Below are positions 1 to 64,000 of a stretch of DNA of 64,000 bases, piece after piece. Source of the DNA: Flavobacteriales bacterium (lineage in GTDB: Bacteria; Bacteroidota; Bacteroidia; Flavobacteriales_F; PHOS-HE28). Below the pieces are notes generated by a model that was not told where the DNA came from, did no database searches, and saw only the letters and a list, made by a program, of their open reading frames with translations. Each line of letters begins with the position of its first letter. Positions within the stretch are counted from its first letter, which is position 1. Location: assembly GCA_016704485.1 (NCBI GenBank), contig JADJAA010000002.1, positions 945,892-1,009,891 of the forward strand, in the 5' to 3' direction. A program made the translations under genes and the position numbers.

Positions 1-61
1 AAGGAAACATCACGGGTGATCGTACTCTTGGCTGCAGTCTGTTTGGTGTTCATTTTCAGGG

Positions 62-910
62 TCAGTTCTTGTTCTTCGCTATAGCGTTTGTAAGGTCCCG
101 GTGCAATTTATCGGCATCCGGAAGCACTACACTTTGCGGATAGGCATCCGCGAAATTATGATAACTCTTGATAGCAGCGTTCAAACGCTCCAATTTCTTT
201 TCTTCCACACTGTTCTGTGCCAACTCAAAATCACTCTTCAGTATGAGCAGCATTGCATCTTCCTTAAAGCGGGAATTGGGCCATTCGCGGATGAAATTGA
301 GGAACGCCACACTAGCTGCTTGGTAATTACGCATGTGGTAATATTGATCCGCACCGTGATAGGCTTTCACCTCCAATTTAGTGCGCATCTCATCCATCAG
401 TTTATTGGAGCTATCCTTCAATGCAGTATTCGGGTATCTTACAAGAAACAGTTGCAACTGGTCCATTGCAGTGCGTGTTTCGCCTTGGTCCAACTCATAA
501 TTCGGAGAGTTCTTGTAAAAACAGATGGCACTTAAAAAAGCACATTCCTCTGAATACTGGCTCTTCGGAAAGGTGCGCGTAAAATTGCTTAGGTAATAAC
601 CCGCCAAGGTGTAATCCTTCATCCCGTAGAAGGACTTTGCGTGGAGATAGTTCACGCGTTCGCTTTTCACAGTTGAACGGTAAGCCACCACTAATTCCTC
701 CAATAGCGGCACGGCCCTATCATAGCTCTCCTTATCATAATACTTCTCCGCAACGGCCAATTTGAACTCCAAACTATCGCTTTTAAGAGCACGCGTGAAT
801 TCACTGCATGACGTAAGCGTGGTGCTGCCCCCGATAACGAAGAACGACCAAGCCACCGCTATGACGATCGTAATTGCCCAGGATCTGCTTTTCGTGAGAT
901 TATTGACCAA
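62..910 (-). CDS. bamD: BamD-like outer membrane assembly lipoprotein with TPR repeats
   Basis: N-terminal signal peptide with lipobox (LTSC). Cys is followed by SEFTRALKSD..KYY..Y..A, matching the Bacteroidota BamD pattern. TPR-like repeats throughout. Confidence 0.55.
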   Translation of the reverse strand: MVNNLTKSRSWAITIVIAVAWSFFVIGGSTTLTSCSEFTRALKSDSLEFKLAVAEKYYDKESYDRAVPLLEELVVAYRSTVKSERVNYLHAKSFYGMKDYTLAGYYLSNFTRTFPKSQYSEECAFLSAICFYKNSPNYELDQGETRTAMDQLQLFLVRYPNTALKDSSNKLMDEMRTKLEVKAYHGADQYYHMRNYQAASVAFLNFIREWPNSRFKEDAMLLILKSDFELAQNSVEEKKLERLNAAIKSYHNFADAYPQSVVLPDADKLHRDLTNAIAKNKN

Positions 911-1136
911 AAGTATGGATGGTATTAATCGGGTATATTCAGCCTAAATTCCTCATTTCAAGGAGATTTTCAACTGAAAGGCCGCAAAGGTAAGTTGTTC
1001 GTTCCGAACTGGCGCAATTCCCATTCCAACGTTCAGTGGATAATAAACGGACAGAAGATGTTGACGGTATGTTGACTCGGTTACCTTTGCGCGAACCCCG
1101 AAATGGGCTTTACACCTAAAAACGAACGTTCCTACT

Positions 1137-2381
1137 ATGAACGATATTTTTGATAAGATCCGCGAGGACATGGGCCCAATTGGCCGCCACCACAAGCAAA
1201 GTCATGGTTACTTCAGCTTTCCGAAATTGGAAGGAGAACTTGGAGCGCACATGAAATTCCGAGGCAAGGATGTTCTTGTTTGGAGCCTGAATAACTACTT
1301 AGGATTGGCCAACCACCCGGAGATACGTGAAGTGGATGCCCAAGCCGCAAAAGATTGGGGCATGGCCTACCCAATGGGTGCCCGCATGATGAGCGGACAG
1401 ACCAAATATCATGAACAGCTCGAAGATGAATTGAGCAAATTCATGGGCAAGGAGGATTCATTCCTGCTCAACTTCGGTTACCAGGGCTGCATGAGCTGCA
1501 TCGAGGCGCTTCTTTCCCGGCATGATGTTCTGGTCTATGACAGCGAGTCACATGCTTGCATGATCGACGGTGCACGTTTGCATCACGGTAAGCGCTTCGT
1601 CTTCCAACACAATGACATGGCGAGCTTCGAAAAGCAATTGGAGCACGCTCGTAAGATCACTGAAAAGACCGGTGGTGGTATTTTGGTAATGACCGAAGGT
1701 GTATTCGGCATGGCCGGCGACCAAGGCAAACTAAAAGAGATCGTTGCATACAAGAAGAAATACAACTTCCGTCTATTCATTGATGATGCGCATGGGTTCG
1801 GTATGATGGGCCGCGATGGCCGTGGAACTGCCGATGCACAAGGCGTTATGGACGATATCGATGTGTACTTCGGGACGTTCGCAAAATCCATGGCCAGCAT
1901 TGGCGCGTTCATCAGCGGTCCAGAGGACATCATGATGTACATGCGCTACAACATGCGCAGCCAAGTGTATGCGAAAAGCTTACCCATGCCGATCGTTATC
2001 GGGGCCTTGAAGCGCTTGGATATGATCCGCTCACGTCCTGAGTTATCGGAGAAATTGTGGACTATTACCAACGCATTGCAAACGGGCTTAAAAGAAGCTG
2101 GCCTTGATATTGGCATGACCAATAGTTGTGTAACCCCGGTGTACATGAATGGCGGCGTCCCTGAGGCGACCAACGCCATTGTGGACCTGAGGGAGAACAA
2201 CGGCATATTCTGCAGCATCGTAGTGTACCCGGTGATCCCGAAAGACACTATCCTGCTCCGCTTGATCCCAACTGCAGCCCATTCCATGGAGGACGTGAAC
2301 TATACCGTGGGCCACTTCAAAAAGGTCCAAGAGAAGTTATTGGCAGGTGAATACAAGGGTGAGACGGTTGCTTCATTCTAG
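1137..2381 (+). CDS. PLP-dependent alpha-oxoamine synthase (serine palmitoyltransferase / Kbl / BioF family)
   Basis: 414 aa. N-terminal aminotransferase class I/II region. GTFAKSM active-site lysine motif, closest to the SPT-type TFSKS. C-terminal small domain present. Confidence 0.8.
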   Translation: MNDIFDKIREDMGPIGRHHKQSHGYFSFPKLEGELGAHMKFRGKDVLVWSLNNYLGLANHPEIREVDAQAAKDWGMAYPMGARMMSGQTKYHEQLEDELSKFMGKEDSFLLNFGYQGCMSCIEALLSRHDVLVYDSESHACMIDGARLHHGKRFVFQHNDMASFEKQLEHARKITEKTGGGILVMTEGVFGMAGDQGKLKEIVAYKKKYNFRLFIDDAHGFGMMGRDGRGTADAQGVMDDIDVYFGTFAKSMASIGAFISGPEDIMMYMRYNMRSQVYAKSLPMPIVIGALKRLDMIRSRPELSEKLWTITNALQTGLKEAGLDIGMTNSCVTPVYMNGGVPEATNAIVDLRENNGIFCSIVVYPVIPKDTILLRLIPTAAHSMEDVNYTVGHFKKVQEKLLAGEYKGETVASF

Positions 2382-2525
2382 TGCTGTTCAGGTATTCCTG
2401 TTGAGTTGATACACTAGTATCGACCTTTCAAATTACTGCCATTTTCCGATCAACGACCAGTGGTTAATTGCTTTAAGAACGTTCAGGTACGTCTCTACCC
2501 ATAACGCACGATAATTAACTTATCC

Positions 2526-3083
2526 ATGCAGATCGCTATCATTTCGTCAAGTGTTCGAACGGGTCGTAAAAGTCACAATGCAGCTTTGCATTTGAAACGC
2601 ACGTTGGAGGAAACACCAAACACAGTTGACCTATTGGACCTCAGTACATTCAACTTCCCGATCTTCGAGGAACGATTGAAGTTCATGAAACAACCATCAA
2701 TGGCCGTTCTGGACTTCGCCGAGCGATTCCGAAAAGCTGATGGCGTGATCATCGTTACCCCAGAATACAACGGTAGTTTTCCGGCCAGTTTGAAGAATGT
2801 GATCGATCTCCTCACAGAGGATTGGAAGGGCAAACCGGTTTCCATTTGCACTGCTTCCAGTGGCATGTTCGCCGGTACACAGGTGATGGTACAGTTAGTG
2901 TTCCCACTATGGAAGATCAAGGCTTGGGTGGTACCCTCCTCGATGCAAGTACCCAAAGTTCAGGAAGCCTTTGGCGATGATGGCTCGGTATTGCAAGATG
3001 CCGAAGGCTGGGAGCGCCGTACCAAGCTGTTCCTTGATGATCTGGGATGGGCGATGGAGGCGAGACGAAGGATGGATTCCTGA
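2526..3083 (+). CDS. NADPH-dependent FMN reductase family oxidoreductase
   Basis: 185 aa. Motif MQIAIISSS..GRKS plus IIVTPEYNGSFPASLKN, typical of NAD(P)H-dependent FMN reductases. Confidence 0.7.
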   Translation: MQIAIISSSVRTGRKSHNAALHLKRTLEETPNTVDLLDLSTFNFPIFEERLKFMKQPSMAVLDFAERFRKADGVIIVTPEYNGSFPASLKNVIDLLTEDWKGKPVSICTASSGMFAGTQVMVQLVFPLWKIKAWVVPSSMQVPKVQEAFGDDGSVLQDAEGWERRTKLFLDDLGWAMEARRRMDS

Positions 3084-3242
3084 TTCCTTATTCCCGGTGT
3101 TTTGGGTAACCCTGTTGATCGGTCGTTGGGAATCAGGAATTAGAACCCGATCCAACCAAAGCCGGGAAGATCACCACCCGAAGTCAGATCAATACCCTAA
3201 TGCAGATGGCAGGAATAAGGAATTAGGAATGGAGCGAAGCGA

Positions 3243-4421
3243 CTAATCAGGAATGGACCGAAGGGAGGAATTCGGAATCGCAACAGGCACAAGGATCCGC
3301 TTCAGCACTTCCAGCGTTCGGTCCACATCTTCTATGGTCGTGAACCGACTGAATGAAAATCGGATATTTCCACCCGGCCGCTCCGGGTAAAGCGCCTTTA
3401 GTACATGCGAACCAGCGTTTGAGCCACTGCTGCATGCGCTGCCACCGCTGCAGGCCACACCTTCGATATCGAGATTGTACAGTAGCATTTCACTCCGACC
3501 ATCTTCAGGAAAGCAGACGCTCAGTACTGTGTACAGTGCATCTTCGGATCGATCCCCATTGAACTCAACCCCTGGAAACTCTTTCATGAGCTTGTTCATC
3601 ATCCGGGTCTTCAAACGTTGGACATGTCTGTGATGTTCGTCCAGATCACGATATGCGATCTCCATCGCTTTGGCTAGCCCAATAATACCGTGCAGATTCT
3701 CCGTACCGGCCCGCATGTTCCGTTCCTGACCGCCACCCAGGATCATTGGTTTCAGCACGGAGGTGTTCCGCATAAAGAGAAACCCAACGCCTTTCGGACC
3801 GTGGAACTTATGCGCAGCGCAGGTAATGAAATCAACCGGAAGTGCGCTTAGATCGAACCGGTAATGACACATGGTCTGCACTGTATCGCTATGAAAAAGG
3901 GCCCCATACTTACGACAAAGTGATCCAACTTCATAAAGGTCAATGCGCGTACCGATCTCGTTGTTGGCATGCATCAGAGATACCAGGACGCCCTGACCTT
4001 CGGTGGCTTTCAGCAATTCTTCAAGATCCCTGATATCAGGTCTGCCGTTCTGCTGTAATTTCACCCAGTGGGCTTTTACTGCGCTATCATCCTTGCACAA
4101 TTCTTCAGTGGTCAATTCTACAGCATGATGCTCAATGGCGCTGGTAATGATATGCTTAACTCCCAGATCCCTGACCGCACAGTGTAGCACCATGTTGTCG
4201 GCTTCGGTACCACCGCTTGTAAAAATGATCTCACCCGGCGTACAGTTCAACAAATGAGCAACCTGTCTGCGTGCTTTCTCAAGTCCGGCACGGGTTTGCC
4301 GACCGAACGAATGAATAGCGGAAGGGTTACCATAAAATTCCCGCATGTAAGGGATCATCGCATCGACCACCTCAGGATCAATAGGTGTGGTTGCGGCGTT
4401 ATCAAGATAGATACGGGACAT
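3243..4421 (-). CDS. Cysteine desulfurase (IscS/NifS family)
   Basis: IYLDNAATTP near the N-terminus. PLP-lysine region (HK.GPKG). C-terminal GSACSSGS cysteine loop. Confidence 0.85.
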   Translation of the reverse strand: MSRIYLDNAATTPIDPEVVDAMIPYMREFYGNPSAIHSFGRQTRAGLEKARRQVAHLLNCTPGEIIFTSGGTEADNMVLHCAVRDLGVKHIITSAIEHHAVELTTEELCKDDSAVKAHWVKLQQNGRPDIRDLEELLKATEGQGVLVSLMHANNEIGTRIDLYEVGSLCRKYGALFHSDTVQTMCHYRFDLSALPVDFITCAAHKFHGPKGVGFLFMRNTSVLKPMILGGGQERNMRAGTENLHGIIGLAKAMEIAYRDLDEHHRHVQRLKTRMMNKLMKEFPGVEFNGDRSEDALYTVLSVCFPEDGRSEMLLYNLDIEGVACSGGSACSSGSNAGSHVLKALYPERPGGNIRFSFSRFTTIEDVDRTLEVLKRILVPVAIPNSSLRSIPD

Positions 4422-4464
4422 GGTATATAGAAGGTCGATATGAATTACGGATCAATTGGCGAAT

Positions 4465-5871
4465 TTACCGGACAGTTTCGGGAATGCCGGCTACCTGTGC
4501 TACTTCATGCAGGATCCGCTGGGCCAATTGATCAGCTTGTTCCATGGATGGTGCTTCCGCATACACACGGATTATTGGTTCCGTATTGCTTTTGCGAAGA
4601 TGTACCCAAGTATTATCGAATTCGATCCGAAGGCCATCCACCATGCTATGGGGCTGAGCGCTGTGCCTTACTTGCATCGCATCTACGATCGCTTGGACAT
4701 CCATGTTCGGCTCCAGTTGGATCTTGTTCTTGCTGATGAAATAATTCGGGTAACTCTTACGCAGATCCGAACAGCTTTTGCCGCTTTTGGCAAGTAACGT
4801 CAAAAATATCGCAATGCCGACCAACGCATCGCGGCCATAGTGCAGTTCACTCAGGATCACGCCACCGTTGCCTTCACCACCTATGGGCGCATCTATTTTC
4901 TTCATCAACTCAACAACATTCACCTCTCCTACTGCGCTAGCGTGGCGTTTACGTTGGTGCTTCTCTGCAATATCGTTGAGCGCACGTGTGCTACTGAGGT
5001 TGCTGACCGTGTCTCCCTTCCGATGCGCGAGCACATGATCCGCGCAGGCCACAAGTGTATACTCCTCACCGAACAACGTACCATCCTCGCATACCATTGC
5101 TAAGCGATCCACATCGGGATCCACAGCAAAACCAACATGTGCCTTGTGTTTTACCACCGTTGTACATAGATCCACTAAATTCTCCGGCAATGGTTCTGGG
5201 TTATGCGGAAAAATGCCGTTCGGCGTACAGTAGATCTGGATGACCTCAAGAACTCCTAAAGCGCCTAACAACGCAGGAACCGCACTACCACCAACGGAAT
5301 TTACGGCGTCCAACGCCACGCGAAGTTTAGCTTTCTTTATCGCATCGACATCCACAAGGTCCAACGCCAGGATCATGTCGATATGTTTACGTGTCCATCC
5401 TGTTCTGGGGATCACGCTTCCCAACTTTTCCACAGGAACGAATTCGTAATCATTCTCGGCTGCGATCCGCAACACCTCTTCACCGTCCTCAGCGGAAATG
5501 AACTCGCCTTTCCCGTTCAACAATTTCAACGCGTTCCATTGTGCGGGATTATGACTTGCTGTAAGGATGATCCCGCCATCGGCCTGCTCTCCTGTAACGG
5601 CGATCTCCACTGTTGGGGTCGTGGCCATATCCAGATCCACAACCTCGAAACCGAGTCCAACAAGGGTTCCAGAGACCAGATCACGCATCATCGGTCCGCT
5701 GATCCGTGCATCACGTCCAAGCACCATACGCGGGCGCTCTTTACCGCTTTGTTTACGAATAAAGGTTCCGAAAGCAGCGGTATACCGAACTGTATCAAGA
5801 GGGGTCAAGCCAGTGCCAGGTGTACCACCGATGGTACCGCGAATGCCTGAGATGGAGCGAATAAGTGTCAT
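4465..5871 (-). CDS. Phosphoglucosamine mutase / phosphomannomutase family
   Basis: SGIRG start and TASHNPAQWN active-site serine loop of the alpha-D-phosphohexomutase family. The track ORF begins 20 codons upstream. The internal Met (MTLIRSISGIRG) is the likely start. Confidence 0.75.
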   Translation of the reverse strand: MTLIRSISGIRGTIGGTPGTGLTPLDTVRYTAAFGTFIRKQSGKERPRMVLGRDARISGPMMRDLVSGTLVGLGFEVVDLDMATTPTVEIAVTGEQADGGIILTASHNPAQWNALKLLNGKGEFISAEDGEEVLRIAAENDYEFVPVEKLGSVIPRTGWTRKHIDMILALDLVDVDAIKKAKLRVALDAVNSVGGSAVPALLGALGVLEVIQIYCTPNGIFPHNPEPLPENLVDLCTTVVKHKAHVGFAVDPDVDRLAMVCEDGTLFGEEYTLVACADHVLAHRKGDTVSNLSSTRALNDIAEKHQRKRHASAVGEVNVVELMKKIDAPIGGEGNGGVILSELHYGRDALVGIAIFLTLLAKSGKSCSDLRKSYPNYFISKNKIQLEPNMDVQAIVDAMQVRHSAQPHSMVDGLRIEFDNTWVHLRKSNTEPIIRVYAEAPSMEQADQLAQRILHEVAQVAGIPETVR

Positions 5872-6175
5872 TTGGTGATCTTTCAGAGCAATTGAACGGC
5901 AAAGGTACTTATACCCTATTGCAAGGACCAACCCTTCGCGTTCTCCACGATCCAGGAAACCATCATTATTGGAAGACCAAGCGCATTGTTACCAGTGGTT
6001 GTTGTCACTTCAGCAATTCCAGAATGAGGACCGATCGCACCTCAGATTGTTGATAACACGGATCGTTCCTCAGCATCTCTACTTCGATCCACCTAATTTT
6101 GTAGGAACCCGAACACGTACTAAAATACATGGATCGTGATCCATGTAGACAAGTACCACCATCTTTGCACCCTGT

Positions 6176-7588
6176 ATGAACGAAGGCTCCCTACCCCAAC
6201 CGGACCGAAATAGCGACCAGCTTAGTTGCGTTGAGCGTTACGAAGCAATGTTAAGTCGCAACGATCATTATTTCTTTGATGTGGAAGAGTTCGAGCTGAT
6301 CATAGAACATTACTTGGAGCTCAGCGACCTTGAAAAGGCAAAGGCCGTGCTTGAGGATGCCCAACGCCAGCATCCCGGTGCTGTGGACCTTATGTTCTGT
6401 GAAGCCCATTTATTGATGAGCTTGGGAAAGCTGAATCGTGCATTGGGGGTGTTGGACGTAATTGCCAAAGTGGAGCCTTTCAACGAGGATGTTTATTTGC
6501 ACAAGGCTGGTATTCATAGCCAACTTCGGAATTACCAGAAAGCGATCGATCACTTTAAGCGGGCGTTGGACCTAGCTGAAGAAGGGCTGGACGATATACA
6601 CCTTGACCTGGCCTTCGAATACGAGAACATGGAAGCGTTCCCATTGGCTATCGAAAGCTTGAAAAGTGCGTTGGAGATCAATCCAGAGAATGAAGCGGTC
6701 CTGTACGAACTGGCTTACTGTTTCGATCTTATCGGAAATCACCAAATGGCTGTTTCGTTCTTTCGTGAGTTCACGAATGAGCATCCTTATTCCTTCGTGG
6801 CGTGGTTCAACATGGGCAATTCACTGTCCCAGTTAGGCCGACCTGAGGAAAGCGTTGAAGCATTGGATTATTGCATAGCCATCGAAGATCGATTCACTTC
6901 AGCATACTTCAGTAAAGCGCGTAATTTATTGGAACTGGGAAAGCTACAGGCCGCAGTGGAGTGTTACAGCGAAACGATCCAGTTCGATGGTCCGCAGGCC
7001 ATAACGTATAGCTACATCGCCGAGTGTTATGAAAAGATGGAGAGCTACGAACAAGCGTTGATCCATTATGACCAATCCGTTGCGTTGGACCCGAACTGGG
7101 TGGATGGATGGATAGGCCGTGGCGTTGTTAAAGGCGTGCAGGACCGTTATGGTGAAGCGCTGAAGGACCTGGAGATCGCATTGCGGTTGTCCTCCGAACA
7201 TGGTGATGCAATGTTCTACACCGCCCATACCTTGGCGAGCTTGAAGCGTTATGAAGAGGCCTTGTCGATGTATGCAAAGCTGAATCGCAAGGAACCGGAT
7301 AGCCTTGAGGGGTGGCTGGAGCACGCTGAACTCCTGTTGGAGTTGAAAGGGCCGGACGCGGCGGCCAAGAAACTTAATGAAGGATCACATGTGCATCGGT
7401 TGAATGCGCGTTTCCGCTATCGCATGGTGAGTTACCTGTTGCGCAGTGGCAGGGAACAACAAGGCATGTTGGAAATGGAAGAGGCATTGATGGCCGACCA
7501 TGGTGCCCACGTGCAACTTTTTGAACATTATCCTGAGGCTGCATTGATGCCACAGATCATCCACTTGTTGGAACTATATCGCAGATGA
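6176..7588 (+). CDS. TPR-repeat protein
   Basis: 470 aa with multiple 34-residue TPR-like repeats and no catalytic motifs. Its stop overlaps the start of the downstream gene (ATGA). Confidence 0.65.
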   Translation: MNEGSLPQPDRNSDQLSCVERYEAMLSRNDHYFFDVEEFELIIEHYLELSDLEKAKAVLEDAQRQHPGAVDLMFCEAHLLMSLGKLNRALGVLDVIAKVEPFNEDVYLHKAGIHSQLRNYQKAIDHFKRALDLAEEGLDDIHLDLAFEYENMEAFPLAIESLKSALEINPENEAVLYELAYCFDLIGNHQMAVSFFREFTNEHPYSFVAWFNMGNSLSQLGRPEESVEALDYCIAIEDRFTSAYFSKARNLLELGKLQAAVECYSETIQFDGPQAITYSYIAECYEKMESYEQALIHYDQSVALDPNWVDGWIGRGVVKGVQDRYGEALKDLEIALRLSSEHGDAMFYTAHTLASLKRYEEALSMYAKLNRKEPDSLEGWLEHAELLLELKGPDAAAKKLNEGSHVHRLNARFRYRMVSYLLRSGREQQGMLEMEEALMADHGAHVQLFEHYPEAALMPQIIHLLELYRR

Positions 7589-8388
7589 ATTTCTCATTAT
7601 CACATATTCCTGCGCGATCGACAAAATCGCGTGAGGACGGTCTTACCATGGTCATGGACAAAGGCATATCCTTACGCCAATCCGAGGACATGATCTCTGT
7701 TTGCGGTGACCTTGTTGATGTCGTAAAACTGGGTTTCGGAACAGCGTATGTCACACCGAACCTCAAAGAGAAGATCGCATTCTACCGCAAGAACGACATC
7801 AAGGTCTATTTCGGTGGAACATTATTCGAAGCATTCATAGCAAGGGGCCGTTTCAAGGACTATTGCAAATTATTGGACAAGTTCGATGTTGATATGGCTG
7901 AGGTCTCCGATGGCAGCATCAACATGACAACCAAGGAGAAGTGCAAATACATCGGCGAATTGGCCAAGGACCGTACGGTTTTCAGCGAGGTGGGATCGAA
8001 GGAATCAGGGATCTTGATCAGCCCTGCGAAATGGGTGAACATGATGCGCGCTGAATTGGATGCCGGTAGTTGGAAAGTGATCGCAGAAGCAAGGGAAAGT
8101 GGAACCGTAGGCATTTATCGTCCGAGCGGGCATGCGCATACTTCATTGGTGAACAAGATCATGGCAAAGATCCCGAGCAAGGATATTCTGTGGGAAGCGC
8201 CATTGAAATCGCAACAGGTGTGGTTCATAAAACAAATAGGCGCCAACGTGAATTTGGGCAATATTGCACCGGAGGAGGTGATCCCGCTGGAAACACTTCG
8301 TCTCGGCCTACGCGGTGATACCTTCTTCCAATATGTTCCGGAAGAGGTGGTCAAGAAATTGCAACAAGTGGTTCCCGTAAAGAATTAA
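7585..8388 (+). CDS. comA: (2R)-phospho-3-sulfolactate synthase (ComA family)
   Basis: Family motifs D.V..VKLGFGT, GGTLFE, PLKSQQVWFIKQIGANVNLGNIAPEEVIPLETLRLGLRGDTF. These closely track the archaeal ComA signature as I recall it. Confidence 0.75.
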   Translation: MNFSLSHIPARSTKSREDGLTMVMDKGISLRQSEDMISVCGDLVDVVKLGFGTAYVTPNLKEKIAFYRKNDIKVYFGGTLFEAFIARGRFKDYCKLLDKFDVDMAEVSDGSINMTTKEKCKYIGELAKDRTVFSEVGSKESGILISPAKWVNMMRAELDAGSWKVIAEARESGTVGIYRPSGHAHTSLVNKIMAKIPSKDILWEAPLKSQQVWFIKQIGANVNLGNIAPEEVIPLETLRLGLRGDTFFQYVPEEVVKKLQQVVPVKN

Positions 8389-8466
8389 GGGTCATCGCTC
8401 CCTTTTTGCAAAGAGAGCACTGCTCACAATTCCATTGATTTCCATTAGGAACACGATCTTCGCGCC

Positions 8467-8784
8467 ATGAAAGAGATCACCCCCCAAGAGCTCAAAGCAA
8501 TGAAGGAAGGAAATGAAACCTTCCAGCTGATCGATGTTCGTGAAGCATATGAGGCTGAAATTTGCAGCATTGGCGGCACGTTGATCCCCATGGGAGAGGT
8601 CATCTCACGGTTGGCCGAAGTACGGAAGGACGTTCCGGTTGTCATTCATTGTCGAAGTGGCTCTCGTTCCAGCGCGGTCATTCAAGCGTTGACGGATCGT
8701 TACGGCTATACGAACCTGATGAATCTGAAAGGTGGGATCCTTGGGTACGGAAGTCAAGTGGATCAGACGTTGCGGTGCGAGTGA
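8467..8784 (+). CDS. Rhodanese-like sulfurtransferase domain protein
   Basis: 105 aa. Active-site loop CRSGSRS (Cys-X-X-Gly-X-Arg). Confidence 0.8.
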   Translation: MKEITPQELKAMKEGNETFQLIDVREAYEAEICSIGGTLIPMGEVISRLAEVRKDVPVVIHCRSGSRSSAVIQALTDRYGYTNLMNLKGGILGYGSQVDQTLRCE

Positions 8785-8859
8785 CCATGCCTATTCGATG
8801 ACTTCCACCAGATCTACGGTTACTGAATACCTGCACCATCATTAGCGGAAAGAAAGTTC

Positions 8860-9522
8860 ATGCTCGACATTATACAAGAATTCTGGTACTTCATTACCCA
8901 TCTGAATGAATCATTACCTGCATTCGTAGCGGATTACGGCTTGTGGATCTACGGGTTGTTGTTCCTGATCATTTTCGTGGAGACCGGGCTTGTGGTAATG
9001 CCTTTCCTCCCAGGTGATTCACTCTTGTTCGTAGCAGGATCCTTGGCAGCTGGCGCTAACCCCTCCATGAACTTCGGTTACCTGTTCGTGTTGCTGTTCC
9101 TTGCAGCCGTATTGGGTGATAACCTCAATTATTGGATCGGACGGTACTTCGGCAGCAAAGTGGTAAAATGGCGTTTGTTCGGACGTGATCTCGTTCAAGA
9201 GAAACACTTGGAAAAGACCCACTCCTATTTCGAGAAATACGGCGTAAAGACCATCATCATTGCTCGTTTCGTACCGATCGTACGTACGGTAACGCCATTC
9301 GTTGCTGGAGTTGGCGCCATGGACTACCGCAAGAAATTCCTGCCCTTTGATGTCATTGGTGGTCTACTTTGGATCGGCAGCATGCTAACCGCCGGATATT
9401 TGGTCGGGAACAGCGAGATCGTACAACGCAACTTCCATTATGTGGTGTTCGGTATCATCGGGATCAGTGTATTGCCCATGGTGATCGAATTCATTCGACA
9501 TCGGATAGCAGCATCCGAATAA
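8860..9522 (+). CDS. DedA/SNARE-associated family membrane protein
   Basis: VETGLVVMPFLPGDSLLFVAG motif. Multiple TM helices. Confidence 0.8.
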   Translation: MLDIIQEFWYFITHLNESLPAFVADYGLWIYGLLFLIIFVETGLVVMPFLPGDSLLFVAGSLAAGANPSMNFGYLFVLLFLAAVLGDNLNYWIGRYFGSKVVKWRLFGRDLVQEKHLEKTHSYFEKYGVKTIIIARFVPIVRTVTPFVAGVGAMDYRKKFLPFDVIGGLLWIGSMLTAGYLVGNSEIVQRNFHYVVFGIIGISVLPMVIEFIRHRIAASE

Positions 9523-9565
9523 ACGCAATGCGCAATACTTCCGACACTTTTCCGTTGATCGTCAC

Positions 9566-10297
9566 GTGATAAGATACGGACTCATCGGCAGGTCGCTCAA
9601 GCATAGCTGGAGCCAGGAATTCTTCACCAAGAAGTTCCATAAGGAAGGACTTTCGGACCACCATTATGATCCGTTCGAACTTGAGGATATTGAAGACCTT
9701 GAGTTGCTTCTCAGCGAGACCAAAGACCTGAAAGGGTTGAACGTAACCCTACCTTATAAGCAGACCGTTATGCCTTTGCTGGATGCCATTGATCCCATGG
9801 CCGCAGCGGTCGGAGCGGTGAATACCATCACGATCCGAAATGGCAGGACCACTGGCTACAATACCGATGTGGAAGGGTTCCGAAGCACACTGCTGCCTTT
9901 GTTGGATGGCGAGAAACCGCGCGCATTAGTGCTTGGCACAGGTGGTGCAAGCAGAGCGGTGGCGTTCGTTCTGCGTGAATGTGGGGTCAAATTCCGATCG
10001 GTCAGTCGCAATAGAGAACGTGGGGATCTTACATGGGACCTGCTGGAACCAGCGATCATTAAAGCCTGCACCCTTATCGTGAACACAACGCCACTCGGGA
10101 TGTATCCGAATGTTTCTGAAATGCCCGTGCTACCCTATTCCGCCGTTGGTCCAAGGCACCTATTGATCGACCTGGTTTACAACCCACCATACACGCAATT
10201 CCTTCAAAAAGGACAAGCGAACGGGGCAAGGATAAGCAACGGATCGACGATGCTACGCGCCCAAGCGGAAGCCAGTTGGCGGATCTGGAACAATTGA
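9566..10297 (+). CDS. aroE: Shikimate 5-dehydrogenase
   Basis: GLIG..L.HS.S N-terminus. NVT.PYK substrate motif. GTGGA Rossmann motif. Confidence 0.8.
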   Translation: MIRYGLIGRSLKHSWSQEFFTKKFHKEGLSDHHYDPFELEDIEDLELLLSETKDLKGLNVTLPYKQTVMPLLDAIDPMAAAVGAVNTITIRNGRTTGYNTDVEGFRSTLLPLLDGEKPRALVLGTGGASRAVAFVLRECGVKFRSVSRNRERGDLTWDLLEPAIIKACTLIVNTTPLGMYPNVSEMPVLPYSAVGPRHLLIDLVYNPPYTQFLQKGQANGARISNGSTMLRAQAEASWRIWNN

Positions 10298-10303
10298 AGC
10301 GGA

Positions 10304-10519
10304 TCAACGGTTCAACGCCCGCACCACCATCACGATCAGGCAGAACAGGAAAACGAAGATCGTGATCCGATTGATGCCGTGCATGAAGCGTACGCTGCCG
10401 TTCGGATCGGACTTGCCGAACAAAGTGCGTGGATCCAGATAATGCAGGACGCGTTTGATGAACATTATGACCCAAAGGTATGTCCAGAGCAAGTACTTTT
10501 CATTGGACCGACAAGGCAA
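10304..10519 (-). CDS. Possible small membrane protein (71 aa, one C-terminal TM helix)
   Basis: ORF convergent with aroE. It has a hydrophobic C-terminus (ITIFVFLFCLIVMVV) but no recognisable family. It could be spurious. Confidence 0.2.
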   Translation of the reverse strand: MPCRSNEKYLLWTYLWVIMFIKRVLHYLDPRTLFGKSDPNGSVRFMHGINRITIFVFLFCLIVMVVRALNR

Positions 10520-10556
10520 TCGCGTCTTGAAACGAATTTATTCTTCGCGAATTCCG

Positions 10557-10725
10557 TTTCTGTGACCCATACCGGGTCAACTAGGGACATGGGGCGATTC
10601 TTTATTTCTAATTTCTGTGACCCTTCTCAGGGTCGCGAAAAGCTCATGACGGACCCTGGAAGGGTCACAGAAATTAGACAAAGCCCCTGACAAGTGTGGA
10701 TTTCGACCCAGAATGGGTCGCAGTG
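10557..10725. repeat. Cluster of nested GACCC..GGGTC palindromes (REP/MITE-like or compound terminator)
   Basis: TTTCTGTGACCC occurs at 10557 and 10612. Its reverse complement GGGTCACAGAAA lies at 10662, giving a 13-bp outer stem. Inner hairpins are gaccct-tctc-agggtc, gaccct-ggaa-gggtc, gaccc-atacc-gggtc and gaccca-gaa-tgggtc. Confidence 0.6.
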
Positions 10726-10845
10726 CTTTAGTGGTGAATGATTTAAGAGGCGATAGCCCTGATCGCATCGATGAATGAACCAAGCCTTACCCGTACCTTC
10801 GCAGATCGCTCCTGCCAGCGCTGGTGGTGTTGAAAATAGAAAAGA

Positions 10846-12891
10846 ATGCCCTTCGAACTCATCTCAGAATTTCAGCCAACAGGCGATCAACCGGAGGCCA
10901 TAAAGCAATTGGTCGCAGGGCTGAATGAAGGCGTAACGGCACAAACACTCTTAGGCGTAACCGGTTCCGGGAAGACCTTCACCGTTGCGAACGTGATCGC
11001 CGAAGTGGATCGCCCAACGTTGATCCTGAGCCATAACAAGACCTTGGCAGCTCAGCTCTATGGGGAATTCAAGCATTTCTTTCCGAATGACAGCGTGGAG
11101 TATTTCGTAAGCTATTACGACTATTACCAACCAGAGGCATTCCTACCGACCACTGGCACCTACATTGAAAAGGACCTTAGCATCAATGACGAGATCGAAA
11201 AGTTGCGGTTGGCCACCACCAGTAGCCTACTCAGCGGGAAGCGGAACATCATCGTAGTTGCAAGTGTCAGCTGCATCTATGGCATCGGAAATCCTGCTGA
11301 ATTCCATAAGACGATCATTCATTTGAAAACGGGGCAGAAGGTTACCCGGAACGCCTTGCTCCACCTGTTCGTTTCTGCATTGTACAGTCGCAAGGACGTT
11401 GATCCTACCCGAGGCAACTTCCGTGTGCGTGGTGATGTTGTGGAGGTTTTCCTGGCGTATGCCGATGAAGGATTGCGCATCCATTTCTGGGGCGATGAGA
11501 TCGAACGCATGGAACGCTTCGATACACTGACGAACCGTACGATCGAAACACAGCAGGAAGTAACCGTTTACCCTGCCAACATCTTTGTAACGAGCAAGGA
11601 AACCATGACGAATGCGATCCATGCGATCCAAGCGGATATGGTGAAGCAGGTCGATTTCTTCAAAGAGATCGGCAAGCATTTGGAAGCAAAACGCCTCGAA
11701 GAACGCACGCTCTATGATCTTGAGATGATGCGCGAACTGGGGTATTGTTCCGGGATCGAGAACTACAGCCGCTATTTCGATCAACGTGAAGTTGGCCAAC
11801 GACCGTTCTGCTTATTGGACTACTTCCCGGACGATTTCCTCATGGTGATCGACGAGAGCCACGTGACCGTGAGCCAGGTCACTGCAATGTACGGTGGTGA
11901 TCGATCGCGCAAACTGAATTTGGTGGAATACGGATTCCGGTTACCGAGTGCGATGGACAATCGCCCTCTGAAATTCGAGGAATTCGAAGGGATGATGGGA
12001 CAGACCCTGTTCGTAAGTGCCACGCCTGCGGATTATGAGTTGGAGCGGAGTGAAGGCGTTATCGTGGAACAGGTGGTACGACCTACGGGGCTATTGGACC
12101 CACCGATCGAAGTTCGCCCAAGCAAGGACCAGATCGATGATCTATTGTATGAGATCCGGCAGCGTGCAGAAAAAGAAGAACGCGTGCTGGTGACGACATT
12201 GACCAAACGCATGGCCGAAGAATTGAATGAATTCCTTGGCAAGAACGGCGTGCGATCCAAGTATATCCATAGCGATGTTGAGACCTTGGAACGGATCGAG
12301 ATCTTACGCCAGCTCCGGTTGGGCATGTTCGATGTACTTGTTGGGGTGAACCTATTACGTGAGGGGTTGGACCTTCCGGAAGTAAGTCTGGTAGCTGTTC
12401 TGGACGCGGACAAGGAAGGGTTTCTGCGCAGCAATAGATCGCTCACACAAACAGCAGGACGTGCAGCGCGAAATGTGAACGGACGTGTGATCTTTTATGC
12501 GGACAAGATCACGAAGAGCATGCAACGCACCATGGACGATACCGACCGTAGGCGTGAAAAACAAATGGCTTACAACGAAGAGAACGGAATAACGCCAACA
12601 CAGATCAAACGTGACCGTGGCGATGTGATGAGACAGACTGCCGTAATCGACATCCATGATGCAGCGGGTCGCAGAGCGTACGTAGAGCCGGAAGAGTACA
12701 GTTTGGCTGCTGACCCTGTGGTTCAGTTCATGACGCAAGAGCAGATCACAAGGAACGTGGATCTATTGGAATTGCAAATGCGGAAAGCCTCCAAGGAACT
12801 TGACTTCATAGCAGCAGCACAATTACGGGATGACCTTTTCGCGATGCGGAAACTATTGAGCGAAAAGGAGAAGGCGTCCAAGGAAGATTGA
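10846..12891 (+). CDS. uvrB: Excinuclease ABC subunit B
   Basis: 681 aa. Walker A GVTGSGKT. YYDYYQPEA. Helicase motifs. C-terminal UVR domain. Confidence 0.95.
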   Translation: MPFELISEFQPTGDQPEAIKQLVAGLNEGVTAQTLLGVTGSGKTFTVANVIAEVDRPTLILSHNKTLAAQLYGEFKHFFPNDSVEYFVSYYDYYQPEAFLPTTGTYIEKDLSINDEIEKLRLATTSSLLSGKRNIIVVASVSCIYGIGNPAEFHKTIIHLKTGQKVTRNALLHLFVSALYSRKDVDPTRGNFRVRGDVVEVFLAYADEGLRIHFWGDEIERMERFDTLTNRTIETQQEVTVYPANIFVTSKETMTNAIHAIQADMVKQVDFFKEIGKHLEAKRLEERTLYDLEMMRELGYCSGIENYSRYFDQREVGQRPFCLLDYFPDDFLMVIDESHVTVSQVTAMYGGDRSRKLNLVEYGFRLPSAMDNRPLKFEEFEGMMGQTLFVSATPADYELERSEGVIVEQVVRPTGLLDPPIEVRPSKDQIDDLLYEIRQRAEKEERVLVTTLTKRMAEELNEFLGKNGVRSKYIHSDVETLERIEILRQLRLGMFDVLVGVNLLREGLDLPEVSLVAVLDADKEGFLRSNRSLTQTAGRAARNVNGRVIFYADKITKSMQRTMDDTDRRREKQMAYNEENGITPTQIKRDRGDVMRQTAVIDIHDAAGRRAYVEPEEYSLAADPVVQFMTQEQITRNVDLLELQMRKASKELDFIAAAQLRDDLFAMRKLLSEKEKASKED

Positions 12892-13026
12892 AGGATCGCA
12901 GATCGAAAGCGGGTCACATTTGTTACATTTGGATCTTCCGCACACTTCGGATCCATGTCACGTTTGGATCTGCAGCGCTGCTTTGCTCAGTTAATCATCT
13001 ACCCTCCTAATAACCGACCATAACAT

Positions 13027-14589
13027 ATGAAACTAGTTTACGCCCTCGCGATCTCGGCAGGAACCTTGAGCGCATTACCTGGAAATTCGCAGATCTCTTA
13101 TGGAGGTCATCCATACGGGATCACGCATACGGTGGATCTTGCTGAAGCGCCTCTGAGCGTGATGGCTGATGTGGATGCCGAAGCACTTATGGCGGTGGAT
13201 GCCGATCGTGCAGCACAAGGCATCAAAGGCCCTTATCGTTTCGGGTTCAACCACGCTACCGACCTTTCGTTGGAGAACAGCGGTGTTTGGCAAACGCTTT
13301 CCAATGGTGATCGCGTTTGGCGTTTGGCCATCCAATGCCCTGGTGCATTCAGCATCAACTTCGAATTCCACGATTACGTTATCCCTGAAGGCGCGCAAGT
13401 GTTCGTTTACAATGAACTTGGCGATGTACTAGGTGCTTTCGAGGAAGGTAGCAATGCGGGCAATACGATACTAGGAGTAACCCAATTGGCCGGTGAAAAG
13501 ATCACGATCGAATATGTTGAACCTTTGGCAGTGCGCGGTCTTGGTCGTTTGATGGTGGGACAGGTAACTCATGGCTATCGTGATATCATGCACATGCAAA
13601 AAGGCCTTGGCGACAGTGGTTCTTGCAACAACAATGTGATCTGCCCTGTTGGTGATGACTGGCGCGACCAGATCAACAGTGTGGCCATGATAACTGTTGG
13701 TGGAAGCGGAATTTGTTCTGGTACGTTGATCAACAACTGCGCTGTTGACGGAACACCTTACTTTCTTACTGCGAACCATTGCTTGGGCGGAGAGACCTCG
13801 TGGGTCTTCCGTTTCAACTGGCAGAGCCCTAATTGCGTCGCCAACCAGAATGGCCCAACGAACCAGACCATCTCCGGTTCAACATTAAAGGCTAGCAGCG
13901 CCGGAAGTGACGTGGCATTGCTACAGATGAATGGTACGCCACCTGGAGCCTATGGTGTCTACTATTCAGGCTGGAATAATGGCACGACCGCTGCTTCCAA
14001 CGTTACGTGCATCCACCATCCTAGTGGTGATGTGAAGAAGATATCTTTCGAGAACCAAGCCGTGACCAGCGCAAGTTTTGGAGGTGCTCAATGCTGGCGC
14101 GTTGCAGCATGGGATGATGGAACCACCGAACCGGGTTCATCCGGCAGTGGACTATGGGATCAGAATAAGCGGCTCGTAGGCCAATTGTATGGTGGTCAAG
14201 CCGATTGCAGTAACAATGTCAATGACTATTTCGGTAGATTGAGTGTTAGTTTCCCGTTGATCAATACATGGTTGGGTAACTGCGGCACTACCTTGGATGG
14301 TTATGATCCATCGACCGTTGGCATCAATGACGTTGCTACCGATCTGGAATTGGAGGTATTACCGAACCCTACGACCGGTGTGCTTTCCGTTATGCTGCCA
14401 ACCACATTCCGGACCGGTGCAACGTTGAAGGTGTTCGATATGGTAGGTAAAGTGGTTCTTACTCGCATTGTTACCAACAACAAAGAGCGCATCAATTTGG
14501 ACCTAACGGACCGTAACGAAGGCGTTTATATCCTCCAGGTCGAGAACGGAACGACACGTGCAACTGAGCGGATCCTATTGACACACTAA
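13027..14589 (+). CDS. Secreted S1-family serine endopeptidase (lysyl-endopeptidase-like) with T9SS C-terminal sorting domain
   Basis: Signal peptide. Pro-region of about 170 aa. Catalytic triad in the order His-Asp-Ser: LTANHC (His), DVALLQ (Asp), GSSGSGLW (Ser). C-terminal LPNPTTGVLSV type-A T9SS sorting domain. Confidence 0.7.
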   Translation: MKLVYALAISAGTLSALPGNSQISYGGHPYGITHTVDLAEAPLSVMADVDAEALMAVDADRAAQGIKGPYRFGFNHATDLSLENSGVWQTLSNGDRVWRLAIQCPGAFSINFEFHDYVIPEGAQVFVYNELGDVLGAFEEGSNAGNTILGVTQLAGEKITIEYVEPLAVRGLGRLMVGQVTHGYRDIMHMQKGLGDSGSCNNNVICPVGDDWRDQINSVAMITVGGSGICSGTLINNCAVDGTPYFLTANHCLGGETSWVFRFNWQSPNCVANQNGPTNQTISGSTLKASSAGSDVALLQMNGTPPGAYGVYYSGWNNGTTAASNVTCIHHPSGDVKKISFENQAVTSASFGGAQCWRVAAWDDGTTEPGSSGSGLWDQNKRLVGQLYGGQADCSNNVNDYFGRLSVSFPLINTWLGNCGTTLDGYDPSTVGINDVATDLELEVLPNPTTGVLSVMLPTTFRTGATLKVFDMVGKVVLTRIVTNNKERINLDLTDRNEGVYILQVENGTTRATERILLTH

Positions 14590-14608
14590 GGCATTTCAAA
14601 TTCGCTGA

Positions 14609-14655
14609 ACCCGGCCCGAGTCCATTTTCATTGGTTCGGGCCGGTTTTATTTTGA
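14609..14655 (+). terminator. Rho-independent terminator
   Basis: Stem cccggcccga/tcgggccgg with a 16-nt loop, followed by TTTTATTTT, 20 nt after the stop of the first protease gene. Confidence 0.6.
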
Positions 14656-14697
14656 CCCGCCCTATCTTCACGATCCGAATCAACTACACGCACTACC

Positions 14698-16908
14698 ATG
14701 CTGAGACACACTACCCTCTTATTAAGTTCCATCCTTGCTTCCGGCCTCATGGCACAGATCTCCTATGGTGGCCGCGCACTTGGTCTGCAAGGTGATGTTC
14801 TTCCCGAGGCACCACTTGTGCGCATGCATACGGTTGATGTTGACGCATTGCTCGCCGAGGATGCTGCGCGCGAAGCAGCTGGGATCAAAGGGCCTTACCG
14901 ATATGGGTTCAATCATGCGGTTGACCTGAACACGGAGAACAGCGGTATTTGGCATACCCTGCGTGATGGTGATCGCGTATGGCGTATAAGCATTGAATGC
15001 CCCGGTGCGATTACGACCAATTTTCAATTCCACGATTACGTGGTGCCGGAAGGAGCACGCGTTTTCGTCTACAACACAGCAGGCTTGCAGTTGGGAGCTT
15101 ATACTGCGGACAGCAATCCGGGACACACGTCCATGGGAGTGCAGCAGATCCCTGGTGATCGGATCACGATCGAATACCATGAACCAGTTGCTGTCGCAGG
15201 GCAAGGGCGATTGATGATCGGACAAGTGACGCACGGCTATCGCGACCCGTTCAATTTTGCACGTGATCTTGGTGATAGTGGCAGTTGCAACATCAATGTG
15301 ATCTGCCCGGAAGGACTGGGTTGGGAAGATGAAGTACGCTCCGTTGCATTGATCGATGCAGGTGGTGGATATTGCACAGGTACCATGATCAACAATTGCG
15401 CGCAGGATAGCACACCCTACTTCCTTACCGCGAACCATTGCTTGGGCGGCGGCGTGGACAATTGGGTATTCCGATGGAACTGGAACAGCCCGACCTGTGA
15501 CCCTACCGAAGACGCACCACAGGACCAGACCATTGCAGGCAGTACACTGTTGGTGAACAGCGCTGGAACGGACGTTGCTTTATTGGAATTGAACAGCATT
15601 CCACCGGAAGAGTATGCCGTACACTACGCCGGATGGGACCATGGTCAGGACCCTGCAGAGACCATGACGGGGATCCATCATCCACGTGGCGATATCAAGA
15701 AGATCTCCCATTCGGATGGTCCTGCGATCACCGGCACTATGAGCGGTGCGGATTGCTGGCAAGTACAACTTTGGGCCGCCGGAACCACCGAGCCAGGCTC
15801 CAGTGGCAGTGGCCTTTGGAATCAGGACCATCGCTTGGTCGGGCAGCTTTTTGGTGGCGAAGCAGCGTGTGGGAATAGTGTGAATGACTTCTATGGAAAG
15901 CTCGTTACCAGCTGGCCCCTGCTTGAAGAATACTTGGGAGATTGTTCCGATACGCTGGATGGTTGGGACCTTGGCGAAACGGTTTTTATACCCGACACGA
16001 ATGATGCTGCCGTAACATCCATCGCCAACATCCCAACGCTCTTGTGCGGAACGGATTCCATCATTCCGCAGATCTCTTTAAAGAACAACAGCAACGTGGT
16101 GATGACCATGATGGACGTGATCTACGGTCTCGTCGGTGGAATTGAGGACACCTTGAATTGGACCGGTACACTTCAACCGGACCAAACGGTGATCCTCTTC
16201 CTACCAACGATCTACGTACCGAATGGCGAACAGATACTGAACGTCTCTGCCAGTATGCCGAACGGAATTCCGGATGCGAACTTGGATAACGACACATGGA
16301 GCTTTGCATTCACTGTTGTCTATCCGAGCGAGACCGTTATTCTGGCCCTGACCCCGGACAATTACGGTGCGGACATTACGTGGGAGATCACCAGCTCCAT
16401 TGGTACGGTGTTGTATGAAGGTGGCCCATACACCAACAACAACTCGGGCGTTACGGACTCACTGATGTTCTGCTTAACGGACACTTGTTACACGTTCACG
16501 ATCTACGATGAATTCGGTGACGGCATTTGTTGCGACGCGGGCGAAGGACATTATGAGATCTTCGGACTGTACGGCAACGAATACGCAAGCAGCGATGGCC
16601 AATACACGTTTCAGAACAGCAACTCCTTTTGTGTGAGTTTGGTAGGCATCAACGAACCAACGGACGCCGGTACACTGAACCTCTACCCGAACCCGACGAC
16701 CGGAAACCTCACCGTACAACTGGCCGGCATGGAAGGAAGAACGGAACTAACGCTCTTGGACAACACGGGCCGCATTGTGGAGCAACGGATTGTTAACGGA
16801 ACCAAGCAACTCACTCTTGACCTCAGCACATTGGCAGAAGGCCTGTACGCATTGCAAGCGCAACATGCCGGTGGCCGTGTGGTGCAGCAGGTGATGGTGG
16901 TTCGTTAG
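14698..16908 (+). CDS. Secreted S1-family serine endopeptidase paralog with extra middle domains and T9SS C-terminal sorting domain
   Basis: Same pro-region and catalytic motifs as 13027..14589, about 55-60% identical by eye. Extra ~200 aa with a Cys-rich segment. C-terminal LYPNPTTGNLTV T9SS sorting domain. Confidence 0.7.
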   Translation: MLRHTTLLLSSILASGLMAQISYGGRALGLQGDVLPEAPLVRMHTVDVDALLAEDAAREAAGIKGPYRYGFNHAVDLNTENSGIWHTLRDGDRVWRISIECPGAITTNFQFHDYVVPEGARVFVYNTAGLQLGAYTADSNPGHTSMGVQQIPGDRITIEYHEPVAVAGQGRLMIGQVTHGYRDPFNFARDLGDSGSCNINVICPEGLGWEDEVRSVALIDAGGGYCTGTMINNCAQDSTPYFLTANHCLGGGVDNWVFRWNWNSPTCDPTEDAPQDQTIAGSTLLVNSAGTDVALLELNSIPPEEYAVHYAGWDHGQDPAETMTGIHHPRGDIKKISHSDGPAITGTMSGADCWQVQLWAAGTTEPGSSGSGLWNQDHRLVGQLFGGEAACGNSVNDFYGKLVTSWPLLEEYLGDCSDTLDGWDLGETVFIPDTNDAAVTSIANIPTLLCGTDSIIPQISLKNNSNVVMTMMDVIYGLVGGIEDTLNWTGTLQPDQTVILFLPTIYVPNGEQILNVSASMPNGIPDANLDNDTWSFAFTVVYPSETVILALTPDNYGADITWEITSSIGTVLYEGGPYTNNNSGVTDSLMFCLTDTCYTFTIYDEFGDGICCDAGEGHYEIFGLYGNEYASSDGQYTFQNSNSFCVSLVGINEPTDAGTLNLYPNPTTGNLTVQLAGMEGRTELTLLDNTGRIVEQRIVNGTKQLTLDLSTLAEGLYALQAQHAGGRVVQQVMVVR

Positions 16909-16966
16909 GGATCGCCGGGACTTGTTTGTGAAAACAAGTGAGGGCTTGTAGGCAGGCTTATGTGAT

Positions 16967-17865
16967 TAGAAGGAATCTCAAAAATAAGCATTGCCTAAGT
17001 TATCTATGAACACTGGGCTTTGATCAACTTTTTAATGTTCCAGTTGATCTTCTTCTTTGGCGCAATGTACTTCGCTAAGAAAAGCGATGGACATCAGCGA
17101 CAAGCAATGGGAAGTGTTGGAAAAACCGCTTACAAGTATTTTTCATAAGAGCGAAACACGTGGCAGGCCCAGACAAGATCCACGTGCGGTGCTTAACGGG
17201 ATCTTGTGGATATGCCGGACCGGTGCACCATGGGCAGATCTACCTGGCAGATACCCGCCATACCAGACTTGCCATCGGTACCACAAACACTGGTGCAAGA
17301 GCGGTTCTTGGGATAAACTGCTGCATGCTCTTGCATCGGATCTACGCGATCGAGGAAGATCGACATTACCGAATGCTTTATCGATGGCACCTTCGCAAGT
17401 GCCAAAAAAAGGGGGCTTGTGTTGGACCTACTAAGAAAGGGAAAGGCACCAAGATCATGGCAGTCACAGACGCTGTTGGTATTCCTCTCACCGTACGGGC
17501 CTTTAGCGCCAGCACCCATGAAGTAAAGCTAGCCGATAGGACGATCCGTTCGTGTGCCATAAAGCCCAAACGTGTGATCGCCGACAGGGCGTACGACAGT
17601 GACAAACTAAGACGCACATTGAAGAAACGCGGAATCCAACTGGTATGTCCGCACAGGAGTAACAGAAAACGACAAGTGCATCAAGATGGACGGGAATTAC
17701 GGCGCTACAAACGCCGCTGGAAGGTCGAAAGGTTGTTCGCGTGGTTGTTTAACTCGCGCCGTACATTCGTTCGGTATGAATACCATGCAGACCTCTTCTT
17801 AGGCATGGTGCAGTTGGCTTGCGTAATGATAATTCTCAAAAGTTATTTTTGAGATGGCTTCTAGA
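16967..17865. mobile_element. IS5-family insertion sequence, copy A (~899 bp, about 21-bp imperfect terminal inverted repeats)
   Basis: Left end tagaagGAatctcaaaaataa. The right end's reverse complement is tagaagCCatctcaaaaataa. The whole segment recurs at 50627..51524. Confidence 0.8.
17057..17852 (+). pseudogene. IS5-family DDE transposase, disrupted by two indels (split into 125-aa and 230-aa ORFs)
   Basis: Relative to the intact 264-aa copy at 50717..51511, copy A has -1 (cgagg-aagatc) and +2 (A7 versus A5 run) indels at nt 17360-17415, plus an A-to-V change. Confidence 0.7.
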
Positions 17866-17970
17866 TACTTCATGTAAGTGCATAACATATTCGCCTATAA
17901 CAAACCCACTAGCAACCAGTTACAACAAACTGTCGACTTAGCAGAATAACACGCATTATGTGTTACATGA

Positions 17971-18660
17971 TTGTTGCCGCACATAGGAATGACGAACATC
18001 GAGCTTAGAAATATTGACCCTGAGGACATCGAAGACCTGCTCTTAGAAGTGGAGGCTTCGTTCGATATCAAATTCACGGATAACGAGCTTGCTCACGTAC
18101 GGACTTTCGGAGATATAATTGACCACATCAAGAGCAAGATTAAGCTCGTTAATACGGACGATTGCACAACTCAGCAAGCCTTTTACAAATTGCGGCGGGC
18201 AATATTTACAACGCTGCAAATTGACAAGGATAGGCTAACTCCTGATACTTTGCTCCAAGAGCTATTACCAAGGAAGACTAGAAAAACCGGAATAGAAAGT
18301 ATTGAACAAGCCTTAGGGTTCAAGTTATCAATCGTACGACCGCCTCATATCGTGACTGGCTTTCTGATAATACTTCTTTTAGGTTCTTTCATTGGACTGT
18401 TTTACAACTGGCTGTTTGGACTTGCTGGTCTTGGACTTGCAATTTGTGGATTATGGCTTGCATTAAAACCAGGAAACGAGCTTGACATTAAAACTGTAGG
18501 ACAACTTGCAGTGAAAATGACTAGAGAAAATTACTTAAAGTCCAGACGCAATCCCAAGACTTACAATAACACCGAAATAGAGAAAGTCCTGACCGATTGG
18601 TTCAGCTATGACTTCGGTATTGACAAGAGTAAGCTGACCAGAGAAGCTCGATTGACTTGA
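17971..18660 (+). CDS. Hypothetical protein: degenerate ACP-like N-terminal region fused to a 2-TM hairpin
   Basis: Residues 10-50 (DPEDIEDLLLEVEASFDIKFTDNELAHVRTFGDIIDHI) align to acyl-carrier-protein helices II-IV, but the DSL serine is replaced by Pro. Two TM helices at 120-165. Low-GC islet. Only TTG starts or an internal ATG are available. Confidence 0.4.
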   Translation: MLPHIGMTNIELRNIDPEDIEDLLLEVEASFDIKFTDNELAHVRTFGDIIDHIKSKIKLVNTDDCTTQQAFYKLRRAIFTTLQIDKDRLTPDTLLQELLPRKTRKTGIESIEQALGFKLSIVRPPHIVTGFLIILLLGSFIGLFYNWLFGLAGLGLAICGLWLALKPGNELDIKTVGQLAVKMTRENYLKSRRNPKTYNNTEIEKVLTDWFSYDFGIDKSKLTREARLT

Positions 18661-18827
18661 AAAAGAAATAAAACGATGCGGCAACAAAGGCTAAACCACA
18701 CGCCCAACCCTCCAACCGTTGCGCGATGCTTTAGCCAAACCGATATGTCATCGACCGGACCATAATTTAGTTCTTGATACGACGCTGACCCACTTGCTGA
18801 AAAGTTAATTATTATTTACCTTTGTCA

Positions 18828-19012
18828 ATGAAGTGTTCCGAAGCTTTACGAATACTGAAGAGGAATGGGTGGTATCCTGTTTCCAACAGGGTTCACATGT
18901 AAAACTGAAACATAATGAGATAGCTGGCACGATCATTTTTCCGGATCATGGCAGCCAGGAACTAGGACACGGACTACAGAAGAAGCTTTTCAAACAAGCG
19001 GGGATCAAATGA
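18828..19012 (+). pseudogene. hicA: hicA-like toxin gene with a frameshift near codon 22
   Basis: Frame 1 reads MKCSEALRILKRNGWYPVSNR then a stop. The -1 frame continues GSHVKLKHNEIAGTIIFPDHGSQELGHGLQKKLFKQAGIK. Together they match the HicA pattern (..NGW..V...GSH..F.HP..G..T.P.H...L..G.LK.ILKQAGL). Its stop overlaps the hicB ATG (ATGA). Confidence 0.55.
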
Positions 19013-19410
19013 TCAAAGAGATGAAGAAATTGAAAAAGAAGATAGACATCGTTGTAGAGAAAACAGCTACCGGATATTCGGCATACGCTGAAGACCAAGG
19101 AGCATTCACCACTTCTAAGAACATCCCTTCGCTCTACGAGAATCTATTGGAAGCACTTAATCTTCACTACGAAGAACATGGCTATTTGGTCACAGCTGAT
19201 AATCTGCGATTGAGGATGGACCTTCAACAGTTCTTCCAGTACTACAAGGTACTCAATGCAAACTTCCTAGCGAAACGGATCGGAATGAATCCAAGCCTGT
19301 TATCCCAGTATGTGCGAGGGAAGAAACAACCATCGAATAAACAGACCGAAAAGATCATGCACGGCATTCAGAATATCGGTATGGAATTGTCCTCGATCAA
19401 CTTTGTATGA
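19009..19410 (+). CDS. hicB: HicB-family antitoxin with C-terminal XRE-type HTH
   Basis: N-terminal IVVEKTATGYSAYAEDQGAFTTSKNIPSLYENLLEAL matches the HicB/UPF0150 fold pattern. C-terminal region is HTH-like (RIGMNPSLLSQYVRGKKQPS). Confidence 0.6.
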   Translation: MIKEMKKLKKKIDIVVEKTATGYSAYAEDQGAFTTSKNIPSLYENLLEALNLHYEEHGYLVTADNLRLRMDLQQFFQYYKVLNANFLAKRIGMNPSLLSQYVRGKKQPSNKQTEKIMHGIQNIGMELSSINFV

Positions 19411-19519
19411 ACGGATAAGAAAAGACCAACACGCAATAAGCTGTAATCGGCTTAGGCCGCATAGATCCCGCAACCGAGCCGAAACCTTATCCAAAAAGCC
19501 GATACATTCATGCGTTAGC

Positions 19520-19640
19520 TACCTACCACTCAATACTTCCACAAGTAGTACATCAGCTTCACGTACTCGTTGGTCACCATCAATAGTCTGTCAACGCTTT
19601 GCCACCAGCGGTTACTGTCGTAACGGTCGGAGTGAGCGGG
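19520..19640 (-). pseudogene. 3' fragment of a ydcF/DUF218-like gene (duplicate of the end of 40632..41276)
   Basis: About 120 bp, roughly 85-90% identical to 40632-40750. The minus strand encodes ..SDRYDSNRWWQSVDRLLMVTNEYVKLMYYLWKY-stop, compared with ..SDRYDSNRWWQSEDGLLMVNNEYVKLMYYLWKY-stop. It has no start and there is a stop immediately upstream. Confidence 0.6.
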
Positions 19641-19972
19641 GTTTCTTAAACGAAAGGTCTACTGAGATCCTGAAACGCGGTATTTCATTCATCAACGTAT
19701 AGTCAACAGTAATGCCTGCCGAGCCTCAGGCATACGCCAGGGAAGAGCACCACATAAAAGCGGACCCGATCCAAGGCACATACAATATCTCGTTGGATAA
19801 CCGCGCAGATCTTCGCATGCAATAGCATCAGGCGTGTTAATAGGACCATCAATCGGCTGGATACTATATTAGCTGGTAACCAACACACTACCGAACTGTA
19901 ACAAAAAACAATGACCTAGTTTTATGACACATATTGTTTGTTATTCGATCGAAACCAAATGAACAGATCCAA

Positions 19973-21934
19973 ATGAAAAAGCTACTTCTGCTGATCATTA
20001 TTTCCTTCTTAGGTCCATGCGTGAAAGCCCAAACGGATCTGGACTCTCTGTTGAACGTCTGGCAAGACGAAGCACAACACGACTCTGATCGAGTAAGTGC
20101 TTACAAGAGTTACATAAACGATGGTTTTCTGTTCTCGCACCCTGATACTGCATTCATTTTAGCACAGAACCTATTGCACTATGGTGAGGCCCATCAATAT
20201 GAAAAAGCGAGGGCGGTGGCATACAACGTTATGGGTGTTTCCGATCTTAATAGATCTGACTACCGTAGAGCCCTGAAATACTTTGAGCTTAGTTTGAAGA
20301 TCAGTGATAGCATCGGAGACAAAAAAGGCATTGGTGCGAGTATCGGGAACATCGGGAATATCTACAAAGAACAAGGGGCCTACCCGAAAGCACTTGACCA
20401 CTACCAGCGTAGTTTGAAGATCAGTAAGGAAATCGGGAATATACAAGGCAGTGCAGCAGCGATCAGCAACATTGGAAATATCTACTACTACCAAGGTGAC
20501 TTACCGAAAGCGCTGGACTATTACCAGCGCAGCCTGAAGATCTATGAAGAAACCGGGAATAAACAAGGCAGTGCGTACACCATACATAATATTGGGATCA
20601 TCTACTCTGAACAAGGGGACTCCCTCAAAGCACTGGACTATTATCAGCGCAGTTTGACGATCTGTGAAAATATAGGAAATGATAAAGCAACTGCAACCTC
20701 CTTAAGCAGTATTGCCAGTGTTTACGCAGCTCAAGGTGACTACCCCAAAGCGCTGGATCATTACCAACGTGGTTTGAACATTTGTGAAAAGATCGGAGAC
20801 AAATGGGGCCTTACGATAATCACAAGGGGCATTGGATATGTCCACAACGCAAAAAGGGACTACGCCAAAGCATTGGAATTCTGCAATAGATCTCTGGTTT
20901 CCAGCAAAGAAATTGGTGCACTTAAAGAAGAAAAACAGGCTTACGATTGCTTATACGCGACGTACAAAGCCATGGGCAAGAGCAACGAGGCCTTGGTGTA
21001 TTTAGAGAAATTACAGGCAATCGTTGACAGCTTGAATGCGGCAGAAACGACCAAAATACTCCAGCAGATGGAGTTTACCAAGCAGGTGTTAGCGGATAGC
21101 ATCGCCACAGCAGAAAAAGAGCGCCTCGTGGAAGATGCCCACAGAGAAGAGGTGAGAAAGCAGAACAGAACCCGCAATATGATGGCCGGAGGCGGGGTCA
21201 TGCTAATGGTCTTGGCTGGTGGCCTCTACGGTAGAGTGCGCTACATCAGAAGATCGAAAGCCGTTCTACAAGTTGAGAAGGATCGTTCAGAGAATCTCTT
21301 GCTCAACATTCTGCCTGCCGATATAGCAGCAGAACTCAAAGAAAAAGGCCGAGTGGATGCTCAGGACTTTGACCTGGTCAGCATTCTATTTACCGACTTC
21401 AAAGGCTTTACGGCCGCCAGCGAGAAGCTTAGCGCACAGGAATTAGTAGCCGAGATCAATTCCTGTTTTGAAGCCTTTGACGGCATTATGGGCAAGTACA
21501 CTATTGAGAAGATCAAGACCATTGGCGATGCATACATGGCCGCTGGCGGTTTGCCTGTTACTTCAGATGCATCCGTAAAGAACACCGTTCTAGCTGCGTT
21601 GGAAATGCAATTATTCATTGCTAAGCGCAAGGCGGATCGAGATGCCAAAGGACTACCCGCTTTCGAAATGCGCGTAGGGATCCACACAGGTCCCATTGTG
21701 GCAGGGATAGTTGGCGTCAGAAAATTCCAATACGACATATGGGGAGACACTGTGAACACAGCAAGTCGCATGGAAAGCAACGGCGAAATCGGCAAAGTGA
21801 ACATCAGTCAGACCACCTATGAATTGCTTAAAGCAGATCCTGAATTTGCGTTTGAATCCAGAGGCAAGATCGAGGCGAAAGGGAAAGGTGAATTGGACAT
21901 GTGGTTCGTGAGCTTGAAAGCAGAAAGAGCATAA
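19973..21934 (+). CDS. Membrane-anchored TPR-repeat class III adenylate/guanylate cyclase
   Basis: Signal/TM segment. About 8 TPR repeats (ALDYYQRSLKI..). A TM helix. C-terminal cyclase homology domain (FTDFKGFT, KTIGDAYMAAGG, WGDTVNTASRMES). Confidence 0.8.
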   Translation: MKKLLLLIIISFLGPCVKAQTDLDSLLNVWQDEAQHDSDRVSAYKSYINDGFLFSHPDTAFILAQNLLHYGEAHQYEKARAVAYNVMGVSDLNRSDYRRALKYFELSLKISDSIGDKKGIGASIGNIGNIYKEQGAYPKALDHYQRSLKISKEIGNIQGSAAAISNIGNIYYYQGDLPKALDYYQRSLKIYEETGNKQGSAYTIHNIGIIYSEQGDSLKALDYYQRSLTICENIGNDKATATSLSSIASVYAAQGDYPKALDHYQRGLNICEKIGDKWGLTIITRGIGYVHNAKRDYAKALEFCNRSLVSSKEIGALKEEKQAYDCLYATYKAMGKSNEALVYLEKLQAIVDSLNAAETTKILQQMEFTKQVLADSIATAEKERLVEDAHREEVRKQNRTRNMMAGGGVMLMVLAGGLYGRVRYIRRSKAVLQVEKDRSENLLLNILPADIAAELKEKGRVDAQDFDLVSILFTDFKGFTAASEKLSAQELVAEINSCFEAFDGIMGKYTIEKIKTIGDAYMAAGGLPVTSDASVKNTVLAALEMQLFIAKRKADRDAKGLPAFEMRVGIHTGPIVAGIVGVRKFQYDIWGDTVNTASRMESNGEIGKVNISQTTYELLKADPEFAFESRGKIEAKGKGELDMWFVSLKAERA

Positions 21935-22730
21935 CGTGGCATCCATATAGCCAATATTCAATAGCTGCTGGACGATGTTTATCATAACAAGTTATACCTT
22001 GTCAATACAGCGCAAAGAGCCAAAATGGATTCAAGGAATTCGACTACCACCCTTTCAGATCTGAAACAATTCAAAGATTGGGTCGTCGCAGGGATCAGTG
22101 AGGATATGATGAACCCTAAGAAAACGCTGGCCCTAAAAGACTTCTCGATCAATGTAAGACTAAAGCTTGCGGCATAGTGGACTGCTACTAGGTTCTTCTA
22201 TTTGTATGGAGATCATCCCGGATCATGCATTAGAAAACTTATTGCGACCTCAAACCCTTAGCCCACGGACTCCACCGTACGGCGGATACTTTTCGCTCAA
22301 TCTCCATAGCTATGCTATGATCCAATCGCGAAAAGTCCCATGGCCGTTGGGTTGGAACCCTCATCACGCTTCTCTAATGCATGATCTGGGATTATTTTGA
22401 GTTGTACACCTCTGACAAGTTGAACTGTCTAATCACTGGGGAGAATGTCCTGAACATCCGTACAGCGCTGTTCATTGCCTCTTTCATCATGGTCCTACCA
22501 CCATTAGTGATCGCACTCTCCCTACTGGTAAAGCTGTGATGAGCCTGAGGTCATACATTGTTATCGGATCACTATTCACCCTAATGATGTTGCTGATAGC
22601 CGTTGGAAGCCTTACGCTTTGGTATGGCTCATATACCATTTGGAAGTAGATCGGTAAAAAAAGGAGCTGAACGTGTTAGCAAACCGACCTGCATTTGTGC
22701 GTTAATGCTATTCGCAAATGGTCGTTAGCT

Positions 22731-22847
22731 TCAACAACCACCTAGCAGCATCCAAACGAGGAGAAAAACGATCACAGTCCCGAAACATCCGCCGCCCCAT
22801 TTGTAAGCAGCGCCGCCCGCAAGTAATCCTCTGAATATGTTATTCAT
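22731..22847 (-). CDS. Candidate small membrane protein (38 aa) with KWGGGC motif
   Basis: MNNIFRGLLAGGAAYKWGGGCFGTVIVFLLVWMLLGGC, an ATG-initiated small ORF below the 60-aa track cutoff. It has a Gly-rich amphipathic N-terminus followed by a TM helix. It lies in an otherwise ORF-poor 1.9-kb stretch. Confidence 0.3.
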   Translation of the reverse strand: MNNIFRGLLAGGAAYKWGGGCFGTVIVFLLVWMLLGGC

Positions 22848-23884
22848 GTGTAATTAGGTTTAGAATACTTCCTTGTCCAAAAAAAAGGCCAGAATTCAGG
22901 CGTCCAGTAGCGATATTAAGTGGACACAATATCTACCCTATTCCATTCGCTCGGCGTTAAGGCGTAGTCTTCAATAGTACTGATCAAACTGTATGCAACC
23001 TGAGGAATTCAGTGCACATTTTGGGGTATGGTCCCGCTCAACGGGTGATGCCGCTTTTGAACGAGGACCACCTGCGATCATCAGATCACCAAATTACTGA
23101 ACGATAACGACACGCAGAACAACATCGCGTGCTGGATAATGAGATCGGCGAATGATCTGCAATAGAACAAGGAGAATTTCAGATCAATAGAACATGAACA
23201 ATTCAGATCCAAAGAAGAAAAAACCTGAACCGATCCCGGGGCAGAAAAGAAATGCGGAAGAACAGCCTTCAGTACCTGCAGTACCTCCATCGGACACAGA
23301 AGCCGAGGCGGATCAGCAAGCTGACAAAGGCGCATTACCTAAGAGCGTTCAAGGAGACCACGGCGCACCCAAGCCTATTGTTAATCCTGGTCCAGAAGGA
23401 GACCAATAGACATCAAGCCATAGGTTGAGGTGGGTTCGGGTCATTCGGGTGGATCGGTGTTGGTGGATCCGGTTGACCGGTACTCGGCGGCACTTCTTGC
23501 GGTGGGCGCGTAGGAGTTCACGGAACTGGCTCACGGACAGGTTTTACAGGATCATAAGGCTCTATGATAGGTGAAGGTTGCTTACCTGATCCAACGTCTT
23601 TGTGGGTTAAGGTATTCTCCTCAATTCGGTTTTGCTTACTCTTCTTTAATACGAACACAAATACAAGAGTTGTCCCATTTGCTTTACCCTTCGTTCCAAA
23701 TTGATGCTATGCCAATCCTTTCATTTCCAATTATCCGACGGATGAGGGAGCAGCAGCATGGTAATTACACGGACCGACGCGTCCACTATAATAATTCGCA
23801 TCCGATCAGACATTACCTCCTGTGCTTCGAAAAGGGCATGATCCTGGAATGCCGACATTTACTTGAACTCGAACGATCGTATCC

Positions 23885-25099
23885 ATGAAACTTACTTCTG
23901 CCAACGCTTTCTGGGCGCTTTCAAATGGATTGAAGACCACCTATCCATCCGTTAATGAGGATATTGAAACCGATGTTGTTATCATAGGAGCTGGGATAAC
24001 CGGCGGTTTGATCGCCCATCAATGCGTATCGGATGGTCATCGTGTGGTTATTCTGGACAAACGTGAAGTCTGTCATGGAAGCACTTCAGCTACAACATCA
24101 TTGCTGCAATATGAGATCGATGTGCCCTTATTCAAGTTGATCGAAAAAGTAGGTGAAGAACATGCTATAGCAAGTTACAAGGCTTGTCATCGATCTATCG
24201 ACATAGTGGAGAAACTAGCCTTGGATCTGAGCAGGGACAGCGGATTCAAACGAAAATCATCGATCTACTTCTGTACCAAAAAAGGTCAGTTGAAGGCACT
24301 TCGAAAAGAATTCGAAGTGAGAAAGCACTACGGCTTTGAAGTAGAGTGGATAATGGGGAATGAGTTGCAGAATGAATATGGACTGAAAGGTGCTCTAGGC
24401 GCGATCAGGTCGGCACAAGGAGCAAGCGTGGATGCCTATACACTAGCCTACGACCTACTGGCTGCTTCAGTAGAAAAAGGACTGATCGTGCGCGACAACA
24501 CCGAAGTGACCAAAGTGGAACACGACCAGGATGCTGTAAAAGTCATAACCTGCGATGGCCATCGGTTGAAAGCCAAGAAGTTGATCTATTGCAATGGCTT
24601 CGAAAGCACGGAGATCCTGGGGCGCTCGTTCGTAAAGCTCTTATCTACTTACGCAACAGTTGGGGAGCAATTACCAGGACCAGAAACAGTTCTGGATGAT
24701 GTTCTCTTCTGGAATATGGCTGATCCATACATCTACGCGAGGGCAACGGACGATGGGCGGATGCTGATCGGTGGTGAGGATGAAGAATTCGTGGATCCTC
24801 AAAAACGTGATCGACGTATTCAAAAGAAAGCTGAGAAGCTTGAAAAGACCATGCATGAATTGTTTCCGAAAATGCCATACAAGGTCGACTTCGCATGGGC
24901 AGGCACATTCGGTGAAACCGAGGATGGCTGTCCGTTCATCGGTGAACACAAGGATCATCCTAACACGTATTGGGTGCTAGGCTTTGGAGGAAATGGTATC
25001 ACGTTCTCCACCATTGGTCGTGAAATGGTCTCGGCCTATTTGTCCGGCCAAGATCATCCAATGGATGAACCATGGGGATTCCCTGGTCGGTTCAAATGA
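23885..25099 (+). CDS. FAD-dependent oxidoreductase (DAO family)
   Basis: VVIIGAGITGG dinucleotide-binding motif at the N-terminus. 404 aa. Glycine/D-amino-acid oxidase-like layout. Confidence 0.7.
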   Translation: MKLTSANAFWALSNGLKTTYPSVNEDIETDVVIIGAGITGGLIAHQCVSDGHRVVILDKREVCHGSTSATTSLLQYEIDVPLFKLIEKVGEEHAIASYKACHRSIDIVEKLALDLSRDSGFKRKSSIYFCTKKGQLKALRKEFEVRKHYGFEVEWIMGNELQNEYGLKGALGAIRSAQGASVDAYTLAYDLLAASVEKGLIVRDNTEVTKVEHDQDAVKVITCDGHRLKAKKLIYCNGFESTEILGRSFVKLLSTYATVGEQLPGPETVLDDVLFWNMADPYIYARATDDGRMLIGGEDEEFVDPQKRDRRIQKKAEKLEKTMHELFPKMPYKVDFAWAGTFGETEDGCPFIGEHKDHPNTYWVLGFGGNGITFSTIGREMVSAYLSGQDHPMDEPWGFPGRFK

Positions 25100-25456
25100 G
25101 CGGTAAAAATGCAACCCGTAGGAACCGCGTTGCCGAAGCTTTGTAAGCGTGCCTGCGATCCTTGCGCTGACGGGCATAAGTCAACCATCACCTGCACATT
25201 TGACTGACCATCTGAGCCATTCGAGCGATGCTGTCAACGTCCAGCGCAACCAACCATTTTCACTGAAGCATTCTACGCGTTGAGTGATATTCTCCATCTG
25301 GGAACTGGAACAGAAATTCGAGTTCATTAGCACGGAGAATTCCCCAGAACCAAACTTAAAATGGGAAAAACTTCCCCAGAACGGTTCCTATCACATGCTC
25401 ATCGATAACGGTACATTAAATGCAACGTACAATTCGAACCAAAAAACCAAAACAAA

Positions 25457-25627
25457 ATGATCCGCTGGGTAATCACCTTTCTCGTTATCGCACTTATTGC
25501 AGCCTTTTTTGGCTTTGGAGGAATAGCCGCAGGAGCGGCTGAGATCGCGAAAGTGATCTTCTATCTATTCTTGGTCCTTTTTGTGATCTCGTTGATATTC
25601 GGAGGTCGTATCTGGCCGAAGAAGTAG
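25457..25627 (+). CDS. DUF1328/UPF0391 small membrane protein (56 aa)
   Basis: [50 protein letters not shown] matches the conserved DUF1328 pattern. Below the ORF-track cutoff. Confidence 0.7.
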
Positions 25628-26018
25628 TAGATGTTCCTAAAAAGAAGAATACCTGGATCGAACTGGTGCTGCTGGTTCAATTCAGGTATTTTTTTGACCC
25701 GATAAAACAAATTACCGGCGCGCTACCGTTGATCAGGTCCTCGTCGAATCATATACCACAGATCTTATTGGAATTGTGTTATCAACATCATGTTCCCTTG
25801 ATCTGGCATGATCTGAAATCACCGAACGAACCTAATTGCCGTTCAAAGCCCCACTAGACCTCAACAGTCCGGTTACGCAGTATTTCCTTGGAACCCATTA
25901 CCATATTCACGGAACAACTCGTTGCAGATGGAGTAGTACATTTCCAATTCAGCTTACCCGTTCAAGGTTGCATCCACGTGAGACCGCATCAGAATACCTG
26001 CTCAGATCACTGGGAATT

Positions 26019-26555
26019 TCATGATCTTGCCTGACCATGAGCCTCAACGAACCAGAGCCACTTATCGACACCACGGGATACTTCGGTGAATAGGTCAGCG
26101 GTATCGGCATCATCCATATCCTCCGCCTTATCGATCGCGTTCCGCACCTGTGTGCCGTATGCGGCCAATGCCTTCGTTACTGCCTCCACATGAGCTTCGC
26201 CAGTACTAATATCCCTTGGATACTCGGGTAGATCCGAACCTGCCACAGCTGCCCTTGCAGTTCCGTATACGGTGCCACCAAGCATCACCGCACGCTCTGC
26301 GATCTTATCAACGTATGCTTCTGTAGCTTCATAGATCTCATCGAACAGTTTATGAAGCCCAATGAAATTAGGTCCCTTCACATTCCAATGAGCTTGCTTC
26401 ATTTGTAAATTGAGGTCCACTGAATCCGCTAATCTATCGTTCAATAATTCAACGATCCCAACTCGCGTTTTCTTTGGTAGACCATTGGATGTATCATGCA
26501 TCTGCGTTTGTGCGGCTTTCACACGCTTTGTTCCTGTATTCTTCTTAGTTGCCAT
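26019..26555 (-). CDS. dps: Dps (DNA-binding ferritin-like protein)
   Basis: LNDRLADSVDLNLQMKQAHWNVKGPNFIGLHKLFDEIYE...MLGG. Ferroxidase-centre His/Asp/Glu are in typical spacing. The track ORF extends to 26669, but the Met at 26555 gives a typical 178-aa Dps. Confidence 0.8.
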   Translation of the reverse strand: MATKKNTGTKRVKAAQTQMHDTSNGLPKKTRVGIVELLNDRLADSVDLNLQMKQAHWNVKGPNFIGLHKLFDEIYEATEAYVDKIAERAVMLGGTVYGTARAAVAGSDLPEYPRDISTGEAHVEAVTKALAAYGTQVRNAIDKAEDMDDADTADLFTEVSRGVDKWLWFVEAHGQARS

Positions 26556-26966
26556 TTGTTCTTTGGTTTCATTTGGTTGTGGAATATCACGGTCCATCCC
26601 CGTGCCATATAGTTCACTGCTCGGCATATGCCGGATCCCAGTGGCTCCCTGTGATCCGGGTATGATCAATTGTGTAGATCACTACACGCTTCGTAATGCA
26701 ACTGTGGTACAAAATCCACGTTACTGTTCAATTAGTCTTGGTTCCACAAAGGAGCTTTGTCTGGGATCAATGAACTCCGATGGATCAGGACCATTGTCAC
26801 ATTCCTCTGTGATCAAGAAATAAATGGTAGGCGATGACCAAATACCATCAACGATGCTGTGATCATGATCATTGGGCCGCAAAGCACCATTGCCAGCAGT
26901 TAAATGTTCAACGTTTCGTAGACCTGGACATCAGGCTCAATTGTTGTTCATCCGCAAATCTCCTGA

Positions 26967-28745
26967 TCACGTTCCTTTAACGAAGATCTTCTCCGGAAAG
27001 CGCAACGTGAACTTAGAACCATCGCCAACTTTACTCTGCGCGGACATTGAAACTTCGTGGCTTTTAAGAATGCTGCGAGCAGTCGTTAACCCAAGGCCCA
27101 GCCCACCGGAGCGACCTGTATAGAATGGTTCAAAGAGCCGTTCCAGATTCTCTGGCGGAATACCTTTCCCATTGTCCGTAATGGCCAAATAAACAGCTTC
27201 GGGGTCGCGTGTAACAGTAAAGGAAAGCTCCCCTCTTTCCGGATCCATGGCCTCCACTGCGTTCGTACAAATATTGGTGATGGCCAAGTTGATCAACTCG
27301 CAATCGGCCATCACTTCCGGTAGATCCGGATCGATATGGATCCTGCTTTTCATCAACTTCAGATCCAGCCGGTCCTTGATCGCCTTAAGTGCGTTGTTCA
27401 CTATGTCGTCCATCTTGCACGGGATCAAGTTCAATTCCCGCTTCCTTGACGATTCCAACATTTCCTTGATCAATGTTCCAATGCGCTCCAAGTTGCGCTC
27501 AATGATCTGGAAGAAGTGCTTCACATCCTCATGATCCGCCTCCACTTCATCCTGCAATTGCTCGATCGCCAAATAAATGTTGGTCAAGGGATTTCTAACC
27601 TCATGTGCAACCGTGCGTGTTATCTGCGCTGTAAGCTCCAGACGGTCTGTCTCTACACTTGACTCTTGTAATCTTCTTTGTTCAGTGATATCCGTGAATG
27701 TCACCACAAAGCCATCCTCCATTTTCACGGCATGGATCCGGTACCAATTGTTCAAGCCCGAACCGTGGTAATGGATCTCACTCACGAACACATCATTTTC
27801 TTCAACCACTTTCACGTACGCATCGAACAATCCATTATCGTCGTGCTCGATCATTTCTTCCAAGAGGTGTTTGCCTACCAGGTCTGTTCGACCCAACATT
27901 TCATTGGCCACTCTATTCGAGGATAAGTACTCGAAATCAATGATGATATGCTCCTCATTTCGTAATGCTTTGAACGACATGATCCCATTCGGTGAAGTGT
28001 CCAACAATTTCTGGAGCATCCCTTGCAACTGGGTGCGGGTCAGGACCTCATCTGCCAGATCCCTGACATTCGCTCTAAGTTCTTTTCCCGCCACTGCCGT
28101 ATCACGCAAAGAGCGTGTAAGTCGCCAGAACAGAATGCTAGTGGCCACGATCGCAAGCAAGGAGAATACGATCAGCATGGCTGGCGCGGCAAATCCTACG
28201 GACTCCTCTATTTCCAATGCTGCATTGCGTTGCACAACCAATCGCTGGGATATACGCTCGTAAATGCTGCGCGTTCTATCCATTTCAACTTTATCCACTA
28301 GCAGTGGTAAAGTCTCAATGAGCGTATCGCGCTCGACTTGTAGATCCACCGAACGTATTCGTTGCGCCCAGAGTGCGGTCAATCGCAGTGCGGAGGCTCT
28401 TAGACTATCCAGATCTTTGCGGTCCTCAACATTCTTGAACAATTCATAGGAATCGTGCAAACAACGAATGTGATCCACCTTCGCCGCGCGGTAAGGTTCA
28501 AGAAATGAGGTGTTCGATGTGATCACGTAACCACGAACACCGGTTTCTTGGTCCCTCAATGCGGACATCACACCATCAAGCGCAACCTTCTTCGCGGTTT
28601 GACCTCTGATAACATGCACCGAATCCTGAAATCCGGAAATACTCTTGTATGTTGCATAGAGCAGCACGAGCATGAGAACGACCATCCCGAAGAACAAGAG
28701 CTTTGAGATACGCTGCTCTTCAGTAATTCGTCGCAGGTCATTCAT
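26967..28745 (-). CDS. Sensor histidine kinase with CHASE3-like periplasmic domain, PAS, HisKA and HATPase_c
   Basis: N-terminal TM. A CHASE3-like stretch (ALRDQETGVRGYVITSNTSFLEPY). A second TM. A PAS-like region. H-box (TVAHEVRNPL). G-box (GLGLGL). The ATG at 28745 is preferred over the upstream GTG at 28790. Confidence 0.75.
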   Translation of the reverse strand: MNDLRRITEEQRISKLLFFGMVVLMLVLLYATYKSISGFQDSVHVIRGQTAKKVALDGVMSALRDQETGVRGYVITSNTSFLEPYRAAKVDHIRCLHDSYELFKNVEDRKDLDSLRASALRLTALWAQRIRSVDLQVERDTLIETLPLLVDKVEMDRTRSIYERISQRLVVQRNAALEIEESVGFAAPAMLIVFSLLAIVATSILFWRLTRSLRDTAVAGKELRANVRDLADEVLTRTQLQGMLQKLLDTSPNGIMSFKALRNEEHIIIDFEYLSSNRVANEMLGRTDLVGKHLLEEMIEHDDNGLFDAYVKVVEENDVFVSEIHYHGSGLNNWYRIHAVKMEDGFVVTFTDITEQRRLQESSVETDRLELTAQITRTVAHEVRNPLTNIYLAIEQLQDEVEADHEDVKHFFQIIERNLERIGTLIKEMLESSRKRELNLIPCKMDDIVNNALKAIKDRLDLKLMKSRIHIDPDLPEVMADCELINLAITNICTNAVEAMDPERGELSFTVTRDPEAVYLAITDNGKGIPPENLERLFEPFYTGRSGGLGLGLTTARSILKSHEVSMSAQSKVGDGSKFTLRFPEKIFVKGT

Positions 28746-28847
28746 TGGAGCGCGGTTCCGGATACAACGGTGAGAACAACAATATTGCACGTGATACCCT
28801 GCTGAGATCCGAACAGCGGTTCATGTGCCACCAACCATCCACTTGGC

Positions 28848-30263
28848 TCACACATCCAGACCGAAGGCCTTCATCTTGTTATACAGGGTCTTCCTGTCTA
28901 TGTTCAGCAATTCCGCAGTACGGGATTTATTGAAGCCATTCCGTTCCAAGGCTTGAAGTATCGCCTCCTTCTCTGCTTGGTGCGCCACACGCCTTAAACC
29001 ATCATCCTCCGTGCTGGAACCGTTCGACGCATTTCCATTCGTAGCACTACCAGGACCAGCTAGAACCATTGCAGGCAAACAATCGCCGGAGATACGATCG
29101 TCCGTGCTCAACAACACTGCCCGCCTCACTACATTGCCTAATTCCCTAAGGTTTCCGGTCCATGAATGGGCCATAATGCGTTCCATTGCGTCCTCTTCGA
29201 ACCCTATCACTGATCTACCAAGTCGGTCATTTGCAAGTTCCACGAAATGTTGAGCGAACATTGCGATATCCTCCTTTCGCTCACGAAGCGGTAGGAGGTG
29301 GATCGTGAATTCCTGGATTCGATGGAGCAGGTCCTCACGGAATCGTCCTTCAGCAACTGCTTTATTCAGATCCTCATTCGTTGCTGCCAGAATGCGCACA
29401 TCCACATCGACATCCTTAGCGCCACCGATCCGCTTGATCTTGCGCTCCTGTAGAACACGTAATAGTTTGATCTGATTCTCATAGGTGAGGTTCCCTACCT
29501 CGTCCAGGAAAAGGGTTCCCCCACTCGCTTGTTCAAAGTTTCCGGCACGATCAGCAACCGCTCCGGTGAATGCACCCTTCGTATGGCCGAAAAGCTCGCT
29601 TCCCGCCAATTCCTTCGGCAATGCGCCGCAATCCACGGAAACGAACGGGCCCTTTGAACGCCGACTTTCTTCATGAATGCGTTTTGCCACGAACTCTTTA
29701 CCGGTACCGGTTTCGCCGGTGATCAGAACGGACATGTCGGTCGGTGAAACGAGAGCTATGTGCTTATCGATCAGTTTGGCTGAAGCACCCGTACCGTTCA
29801 CATACGTCCGATCACTTTTCTTCCTTGGAGCAACAGCTTTGTGTTGCCCGTCCACGGTGCTACTTGATCCTGACCTGGTCACTACCGCCAACGCATCTTG
29901 AACGCGCATCAACAATTCATCCGGATACAAGGGCTTGGCGATGTAGTCAAATGCACCTCTACGCATCAGATCAACTGCCAATCGAACATCTGAATAACCG
30001 GTGATTATGATCACTTGGATATCGGCGGAGATGCCACGGATATATTGGAGCATATCAACAGCATCCGTATCGGGCAAGCGATGATCACACAAGACCAGAT
30101 CGAACTTCGTATCCGATAATACTGACTTTGCTGTTGCTCCACGATGAGCTGTGGAAACCTGGAAGCCGGCTTTTGTAAGCAGGCGGCTGAGCAGTAAACA
30201 CAGATCTTGATCATCATCCACTACCAATACATTTTTCTTTTCCATAGTAGTAAGATCCATCAT
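28848..30263 (-). CDS. Sigma-54-dependent response regulator (NtrC family: REC + AAA+ + Fis-type HTH)
   Basis: REC domain (VVDDD, phospho-Asp context). Walker A GETGTGKE. GAFTGA sigma54-contact motif. C-terminal HTH (ELLNIDRKTLYNKMK). Confidence 0.85.
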   Translation of the reverse strand: MMDLTTMEKKNVLVVDDDQDLCLLLSRLLTKAGFQVSTAHRGATAKSVLSDTKFDLVLCDHRLPDTDAVDMLQYIRGISADIQVIIITGYSDVRLAVDLMRRGAFDYIAKPLYPDELLMRVQDALAVVTRSGSSSTVDGQHKAVAPRKKSDRTYVNGTGASAKLIDKHIALVSPTDMSVLITGETGTGKEFVAKRIHEESRRSKGPFVSVDCGALPKELAGSELFGHTKGAFTGAVADRAGNFEQASGGTLFLDEVGNLTYENQIKLLRVLQERKIKRIGGAKDVDVDVRILAATNEDLNKAVAEGRFREDLLHRIQEFTIHLLPLRERKEDIAMFAQHFVELANDRLGRSVIGFEEDAMERIMAHSWTGNLRELGNVVRRAVLLSTDDRISGDCLPAMVLAGPGSATNGNASNGSSTEDDGLRRVAHQAEKEAILQALERNGFNKSRTAELLNIDRKTLYNKMKAFGLDV

Positions 30264-30616
30264 GCTTGAAACCCGAGGTCCTTGATCTTTGTAAATATAT
30301 CCTGTCTATTGAATGGTTTAGCGAGGAACGTATCTGCTCCTGCTTTCAGGGCATTGCTACGTTCTGAATCCATTGCGCTGATCGCGATGCAAGACGCATT
30401 CGGCATTTTTGACCTGATCTCCGGAATGAGTTGATAGCCCAGCCCATCCGGTAAGTTAACATCGAGGAAAACCGCGTCGAAATCGTGTTCCTTGATCGCT
30501 TTACGACCTTCTTCAAGCGAATAAGCAGTCGTACATTCCACACCTGTTCGTTTTAGCATTGCACACAGTAGTTCACAGATCTCGATCTCGTCGTCCACCA
30601 GCAGGACTGTGTTCAT
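30260..30616 (-). CDS. Single-domain response regulator (REC only)
   Basis: LLVDDE...FLDVNLPDG...KP receiver motifs in 118 aa. Start/stop overlap with the upstream regulator gene. Confidence 0.75.
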   Translation of the reverse strand: MNTVLLVDDEIEICELLCAMLKRTGVECTTAYSLEEGRKAIKEHDFDAVFLDVNLPDGLGYQLIPEIRSKMPNASCIAISAMDSERSNALKAGADTFLAKPFNRQDIFTKIKDLGFQA

Positions 30617-30931
30617 GGCTCTTGTTCGTATCTCAGATCGCATATAAAATCATGTTGAGCATTCCCAATGACCATTATTGGTACTAAGCGAGAACTGAGG
30701 TGGTCAACACACACATACGTTGACCGTGAATACCATGCCATCCTTTAAATGCGCGATGCTGCCCTACCTGTGGTACGACCAAGATCCGGATCGTAAATCT
30801 ATGGGTAAGAAATTCCCCGGTCGGGGAATTTCTTACATGCGGATGTATCCGCAAGAACCAGATCATGATGCGCCGGATCGAGCAGAACAACACGGCCTGA
30901 TATTTTCCTGACCTGGACAAATTAGCCCTGA

Positions 30932-32104
30932 ATGCCGGAAGTAGAAAAAAGTACGGATGAACCTTCTGAGAATAAAAAACACCGCCGCTTTCGCATCATC
31001 GCGATCATCGTTGGAATTCTACTTCTGCTTCGCATTGCACTGCCCTATGTGCTTCTCCGGGTTGCAAATGACCGTTTGAGCAAGATCCCGGGATATTACG
31101 GGCACATCGACGACCTGGATCTGGCGATCATACGCGGAGCGTATCAACTGGAGCGGTTCGATCTGCAACGTGTGGATACGGTTTCTTTAGAACGCACTCC
31201 GTTCATTGCTTCGAAGCTGATCGATATTTCCATTGAGTGGCGTGCGTTATTCAAGGGTTCTTTGGTCGGTGTGATCGAAGCGGATGAGCCGCGCCTGCGG
31301 TTCACCATTGGAGCTGCGGAACCGGAGGATGTGCAGGGAGACACCGCTACCTTGACAGATGTATTCGATGACTTCATGCCACTGAAGCTCAATCGCGTCG
31401 GCTTACGGAATGGGCGTTTGGAATATGCCGACCCGGGAGCTACACCTCCGCTGGACATGGCACTAACAGAGTTGAATGGTGAAGCATTGAACTTATCCTC
31501 GGTGATCGACAAAGCCAAGGTATTACCATCAACCATAACCGCAACGGCCACTATTTATGGAGGTGCAATGGCGTTGAACATGGGACTTGATGCCTTGAGA
31601 GATCAGCTTGCATTCGACATGGATCTAACTGTTGAGGACATTGAATTGACCCAAGTGAACGACTTTTTCCAAGCCTATGCGGATTTTGATGTGAACACCG
31701 GAAGCATGTCCGTGTATACTGAACTGGCTACGCAGGACGGAGCTTTTACCGGCTACGTTAAGCCGGTCATCAAGGACCTCGACGTTCTGGGGAAAGAAGA
31801 TCGGAAGGACAATTTCTTCCGTAAACTTTGGGAAGGGGTCGTTGGCACAGCCGCTGTGATCCTAAAGAACCAAAAGGAGAAGCAGGTTGCAACGAAGGTC
31901 CCACTTGAAGGGCGCTTGGACGACCCTCAAGTGGGAAGCTGGATCGCCATAGGCCGAACGCTAAGGAACGCGTTCATAATAGCCCTGCAACCGATTCTGG
32001 ACAAGGAGATAACGATCGGAGATCTGAACAAGGAAGTATTAGAAAAAGATGGCGGGTTCCTGAAGAATGTTTTCGGAAAGGAAGAGAACAAGGACAAGAA
32101 CTGA
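30932..32104 (+). CDS. Hypothetical membrane-anchored protein (AsmA/DUF748-like)
   Basis: N-terminal TM anchor (FRIIAIIVGILLLLRIAL), then a long soluble region with no catalytic motifs. Resembles the N-anchored DUF748/AsmA-like architecture. Confidence 0.4.
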   Translation: MPEVEKSTDEPSENKKHRRFRIIAIIVGILLLLRIALPYVLLRVANDRLSKIPGYYGHIDDLDLAIIRGAYQLERFDLQRVDTVSLERTPFIASKLIDISIEWRALFKGSLVGVIEADEPRLRFTIGAAEPEDVQGDTATLTDVFDDFMPLKLNRVGLRNGRLEYADPGATPPLDMALTELNGEALNLSSVIDKAKVLPSTITATATIYGGAMALNMGLDALRDQLAFDMDLTVEDIELTQVNDFFQAYADFDVNTGSMSVYTELATQDGAFTGYVKPVIKDLDVLGKEDRKDNFFRKLWEGVVGTAAVILKNQKEKQVATKVPLEGRLDDPQVGSWIAIGRTLRNAFIIALQPILDKEITIGDLNKEVLEKDGGFLKNVFGKEENKDKN

Positions 32105-32348
32105 CGTTCCCGCCGAAAGGGGCCCCACTGAACCGATGATCAAGTTCAGATGGTCCATAGAGCAGATGCATTCTGACCGCTGGGAACCCTATACCCCACA
32201 TCCGGGGAGAATCTTGACCATTCAAGAATTTCAGTCGATGTCCCAATCAATTAAGAACCAACGCTTTTGCATGTTGGCAAGCGATCAGCATTACGCAATA
32301 TGATAAGTGCGAACCCTGCACGCGATGAACAATAAGCTCTATTCTACA

Positions 32349-32513
32349 ATGTTACGTTCCGCACCTGTTCTGCTAACAATCGCGATCATCGCAGCTATAG
32401 TCGGGTATAGCGATCTTGGCGATGGTTCGGCGAATGTGGCGCTGATCATCTTCTTCATTGCATTGATCCTTGTGATGCTTGTATTGGTGATCGATGATAG
32501 GTCAACGAAATAA
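32349..32513 (+). CDS. Divergent DUF1328-like small membrane protein (54 aa)
   Basis: MLRSAPVLLTIAIIAAIVGYSDLGDGSANVALIIFFIALILVMLVLV is co-linear with the DUF1328 pattern of the gene at 25457. The track ORF starts 14 codons upstream. Confidence 0.45.
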   Translation: MLRSAPVLLTIAIIAAIVGYSDLGDGSANVALIIFFIALILVMLVLVIDDRSTK

Positions 32514-32515
32514 AA

Positions 32516-33157
32516 TTGAAACAGAAGAAAACGAACATGAGACACCAAAAGATCCTACTAAGCCTCACCGTTCTTACTGTACTTAGCTTAAGTTCATCAG
32601 CACAAGAAGTTTACCTCGGTGGAGGCTATAATTCGAGCAATTTACTGAAGCAAGGCGAAGAGCGCTGGACGGGCCGATCAGGTTATCAATTGGGTGCCGA
32701 TATTCGATCGGTTAATGTATGGTTTGCACAGTTCGGCGCACATCTATTGGTGCGCAACCTGAACTATTCACTGACCGGGCTCGACAGTGCTGGTGTCGTA
32801 GCATTAGGCAATACCGAATTCCGCTATACGGATAGGTCACTGCGCGTACCGTTAATGGTAGGAAGACATCTACTTAACCCTAAAGATGGATCGGCAGTGA
32901 ACGCATATTTGATGGCCGGTCCTACCGTGATCTTCCCATTAAGCACTGAGTTGAATAATAGTGCTCTGAACGTGACCACGAACGGCTCTCAATGGTATTT
33001 AGGTGCGACGGGTGGACTAACGATAAAATTCCTGTTCGTGGAAACCGGATATTCTTTTGCCATGTCCAATGTATTCAAGGGCGATACCTTCCAAACGGAT
33101 CCACGGATCAACCTATTCCATATTACCGGAGGTGTTAGACTCCGACTAGCACAATGA
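32516..33157 (+). CDS. Outer membrane beta-barrel protein (porin/OmpA-like N-terminal-domain family)
   Basis: Signal peptide ..SSSAQE. Alternating hydrophobic beta-strand pattern. C-terminal aromatic residue region (GGVRLRLAQ). Confidence 0.6.
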   Translation: MKQKKTNMRHQKILLSLTVLTVLSLSSSAQEVYLGGGYNSSNLLKQGEERWTGRSGYQLGADIRSVNVWFAQFGAHLLVRNLNYSLTGLDSAGVVALGNTEFRYTDRSLRVPLMVGRHLLNPKDGSAVNAYLMAGPTVIFPLSTELNNSALNVTTNGSQWYLGATGGLTIKFLFVETGYSFAMSNVFKGDTFQTDPRINLFHITGGVRLRLAQ

Positions 33158-33179
33158 GCAGCTTAACTCACGTCGCAAT

Positions 33180-33473
33180 GTGCGGAACTTGTTCTTCATT
33201 TCACCTAACCAAAAAAGAGTAATGGCACAGCGCAAGGATAAAGACAGCGGACTTCCGCAAACGGCAAGGTCCTCCGGACCAACTACAAACCGCAAGACCG
33301 AGCGTGGAGAGAACCAGAAAGATCCGCACGAATACGACCCAGGAGGAATGGCCGGGAAAAAAGCTGGGATCATCGAGGATCTTCAAGAAGAAGCCTGTGA
33401 ACCAGAACACAATGAATCCAAGGCGGATACTTCCACACCTAATGATCCCTCGAAAGATCCCACTCACCGTTAG
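33180..33473 (+). CDS. Hypothetical hydrophilic, disordered protein (possible stress-type protein)
   Basis: 97 aa, highly charged, no hydrophobic core. Sits in the stress-gene neighbourhood. No recognisable family. Confidence 0.25.
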   Translation: MRNLFFISPNQKRVMAQRKDKDSGLPQTARSSGPTTNRKTERGENQKDPHEYDPGGMAGKKAGIIEDLQEEACEPEHNESKADTSTPNDPSKDPTHR

Positions 33474-34227
33474 ACCATGATCCTGCTTCGTTGGTGCCAT
33501 TATTAAAACGCCATATGGTGTGCTACCGTTATCCTTGATCCGTGGATCGGGCACATCAATGATCGGATCCAGACCATCCTAGTACCATGCTGGTCTGCTT
33601 AATTTACGCGAACGAATAGCGATGGCAACTGCTGAATGATCGTGCGTTCCATCACGGACATCTTTCTCAAGTGTGGTGAGCGGTGCCGCATTCTTTCAAG
33701 CATTACCTAGAAAGTCATTGAGCTAGAATGGGCGTATACGAAAACAATTGGATCCATCGTCCTTCACGATCGATCCTTTCCACCGCTTCGAGGGACCCAG
33801 CGACCCTGCGGATATGAGCATCGTGTATGCGATCAGCTCAGATCAATTGGGAATGAAAGGGCTTATAGTTGGTGCATACGGTCCTGAGGCAGAAGCGCAT
33901 ATTCAGAAGATGGTACGTCCGCTTAAAGCCCATCACAACGTAGGTAGCACACAACCTGTATAACCAGCTGAACCGGGCAACAGTGTGATAGCCTAGGTCA
34001 CCGGTCCGTTGGGAAGTGGACCTGGGGCTCCGACCTCGTCAAAATTCCGATGATGCACTTTAGCGCATAGATCAAAACGAGTTGATCCTGATCGGAATTA
34101 TATCCATTAGCTACGCTTAATGCGGGTCGCATACACGTTGCTGCTAAGCGGTGGACATTGTTCGAATCGATCAAAAAGACCGCTATCTGATTACAAGGAT
34201 ATTATGCGTCGAGTCCAGTAAAACAAG

Positions 34228-34254
34228 AAAAGGTACCCAATCATGGGTACCCTT
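34228..34254 (-). terminator. Rho-independent terminator of the ytxH-like gene
   Basis: ggtaccca-atca-tgggtacc hairpin with an 8-bp stem. On the minus strand it is followed by TTTTCTTGTTTT. Confidence 0.55.
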
Positions 34255-34389
34255 CTATTTGTCTATGGAATGATCCAAAGCTGGCCTTGCTCTAAAGCCT
34301 TTCAATTGATCATTCACACAGAGACGGTCATGACGATACGATAGGTTCTGGTAAGAGCGCACGTGTGAGGCGCACTATCACCAGGCCGT

Positions 34390-34683
34390 TCAGTTCCTAT
34401 TGGCGGCGGAGCGGATGTTGCTCGCAGTCTCCTGAGCTTGCCCCTTCATCTCCTGTGCCGTCCCTTTTGCTTTGGATGCAAGGTCCTTGGCTTCGTCCTG
34501 AAGATCATCCAGCAACTCTTTGCCTTCATCCATCATTTCGGTTAGCCGATCTTTAAGATCCGCTCCTTTCTTTATCAATTTCTTACGAGTATTCGCACCT
34601 TTATCCGGTGCCAGTAATACTCCTAGCGCTGCTCCAGCTGCTAATGCTGCGAGCGCGATCGCTAATGTGCTTTTGTTAGACAT
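34390..34683 (-). CDS. YtxH-domain (DUF948-like) protein
   Basis: N-terminal TM (LAIALAALAAGAALGVLLAP), then a charged coiled-coil region with GKG/KG motifs. Matches the YtxH family pattern. Confidence 0.65.
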   Translation of the reverse strand: MSNKSTLAIALAALAAGAALGVLLAPDKGANTRKKLIKKGADLKDRLTEMMDEGKELLDDLQDEAKDLASKAKGTAQEMKGQAQETASNIRSAANRN

Positions 34684-35142
34684 TGTTTTGTTCTGTGTTG
34701 GTTCGCAATTACTATCTCAACCAGCGTGCCGAAAACAATTCGCCCAGCAAAGTTCTATTGTTGCTGGTTTTCATCGAACGGATGGGCATCCACGTGTATA
34801 CTGAATTCCCCGATCGTTCTTGGAATGAGAAAGGATCGACACAAACAATGAAGCACTGGCCCATCGCAGAACCATCACAATAGTTCTGTTAAGCACCCCA
34901 ATACTCTTGGACCGAACTGTACAACGTGTTAACCATTTCTCGGAACGAAAGCAGGCCGTGTACTCCTACACGGCCTGCTCTTCATAATAATTTACGGTGG
35001 TTGATGACAACTTCAATCAGTGGCCGTCCTTGTCGTGATCCACCTCTGTCTTTTGGTCGATCTTCTCAGCTTGGCGCTGGAACCAATTTCCCACGTCCTG
35101 TGACGTTTCCTGCGCTCCTTGCTTCACATCATTCCATGTTTC

Positions 35143-35469
35143 CTAGGTTGCAGCTTCCACATCGATCAGGTTCTTATCCAAGCGGGAGATCAGCTTATCC
35201 ATTTCCGACCGCTCAGCTTCCCATTTGGTACGATCTGCTTCCGTAATGGTTGGATCCTTCAACTTCTCTTCGATCCGCGTCAGTTCCACGGCCACATCCT
35301 CACGCAATTTGCGCAGATCTTTTGTGGCTTCCTCTTTTCCGATGCGCAGGTCCACCAGAGCGTTATCCACTTTGGTTCCCACCTTCGTTTCATTTTGCTC
35401 AGCCGTGCTGCAGCTTGTAACGGTAATTAGCGCACCGATCAATCCGACTATCAACAGGTGCTTTTTCAT
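35143..35469 (-). CDS. Hypothetical coiled-coil lipoprotein
   Basis: MKKHLLIVGLIGALITVTSC lipobox, then a charged helical region. Track ORF trimmed to the MKK start. Confidence 0.5.
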   Translation of the reverse strand: MKKHLLIVGLIGALITVTSCSTAEQNETKVGTKVDNALVDLRIGKEEATKDLRKLREDVAVELTRIEEKLKDPTITEADRTKWEAERSEMDKLISRLDKNLIDVEAAT

Positions 35470-35699
35470 GGCTCGTGATCTTTCCAAGGCATGTTCAGAT
35501 CAGATGCCGGAGCGCGTATCGCTGTTCCTACAGGCATGTAGAAGGTTGCATAGATCATATGTGGGAATCTTTACGGGGATTACTCTCCCTCAAACAAGGC
35601 ATTCTCTCCCCGATCAGATGCATTGTCCTTGATGCTGACTCTCGGAACTACTCTAGACTCCATGCCTGCCGAAGTCTGGCCAAGTGTTTGGAAAGGAGA

Positions 35700-36131
35700 A
35701 TGCAAACAACTCCAATGGCGATCGATCAACATACGATAGAACAAGATACCAACGGTTCATTGACCTCAGAAGGAGGCCCGCTGGACTTCACCAATTTTAT
35801 GGAAGCATCAGGACAGGACATCAAGAACTACGTTGCTGCAAATAAGGAATTATTGATCCTTACCCTAGCAGAAAAAGCCTTCAAGATGGTAGTCAAGGTG
35901 ATCCATTCCGCCATTTCGCTGATCGCACTGCTTACTATTATTCTTTTCCTCAATACGGCGTTGGCCCTATTCGTAGGTGATCTACTGAATTCGACAGCCC
36001 TCGGTTTCGTAATAGTCGCTGGTTTTTATTTGTTGTTGTACGGCGTTTACGCGTTATGGTGGAAAAACTCCGGGCACGACAAGCTGTTCCTGAATGTAAT
36101 TAACGATCTAACAGATGGAAAAGATGTATGA
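35700..36131 (+). CDS. Holin-X-like (phage_holin_3_6 / YqjE-like) membrane protein
   Basis: 143 aa from an ATG preceded by AAGGAG. A soluble N-terminus is followed by two TM helices (SAISLIALLTIILFL / GFVIVAGFYLLLYGV), as in the YqjE/holin-X family. The track ORF has an implausible 75-codon leader. Confidence 0.5.
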   Translation: MQTTPMAIDQHTIEQDTNGSLTSEGGPLDFTNFMEASGQDIKNYVAANKELLILTLAEKAFKMVVKVIHSAISLIALLTIILFLNTALALFVGDLLNSTALGFVIVAGFYLLLYGVYALWWKNSGHDKLFLNVINDLTDGKDV

Positions 36132-36456
36132 AAGGGTCGAGGATCTCAGTATTCACAAAGAAGCGCTGCAACATAAAGTGGATCGTGCAGAGGTCGCATT
36201 ATCGGACCGTTGGGTGATGATCAAATCATCCGATATACGCGGCACTCTAGTTCGGGATGCGGTGAATGATGTGCTCGTTAAGTGGAAACCTTATCGCGTG
36301 GCACACGATCTATTGAATGGAAAAGTGAATGGAGGTGCAGTTGAAATGGTTACTTCCTTGTACGCCTACACACGGCCGACTTTTTTCAAACGCTTAATGG
36401 CACAAGGTGCAGGCGCGCTTTTAGCGAGACTTTTCGGTCATTCCCGTAAGCCATAG
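36115..36456 (+). CDS. Hypothetical protein (possible YqjK-like partner of the holin-X-like gene)
   Basis: 113-aa ORF whose start overlaps the previous stop. No recognisable motifs. Confidence 0.35.
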   Translation: MEKMYERVEDLSIHKEALQHKVDRAEVALSDRWVMIKSSDIRGTLVRDAVNDVLVKWKPYRVAHDLLNGKVNGGAVEMVTSLYAYTRPTFFKRLMAQGAGALLARLFGHSRKP

Positions 36457-36535
36457 AATACTTGTGAAGAAGACCACACATTCAAGAACCGTGCAATTGG
36501 AATTCCATAAGCACATCAGCAACTTCAAATATCCT

Positions 36536-37612
36536 TTAAGGGTCTGCCAAAGGGATTACCTTGTCTGTCTTTTTCTTTAGCCAATTCAGGCCTTTATCAA
36601 CTCGTTTTGATCGTTCCTTGAAGCGCTGCGCAAAAACCAATCGCACATTTCCTACATCCCAGGAAAAGGTTCGTTGACTTGACATGAAGTACCCAATATG
36701 TTCTTGATTCAGCAGTATCCCAACAAAACGCATCCGGCTATTATAGCCCAGACCCATGCGGACCTGGCCGTGCCAACCAACACCCAAGGTTCGTTGTTTG
36801 CTGACCACGACTTCTTCCTGTATTTGTAGGAATTGTGCACTTGGACCTATACCGATGGCTCCACTTACGGTCACGAAAAAGTGTTCTTTGAATGCCTTGG
36901 TGTATGCACCGCCTCCCATTGGGCCAATATCATAGAAAGTTCCCCGTGTGATCTGTGAACTGGCATCCAATTGGTTCTGCAAAGCAGTGGGTATGATGGA
37001 TGAATCCGCTCGGACGATGTAACATGTTGCATAGCCACCGACCAGCCATGTTCCTTGCGATCGCAATTGCACGGCATCCTGATTGAAAGCTGCTCTGTAG
37101 CTGAACTTTTCAGCATTAAGGATCCGCAGCGTACTGAGCCCGATATTCACTTGACGCATATCCTCTCGGTATGGGTACGCCGTGCTTTGCTCCCAACCTA
37201 CATCGAACGGCGAACGATTGGAGATATGATAGCCACGATACGTCTGTAAGAACAAATTCGTTGACTGCTTATTGCCATGGATGTTCGCTTGGGCATCGAA
37301 ATACGTCGTTGCTCCTTTTCGTTCATCATCCTTATTCAAAAAAGGAGCCTTCACACCGATATTCAGCGTTAATTTTCTATAGCTGGCCCCCACTCCGATA
37401 TTGATCTGGCTGTTGGGCTTGAATCGTACGGATTCAGAAACAGCGTTACCACGCAGTGAAAAACTATTGTACTTATTGCTCAGGTATACTCTGATCGTCG
37501 TTCTATTCGAGAGATCCTGAACATAGTTGGCATCAATGTCCGGTTTCTTTCCTTGCGCCCTTACGGGACCCGAAACAAGCATGATCCATAATAGAAGTAC
37601 GCCTTTCCACAT
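36536..37612 (-). CDS. Hypothetical outer-membrane beta-barrel protein (DUF4421-like)
   Basis: Signal peptide (..GPVRAQ). Amphipathic beta-strand periodicity throughout. C-terminal aromatic-rich strands. Confidence 0.5.
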   Translation of the reverse strand: MWKGVLLLWIMLVSGPVRAQGKKPDIDANYVQDLSNRTTIRVYLSNKYNSFSLRGNAVSESVRFKPNSQINIGVGASYRKLTLNIGVKAPFLNKDDERKGATTYFDAQANIHGNKQSTNLFLQTYRGYHISNRSPFDVGWEQSTAYPYREDMRQVNIGLSTLRILNAEKFSYRAAFNQDAVQLRSQGTWLVGGYATCYIVRADSSIIPTALQNQLDASSQITRGTFYDIGPMGGGAYTKAFKEHFFVTVSGAIGIGPSAQFLQIQEEVVVSKQRTLGVGWHGQVRMGLGYNSRMRFVGILLNQEHIGYFMSSQRTFSWDVGNVRLVFAQRFKERSKRVDKGLNWLKKKTDKVIPLADP

Positions 37613-37768
37613 CTATTTCCTTTGCGTTCCGAATGACATACGGCATGCCGCTTTTTTTGGGGATCTGGACCTTAATGCTCAGGTGGTTCAGATATTGCAT
37701 CAAAGGACGGGCAGCTGAGTCGCACTTGAACAAAATAGTTTGGAAGCAGTTCTATTGGTATAAGAAAT

Positions 37769-38707
37769 ATGAGGTCAACATCCCTAACATCCACCAAGAC
37801 ATCCAGCACTGACCGGCTAAAGCGTTTTTGGCTTACGCTGAAAGATGCTTCGAAAGAATTCATCGCGTCCGATCCTTTTTCACAGGCAGCGACCATCGCC
37901 TACTACACTATTTTCTCCTTACCTGCTGTAATGATACTTACGATCATGGCAGCAGCATCGTTCTATGACGAAGAGTCGGTGCGCACCGCATTGTTGCATC
38001 AAGCTGGGGTCATGATCGGCCCAAGCACTGCTGAACAACTGGGCTCCATGCTACAGAATGCAGAAGTTACAGAGACCAAATGGATGGCGAAGATCATAGG
38101 GCTGGTCGCATTGGTCGTGAGTGCAGGTTCCGTATTCGCAAGCTTACAGAGTGCATTGAACAAAGTTTGGAGCGTAGAATCCAAACCGGGGAAGGCGATC
38201 CTGAAGTACATGGGCACCAGACTTCTATCCTTGGCTTTAGTGGCCTGTTTCGGATTTCTAATGCTTGTATCACTGGTTCTGGACGCGGCATTGGTAGCAT
38301 TCTCGGATCAGATCGCGCAACGGCTATCCGGCGTTACCACCATCGTCCTTTCAGTGTTGGATGTAGTGATCTCCTTCAGTATCATCACCTTGATCTTCAC
38401 GCTATTATTCAAAGTATTGCCGGATGTTAAGGTCCGCATAAAGGACGTTGTGACCGGTGCTATGCTGACCGCACTTCTCTTTACGGCGGGAAAGTATTTG
38501 ATCAGTGCCTACATCAGCTACACGAATGTTGGCGACACATATGGTGCAGCCGGAGCCATTGTAATTATTCTGGTGTGGGTCTATTACTCTACGATCATTA
38601 TGCTTTTCGGCGCACATTACACGCATGTGCATACCCGGGATCATGGTTCCGGTGTGATCGCGTCCAAGCACGCAAAACCTTTAGCAGAAACTGAAGTTGC
38701 TGCATAG
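37769..38707 (+). CDS. YihY/BrkB family inner membrane protein
   Basis: About 6 TM helices with family motifs (AATIAYYTIFSLPAV, GAHYTHV). Confidence 0.75.
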   Translation: MRSTSLTSTKTSSTDRLKRFWLTLKDASKEFIASDPFSQAATIAYYTIFSLPAVMILTIMAAASFYDEESVRTALLHQAGVMIGPSTAEQLGSMLQNAEVTETKWMAKIIGLVALVVSAGSVFASLQSALNKVWSVESKPGKAILKYMGTRLLSLALVACFGFLMLVSLVLDAALVAFSDQIAQRLSGVTTIVLSVLDVVISFSIITLIFTLLFKVLPDVKVRIKDVVTGAMLTALLFTAGKYLISAYISYTNVGDTYGAAGAIVIILVWVYYSTIIMLFGAHYTHVHTRDHGSGVIASKHAKPLAETEVAA

Positions 38708-38771
38708 GATCTGCATTCAAGGTTCGTTTGCATCTACTCTATTGACATGCTTGCGATACGCTCTCCGATGA

Positions 38772-40340
38772 TCACATCGTAGCGAACCCAGGCAGCATAC
38801 TTGCCTTGGCACCTTCGCGCAAGCCGGACCAGAGGTAATTGAAAACACTTCGGTCCCTATGTCGCTCGAATTCATAATCCACCCAGCCATCACCTTCCTT
38901 AGCCCCTGTTCGGTCTCCTTTTACCAACAGGTTCAGAAGTGCAGATAAGGCTACGTTCTGCTTTTCTTTATTCTTCTTGGATTGCACATCGAGCTTCAGA
39001 TCACTGTAGCGCATCCAAATTCTCGCAGCGGCCTGGCGTTCTGAGCCATTCATGTATAGGGTGATCGAGTTGATGTGGCCTTGAGGTGTGCGAACCCCGG
39101 ACATTGCAGCCGTTGTTGCCATTAGATCGGAGAACGGCAAACGACCCAGTTCAGCTTTCAGCTTGATGGCATTCGTACTGTCGGACACATTCGTGCTGAG
39201 TGAAAGCTCCACAGGTGTGTCCTGGAACACTAGGGATGTTGCGTTGATCTCCATGTCCTCCTTCATTGCTGGCTCATTCCTAACGTTAACGACCGTTCCA
39301 TTAAGTTCATGGAACGGAAATTTCGCGAATGGCCTGCTTGCATCATTTCGTTCGTGATACGTGATATTAAAGTTTGCGACCGAGATGGTATCGATGCCGC
39401 AATTCATGGGAAGTTTCCTGATCAGCACAGCAGGTAAGGGTTTCACCTTGTAAGCTTCATCGGGTCGCAACTTATCACGCACTACTTCGATCGTTGCGCC
39501 TGCCAAGCGCAGCTTTTGATGCCTCCAAGGCTTTTTAAAGTCCATGAACATCTGGTCGTCCAAGCCTGCGATACTGATCGAATCAATTTGCATGGAGATA
39601 ATGTCCCTTTCGATCGGAACCTTTTTCGCCAATTCCTCCAGATCATCCATCGGCCCGGCCCTAAGACCAGTGATAGAGGCCGTATGCAATTTCCCATCAA
39701 TGGCAATCCGGTCCACATCGAGGTCACCATCCATAAAGGGAGATACATGACCTTCCTTTAGATCAGCAGATATACTTGACCAAGAAAAACGCACTGGAGC
39801 ATCCTGGCTCCACTTGGATACCGCAAAGTCCTCACAATCTATTGCTGCATCGGCAAGCCGGATCACCATTCCATCGGCCAGCGTAACCTGGACCTTTGAT
39901 GCATGAATTGAAACAACGTCCACGATCAATACCCCGTATGGTTTCTCTTTCGTTGTGGTATCCGTTCCACCATAATCTCTTTGGTGGATCGCGGCTTCTG
40001 AGAATGTCACGACCGCTTCTTTGAAGTGAAGCTTTTTCTTTGAGAACCAATCGATATAGGACATTCCGCTCAATTGCAGTGTATCCAGATCTCCGACAAT
40101 GCTTGAACCCGACGCACTATCGGTGCGTTGGATCGCACTGATCCGTGTTAAGCGAACATCGCCACTCGCAATCTCAAGATCTACTTTGAGCTCGTTACAA
40201 TTGTGATAGTATTGCTCATCCTGAATAAGCTTGCAGATCTCCGTGCGGATCAAGTTCTCCAGATACAGGTCGACTCCAACATAGGCCAATACGAGGAGCG
40301 CTACAAAACCTAATAAATAGTAGATCGAATGCCTTTTCAT
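38772..40340 (-). CDS. Hypothetical N-anchored large protein (AsmA/DUF748-like)
   Basis: N-terminal TM (YYLLGFVALLVLAYVGV) plus a 500-aa soluble region. Same architecture as 30932..32104. No catalytic motifs. Confidence 0.4.
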   Translation of the reverse strand: MKRHSIYYLLGFVALLVLAYVGVDLYLENLIRTEICKLIQDEQYYHNCNELKVDLEIASGDVRLTRISAIQRTDSASGSSIVGDLDTLQLSGMSYIDWFSKKKLHFKEAVVTFSEAAIHQRDYGGTDTTTKEKPYGVLIVDVVSIHASKVQVTLADGMVIRLADAAIDCEDFAVSKWSQDAPVRFSWSSISADLKEGHVSPFMDGDLDVDRIAIDGKLHTASITGLRAGPMDDLEELAKKVPIERDIISMQIDSISIAGLDDQMFMDFKKPWRHQKLRLAGATIEVVRDKLRPDEAYKVKPLPAVLIRKLPMNCGIDTISVANFNITYHERNDASRPFAKFPFHELNGTVVNVRNEPAMKEDMEINATSLVFQDTPVELSLSTNVSDSTNAIKLKAELGRLPFSDLMATTAAMSGVRTPQGHINSITLYMNGSERQAAARIWMRYSDLKLDVQSKKNKEKQNVALSALLNLLVKGDRTGAKEGDGWVDYEFERHRDRSVFNYLWSGLREGAKASMLPGFATM

Positions 40341-40631
40341 ACTTTAAGATGGGTGGGTCTAATTATACGGTTACCGAGAATTATGCTACAACAGGTGGTC
40401 TAAATAAAAGACCGGACATAGTGTATTTGGATCATCATTTTCATTAAAACTCTGAGCAATCTACGCATCGAACCCAACACTAACAGTAAGTGCGATAACG
40501 ATGATCTGTAAATAGTTCACGGGTCCTTCGTTCAGATAGCACTTTGAAGCGTGTAAAGTGAATGGAATTCACATGTCCAAGACCCATCTCGATGCCACTA
40601 CTTGAGCGGGATCTTTGCGTAAGATCTCACC

Positions 40632-41276
40632 TCAATACTTCCACAGATAGTACATGAGCTTCACGTACTCGTTGTTCACCATCAGTAGCCCGTCCTCGCT
40701 TTGCCACCAGCGGTTGCTGTCGTAACGGTCGGAGTAGGCGCCACGCACCAATACGGTAATGCCTTTGCCTTTGCCCTGTTTACGCAATACGCGTTTCACG
40801 CGGCGCAAGTGGAATTCGGTGGAGACCACAGTGATCGTATCGTAGTTGTTCTCAATGGCGTGTGCTAGGATCACGCCTGCCTCTTCCCATGTGCTGGTGC
40901 CCGTTTGTAGCAAACCAACCTTTGAACTGTCCGCTCCCGTGCGCAACATCGCGTGTTGGGAGAGTTGGGCTTCAGTTAGATCAATGCCTTCTGCGGCAAG
41001 CAATGGATAAAAGTTCTCTCCTGTACAGTAAGCAATGTCTGCTTTGTTGGCACCCAACAAACGAGCCGCTTCCCTACCCCGTTCAATGGGTGAGCCGCCG
41101 AGCACATAGATCGCATCGGCGTGCAATTCCTTGTCCTGATCGATGAGCATATCGCCCGTTGCGCGTAATAAGGTGTATCGGAATGCCCACAGCAGCCCAA
41201 GAACGATGGCAATGCCCAAGAACGAAAGCATGAACCGGTTCAGTAAGAACTCTGCTGTTCGTCTAAGAAACGTCAT
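40632..41276 (-). CDS. YdcF/ElyC/SanA (DUF218) family protein
   Basis: N-terminal TM, then IYVLGGSP...TVVSTEFHLRR motifs of the DUF218 family. Confidence 0.7.
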   Translation of the reverse strand: MTFLRRTAEFLLNRFMLSFLGIAIVLGLLWAFRYTLLRATGDMLIDQDKELHADAIYVLGGSPIERGREAARLLGANKADIAYCTGENFYPLLAAEGIDLTEAQLSQHAMLRTGADSSKVGLLQTGTSTWEEAGVILAHAIENNYDTITVVSTEFHLRRVKRVLRKQGKGKGITVLVRGAYSDRYDSNRWWQSEDGLLMVNNEYVKLMYYLWKY

Positions 41277-41306
41277 ATTCGAAGGAGAATGATTTCACAC
41301 AGGTAT

Positions 41307-43400
41307 TCAATAGGCACCATTGCGTCGCCGCAGCACCCATTCAAGGGTAAGCAACGCTAAGATCACGAAGAAGATCCATTTCAAGCCGATCAGATCGCTG
41401 AAGCTGGCATGCGCGTATGATCTGGCCTTCAGTTGGTTCTTTCCTTGGATCAGTTCAGCCAAGGTACCAAGATCCTTCGGGTAGACCATTTGACCACCTG
41501 TGTTGGTCGCAATATCGTTCCAGACTCCGTGATCCGCCACTGTGCTGAATTGTTCGGCAACCAGCTCGCTCACATTCAATTCACCGGATGCCGTATAGCG
41601 TTGTCCCTCCAACTGCGTGCGGGCACTCCAGGTATAGCGTCCGGCCGGTAAGCGACCAGCATCCAACCGATATGCCGTGCCATTCGGGCTGAAGGTGTAT
41701 GGGTACTCGCGGCCATCTTCATCTTTCAGCAGGATCGTTGCTTCCACGTTGTTCACCGGTTCGAAACTGGCGTTGTACAATTCAGCATTGATCAGCACAG
41801 GGTCGTTCTCAGTGTACTCCGGTGCATGCTCAACGCGGAATCGGTTCTTGTCCACCTTGAGCACAAGGAATTGCACCATTTTATGCACCAAGCGATCAAA
41901 GCGTTCATGCGATCCGTTCAATTGTTGATCGGCCACACGCCAGCGCCAAAGCCCTTCACCGGTAACGGTTGCCATGCGTCGCTCGCCTTGTTGGCTGAAG
42001 GCGATCAAAGGATAAGCAGTGCGCACGACTCCGATACGTTGCATCAACAACGCACTTGCGGACCGACCAAGATCGTATTGCCCGAACGGAACTTGTAATG
42101 GCGGGAATCGTTCGATCGCGTGCTGTTGGTCCTGATCGACCGTGAAATACGTGAAGTCCTTGTTGAACGCCGCTTGCGCATCGGTAATGGCCGTACGTGC
42201 TCCGGTCACTTGCACACCACTATTCTGTTGGTTGAAGGAAATGAAGTCCATCCCCTGACCAAGCATGAAACATAGCGGGATCTTGCGCGCCTCAGCACGT
42301 TGCAGTAGCGCTTGTAAGTTCTGCCGTGTCGATGGAAGTTGATGAAGAATGATCAGATCGAATTCATCGATGTTCCCGCTGAAGTCCGAAGCATAGGCCA
42401 ATTCCGACTCGTATCCATCGAGACCAGCGAGGGCCAAGCGCAGTGCACCAAGGTCCGGATGTGGTGCCGCACCGAGCAATAGGATCTTCTGCCGATCGTC
42501 CAGCACATCAACAAGGAACCCACGGGAGTTATTCACCTCGGTGATCTCTTCATTCAACGTTCTTACAACAGCAGTGAACCGTTGCAATCCGGGTTTATCG
42601 GCTTTTAACGTGAACGGTACCTCGACCGTGAAAGGATCCGCAGTGATCGCGACATCTTTTCCCGCTACCTCCTTGCCATTCTGTAGGATCGCAACACGCG
42701 TTTGTTTTCCTTTCAGATGCCTTCCCTCAATGCGGACCAAGACGGGAAATTCGTTACCCAAATAACTGATCCGGTTGTTATCCACACCGCGTAGGACCAG
42801 ATCCGGACGCACTGTAGTATCACCCAAAGCAACCGTGTAGACCGGCACGCCTAAACGGGTGGCATCGATCCTTGGGTCACGACCGCGATTGAATATACCA
42901 TCGCCATCAATGATCACCGCGCCGAGATCAGGTCCGCTAAGGCGATCATACACTTCGCGCAGCGCTTGACCAATATCCGTAAGTCCTTCTAGTTGCGAAA
43001 GGCTGATCCCTTCGGACACCTCCTGACCGTAGGTGAATTCCCGCACTTCGTAATGCTCACTGAGTGCCTTTCCCAATTGCTCCAATTGCACACCGTAATT
43101 CTGTTGAAAGGAAGCGCTATCGGTTTTGGACAGGATGGATGAAGAACCATCATGCAATACCACCACCACGGGCTTCCTCACCTCGCGTATGAGTATGCGG
43201 ACCATGGGTTCCAGTAGAAAAAAGGCGATCACCGCGATGGCCAACGCCCTGAGGCCAGCCAACAAGAGTGCGAGATTCCTTCCGAACCCTTCTACACCTG
43301 CGGACTTACGGTACAGCACCCATGCCAAGGCAATGCCCAGCGCTAAACAAAGCGGAGCAAGCCAAAGGCTATGTGCGGTGGTCAGGTTCATTGCGTGCAA
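41307..43400 (-). CDS. Membrane-anchored von Willebrand factor A domain protein
   Basis: Two N-terminal TM helices. vWA MIDAS elements: VVVLHDGSSS (DxSxS), TDIGQAL, VIIDGDG. A 450-aa C-terminal extension. Confidence 0.55.
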   Translation of the reverse strand: MHAMNLTTAHSLWLAPLCLALGIALAWVLYRKSAGVEGFGRNLALLLAGLRALAIAVIAFFLLEPMVRILIREVRKPVVVVLHDGSSSILSKTDSASFQQNYGVQLEQLGKALSEHYEVREFTYGQEVSEGISLSQLEGLTDIGQALREVYDRLSGPDLGAVIIDGDGIFNRGRDPRIDATRLGVPVYTVALGDTTVRPDLVLRGVDNNRISYLGNEFPVLVRIEGRHLKGKQTRVAILQNGKEVAGKDVAITADPFTVEVPFTLKADKPGLQRFTAVVRTLNEEITEVNNSRGFLVDVLDDRQKILLLGAAPHPDLGALRLALAGLDGYESELAYASDFSGNIDEFDLIILHQLPSTRQNLQALLQRAEARKIPLCFMLGQGMDFISFNQQNSGVQVTGARTAITDAQAAFNKDFTYFTVDQDQQHAIERFPPLQVPFGQYDLGRSASALLMQRIGVVRTAYPLIAFSQQGERRMATVTGEGLWRWRVADQQLNGSHERFDRLVHKMVQFLVLKVDKNRFRVEHAPEYTENDPVLINAELYNASFEPVNNVEATILLKDEDGREYPYTFSPNGTAYRLDAGRLPAGRYTWSARTQLEGQRYTASGELNVSELVAEQFSTVADHGVWNDIATNTGGQMVYPKDLGTLAELIQGKNQLKARSYAHASFSDLIGLKWIFFVILALLTLEWVLRRRNGAY

Positions 43401-43462
43401 AGGTCGGGGTTGATCATTTCAAACGCCCGATGAAGAGCAGCTATTGCCGATCCTTACGCTGA

Positions 43463-44212
43463 TCACGTTACAAGACCGCCGCACACATTCAGTGTTTGGC
43501 CACTAACATAAGTGCTCATATCACTGGCGAAGAACACGCAGGCATTTGCCACATCCGCTGAGGAACCACCACGTTTCATGGGTATGCTAGCGCGCCAATC
43601 ATCAACGACCTTTTGATCCAAAGTCGCTGTCATTTCTGTTTCGATGAAACCAGGTGCAATGGCATTGCTTCGGATGTTGCGGCTACCCAGTTCCAAAGCC
43701 ACACTTTTGGTAAAACCGATGATCCCGGCCTTGCTCGCTGCATAATTACTCTGGCCTGCATTGCCTTGCACACCAACGATACTGCTCATGTTGATGATGG
43801 ATCCACTGCGTTGTTTCAGCATGGTCTTGATCACCGCTTTGGTCATGTTGAAGACGCTTTTCAGGTTGGTGGAAATGACCACATCGAAATCGGTTTCGCT
43901 CATGCGCATGAGCAACTGGTCCTTGGTGATACCGGCGTTATTCACCAGCACATCCAACTTACCGAATTCAGCTACCACTTGATCCACGCAGGTCTGTGCG
44001 CTATCAAAATTACTGGCATCGCTTTGGATGGCGATCACTTTTCGGCCATACTTGGCTCCAAGTTCTTCAGCTACAGCATTGGCTTTCTCAGGGCTGCTCA
44101 CGTAAGTAAATGCCACATCTGCGCCTTCTTCAAGGAAGCGTTCCACGATACCGCGACCAATGCCACGGGAGCCACCGGTTACTAAGGCGGACTTATCTTT
44201 TAATAAAGCCAT
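43463..44212 (-). CDS. fabG: 3-oxoacyl-[acyl-carrier-protein] reductase
   Basis: TGGSRGIGR cofactor motif. NAG. S..Y...K catalytic triad (SNYAASKAG). 249 aa. Confidence 0.9.
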   Translation of the reverse strand: MALLKDKSALVTGGSRGIGRGIVERFLEEGADVAFTYVSSPEKANAVAEELGAKYGRKVIAIQSDASNFDSAQTCVDQVVAEFGKLDVLVNNAGITKDQLLMRMSETDFDVVISTNLKSVFNMTKAVIKTMLKQRSGSIINMSSIVGVQGNAGQSNYAASKAGIIGFTKSVALELGSRNIRSNAIAPGFIETEMTATLDQKVVDDWRASIPMKRGGSSADVANACVFFASDMSTYVSGQTLNVCGGLVT

Positions 44213-44270
44213 ATGTTGAACGCCTGTTCCTAATACAAAAGGCGATGCGCGAATGTAACAACAGTTGATC

Positions 44271-44510
44271 GCTCCGGGCCTTCAGCCCTCGAACACACAT
44301 GTAATGGACCCAGCACATGGCATTGCCATGTGCTAGGATGAGGCGGGGCCTACAGCCCACGGACCCATGTTCATTGGACATAACCCATCGCAATGCCATG
44401 TAATAACATGAGGCCGGGCCTTCAGCCCTCAGACCCATGTGTGATGCGTCCCAGCCTATGGCGTTGCCATGAGCTGGGATGATGCCGCGCATTCAGCGCA
44501 CTGAAGCCTC
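44271..44510. repeat. Three tandem ~70-bp REP-like units upstream of fabG, each with a GGGCC..GCCC mini-hairpin and a long palindrome
   Basis: Units start at 44276, 44346 and 44416 (gggccttcagccctc..). Unit 1 carries the perfect palindrome agcacatggca-tt-gccatgtgct. Unit 3 carries the imperfect cccagcctatggcg/ttgccatgagctggg. A terminal ttcag-cgcac-tgaa hairpin follows. Confidence 0.7.
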
Positions 44511-44669
44511 AACAACACGATTCCCAGCAAAATGTCATCCGCGATATAAGAAACAGGGAAGGTCTTGACCCATGATCAGGTTTAGATCCATCTCGCACAA
44601 GAAGAATGTAGGAGTGTTGCTACTCGATCCGAATAGGGATCACTGACACGATCAAACTAGATTTGTACA

Positions 44670-44876
44670 ATGAGCAACGCAACCGACTTTTGGCAGTTCC
44701 CACCCGACCTACCGAAGGATCCCAAGAAATTGTGCCTTGTTAAGGTGAAGAATTACAGGACCGAGAAGTTGAGCTTTTATGTTCTGCGCTACCTGCGCGG
44801 CAAGTGGCAGTTCCAGGATAGGTTGCTCCTGAGCGGCGACGAGGACATCGTCAGTTGGGCCGTGATCAACGAATAG
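44670..44876 (+). CDS. Hypothetical small protein (68 aa)
   Basis: ATG ORF between the repeat array and sucD. No family recognised. Confidence 0.3.
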   Translation: MSNATDFWQFPPDLPKDPKKLCLVKVKNYRTEKLSFYVLRYLRGKWQFQDRLLLSGDEDIVSWAVINE

Positions 44877-44882
44877 GGCCGA

Positions 44883-45752
44883 TCAACCCAGCACTTCCTT
44901 AACCTTCGCACCGATCGTTGCGGGGCTATCCACTACATGGATGCCGCATTCGCGCATCACTTTCTTCTTGGCCGCAGCACTCTCGTCCGCACCGGACACA
45001 ATTGCACCTGCATGGCCCATGGTACGGCCAACAGGAGCGGTTTCTCCGGCAATGAATCCGATAACTGGTTTCTTGCAATTGGCCTTGATCCATTTTGCCG
45101 CCTGTATCTCAAGATCACCACCGATCTCGCCGATCATTACAATGGCCTCGGTCTCTGGATCATTGGAAAAGAGTTGAACTGCTTCCAACGTTGTAGTGCC
45201 AATGATGGGGTCACCTCCAATACCGATGGCAGTGGTTATTCCCAGACCGGCTTTCACCACTTGGTCCGCCGCTTCGTAGGTAAGTGTACCGGACTTGCTT
45301 ATGATACCCACCGTGCCCTTCTTGAAAACGAAACCGGGCATGATACCTACTTTGCATTCATCTGCGGTGATCACCCCAGGACAGTTCGGGCCTATCAATA
45401 CACAGTTCTTTCCGCGGAGGTATTCACGGGCGGTCACCATGTCCTTCACCGGAATTCCTTCGGTGATGCACACGATCACTTTGATCCCGGCCTCCGCAGC
45501 TTCCATGATCGCATCCGCAGCGAATGCGGGTGGCACGAAGATGATGCTCACATCGGCACTCGTCTCTCGTACGGCATCACTCACTGTTTCGAACACCGGA
45601 CGGTCCAAGTGCTTCTGACCACCCTTGCCCGGTGTAACACCACCGACCACATTGGTGCCGTATTCGATCATTTGTTCAGCGTGGAACGTGCCTTCGCTAC
45701 CTGTAAAACCTTGCACTAGAACTTTGCTTTTCTTGCTGACGAGTACGCTCAT
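44883..45752 (-). CDS. sucD: Succinyl-CoA ligase alpha subunit
   Basis: VLVQGFTG CoA-binding start. Phospho-His loop (GHAGAIV). 289 aa. Confidence 0.9.
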
Positions 45753-45850
45753 GATCGATCGGGATGCTGATTAAGTGGCGGCGAAATTAGCCCAATGGTT
45801 GGAACGACGGCCCGGAACATGTTCACAATGGATCGTTCCCTTGCTGAACA

Positions 45851-47050
45851 CTACGCCCCCGTAGCATTTGCAGCAATTGCACGCGATCTGGCCGAGCGTT
45901 GAAAAGCGAGCACGAACAGCAACGCACCGACCATCATGATCGCCCCACCGATATAAGGCGATGTGTAATGCCAGCCATAAAGGAACCCACCAAGAGTAGG
46001 GCCAATTACACGCGCCAACGATCCAAAGCTCTGGTTCATGCCCAGTACTTGACCTTGTTCCTTCTTTTCAGCACTGCGGCTTAGTAGTGATGAAATGCTC
46101 GGCATCATGCACCCATTTGCCAATGACAGGAAAAGAAGCGGAATAAAAGCGAACGGCACGAAATAGGCGGGCGGTACGAAGGGGATCATGAGTAGACCGA
46201 GAGCCAATAGGATACAACCGATGATCATCAATTTCTCTTCACCGAACGTGCGTGTAAGCCAACCGATCAAACCGCCCTGAACAATAGCAGATGCAAGCCC
46301 AATGAAGGCGAACATGTACCCGATGTGCTCCTCCGTAAGTCCATAATGCTGTTCCCAGAGGAGCGCGACCGTGATCTGCATCATGCTGAATGCCGTGATG
46401 TAGATGAAGTTGGTCACGAAGAGATCCCGGAATTTCTCGTTCCGAAGGGCTAGTATCGAACTGGTGATCGGCTTTACCTCGATCTTATTGCCGAGATTTT
46501 TTTCATGCAATGATTCCGGGAGGAAGATCAGGATCAGTACGAAGTTGATCAAGCTGAGGCACATGGCCGCGTAACCTACCGCGTCCATTCCGAAGTGTGC
46601 TTTGATGTATCCACCCACCGGCGGTCCGAAAATGAATCCAAGACCGAATGCGGCACCGATCATGCCCAATGCCTTTGCCCTGTTCTGGGGTTCTGTGACA
46701 TCAGTGATGTACGCCTGTGAAGTTGCAATGTTCGCGGAGCCGATACCGGCCAACATACGCGCCAGCACCAAGACCAGAAGCGTATGGGCATTGGCAAGCA
46801 ATAGAAAGCCCATCGCAGTGATGAATACTGTACCGGCGATCACGGGTCGCCTTCCATGCCTATCGCTTAACGAACCCCAGAAGGGTGAGAATACGAAATT
46901 CATCAAGGCATAAACCGCCATGATCATTCCCACCTCAAAGGGCGATGCTCCCAGTTCCATAGAATAAATAGGGAGAATAGGAATAACCAATCCGAACCCC
47001 AAAAGGTCAATGAAGACGGTGAGAAAAAGTATGGCGACCTTACGATCCAT
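45851..47050 (-). CDS. MFS transporter
   Basis: 12 predicted TM helices. MFS signature region G..SDR.GRR between TM2 and TM3. Confidence 0.8.
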   Translation of the reverse strand: MDRKVAILFLTVFIDLLGFGLVIPILPIYSMELGASPFEVGMIMAVYALMNFVFSPFWGSLSDRHGRRPVIAGTVFITAMGFLLLANAHTLLVLVLARMLAGIGSANIATSQAYITDVTEPQNRAKALGMIGAAFGLGFIFGPPVGGYIKAHFGMDAVGYAAMCLSLINFVLILIFLPESLHEKNLGNKIEVKPITSSILALRNEKFRDLFVTNFIYITAFSMMQITVALLWEQHYGLTEEHIGYMFAFIGLASAIVQGGLIGWLTRTFGEEKLMIIGCILLALGLLMIPFVPPAYFVPFAFIPLLFLSLANGCMMPSISSLLSRSAEKKEQGQVLGMNQSFGSLARVIGPTLGGFLYGWHYTSPYIGGAIMMVGALLFVLAFQRSARSRAIAANATGA

Positions 47051-47088
47051 TCTGAACGGGGCGCAAAAGTATTATGAAGCAGGGTCCG

Positions 47089-48402
47089 TTAAATAGCTTC
47101 CTGCTCCGTAACCGTTGCTTTACGCACATACGGCCGAACGATCAAGCGGATCGTATTTTTCCAGCTTAGGAATTTCCATGCCCAGTTGAACAGCACCAAC
47201 ATGCGGTTACGGAAGCTCACCAAGCTCATGACATGGATGAAGATCCAACTGAACCATGCGATAGGCCCGGACAGATGCAGCTTCCCCCGATCCATGACCG
47301 CCTTGAATCGGCCAATGGTCGCCATTGAGCCTTTGTCATTGTATTTGAATGGGGTCCATTGCGAAGGATCCTTCAATAGATTCTTAGCGAGGTTCTTGGC
47401 TTGTTGGATCGCCGCGGGAGCTACTTGTGGATGGCCTCGCAGCCAAGCACTTTCCGTCATGTTCAAGGCTACATCACCCACGGCATAGATATTTCCAAAG
47501 CCGTTCAAGCGACTGAACTCATCCACATTGAACCGATCCGCTTTTGCATTGAATGCGGACTCCAGCCCAGGAATACAGACCCCTTTCACGCCGGCGGCCC
47601 AGATCAATGTATTGGTGGCCATGGTAGAACCATCAGCGAACTTTATCGTGTTCTCATCACACCCGATAACGCGCATCCCGAACCTTACGGAAACACCCAT
47701 CTCCGTGAGATATTCGAACGCCTTTTCCTGTGCTTTTTTCGAGAAATTATTCAGCAATGAGGTGTTGCTATCGACCAAATGGATCTGCATATGCTCGCTT
47801 TCCATTTCACGGTATTCCTTTTTCAGGATCGTCATACGGATCTCGGCCAAAGCACCAGCAAGTTCCACGCCTGTCGGTCCTCCACCTACGATCACGAAAT
47901 TGAGTTGGCGCCGTCGGTCATGCTCATCATCCAAATAGAGCGCGGCCTCGAAATCCTGCAGGAAATCACTCCGGATATCCAATGCCTGTGCAACGGTCTT
48001 GAGTTGCATCGCCTCTCTTGCGATCTCCTTATTCCCAAAGAAGTTGGTGGTACTTCCCGTAGCGATAACCAACTGATCATAATGAAATTCCCCACGGTCG
48101 GTGACCAAGATGTTCAGTTCAGGTTTAACCGCGATCACATTTGCCATGCGGAAAGCGACATTCGGCATGGGTCCCACCGTTCTTCTGAAGGGATGCGCAA
48201 TGCTATCCGCACCCAAACTGGCCGTGGCCACCTGGTAGAGCAACGGTTGGAAACAATGGTGATTGTTCCGATCGATCAACAGTACCTTGTAGGGCTTACC
48301 GTCCAACCGTTTCACCAGTTCAAGCCCTGCGAAACCACCACCCACCACGATCAGTGTTGGAAAGGGCAATTGATCATATACGTCGCGGACTTTATTCGGC
48401 AT
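47089..48402 (-). CDS. ndh: Type II NADH:quinone oxidoreductase (NDH-2 family)
   Basis: Two GxGxxG dinucleotide folds (VVGGGFAG and IVGGGPTG). The Met at 48402 (MPNKVRD) is the likely start. Confidence 0.75.
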   Translation of the reverse strand: MPNKVRDVYDQLPFPTLIVVGGGFAGLELVKRLDGKPYKVLLIDRNNHHCFQPLLYQVATASLGADSIAHPFRRTVGPMPNVAFRMANVIAVKPELNILVTDRGEFHYDQLVIATGSTTNFFGNKEIAREAMQLKTVAQALDIRSDFLQDFEAALYLDDEHDRRRQLNFVIVGGGPTGVELAGALAEIRMTILKKEYREMESEHMQIHLVDSNTSLLNNFSKKAQEKAFEYLTEMGVSVRFGMRVIGCDENTIKFADGSTMATNTLIWAAGVKGVCIPGLESAFNAKADRFNVDEFSRLNGFGNIYAVGDVALNMTESAWLRGHPQVAPAAIQQAKNLAKNLLKDPSQWTPFKYNDKGSMATIGRFKAVMDRGKLHLSGPIAWFSWIFIHVMSLVSFRNRMLVLFNWAWKFLSWKNTIRLIVRPYVRKATVTEQEAI

Positions 48403-48498
48403 TTTCAAATTAGTTCTTTGATCCAGGGCTAAAGATCCGGATCTTTGCCCGACAAGCACATTCAAAGATCATATTGAATGCGCAATATAAGTTCAAGT

Positions 48499-49851
48499 AT
48501 GTACGAACAGGACACGATCGCTGCACTATCTACACCGGCGGGTGCTGGTGCAATAGCCATGCTCCGGGTATCCGGAGCAAAAGCGACGGCCGTGATCGAT
48601 CGTATAGCACCTACCCTGCCCTTGGAACCGCTGCCGCGCTCGGCTTATTATGTGCCGGTGATCGATATGGACGGGCAGATCGATGAGGCGGTGATCACCT
48701 ATTTCAAAGGCCCGCATTCCTACACGGGCGAAGATGTTGTGGAAGTTTGTGTACACGGATCAACCTATATCCAACAGCGCTTATTGCAGGCCATGCTCGA
48801 TGCTGGCGCGCGGTTGGCACAACCCGGCGAATTCACTCAACGTGCTTTCCTGAACAAGAAATTGGATCTGAGCCAAGCAGAAGCCGTAGCTGATCTCATC
48901 GCTAGCCAAAGTGCCGCGCAGCATGAACTTGCGTTACACCAGTTGCGTGGTGGGTTCGGTAACCGCATAGAAGAACTACGGCAGCAGTTGATCGACTTCT
49001 GTGCGTTGATAGAACTGGAACTGGACTTCGGTGAAGAGGATGTGGAATTCGCGCAACGTATTGAATTGGTGGCACTAGTGGATCGGCTGATCGACCTGTG
49101 CACGGAGCTGGTGGACAGCTTCAGGTATGGTAACGCGATAAAGCAAGGCATACCGGTTGCGATCCTTGGTGCACCGAACAGCGGTAAAAGCACGTTGTTG
49201 AATGCCTTGTTGCAGGAGGATCGCGCCATTGTGAGCGAGATCGCTGGCACTACGCGGGATACAGTGGAGGAACTGCTGAGCATCGAAGGTATTCTGTTCC
49301 GGATCATAGACACGGCAGGGTTGCGCAGAACCACTGATGTTGTTGAGAAATTGGGCATCGACCGCAGCTACAAGAAAGCCGCCGAGAGCAGTATCGTGAT
49401 CCTTTTGGGCGATGGCTCGAAACTATCAGAAGGTGCGTTGCGAACGGAAGCCAAGATGTTGCAGGAACGCCTCAGTAGCGGTGTGAAGGTTGTGCCCATG
49501 ATGAATAAGAGCGATATCAATGCATCGACCAGGAGCAGCACTATCCTTTCCATCAGTGCACGAACTGGTGAAGGCTTGGATGCGTTGAAACAGATCCTGC
49601 TCCAGCATGTAAAGTCCTTACAAAGTGGCTCGGGCGATATCGTTGTGACCAACGCTCGGCATGTGGATGCGTTGACCAAGGCCCGCTCGGCATTGGAAGA
49701 TGCGAAGAAGGCCATCGATAATGGCATCAGCGGTGAACTCCTTGCGATCGATCTGCGCAGGGCTCAACATCACTTGGGCGAGATCACAGGGCGCATTACC
49801 ACGGATGATCTTTTAGGTAGCATTTTCGGGAAGTTCTGTATCGGGAAATAG
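48499..49851 (+). CDS. mnmE: tRNA modification GTPase MnmE
   Basis: DTIAALSTP N-terminus. G-domain GAPNSGKS, DTAG, NKSD. C-terminal FCIGK tetrapeptide. The internal Met (MYEQDTIAAL) is preferred over the track start. Confidence 0.9.
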   Translation: MYEQDTIAALSTPAGAGAIAMLRVSGAKATAVIDRIAPTLPLEPLPRSAYYVPVIDMDGQIDEAVITYFKGPHSYTGEDVVEVCVHGSTYIQQRLLQAMLDAGARLAQPGEFTQRAFLNKKLDLSQAEAVADLIASQSAAQHELALHQLRGGFGNRIEELRQQLIDFCALIELELDFGEEDVEFAQRIELVALVDRLIDLCTELVDSFRYGNAIKQGIPVAILGAPNSGKSTLLNALLQEDRAIVSEIAGTTRDTVEELLSIEGILFRIIDTAGLRRTTDVVEKLGIDRSYKKAAESSIVILLGDGSKLSEGALRTEAKMLQERLSSGVKVVPMMNKSDINASTRSSTILSISARTGEGLDALKQILLQHVKSLQSGSGDIVVTNARHVDALTKARSALEDAKKAIDNGISGELLAIDLRRAQHHLGEITGRITTDDLLGSIFGKFCIGK

Positions 49852-49895
49852 GGCAAGTACTTGGCTCTATCTTCGTTCCTTATCATTCAAACTCC

Positions 49896-50038
49896 ATGGA
49901 ACGGCTCCTGCTTGCGTTGTGCATTACACTGCCCATGGGTGCAATGGGTCAAGTTCCAGAACAATCGCTCTCATCATCAACATCCGAGCCTCAGCATATT
50001 CGTCATTTTTGGGTTAATGGACAAAACGAATGGTAAAA
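49896..50038 (+). pseudogene. Signal-peptide-encoding gene remnant, likely the 5' end of the beta-barrel gene split by the IS1595-like insertion
   Basis: MERLLLALCITLPMGAMGQVPEQ... runs into the left terminal repeat of the inserted element and terminates 8 codons later. It is in the same frame (mod 3) as ORF 52056..52742. Confidence 0.35.
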
Positions 50039-50085
50039 CCTTCTGAAAGTCCTACCTGGCTTAGGTTAGAGGCCTTTCAAAGGTC

Positions 50086-50669
50086 ATGAACCAAAAAAGT
50101 GCTCTTTGTGTGGTGGTCCAGTTATTAACAAATACGGCCAGGTTCGGGGTAAGCAACGGTACCGTTGCCGCACTTGTGGTAAGCAATTTTTAGGCGGCCA
50201 AACAAAGCAGCCCGAAGAACTATGGTTTGAGTATCAAGCTGGCAAACAGACTTACAGGCAGTTGGCTCTCAAGTATGGTTGTTCTATTCGGACCATACAG
50301 CGGACGTTGGACAAATACACAGGCACTGAAGCCAAGGCTGTTCTGCCATCTTCAGCCGTGGTTTTAATGGATACGACCTACTTCGGGAGAACCTTCGGTG
50401 TAATGGTGTTCAGGGATGCAACTACAGGCACAGTCCTGTATAGGAAATACGTAAAACATGAGACCAACCAGCTTTATGCGGATGGTCTGAAATTCCTTCG
50501 TGGACAAGGCGTGGAGATAAGCGCCGTTGTTTGTGATGGCCGACGAGGCCTGTTGCAACTCTGCAGAGGAATCCCGGTGCAAATGTGCCAATTTCATCAA
50601 GTAGCGATCATTACCCGCTATCTCACTAGAAGGAATCTCAAAAATAAGCATTGCCTAAGTTATCTATGA
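50086..50669 (+). pseudogene. IS1595-like transposase, N-terminal part (zinc ribbon, HTH, first two catalytic Asp), interrupted by the IS5-family insertion
   Basis: CSLCGGP...(17)...CRTCGKQF zinc ribbon. An in-frame ATG at 50086 is one nt out of register across an A6 run; A7 would give MNQKKCSLCGG. DDE aspartates lie in VLMDTTYF and VVCDGRRG. Reading stops inside the IS5 left end. Confidence 0.6.
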
Positions 50670-51524
50670 ACACTGGGCTTTGATCAACTTTTTAATGTTC
50701 CAGTTGATCTTCTTCTTTGGCGCAATGTACTTCGCTAAGAAAAGCGATGGACATCAGCGACAAGCAATGGGAAGTGTTGGAAAAACCGCTTACAAGTATT
50801 TTTCATAAGAGCGAAACACGTGGCAGGCCCAGACAAGATCCACGTGCGGTGCTTAACGGGATCTTGTGGATATGCCGGACCGGTGCACCATGGGCAGATC
50901 TACCTGGCAGATACCCGCCATACCAGACTTGCCATCGGTACCACAAACACTGGTGCAAGAGCGGTTCTTGGGATAAACTGCTGCATGCTCTTGCATCGGA
51001 TCCACGCGATCGAGGGAAGATCGACATTACCGAATGCTTTATCGATGGCACCTTCGCAAGTGCCAAAAAGGGGGCTTGTGTTGGACCTACTAAGAAAGGG
51101 AAAGGCACCAAGATCATGGCAGTCACAGACGCTGTTGGTATTCCTCTCACCGTACGGGCCTTTAGCGCCAGCACCCATGAAGTAAAGCTAGCCGATAGGA
51201 CGATCCGTTCGTGTGCCATAAAGCCCAAACGTGCGATCGCCGACAGGGCGTACGACAGTGACAAACTAAGACGCACATTGAAGAAACGCGGAATCCAACT
51301 GGTATGTCCGCACAGGAGTAACAGAAAACGACAAGTGCATCAAGATGGACGGGAATTACGGCGCTACAAACGCCGCTGGAAGGTCGAAAGGTTGTTCGCG
51401 TGGTTGTTTAACTCGCGCCGTACATTCGTTCGGTATGAATACCATGCAGACCTCTTCTTAGGCATGGTGCAGTTGGCTTGCGTAATGATAATTCTCAAAA
51501 GTTATTTTTGAGATGGCTTCTAGA
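50627..51524. mobile_element. IS5-family insertion sequence, copy B (898 bp, intact)
   Basis: Same ends as copy A. Single uninterrupted 264-aa transposase ORF. Confidence 0.85.
50717..51511 (+). CDS. IS5-family DDE transposase (intact)
   Basis: 264 aa, N-terminal HTH (WEVLEKPL..RGRPR). Transposase_DDE_IS5 pattern. Identical to the copy A reading apart from three small differences. Confidence 0.85.
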   Translation: MAQCTSLRKAMDISDKQWEVLEKPLTSIFHKSETRGRPRQDPRAVLNGILWICRTGAPWADLPGRYPPYQTCHRYHKHWCKSGSWDKLLHALASDPRDRGKIDITECFIDGTFASAKKGACVGPTKKGKGTKIMAVTDAVGIPLTVRAFSASTHEVKLADRTIRSCAIKPKRAIADRAYDSDKLRRTLKKRGIQLVCPHRSNRKRQVHQDGRELRRYKRRWKVERLFAWLFNSRRTFVRYEYHADLFLGMVQLACVMIILKSYF

Positions 51525-51920
51525 AAGCCCAAGTTGCCAGCAGCCATTGAGCTGCGCCAATTGACACAGATGCTGAAGAAGACCGATAAGGAAAGCTTCA
51601 CTGGGGGTCTACAACTATGGCATACCAAATGGAAGGCCTTCCTCGCTGAACGAACTGTGGAATCAACCACCGGCAAGTCACGTTATACGCACGGTCGCCT
51701 GCGGAGCGCACACCGGAGCCTATCGTGCAATCTGCCTTGGTTGTTCACTTGGTACGACTATCCTGAACTGGATATTCCCAACACCACCAATGCAATAGAT
51801 GGCTACTTCGCAGACCTGAAGAACAAGCTTCGCAATCACAATGGCCTCTCCTTGACTCGGAAACAAAAATTTATCGATGAGTTTTTGAAGGCATGCGGAC
51901 CTCGCGATGGGAACGGTTGA
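51513..51920 (+). pseudogene. IS1595-like transposase, C-terminal part (resumes immediately after the IS5 right end)
   Basis: Continues the frame of 50106..50669. Contains the TNAIDGYF..LKNKL region, equivalent to the IS1/IS1595 C-terminal catalytic segment. Confidence 0.5.
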
Positions 51921-52055
51921 TCCGAAGGTTCCGTTCCCATCCGATCATCGCTCAGTCATCAGGTTTATCCCTGGCAGGTTGCTCTCCAGCAGAGCCTACT
52001 TCCGTTTCGCCAGACACCCAAAGATCAGAATCGCAATTAGGTTCTCCAACAACGG

Positions 52056-52742
52056 TTGATAACTCGCCATTCGTTTTGTCCATTAGAGACAAACGTCTCC
52101 CAAAAGCCATTCGTTTTGTCTATTACACCTCATTTTTCGTTGGGGGCTTCGTTCGCTTCGGAATTAGCGTATCGCACGCTCCTGCTCAATGAACAGAGTG
52201 ATCTCTATAGGTGGATCATTGATGGGAGGAACGATCACGAGATCCCTCGATTCGGGTATTCGGCTACGCTGAGCATGACCTACGAATTCAATAGGCATTG
52301 GTCAGTTGGAATCGGTGTTGGGTATTCGAAGAAGGGATACCGAACAAACATCGTGGATATCGAGCCATTGACCTTTGGCGATGTCATCGACCCAATAACG
52401 GGTAATGTCCATTATTCCTCCAACGACCCGGCGATTCCTCAAAAATTACGCAATGTGTATGGCTTTGCGTACATCACAATTCCGGTCCAATTGAGTTACG
52501 TGGCAGGCAAGGGTAAGATACGATCCATCAGTTCCATCGGCATGAGCGTTGATATGCTCAATCACGCGACGAGCGTCTTCGTTGGCAAATATTCGGACAG
52601 GGGTTGGGAACGGAAGACCACTGACCAGACCGAACAATTCTCCCAATGGAACCTAACACCGATGGTATCAACGGGAATTGCGATGCAAGTGGGCACTAGA
52701 CTGAGGTTTACACTTGCACCTGTTGCACGCTACGGTCTATAA
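52056..52742 (+). CDS. Outer membrane beta-barrel protein lacking its signal peptide (probably truncated by the upstream insertion)
   Basis: Beta-strand periodicity and a C-terminal aromatic strand (LAPVARYGL). No signal peptide. Its first codons overlap the element's right terminal repeats. Confidence 0.45.
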   Translation: MITRHSFCPLETNVSQKPFVLSITPHFSLGASFASELAYRTLLLNEQSDLYRWIIDGRNDHEIPRFGYSATLSMTYEFNRHWSVGIGVGYSKKGYRTNIVDIEPLTFGDVIDPITGNVHYSSNDPAIPQKLRNVYGFAYITIPVQLSYVAGKGKIRSISSIGMSVDMLNHATSVFVGKYSDRGWERKTTDQTEQFSQWNLTPMVSTGIAMQVGTRLRFTLAPVARYGL

Positions 52743-52866
52743 CGGATCATCGACACACCGATAACTGGCAGACTCTGGAGCGTTGGGTTGGAAGCCGGCT
52801 GCTATTGGGCGCTTTGAAGTCCTGTGAGGATACAGGCAGATCACAGTTGCCGTTAGCAAAAGTCCA

Positions 52867-53268
52867 TCAAGGGCACACCGCTTCTTCCAGAACCTTGTCA
52901 ACGGCCAGGTATTCCTCTGCATCGTCTCCTTCTGCGGTTTCGCCCATTACGGTATGCGCTTCAAGCTTTACTACCACGGAGCCGCCATGCTTTACTGCAA
53001 GAGCGATCAACCGATCCTGCGCACTACCAGGAATTACCGGCTTGTTGAAAGCTGACCCACACGGAACAAAACTGTGCGCACCATCGCTATAGGAGTAGGT
53101 GCCAATTACCGTACTGTCGTCCACTGCATTCGTGGGAGTTGTTTCATCAGGAATTTGCTCCGTGGAAGAAGTAGGTTGCTCCTTGAACTCCGGCACAGAT
53201 CCCGCATCAGGGTTGGTACAACCGGAATACATAATTCCAAGAACCACGATCGCCAATACATTTTTCAT
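52867..53268 (-). CDS. Hypothetical lipoprotein
   Basis: Signal peptide with lipobox (MYSGC), then a 115-aa soluble domain. Confidence 0.5.
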   Translation of the reverse strand: MKNVLAIVVLGIMYSGCTNPDAGSVPEFKEQPTSSTEQIPDETTPTNAVDDSTVIGTYSYSDGAHSFVPCGSAFNKPVIPGSAQDRLIALAVKHGGSVVVKLEAHTVMGETAEGDDAEEYLAVDKVLEEAVCP

Positions 53269-53354
53269 GATGGTGCAAAGGAATAGCCCAGCACGTGGAA
53301 AGGACTAATAATTATTCAACCTGATCAAGAACCACCGAAAAAGTTCGATCACCT

Positions 53355-54023
53355 TTGTCGCTTCGAATGATCCCTGTTCTATCCGCATTCTATTTCGGCA
53401 CGATCGATCACTATCGTGTGTTGGCAAAGCATCCGAAGGTGATCATTGACCTCGGCGAGCATTACGAACGGCAGAGTTATCGCAATCGCACAACGGTCAT
53501 CGGCCCCAATGGAACGAATGACCTTGTAGTCCCCATTGCGCGCAGAAGCGGAGAGAAAATGCCTATGCGCGAAGTAGGCCTCAGTTATGCTGAAACGTGG
53601 CCCCGGCAACACCTGCATGCGATCCGCAGTGCTTATGGAAAAACGCCATGGTTCATCCATTTCGAAGATGATCTCAATGATCTATTGAGCAAGCGCTATG
53701 ACCGACTTGTGGAGTTGGATCTAGCAACGATGCGCCTTGCGATGAAGTGGTTGGGGTTGGGAACGGAATTGGTTCTGAGTGAAACCTACGTAGAGGTGAA
53801 TGGTGAATGGGTAGGAAGCGATCTTGCGCGAAAGACGACCAACAACCAATTCGTGGATCTCCGCACTGCTCTGCATCCCAAACAACCACTGCCCGATCCG
53901 CTTTTGACTCCGCCAACCTACACTCAGGTATTTGCGGATAGGCATGGGTTCATTCCGGGGTTGAGCATTATCGATCTCGTGTGCAATTGCGGGCGTGATG
54001 CACGACGAGTCGTATTGGGTTGA
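53355..54023 (+). CDS. WbqC-like family protein
   Basis: 222 aa. N-terminal ..SAFYFGTI and C-terminal SIIDLVCNCG resemble the WbqC-like family (PF08889) pattern. Confidence 0.45.
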   Translation: MSLRMIPVLSAFYFGTIDHYRVLAKHPKVIIDLGEHYERQSYRNRTTVIGPNGTNDLVVPIARRSGEKMPMREVGLSYAETWPRQHLHAIRSAYGKTPWFIHFEDDLNDLLSKRYDRLVELDLATMRLAMKWLGLGTELVLSETYVEVNGEWVGSDLARKTTNNQFVDLRTALHPKQPLPDPLLTPPTYTQVFADRHGFIPGLSIIDLVCNCGRDARRVVLG

Positions 54024-54167
54024 TCTGTGGGGTGTTAGACAATACTTTCATGTAGGCCGAAGAAAACTTCCAGCAAGATCATATCAAAGAATAATAATCA
54101 TTATTGATGGCCCCTTGGGCATAGTTACCAAGCAACACTGTATTTTTCTGCCCAATTATTACAAGGA

Positions 54168-55121
54168 ATGCGCATCATTTCATTGTTGGCCCTGATCATA
54201 GCGAACCTACTATCTGTGCAAGCACAAACACAGAGATCCACGGCTGATGCTGTAAAATGGGCACGTGCATTAGAATTGGACAGCCTAGGTAAGACCGCCC
54301 AAGCAGTGAAGCTCTATACCGATCTTACCAACGAACCTGCATGGGCGTACAAAGCTTATATGGCTCGGAGTGGGGCCTATTTCGTAGTTCTGCATGATTA
54401 TCAGGAAGCATTCATGGATCTTGCAAAAGCCATGGAGTTGGAACCGGATAGCATTGCTCCATATTTGAACCGTAGTGCATGCTACATCACAGCCAAAATG
54501 CCGGATCGTGCACTCTCCGATCTCGACGAAGCGCTGGTCCGTGCCAGAGACCGCGAAGACAGCATTTCCGTTTTCGTGAACCAGGCCAGTGCACTATTCA
54601 CCGTCCGGAAGTTCGATGTGGCATTGACCGCCTTGGACAAAGCACTCTTGCTGGACAGCACATCGATGGCAGTGCTATTGAACAAAGCAACAGCATTGGA
54701 TGAATTGGGAAAACAAGAGGAGGCATATACCATTACACTAAAGCTCCACGAATTATTCCCCGTTGATGTCGCCATCATGAATAACTTAGGCTATCAGTCC
54801 AGTAACATGAAGAATTTTGACGAAGCAAGGTCCTGGTATGAAAAAGCACTGAAGGTTGACCCCAAGGACGCCTATATTCTCAGCAACCTGAGCTATATTC
54901 AATTGCAACAAGGCGCATTGAACGATGCACTGGACAGTGTTGAACGCTCAATACGATCCAACCCGAACAACAGTTATGCGTATCGCAATGCCGGTTTGAT
55001 ATGGCAAGCCAAGGACAACAAGGCCAAAGCATGTGATGCCTTCGAAAAGGCATTATCGCTTGGTTTCACCACGGAGTATGGTCCTGAAGTGGCCGACCTG
55101 AGAAAGAACTATTGCAAATGA
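54168..55121 (+). CDS. Secreted TPR-repeat protein
   Basis: Signal peptide (..SVQAQ), then about 7 TPR repeats. Its stop overlaps the ATG of the next gene. Confidence 0.7.
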   Translation: MRIISLLALIIANLLSVQAQTQRSTADAVKWARALELDSLGKTAQAVKLYTDLTNEPAWAYKAYMARSGAYFVVLHDYQEAFMDLAKAMELEPDSIAPYLNRSACYITAKMPDRALSDLDEALVRARDREDSISVFVNQASALFTVRKFDVALTALDKALLLDSTSMAVLLNKATALDELGKQEEAYTITLKLHELFPVDVAIMNNLGYQSSNMKNFDEARSWYEKALKVDPKDAYILSNLSYIQLQQGALNDALDSVERSIRSNPNNSYAYRNAGLIWQAKDNKAKACDAFEKALSLGFTTEYGPEVADLRKNYCK

Positions 55122-58100
55122 ACTCGATCCACATGATCTACCCGTTACAGGAACAAAAGCGACCAACTCGTTCATCACTTCGATCCACCCTCATCCGTCA
55201 CCTAGGTCTTTTCGCGCTTATTGCAATGGGTTCCACCATCACGCAGGCTCAAATGAAGATGGACATGGGTCATGGTAGTGCCATGCTGGATCAAGCGCGC
55301 GAACTAGTGCGGAGCGATAATAAAGCTGAAGCGTTGAAGTTATTGGGTACAGTGCATCCGAACGATTCACTGTATGACAGAGCATTGCAAACACGTTTCT
55401 ATCTTCTCGTTGACGATAAGAAATTCGAAGAGGCGAATACGCTGAGCATATTGGGCATGCGGGCCAAGGGTAAACTCAGGAATGAGTTCATGGTGATGCA
55501 CACCGCTATTCTTGTGGATCTGGAAAAATGGGAGGACGCATTGGCTGCAGCTGACTCGGCAATTGTAGCGTTACCCGGACTGTATCGTCCACGACACTTG
55601 AGATCTCTTTCGCTGGCGGAACTCGGTAGAAAGAAAGAAGCACTGGAACAATCCATGGACAATGCGAAGCGATTCCCGTACAGGCGCGAAGCACACGTTC
55701 GGTTGGGAACGTTGGCCTTTAACGAAGGACTTGTCTCACAAGCCGCGATGGCATACGCTATGGCCCAAGTAGTTCGGTATGACGATGACTTCGCAAACAC
55801 CTTACTCGGCCAGAACGACGGTGCACTAGGGGCTACCATTGAAGCAAAGTCGGAAGGATACGACCTCAGCGTTACGGGCGATGACCTTTCTGAAGAAGAC
55901 TTGTTGATCCGTAGCAAGGTGGCCATGGACAAAGACTACAAGTGCAAGCCGGATCTTACGTACCCCATATGTCGGCAGTCTCATTTACTTTTCACCTCCA
56001 TCCATGAAAAGAAAGGTGAATTGAAGGGGTTCTACAGCGAGTTCTACGGCCCGTTGATCAATGAGATCATGGACCAGGGCTTATTCGAAGGGTTCATCTA
56101 TCACTGCTTACTCTCAAGCACCGATAAAGGGGTCAAGTCCCTTGCATCGAAGAACAAGAGCAAAGTAGAAGCCTTCCGTGCAAAAATGGGAGATGTGATG
56201 CAAAAGCATTACATCATGTTCCCAGAGGAAGAAGGCGGAGCGAACGTGATGCACATCTATAACAATGATGGCGATATGGTGGGTTATGGTCCGGGGGATC
56301 CAATTAACTCGGCCAGCTCGGGCCAGTGGAATTATTATTACAGCAATGGGCCAAAGCGATCATGGGGTAATTTGGATAACGATGGTAAACGCACTGGAAC
56401 TTGGTCCGACCGCTATGAATCCGGCATTATGTCCAGCAGGGCAGAATACAAAGCCGGCGAGATCGAAGGACTTGCTCTGTTCTATCATGAGACAGGTGCA
56501 CTCTCGGATAGCATTCATGTTGTGGATGGCAAACGCAATGGCCAAGTGTGTATGTATTACGAAATGGGAGGCCTTCGCAACTGCAAAACAACAGTAGCTG
56601 GCGCATGGACCGGCCCTGTTACCGAGTACTACCGGAATGGCGCACCGGAGTGGACATATGCCCTGAAGGAAGGGATCACGGAAGGCACCGTGAAGCAACA
56701 GTACAATACGGGCGGAACGGCGTTCATAGGTGAATATATCAACGACCTGCGCAGCGGTACTCACAACGAAATGTACCCTGATGGTGCCAAGAAAAGTTCA
56801 TACAGCTATACGGAAGGAAAAGGCAACGGTGCATACACCAAATGGTCTGCGGACGGTATGCTCTCCGAAGAAGGTACGCTCAAGAACAACGTGATCATTG
56901 GCGAACGGAAGACCTACGACCAATGGGGAACGTTGGACGTACTCATGCGTTTCGATGAACAAGGACGCGCCCAGGGAACACGCGTAGAGAACAATGACGA
57001 AGGCAACCCCTTCGTTGAAATGGAATACAACAAGGATCTGCTTATCCGGTATTCCTATCGCGATCGAACGGGTAAGGTCATCGGAGAAGGAACACGTTCC
57101 AAAGGCAGGTTCGATCTGAAAGGATATAACATGGACAGCGGGCTTCGCGTGGAAGGAGTGTATTTGGATGAAGGCCAGAAAGATGGCAAATGGAAGTACT
57201 ACCAAGCCGATGGCACGTTGGAGAATGAAGAGAATTTCAAGAACGGAGAACCGGATGGAAAGCAACTCTTCTATTCAGAAGATGGATCGAATTTCGGCTT
57301 CGACGAGAACTACTCGCGGAATGATATTACGTACACCGCATTCGAGCGCTACTACCGCGATGGCAAAATGCTCTACGAAGGACAGATCAAAGGCGACAAC
57401 AATGACGGCGCCTATCGTCGATACTATCCGGATGGCACATTGGACCAGGACCTCTATTACGTAGCTGGCCGGTTCCACGGCTGGCAGGTGTATTATGATG
57501 TGGACGGCAAGAAGATCTACGCAACGCGTTATGAGAACGGGACCATGATGGAACAGATCAATTATGACCGGGATGGCAACGCTTACGAAACCGTGGTCGT
57601 AACGCCCGGTGCATTCGAGTTCGTCCAGCATCATTACAACGGTGCAGTTCGTTCCCGTTGGGCTGTGATGAACGCTATGTTGAACGGTAAGGCAACATGG
57701 TATTATCCGGATGGCTCCGTGGAAGTGGAAGGCGAGTTCCTGAATGGGGACCGTCATGGCAAATGGACCGGGTACCACACGAATGGCAAAAAGAGCTATG
57801 AACGAGAGTACGTAATGGGCAATAGCATTGGTCAGTATACCCAATGGTTCGCCAACGGTACGATGCAAAGCGAAACACCTTACGTGGCCGGATATGTTAG
57901 TGGGTTGGCCAAAGAATACCATGATAACGGCAAGATCTCGTTCCAGCGCAATTACGGCTATGGCAATTATCACGGCGATCATTCAAGTTACACCCTTAAT
58001 GGCGAGCCACAAATGGTGCGCTTCTATCACAAAGGGCGTTTGTACGCCTATGGTTCCCCCACCGCTGATGGTACCGTAAAGGACACCATACATGTAAGCA

Positions 58101-58483
58101 GCGGTATTGCGAACTGTACCTCCACGTTCCCGGATGGCACGAAGGCGCGTCAGATCAATTTCCGGAACGGAGAGATCGATGGAAAGTTCATTGAGTATCA
58201 CGCCAACGGAAAGGTCATGGAATCGGCGGAATACCAAGTTGGTCAAATTGTTGGCGAGCATGAAGAATTCTACGCCGATGGCACTCCAAAACAGACCACA
58301 CCCTACGTTGCTGGTTTGAAACACGGGGAGCAGATCGCTTACTGGAACACTGGAAAGGTGAAAGAAAAACGTAACTTCAAGTTCGGAGAAGAACAGGGTC
58401 TTCGAACATTCCATGACCAAACAGGAAAACTACTTGCAACTTTCGACGTTCGGGACAATGACGTTGTCGAGATCATCAAATAA
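55118..58483 (+). CDS. Large secreted protein: N-terminal TPR-like region plus more than 20 MORN-variant (YwqK-like) repeats
   Basis: Signal peptide. A repeated 23-25-aa unit, pattern G.W..Y..NG....EG.Y.NG...G, throughout residues 380-1120. Confidence 0.65.
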   Translation: MNSIHMIYPLQEQKRPTRSSLRSTLIRHLGLFALIAMGSTITQAQMKMDMGHGSAMLDQARELVRSDNKAEALKLLGTVHPNDSLYDRALQTRFYLLVDDKKFEEANTLSILGMRAKGKLRNEFMVMHTAILVDLEKWEDALAAADSAIVALPGLYRPRHLRSLSLAELGRKKEALEQSMDNAKRFPYRREAHVRLGTLAFNEGLVSQAAMAYAMAQVVRYDDDFANTLLGQNDGALGATIEAKSEGYDLSVTGDDLSEEDLLIRSKVAMDKDYKCKPDLTYPICRQSHLLFTSIHEKKGELKGFYSEFYGPLINEIMDQGLFEGFIYHCLLSSTDKGVKSLASKNKSKVEAFRAKMGDVMQKHYIMFPEEEGGANVMHIYNNDGDMVGYGPGDPINSASSGQWNYYYSNGPKRSWGNLDNDGKRTGTWSDRYESGIMSSRAEYKAGEIEGLALFYHETGALSDSIHVVDGKRNGQVCMYYEMGGLRNCKTTVAGAWTGPVTEYYRNGAPEWTYALKEGITEGTVKQQYNTGGTAFIGEYINDLRSGTHNEMYPDGAKKSSYSYTEGKGNGAYTKWSADGMLSEEGTLKNNVIIGERKTYDQWGTLDVLMRFDEQGRAQGTRVENNDEGNPFVEMEYNKDLLIRYSYRDRTGKVIGEGTRSKGRFDLKGYNMDSGLRVEGVYLDEGQKDGKWKYYQADGTLENEENFKNGEPDGKQLFYSEDGSNFGFDENYSRNDITYTAFERYYRDGKMLYEGQIKGDNNDGAYRRYYPDGTLDQDLYYVAGRFHGWQVYYDVDGKKIYATRYENGTMMEQINYDRDGNAYETVVVTPGAFEFVQHHYNGAVRSRWAVMNAMLNGKATWYYPDGSVEVEGEFLNGDRHGKWTGYHTNGKKSYEREYVMGNSIGQYTQWFANGTMQSETPYVAGYVSGLAKEYHDNGKISFQRNYGYGNYHGDHSSYTLNGEPQMVRFYHKGRLYAYGSPTADGTVKDTIHVSSGIANCTSTFPDGTKARQINFRNGEIDGKFIEYHANGKVMESAEYQVGQIVGEHEEFYADGTPKQTTPYVAGLKHGEQIAYWNTGKVKEKRNFKFGEEQGLRTFHDQTGKLLATFDVRDNDVVEIIK

Positions 58484-58487
58484 CCGA

Positions 58488-60395
58488 ATGCGGGCCGCGT
58501 TGTATTTGATCGCATTGTTGTTCTGTGGGCAAGCATTCGGACAGAACATGTCCGAGCAGCTTGTGCTGCTCCGGCGTACGTACCAGGATCAATCGTCCGT
58601 TTACCTTCGGAACAACACTACGTACCACATTGTGCGAACTGAGAAAGGCATTGTTTCCACGCGTGAGATCGAAAATGACCGTATGTTATTGAAAGATATC
58701 GTGGGGGACGTACAGGAAGAGCGCGTGTATTACAGTGACCTAATGCCACTGAAGGAGATCGAAGCCTATACCCTCATACCGAAGGGCAATGGCTCCAAAC
58801 GGATAAAGATCGGTGCTGTGGAACACCGTGATCAGCGCAGCAACAGCATCTTCCACGACGATTCGCGCATAGCCTATTTTACAATGCCATCCTTGGCTTC
58901 CGGAGCAGTGGCGCATTTACGTTACGTGGTTGCGTTCCCGGATGCCCGCTTCTCCACCGGCCACTATTTCGCCAGTGAGTTTCCTGTGGAAGAAAGCATT
59001 CTTACCGTGATCAGTGACGCGGACATAGACGTTGACGTGCGCACCTTCCATATGCCGGATGGCAGCTATACACGGTCAGTATCCACCGAGAAAGGCAAAA
59101 CCGTACAACGGTACACCATGCGCAATGTTCCGCCCATGAAGTTCGCTAGTGATGCACCTTCATTCAGCTATTACACGCCCCATGCTCAATTGATCGTGAA
59201 CACTGAGAAAGTTGAAAGCACGGACCGAGTGGACCAGCTCTATGGATGGCTGTACAGTTATGTAGGGCAATGTTCAGATCCGGCCGATGCTTCCATAACC
59301 GCACTTACGGATTCGTTAACGGCGAACATACTGGTCCCCCAGGAAAAAGCATCGGTGATCTACCGTTGGGTGCAGGACCACATCCGCTACATTGCATTCG
59401 AGGATGGCCTCAATGGTCTCATTCCAGCACCTGCCGAAGAGGTTTCACGTGTTCGATATGGTGATTGCAAAGGTATGAGCAACGTGCTGCAGACAATGCT
59501 TCGTGCTGCTGGACTTGATGCCCATCTGGCATGGATCGGCACGCGGGACAGACCTTATACGTTCAATGAACTACCCGCTGCCGGAAGTAGCGACCATATG
59601 ATCGTGGCCTTGTACTTGGCGGACACCACCCTCTTTCTGGATGGCACTGCGAATGTGAACGCGTTCGGTTTTCCCAGTGGATTCACTCAAGGTAAAGAAG
59701 CGCTGATCGCCATGGACAGCGCGACGTACAACATCAGCACCGTACCGGTTATGCCCGCTGCGGCCAGCGTGCTGCGCGATGACGTTCGGCTGAAATTCGT
59801 AGGGAACGAGTTGGTCGGCACCGGCAGGATCACATTGACCGGATATGATCGGCACAACCTAACGCATTATTTACGCGCCGTGCAACCCAACAAAGTGAAC
59901 GACGTACTGCGCAGCGTGTTGATGAAAGGCTCCAATAAATTCCAACTGGACAGCACGCACGTGGAAGGTCTGAATGATCGAGAAGCACCGCTCAGCATTA
60001 CCTACACCTTCAGATTACCGGACCACATGCACCGCAATGGCGACCGTGTGTATTTGCCCTTAACGCTAAGCGACCCTTGGAAAGACCTTCGGTTTGCGGA
60101 AGAACGCGTCCTACCCTTGGAATTCCCCTACGAGTATGAACGCCATTACACCGTGACATTGGATCTTCCGGAAGGAGCACAATGGGATGGCGCCTCTTCA
60201 GAACTGAAAATGGACATCAATGCCGCCAGCTACAGCATTATGACCAATGGCGATCAACGCACGATAACCACCAACGCTGACTTCGTTGTTAACCGTTTGA
60301 TCATGGATGAAGAACTCAATGATTGGCGGGACATGAACAAATCGCTCCTGAAGGACTTGGGCCGTACCGTAGTAATAGACCTACCCAGCGAATGA
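58488..60395 (+). CDS. Secreted transglutaminase-like (DUF3857/DUF3858-type) protein
   Basis: Signal peptide MRAALYLIALLFCGQAFGQ. Central VRYGDCKGMSNVLQTMLRAAGLDAHLAW matches the transglutaminase-like Cys core. ATG starts 5 nt after the upstream stop. Confidence 0.55.
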   Translation: MRAALYLIALLFCGQAFGQNMSEQLVLLRRTYQDQSSVYLRNNTTYHIVRTEKGIVSTREIENDRMLLKDIVGDVQEERVYYSDLMPLKEIEAYTLIPKGNGSKRIKIGAVEHRDQRSNSIFHDDSRIAYFTMPSLASGAVAHLRYVVAFPDARFSTGHYFASEFPVEESILTVISDADIDVDVRTFHMPDGSYTRSVSTEKGKTVQRYTMRNVPPMKFASDAPSFSYYTPHAQLIVNTEKVESTDRVDQLYGWLYSYVGQCSDPADASITALTDSLTANILVPQEKASVIYRWVQDHIRYIAFEDGLNGLIPAPAEEVSRVRYGDCKGMSNVLQTMLRAAGLDAHLAWIGTRDRPYTFNELPAAGSSDHMIVALYLADTTLFLDGTANVNAFGFPSGFTQGKEALIAMDSATYNISTVPVMPAAASVLRDDVRLKFVGNELVGTGRITLTGYDRHNLTHYLRAVQPNKVNDVLRSVLMKGSNKFQLDSTHVEGLNDREAPLSITYTFRLPDHMHRNGDRVYLPLTLSDPWKDLRFAEERVLPLEFPYEYERHYTVTLDLPEGAQWDGASSELKMDINAASYSIMTNGDQRTITTNADFVVNRLIMDEELNDWRDMNKSLLKDLGRTVVIDLPSE

Positions 60396-62371
60396 ATCTT
60401 TCCAAACTCTTGATCGGTGCCGTTATCGGTGCCAACACAATGCTTCCTTCACCGGCCAATGCCCAGCATGACCATCTGAAGAACTACGATTGGGACCCCG
60501 CGCCAACCCTGCCGGACACCACCGGCTTCGGGTCCTCCAACGAAGTGATCCTGTTGCGCAACAACATCCAACAGTTCGAGGATCAAGGAGAACTGATCTA
60601 CTTCTATGATGTGTTCCATTACCAGAAATACTTGGGTGATGATGCGGCTGTGGACCAGAATAAGACCTTGGACATCAATACAGGATCCATCTTCGACATG
60701 TACACCTTGAAAGCAAGGTCCATAGCACCGGACGGTACGGTTACCGAACTCCCCAAAAGCGCCTTTTTAGAGCGTGCGGATGACAACGAAAAAGGCAAAG
60801 GCACCTATTTCGCGTTCGAAGGGTTGCGACCGGGCAGCGTGGTTGAATACCTGATGTTCTCCAAACAGACCTGCGAATACAGGGGTGCTGTTACGCGACT
60901 CCAGTTCAGTTTGCCCATCAAAAAGGAAACCTATGAAATGCTGGTGCCCGATTCCTGGCGTTACCAATTCAAAGGATATAACGGCCTTCCCGAACCTACC
61001 GCGGACTCAACCCTTGCCGGCCATCTGCTGCATAAATTGGAGTTAACGGATGTCGCGGCATTGGAAAGTGAAAGTAACGCGGACACCGAAAAATACCGGA
61101 TGTATCTAGTGCATAAGCTGGATGCTATCCCCAGTCTGAACGCACTGCACATCAGCGACTACAATGGCGCAACCAAGATCTACCACGATGCGCTTTACCC
61201 GGATCTCGGTGCCAAGACCAAGAAGGAACTCGCTGGTCTGGTCAAAAAGATAGGAATAGGGTTCGCGCGTGATGAAGCGGATCGTTTGCGAACCATTGAC
61301 CGGTATATACACGGCAACTTCCAGTATGCAGAGAGCGGCGCTGCGGAGCTTTCGGACCTGGACGCGATCATGAAGACCAGAACGTGTAATGAATTCGGGA
61401 TGCAGCGACTCTACGCCAACGTTTTTCGTGAGGCCGGGATCGAACATCAAGTGGTGCTTACGAACGATCGTACCCTAACACCCTTCGATCCGGAATTCGA
61501 ATCCCGGAATTACCTGCAGAACGTGGTCTTCTACTTTCCAGGACCGGATAAATACCTCGACCCAACGGAATTCGGTCTGGGCCTTGGCTACCTGGCGCCA
61601 GAATACATGGGCAACCACGGTCTGTTCATCAAGAACAAAGAATTGGGTGGCGCCTTTGTTGGCATCGGCAAAGTGAGCTTCATCCCCGACCTTCCAGCGG
61701 AAGACACGCGGCACGACCTGTTGATCACTATCAATCCTAGTGTTGATGCCACCGAAGCTGATGTTGTCGTGAAGAACGAGTTAACAGGTTACTACGCGCG
61801 CTACATCCAGGAATTCTATTCACTCATGAATGAAGAGCAGCAAAAGGACATTCTTCAAGGGCACATGGGGCATCTGACCGAGGGGGCCATCAAACAAGAC
61901 CTTCAAGTTGAAAACGCCAAAGCGGATCAGTTCGGTATGAAGCCCTTCACCATCAACGCCAAAGTGACCACCAATAAATTCACCAACCAAGCCGGGAATG
62001 AAGTGCTGCTGCGTGTAGGTGAACTCATTGGCCCGCAGATGGAACTCTACGCTGAAAAAGAACGCAAGCTACCGAGCGACTCCCCCTTCAACCGGTATTA
62101 TGACCGTAAGATCATTGTAGAATTACCCGATGGCTGGACCTGTGCGGACCTATCACCGATGGAGGTCCATAAGGTGATGGAGATCGACGGCAAGCTCGAA
62201 GCCGAGTTCCGATCCAGTGCAACCCAGAATGATGGCATCATTACGATCGAGATCGTGGAGTACTACCGCACCACGCACGTACCGGTGGAATATTACGAGG
62301 CCTATCGCGGGGTGATCAATGGTGCCGCTGATTTCAATAAGCGCAACTTGCTGCTGAAGCCTGCAGGTTAG
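60392..62371 (+). CDS. Secreted transglutaminase-like (DUF3857-type) paralog
   Basis: Signal peptide. Candidate Cys core RTCNEFGMQRLYANVFREAGIEHQVV. ATG overlaps the upstream stop (ATGA). Confidence 0.55.
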   Translation: MNLSKLLIGAVIGANTMLPSPANAQHDHLKNYDWDPAPTLPDTTGFGSSNEVILLRNNIQQFEDQGELIYFYDVFHYQKYLGDDAAVDQNKTLDINTGSIFDMYTLKARSIAPDGTVTELPKSAFLERADDNEKGKGTYFAFEGLRPGSVVEYLMFSKQTCEYRGAVTRLQFSLPIKKETYEMLVPDSWRYQFKGYNGLPEPTADSTLAGHLLHKLELTDVAALESESNADTEKYRMYLVHKLDAIPSLNALHISDYNGATKIYHDALYPDLGAKTKKELAGLVKKIGIGFARDEADRLRTIDRYIHGNFQYAESGAAELSDLDAIMKTRTCNEFGMQRLYANVFREAGIEHQVVLTNDRTLTPFDPEFESRNYLQNVVFYFPGPDKYLDPTEFGLGLGYLAPEYMGNHGLFIKNKELGGAFVGIGKVSFIPDLPAEDTRHDLLITINPSVDATEADVVVKNELTGYYARYIQEFYSLMNEEQQKDILQGHMGHLTEGAIKQDLQVENAKADQFGMKPFTINAKVTTNKFTNQAGNEVLLRVGELIGPQMELYAEKERKLPSDSPFNRYYDRKIIVELPDGWTCADLSPMEVHKVMEIDGKLEAEFRSSATQNDGIITIEIVEYYRTTHVPVEYYEAYRGVINGAADFNKRNLLLKPAG

Positions 62372-62568
62372 TTCGTAACCTCACTTGTTCCTGGATCGCC
62401 AGTGCCTCCATTATCTGTTGGCCTCGTGAACAAAGCCAACGAGTCACTAGTATAGTGAACGGTTGAAATACCTCGTGATCTGAACACACGATCTCCTGTT
62501 CGATCATTGTGGTAGTCGCGATCTTGTTGACCCAGTTTCTGTCGACATTCGATGGGAAATCTATCAGC

Positions 62569-63399
62569 ATGTTCAACTTCAAATTCTTTCCTGCACTTTT
62601 ATTGATCGGTTCTTCTGTTCAAATGAACGCGCAAGTTGCGGATGCCGGACCTGACCAAGAACTCTGTCTAGATCATACCACCTTACAGGCAAATGCGCTG
62701 ATGCCGGATGTTACCGGCTATTGGACCTTGTTGAGCGGTAATGTAACGATCGCGGATGATTCAGATCCGACGAGTCAGCTAACCAACATCTATGTAGGGG
62801 CAAACACGCTTTCATGGACGATCATCAATGGTACAGATACTACAACCGATGAAGTAAGCATAATTCGATATGAATTTGATCCGGCTATCGCAGATGCAGG
62901 GTCGGACCAGACCATTTTTACCCCCCTATCAACAGCTGTAATGCAAGCCGCAACTCCATGGTTCCCACAAGTCTGTTCATGGACCGTTGTTTCCGGAACC
63001 GGGATCATAACCAATGTGAATGACCCGCAGACCAGTGTGAGTTCACTGGGCGTTGGAGAAAATATTTTCCAATGGACTTGTGATGATGGTGAGTGCAGTG
63101 TACCGGGCAATTTAGACCAAGTTACGATCTGGGTAGAAACGGCCATGTCGGTAAGTACTATTGAGTTTTCACAACCCACATCAATTTGGTATGATCAAAC
63201 TACAGGTCTGTTGCAAGTTAACAGTGACGTTGGTATTGATGACCTAACGCTTTTCGATGGATCGGGAAGACGCATTCAACTGCCAGACCAAACGAACGGA
63301 AGGCCAATGAACATTGGGAGTCTTCCTTCTGGCACCTATGTGGTGATCGCGAATATCGATGGCGCTTTACAAACCCAGCGTTTCATAGTAAGCCGCTGA
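62569..63399 (+). CDS. T9SS-sorted protein with two PKD-like repeats
   Basis: Signal peptide. Two ~85-aa repeats, each starting ADAG(P/S)DQ. C-terminal T9SS sorting domain (LPSGTYVVIANIDGALQTQRFIVSR). Confidence 0.6.
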   Translation: MFNFKFFPALLLIGSSVQMNAQVADAGPDQELCLDHTTLQANALMPDVTGYWTLLSGNVTIADDSDPTSQLTNIYVGANTLSWTIINGTDTTTDEVSIIRYEFDPAIADAGSDQTIFTPLSTAVMQAATPWFPQVCSWTVVSGTGIITNVNDPQTSVSSLGVGENIFQWTCDDGECSVPGNLDQVTIWVETAMSVSTIEFSQPTSIWYDQTTGLLQVNSDVGIDDLTLFDGSGRRIQLPDQTNGRPMNIGSLPSGTYVVIANIDGALQTQRFIVSR

Positions 63400-63461
63400 G
63401 AAATTCTCGCAAATATCTTATCCACTTCCGCGCACGGACGTTGTAAGGAGCGTGATCAACA

Positions 63462-64000
63462 AGTGCCAGCATGATCGCCGCAAAACATTTGCACTTCCGC
63501 CGGATCCAACACTTCTTATTGAGCATTGGGCCGTGGCCCTTTTTGCTGATCGGGGTGGTCGATCGTGCTTTCTTGATCGGCCTTTTCGGTGGTCAATACG
63601 TGAGTACCGATGATGCCATAATGTGGGCCGGTGCGGTGGACTATGCATACGGTATCTTTCATTGGCCATATTACTATGGTCAGGATTACGGCCCTATGTT
63701 GGAAGCCTTGGTGGCTGCACCGTTCGTGAGACTTGGCGTTCCGCTGCGTTGGGCAATGCCGGCGGTGTCTTCTTGCTTGGCCTTGCTTCCCTATTGGTCG
63801 TTTGCTCTTTGGAACCATAAGCATGGGAGGGTATGGGCAGCGTTGGCATTCGCGCTAACTCCGCTGCTCCTTCCGGTGGAATTCGGAATGATCACCACCA
63901 TACCACGCGGTTTCGTAACAGGACTTGCACCCTTGGCTTTTCTTCCGTGGATATACGGTCTGACCCACACGTGGATAAGGTCACTGCTCACTGGTTCCAT
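63462..64000 (+). CDS. Polytopic membrane protein, 5' partial (possible GT-C/ArnT-like glycosyltransferase)
   Basis: Open frame from the ATG at 63462 to the window end with no stop. Several TM helices. YYGQDYGPMLEALVAAPF loop. Not in the ORF track because it runs off the window. Confidence 0.4.

Follow-up and report, generated by a model that had tools for sequence, protein, structure and literature searches.

A conserved Bacteroidota gene cassette predicted to encode an exported transglutaminase-fold enzyme, its pseudoenzyme paralog and a MORN-repeat scaffold

Within the 64,000-nucleotide window that we analyzed from a Flavobacteriales genome (contig JADJAA010000002.1, positions 945,892 to 1,009,891), a block of four adjacent genes, termed g1 to g4, contains a conserved unit of three, g2-g3-g4, the core of which is g3-g4. 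We consider it fairly probable that the locus is a co-inherited, Bacteroidota-wide periplasmic module of enzyme, pseudoenzyme and scaffold, which would edit amide bonds of envelope proteins. Its members carry anonymous labels (DUF3857, ‘transglutaminase domain’, ‘YwqK antitoxin’, TPR), which are here merged into one testable unit: a probable cysteine enzyme whose catalytic residues can be named, a putative pseudoenzyme partner and a scaffold (Table 1).

The block at 54168-62371 is 99.95% coding, and its four open reading frames all lie on the forward strand. The longest frame has 1131 codons, whereas the longest frames of 200 shuffled sequences averaged 155 and never exceeded 281. The junctions can be read directly off the sequence. 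The g1/g2 and g3/g4 pairs overlap by ATGA, at 55118-55121 and 60392-60395, respectively, and the TAA of g2 ends at 58483, leaving a 4-nt gap before the ATG of g3 at 58488. Thus, the tight operon and both overlaps given in a preliminary description of this DNA are confirmed, and the gap, described there as 5 nt, is one nucleotide shorter. The length of 1123 residues given there for g2 holds if an upstream TTG is the start codon; from the ATG, the protein has 1121 residues. A sigma-70 scan, which is ill-suited to Bacteroidota promoters, returned fewer promoter-like sites than in shuffles, and terminator-like sites were not enriched. No exact TAnnTTTG motif is present upstream of g1 or within the operon; the only near match is TATTTTTC at 54141.

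Table 1. Features of the cassette and its surroundings (nucleotide positions are those of the window)
Feature	Position	Strand	Description	Basis
g1	54168-55121	+	317 aa, predicted exported TPR protein, accessory cassette member	ORF listing, TPR HMMs
g2	55118-58483	+	1121-aa putative scaffold: signal peptide, TPR domain, helical linker, MORN_2 beta-hairpin array	
g2 signal peptide	aa 1-45		Long, ends TQA↓Q	
g2 TPR domain	55274-55831	+	aa 53-238, ~12 paired helices	
g2 MORN_2 region	56246-58474	+	aa 377-1119, ~60 beta-strands, ~25-29 hairpin repeats of 24 aa	
g3	58488-60395	+	635 aa, predicted exported three-domain transglutaminase-fold cysteine enzyme	
g3 domains	aa 37-238; aa 247-420; aa 428-631		DUF3857 beta-sandwich; TGase core; C-terminal domain	
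g3 Cys327 codon (TGC)	59466-59468	+	Motif RYGDCK; invariant in 76/76 orthologs	
g3 His370 codon (CAT)	59595-59597	+	Motif (D/N)HMI; invariant in 76/76 orthologs	
g3 Asp385 codon (GAT)	59640-59642	+	Motif FLDxT; invariant in 76/76 orthologs	
g4	60392-62371	+	659 aa, predicted exported full-length g3 paralog without catalytic triad (putative pseudoenzyme)	
g5 (neighboring PKD gene)	62569-63399		K319L-like PKD domain and T9SS type A sorting domain	

The candidate enzyme, g3, matches DUF3857 (PF12969; 43.8 bits, cut-off 24.6) and Transglut_core (PF01841; 36.5 bits, cut-off 23), and its core has the papain/transglutaminase (TGase)-like fold. In the AF2 model, Cys327 is located at the N-terminus of a helix (residues 327-340), His370 on a strand (residues 368-376) and Asp385 just after an adjacent strand (residues 381-384). 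This geometry, together with the invariance of the three residues, substantiates the Cys-His-Asp triad that had been proposed for modeling. The anticipated domain families were recovered as DUF3857 in g3 and g4, Transglut_core in g3 and MORN_2 in g2, but DUF3858 (PF12970) gave no Pfam match at E≤0.01 in either g3 or g4. NCBIfam has no family for g3 or g4, and single-sequence phmmer searches with both proteins against PDB sequences returned nothing useful; 3KD4 was reached by profile searches only. This entry (BDI_1141, a ‘putative protease’ from Parabacteroides distasonis) is the structural-genomics representative of the DUF3857/Transglut_core/DUF3858 architecture. It is shorter than g3 (506 aa) and 14% identical to it. 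The g3 model aligns to 472 of 505 residues of 3KD4 and so must cover most of its C-terminal part, suggesting that a DUF3858-like C-terminal domain is probably present in g3, too diverged for the HMM. At the active site, 3KD4 has YGTPLE where g3 has YGDCKG and therefore lacks the nucleophile; the sole crystal structure of the family is that of an inactive member. We found no functional study of 3KD4 in the literature, and no active member of its three-domain architecture is known to have been studied.

The product of g4 shares homology with g3 along its entire length (hhalign probability 99.9%, E = 7e-34, 585 columns), in agreement with the earlier proposal of two paralogs on a transglutaminase-like scaffold. 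Its sole Pfam match is DUF3857 (35.5 bits, cut-off 24.6). Transglut_core gives no match to g4 at E≤0.01, and homology to g3 across the core comes from the hhalign alignment. At the columns of the g3 triad, g4 has Glu334 in place of Cys327, Val378 in place of His370 and Asp390 at Asp385. Across the g4 family these columns hold a variable E/K/D/N, then Y/F/V, and mostly Ala at the Asp390 column. Triad-like residues were found in none of 65 orthologs, even when a shift of a few residues to either side of the aligned columns was allowed. Since the triad is lost in all 65, g4 is predicted to be a pseudoenzyme of the transglutaminase fold. Of the two putative enzymes described initially, g3 therefore stands as a candidate and g4 does not. 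The g4 family is large (814 clusters at E≤1e-30), and its most conserved motifs, GELIGPQxExY and VINAAADFNK, are in the C-terminal domain.

To define the conserved unit, we sampled 80 genomes of other species, in which 70 loci had enough room to be informative for g3-g4. The two genes are adjacent in 67 of these. Directly upstream of g3, a g2-type gene of ~1100 aa is present in 52 of the 67 pairs by script, or in approximately 53 after manual correction of one locus (L076). About 20% of g3-g4 pairs thus have no adjacent g2, indicating that the scaffold is not obligatory, and a few g3 genes are solitary. The conserved loci range over Flavobacteriales, Cytophagales, Chitinophagales and Hymenobacter, and in an isolate of Halocola ammonii, for which the gene calls are independent, the g2-g3-g4 layout is identical. 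Spacing in the relatives is short, with a median gap of 1.5 nt between g2 and g3 (n = 54) and 6 nt between g3 and g4 (n = 71), values that the choice of start codon biases toward short gaps. Order, orientation and near-zero spacing hold even where the proteins are only ~25-30% identical and every flanking gene is a different one; around the cassette no further gene family is conserved across the sampled range, where we see only genus-level synteny. The gene order is therefore not a peculiarity of this genome. Divergence is correlated among g2, g3 and g4 (r = 0.89-0.93 between their matrices of pairwise identity), as shared phylogeny alone would also yield. That some g3-g4 pairs have no g2 beside them and that g1 changes position would be expected if these were simply tightly packed neighbors with independent functions, but the persistence of the arrangement at such low identity while the flanks are replaced makes this highly improbable.

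Conservation of all four genes in order, as initially proposed, applies to g2-g3-g4 but not to g1, homologs of which adjoin the cassette in 8 of 80 loci, either upstream or downstream. In Halocola ammonii, the g1-type gene lies downstream. We conclude that g1 is a movable, clade-limited accessory outside the conserved unit. The protein itself is a TPR protein (TPR_2, E = 3.2e-26, plus many further TPR families in the Pfam search), with the signal peptide MRIISLLALIIANLLSVQA followed by Gln. The similarity of g1 to the TPR domain of g2 is not significant, and we rejected the idea that one is a copy of the other.

The C-terminal part of g2 consists of MORN_2 repeats (PF07661; 115.9 bits, cut-off 29.6). 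An iterated custom repeat HMM finds 25 units and the conserved Gly pairs imply ~29, so the earlier count of more than 20 MORN-like repeats is right. The Gly pairs are positionally conserved across 54 orthologs, and the length of the protein is fixed. The AF2 model of g2 (pLDDT 84.5, pTM 0.69) contains the strands listed in Table 1, and Foldseek relates the repeats locally to MORN1, OspA and YD/Rhs sheets. Known MORN_2 (‘MORN repeat variant’) proteins include the YwqK immunity proteins of B. subtilis, Fusobacterium MORN2 proteins (PMC4222103) and the Leptospira LIC20035 adhesin family. All share the 22-24-aa beta-hairpin repeat with g2, but g2 differs in having a TPR domain and a fixed ~29-unit array, in being exported, and in its synteny with g3-g4, and it departs from the pattern of a small cytoplasmic immunity protein. 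A partial match of g2 to the adhesin family NF033566 in NCBIfam (90.8 bits) is under the cut-off of 250.

Homologs of g2 are labeled ‘YwqK family antitoxin’ by NCBI and JGI. A YwqK-type antitoxin is a small cytoplasmic protein encoded beside an LXG/deaminase toxin, and g2 is not one of them, as it has 1121 residues and a signal peptide, its neighbors are TPR and TGase-fold proteins, and a toxin domain is absent. The label is likely a mis-annotation that rests solely on the MORN_2 repeat match. Transglutaminase-fold and papain-fold domains are found among known effectors. Together with the antitoxin name and the local resemblance that Foldseek finds between the g2 repeats and Rhs/YD shells (E ~1e-17), this would fit an inter-bacterial or polymorphic-toxin module, in which g3 is the effector and the MORN protein g2 its immunity factor; an inter-bacterial effector role had also been raised at the outset. 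The similarity does not extend to the whole fold: TM-scores of g2 against Rhs/teneurin shells are 0.07-0.13, and neither a closed beta-cocoon, nor RHS/YD HMM matches, nor a C-terminal toxin were found in g2. No toxin gene or immunity-like small gene is adjacent, the cassette is not linked to a secretion system, and searches of g2-g4 for T6SS or T9SS signals and against the PADLOC models gave no match. Co-inheritance across orders with fixed length, correlated divergence and the absence of variable C-termini also argue against a toxin module, which we regard as extremely improbable.

A second possibility is suggested by LapG and other members of the BTLCP family (PDB 4FGO; PMC3032545), which are periplasmic transglutaminase-like cysteine proteases. 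In a LapG-like system, g2 would serve as a large adhesin or retention protein built of repeats, and periplasmic g3 would cleave it for release or activation. LapG is a single domain of ~180-220 aa regulated by LapD and c-di-GMP, whereas g3 has extra N- and C-terminal domains and a dead paralog as partner. No Peptidase_C93/BTLCP HMM match was reported for g3 in the Pfam search, and the neighborhood holds no LapD-like receptor, type I secretion genes, type I-secreted adhesin substrate or other conserved neighbors. With its Sec signal peptide, fixed length and positionally conserved repeats, g2 is also unlike the variable RTX-type adhesins, and some 20% of g3-g4 pairs have no g2 beside them. We consider adhesin release improbable. 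Peptide:N-glycanase (PNGase) and the eukaryotic TGase-fold pseudoenzymes Rad4/XPC and protein 4.2 differ from the cassette in accessory domains, compartment and organisms, and the cassette shows no sign of glycan-related chemistry. TgpA of Pseudomonas aeruginosa resides in the inner membrane, has one TGase domain and, unlike g3, is not known to have a dead paralog or a MORN scaffold as a partner. Its TGase domain is periplasmic, and TgpA is important for viability (PMC3507681; PDB 6G4H).

Each of the four proteins has a hydrophobic N-terminal segment with A↓Q or G↓Q at its end, bearing out the signal peptides described for them, and the A-Q of the signal peptide is a conserved feature of the g2, g3 and g4 families. 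An A↓Q cleavage site of the signal peptidase I type fits the Bacteroidetes Q-rule (PMC5837995). HMM searches found no T9SS C-terminal sorting domain (TIGR04183/PF18962) in g1-g4, and there is no conserved lipobox Cys in the g2-g4 families. Based on these sequence features, g1-g4 most likely leave the cytoplasm through Sec and are cleaved by signal peptidase I, with the periplasm, not the medium, as the default location. DUF3857 and DUF3858 proteins were also incidentally detected in vesicle proteomes of Tannerella forsythia. The term ‘secreted’ used initially is therefore apt as far as passage of the inner membrane and overstated for extracellular release. Surface exposure may occur through an unrecognised route. 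Exposed or released g3 and g4 might act as nutrient-scavenging or surface-remodeling hydrolases, PNGase-like or peptidase-like, that trim external peptides or glycopeptides for uptake. Conserved uptake genes, such as those for SusC/SusD or a TonB-dependent transporter, are not found nearby, g2-g4 have neither a conserved lipobox nor a T9SS domain for surface display, and a dead paralog with a TPR-MORN scaffold would be unusual in a catabolic locus, which makes scavenging rather unlikely.

We return to the periplasmic module as the favored reading. In the proposed mechanism, His370 and Asp385 would activate Cys327 of g3 to attack an amide bond of an envelope protein, which may be a peptide, isopeptide or side-chain amide, forming a thioester. 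Resolution of the thioester by water would make g3 a protease or amidase comparable to LapG and PNGase; resolution by an amine would result in transamidation. As a non-catalytic partner, g4 would bind the substrate or regulate g3, with which it is presumably translationally coupled. Through their TPR and MORN surfaces, g2, the scaffold of fixed length that usually precedes the pair, and g1 where present may recruit or position the substrate or the complex, implying physical association of the proteins. A bolder version, which we put forward tentatively and consider unlikely, is that g2-g3-g4 is an unrecognised phylum-wide periplasmic protein-editing machine that carries out a step of envelope biogenesis without a described counterpart in Proteobacteria. 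In it, a dead paralog and a TPR-MORN ribbon of fixed length (~29 hairpins) would guide the active TGase-fold enzyme. The step might be, for example, the maturation cleavage of outer-membrane proteins or of proteins associated with the cell wall, their cross-linking or their covalent attachment, and g2, which keeps the same length from order to order, could even act as a spacer or ruler within the periplasm.

The literature that we searched contains no description of the g2-g3-g4 cassette, consistent with the earlier statement that this pairing is not a described system. Mentions of DUF3857 and DUF3858 are incidental, and the MORN_2 and YwqK literature covers Fusobacterium, Bacillus and eukaryotic work, in which the cassette is absent. 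The ‘two novel tandem genes’ reported for Flavobacterium spreading encode a polysaccharide export protein and a Wzz-motif LPS biosynthesis protein and are unrelated. The Bacteroidota envelope departs in many respects from the E. coli model, for example in its T9SS, Q-rule, surface lipoproteins and O-glycosylation, and many conserved exported Bacteroidota proteins are still ‘DUFs’. If processing of envelope proteins is correct, the cassette represents a new enzyme-pseudoenzyme system in periplasmic proteostasis; if it is not, the locus is an ordinary conserved hypothetical operon.

The gene downstream of g4, g5, was initially counted as part of the same block. It encodes the PKD protein with a T9SS sorting domain (TIGR04183; 28.3 bits, cut-off 23), lies 197 nt downstream of the cassette and is syntenic in the closest relatives only, indicating that it is an unrelated neighbor.

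The four genes in the table, encoding a TPR protein (g1), a TPR and MORN_2 scaffold (g2), a putative transglutaminase-fold cysteine enzyme (g3) and its triad-less paralog (g4), form a co-directional block. As first described, its junctions, read off the sequence, include ATGA overlaps at 55118 (g1/g2) and 60392 (g3/g4). The gap before 58488, given earlier as 5 nt, is 4 nt, the TAA stop of g2 being at 58483. The stretch 54168–62371 is 99.95% coding, and its longest ORF has 1131 codons against a maximum of 281 over 200 shuffles. Two Flavobacteriales bacterium MAGs (GCA_963852075.1 and GCA_016708985.1) and several metagenome contigs carry these four genes too, and their products are identical. 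A GC-rich 6-bp inverted repeat at the g2/g3 junction, AATGCGGGCCGCGTT, shares bases with the start codon of g3 and could affect translational coupling; terminator-like sites across the region are no commoner than in shuffled sequence. One 3367-bp ENA contig carries a predicted 1053-aa protein (P0002) with MORN_2, DUF3857 and Transglut_core, 100% identical to g3 over an aligned part that makes up 69% of g3. It resembles a read-through from g2 into g3 over the 4-nt gap; an error in sequencing or assembly is the likeliest cause, rather than a true fusion.

Features of the four-gene block and its surroundings
Feature	Position	Strand	Length	Pfam match or description
g1	54168–55121	+	317 aa	TPR (TPR_2, E 3e-26)
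g2	55118–58483	+	1121 aa, counted from ATG	MORN_2 (115.9 bits; cut-off 29.6)
g3	58488–60395	+	635 aa	DUF3857 (43.8 bits), Transglut_core (36.5 bits)
g4	60392–62371	+	659 aa	DUF3857 only (35.5 bits)
Inverted repeat	58487–58501			g2/g3 junction
PKD/T9SS gene	62569–63399			PKD-like domain, T9SS type A sorting domain
WbqC-family gene	53355–54023	+		144 nt upstream of g1
ORF	52867–53268	-	133 aa	starts MKNVLAIVVLGIMYSGC
IS5-family transposase gene	50717–51511			DUF4096, DDE_Tnp_1
Flanking ORF	50106–50669			resembles half of a transposase
Flanking ORF	51513–51920			resembles half of a transposase

Relatives of g3 were collected with the motif [RG]YGDCK[GD]M from one genome per GTDB species. At least 593 were confirmed, and the best 80 of these loci were analyzed for synteny. 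In 67 of the 70 loci with enough sequence, g4 directly follows g3 on the same strand. A g2-type gene lies immediately 5′ of g3 in 52 of 67 loci by script, about 53 once L076 was corrected by hand; at L085 it is present about 200 nt upstream. The g1-type gene adjoins the cassette, g2-g3-g4, in only 8 of 80 loci, either upstream or downstream. Gene order is conserved for g2, g3 and g4; g1 is an accessory. By their labels, the source records span Flavobacteriales, Cryomorpha, Cytophagales/Cyclobacteriaceae, Chitinophagaceae, Roseivirga, Mangrovivirga and others, with many cultured Hymenobacter species. Independent gene calls in a Halocola ammonii isolate give a TPR and MORN_2 protein (1089 aa), a DUF3857 and transglutaminase protein (651 aa), a DUF3857 protein (654 aa, 4-nt overlap) and, downstream, a 315-aa TPR protein. 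Junctions in the relatives are tight as well, with median gaps of 1.5 nt (g2 to g3) and 6 nt (g3 to g4) under a heuristic start choice biased to short gaps. Pairwise identities of g2, g3 and g4 co-vary (r 0.89–0.93), which fits inheritance as a unit and would also follow from shared phylogeny. That the genes are merely unrelated neighbours is very unlikely. Over the range sampled, the cassette is accompanied by no other conserved gene family. One MAG (JBEEOW01) holds two g3-g4 pairs, L030 and L065, and a g2-type gene precedes just one of them, so the pair does occur in paralogous copies.

The preliminary description proposed two transglutaminase-like enzymes. This is upheld for g3, where Cys327 (RYGDCK), His370 ((D/N)HMI) and Asp385 (FLDxT) are invariant in all 76 orthologs (100%) drawn from the 80 loci in other species. 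The AF2 model (60-sequence input; pLDDT 92.2, pTM 0.88) shows three domains: an N-terminal β-sandwich (residues 37–238), a core in which Cys327 heads helix 327–340 with His370 and Asp385 on or beside adjacent strands, and a mixed C-terminal domain. Together, sequence and model make g3 a plausible putative enzyme. Neither g3 nor g4 matches DUF3858 in Pfam or any NCBIfam family.

The closest structural match of g3 is 3KD4 (score 29.5), which covers the whole architecture with 472 residues aligned at 14% identity and is the only entry reached by a profile search of PDB sequences. It is followed by LapG (11.0), 3ISR (10.6), PNGase (10.5), S. pyogenes TglA (10.4), PeiW (9.2), TG2 and TG3 (about 9), TgpA (8.0) and the N-domain of M1 aminopeptidases (6–7). 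The sole solved structure of DUF3857/DUF3858 architecture, 3KD4 was deposited as a ‘putative protease’. It has YGTPLE at the site of YGDCKG in g3 (within residues 323–330), and is therefore a Cys-less member that lacks the nucleophile, probably also a pseudoenzyme.

The paralogy of g3 and g4 is confirmed by profile-profile comparison (probability 99.9%, E 7e-34, 585 columns, 13% identity). In contrast to g3, the triad is lost from g4: Cys327 corresponds to Glu334 in the window copy (variably E/K/D/N in the family), His370 to Val378 (Y/F/V) and Asp385 to Asp390 (mostly Ala). The Cys/His/Asp combination occurs in none of 65 g4 orthologs, even with a few residues of slack per aligned column. Judged by its sequence, g4 is a dead paralog of g3. 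Its strongest conservation lies in the C-terminal motifs GELIGPQxExY and VINAAADFNK. Among 1.84 billion cluster representatives, the g4 family has 5597 matches at E≤1e-3 and 814 at E≤1e-30, and at least 147 of the 150 best are near full length, about 650 aa.

The g2 model (pLDDT 84.5, pTM 0.69) has a low-confidence N-terminus that includes the signal peptide, followed by about 12 paired helices (residues 53–238), more helices up to residue 365 and about 60 β-strands (377–1119). The earlier count of more than 20 MORN-like repeats agrees with 25 MORN_2 units by repeat HMM and about 29 repeats by Gly pairs kept in position in 54 orthologs. Length stays near 1100 aa throughout the phylum. Three exported homologs of about 1100 aa (P0156, P0160, P0164) are publicly named ‘toxin-antitoxin system YwqK family antitoxin’, probably an over-annotation via the MORN_2 match. 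We rejected this identity for g2, as it rests on the repeat match alone and g2 is an exported protein of 1121 aa with no adjoining toxin gene. A toxin/immunity module is highly improbable.

The N-termini of g1–g4 resemble substrates of signal peptidase I with an A|Q or G|Q end, and the A-Q is kept across the g2, g3 and g4 families. The A|Q ends agree with the Bacteroidetes Q-rule (PMC5837995). All four lack a T9SS C-terminal domain, and g2–g4 have no conserved lipobox Cys. Together these features support export past the inner membrane and, by default, a predicted periplasmic location; of the claim that the proteins are secreted, the evidence supports the export step but not secretion to the outside. 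A catabolic or surface hydrolase role is unlikely.

Because triad, fold and compartment point there, we suggest that g3 may be a periplasmic thiol enzyme attacking amide bonds of protein substrates. The same core serves amide-bond attack in the protease LapG, the amidase PNGase, the isopeptidase PeiW and the transglutaminases, which act as transamidases. A LapG-like cleavage of g2 itself is quite improbable. Most simply, g4 would be a non-catalytic partner of g3, a substrate-binding or regulatory subunit. TPR and MORN surfaces are typical protein-interaction scaffolds, and those of g2, with g1 where present, may act as such. That the proteins associate physically, the class of substrate, and the choice between hydrolysis and cross-linking are inferred here rather than shown.

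Each protein falls in a known sequence family, labelled publicly as DUF3857, transglutaminase domain or YwqK-like. In agreement with the view that this is not a described system, we found no description in the literature of the enzyme/pseudoenzyme/scaffold cassette as a conserved unit, of systematic triad loss in the second paralog or of a fixed-length TPR-MORN partner. We place the cassette among the bacterial-envelope systems built on transglutaminase-fold cysteine enzymes. As a phylum-wide ‘conserved hypothetical’ module it is solid and testable, and it contradicts nothing in current understanding.

The PKD/T9SS gene, the next 3′ of g4, had been counted in the block; it and the upstream WbqC gene accompany the cassette in the closest relatives only. 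A 37%-identical paralog of the PKD/T9SS gene lies about 3.3 kb further along the source genome (17364–18179 of L001, from GCA_963852075.1) and is likewise not syntenic beyond the closest relatives. The minus-strand 133-aa ORF has no family match; its start, MKNVLAIVVLGIMYSGC, looks like a lipoprotein signal. Further upstream, the ORFs flanking the IS5 transposase resemble an N-terminal and a C-terminal half of a second transposase, and 50106–51920 is probably a nested IS insertion. This block is present in L001 and absent from the sister MAG GCA_016708985.1 (L002), in which gene calling gives a 208-aa OMP_b-brl_2 gene instead.
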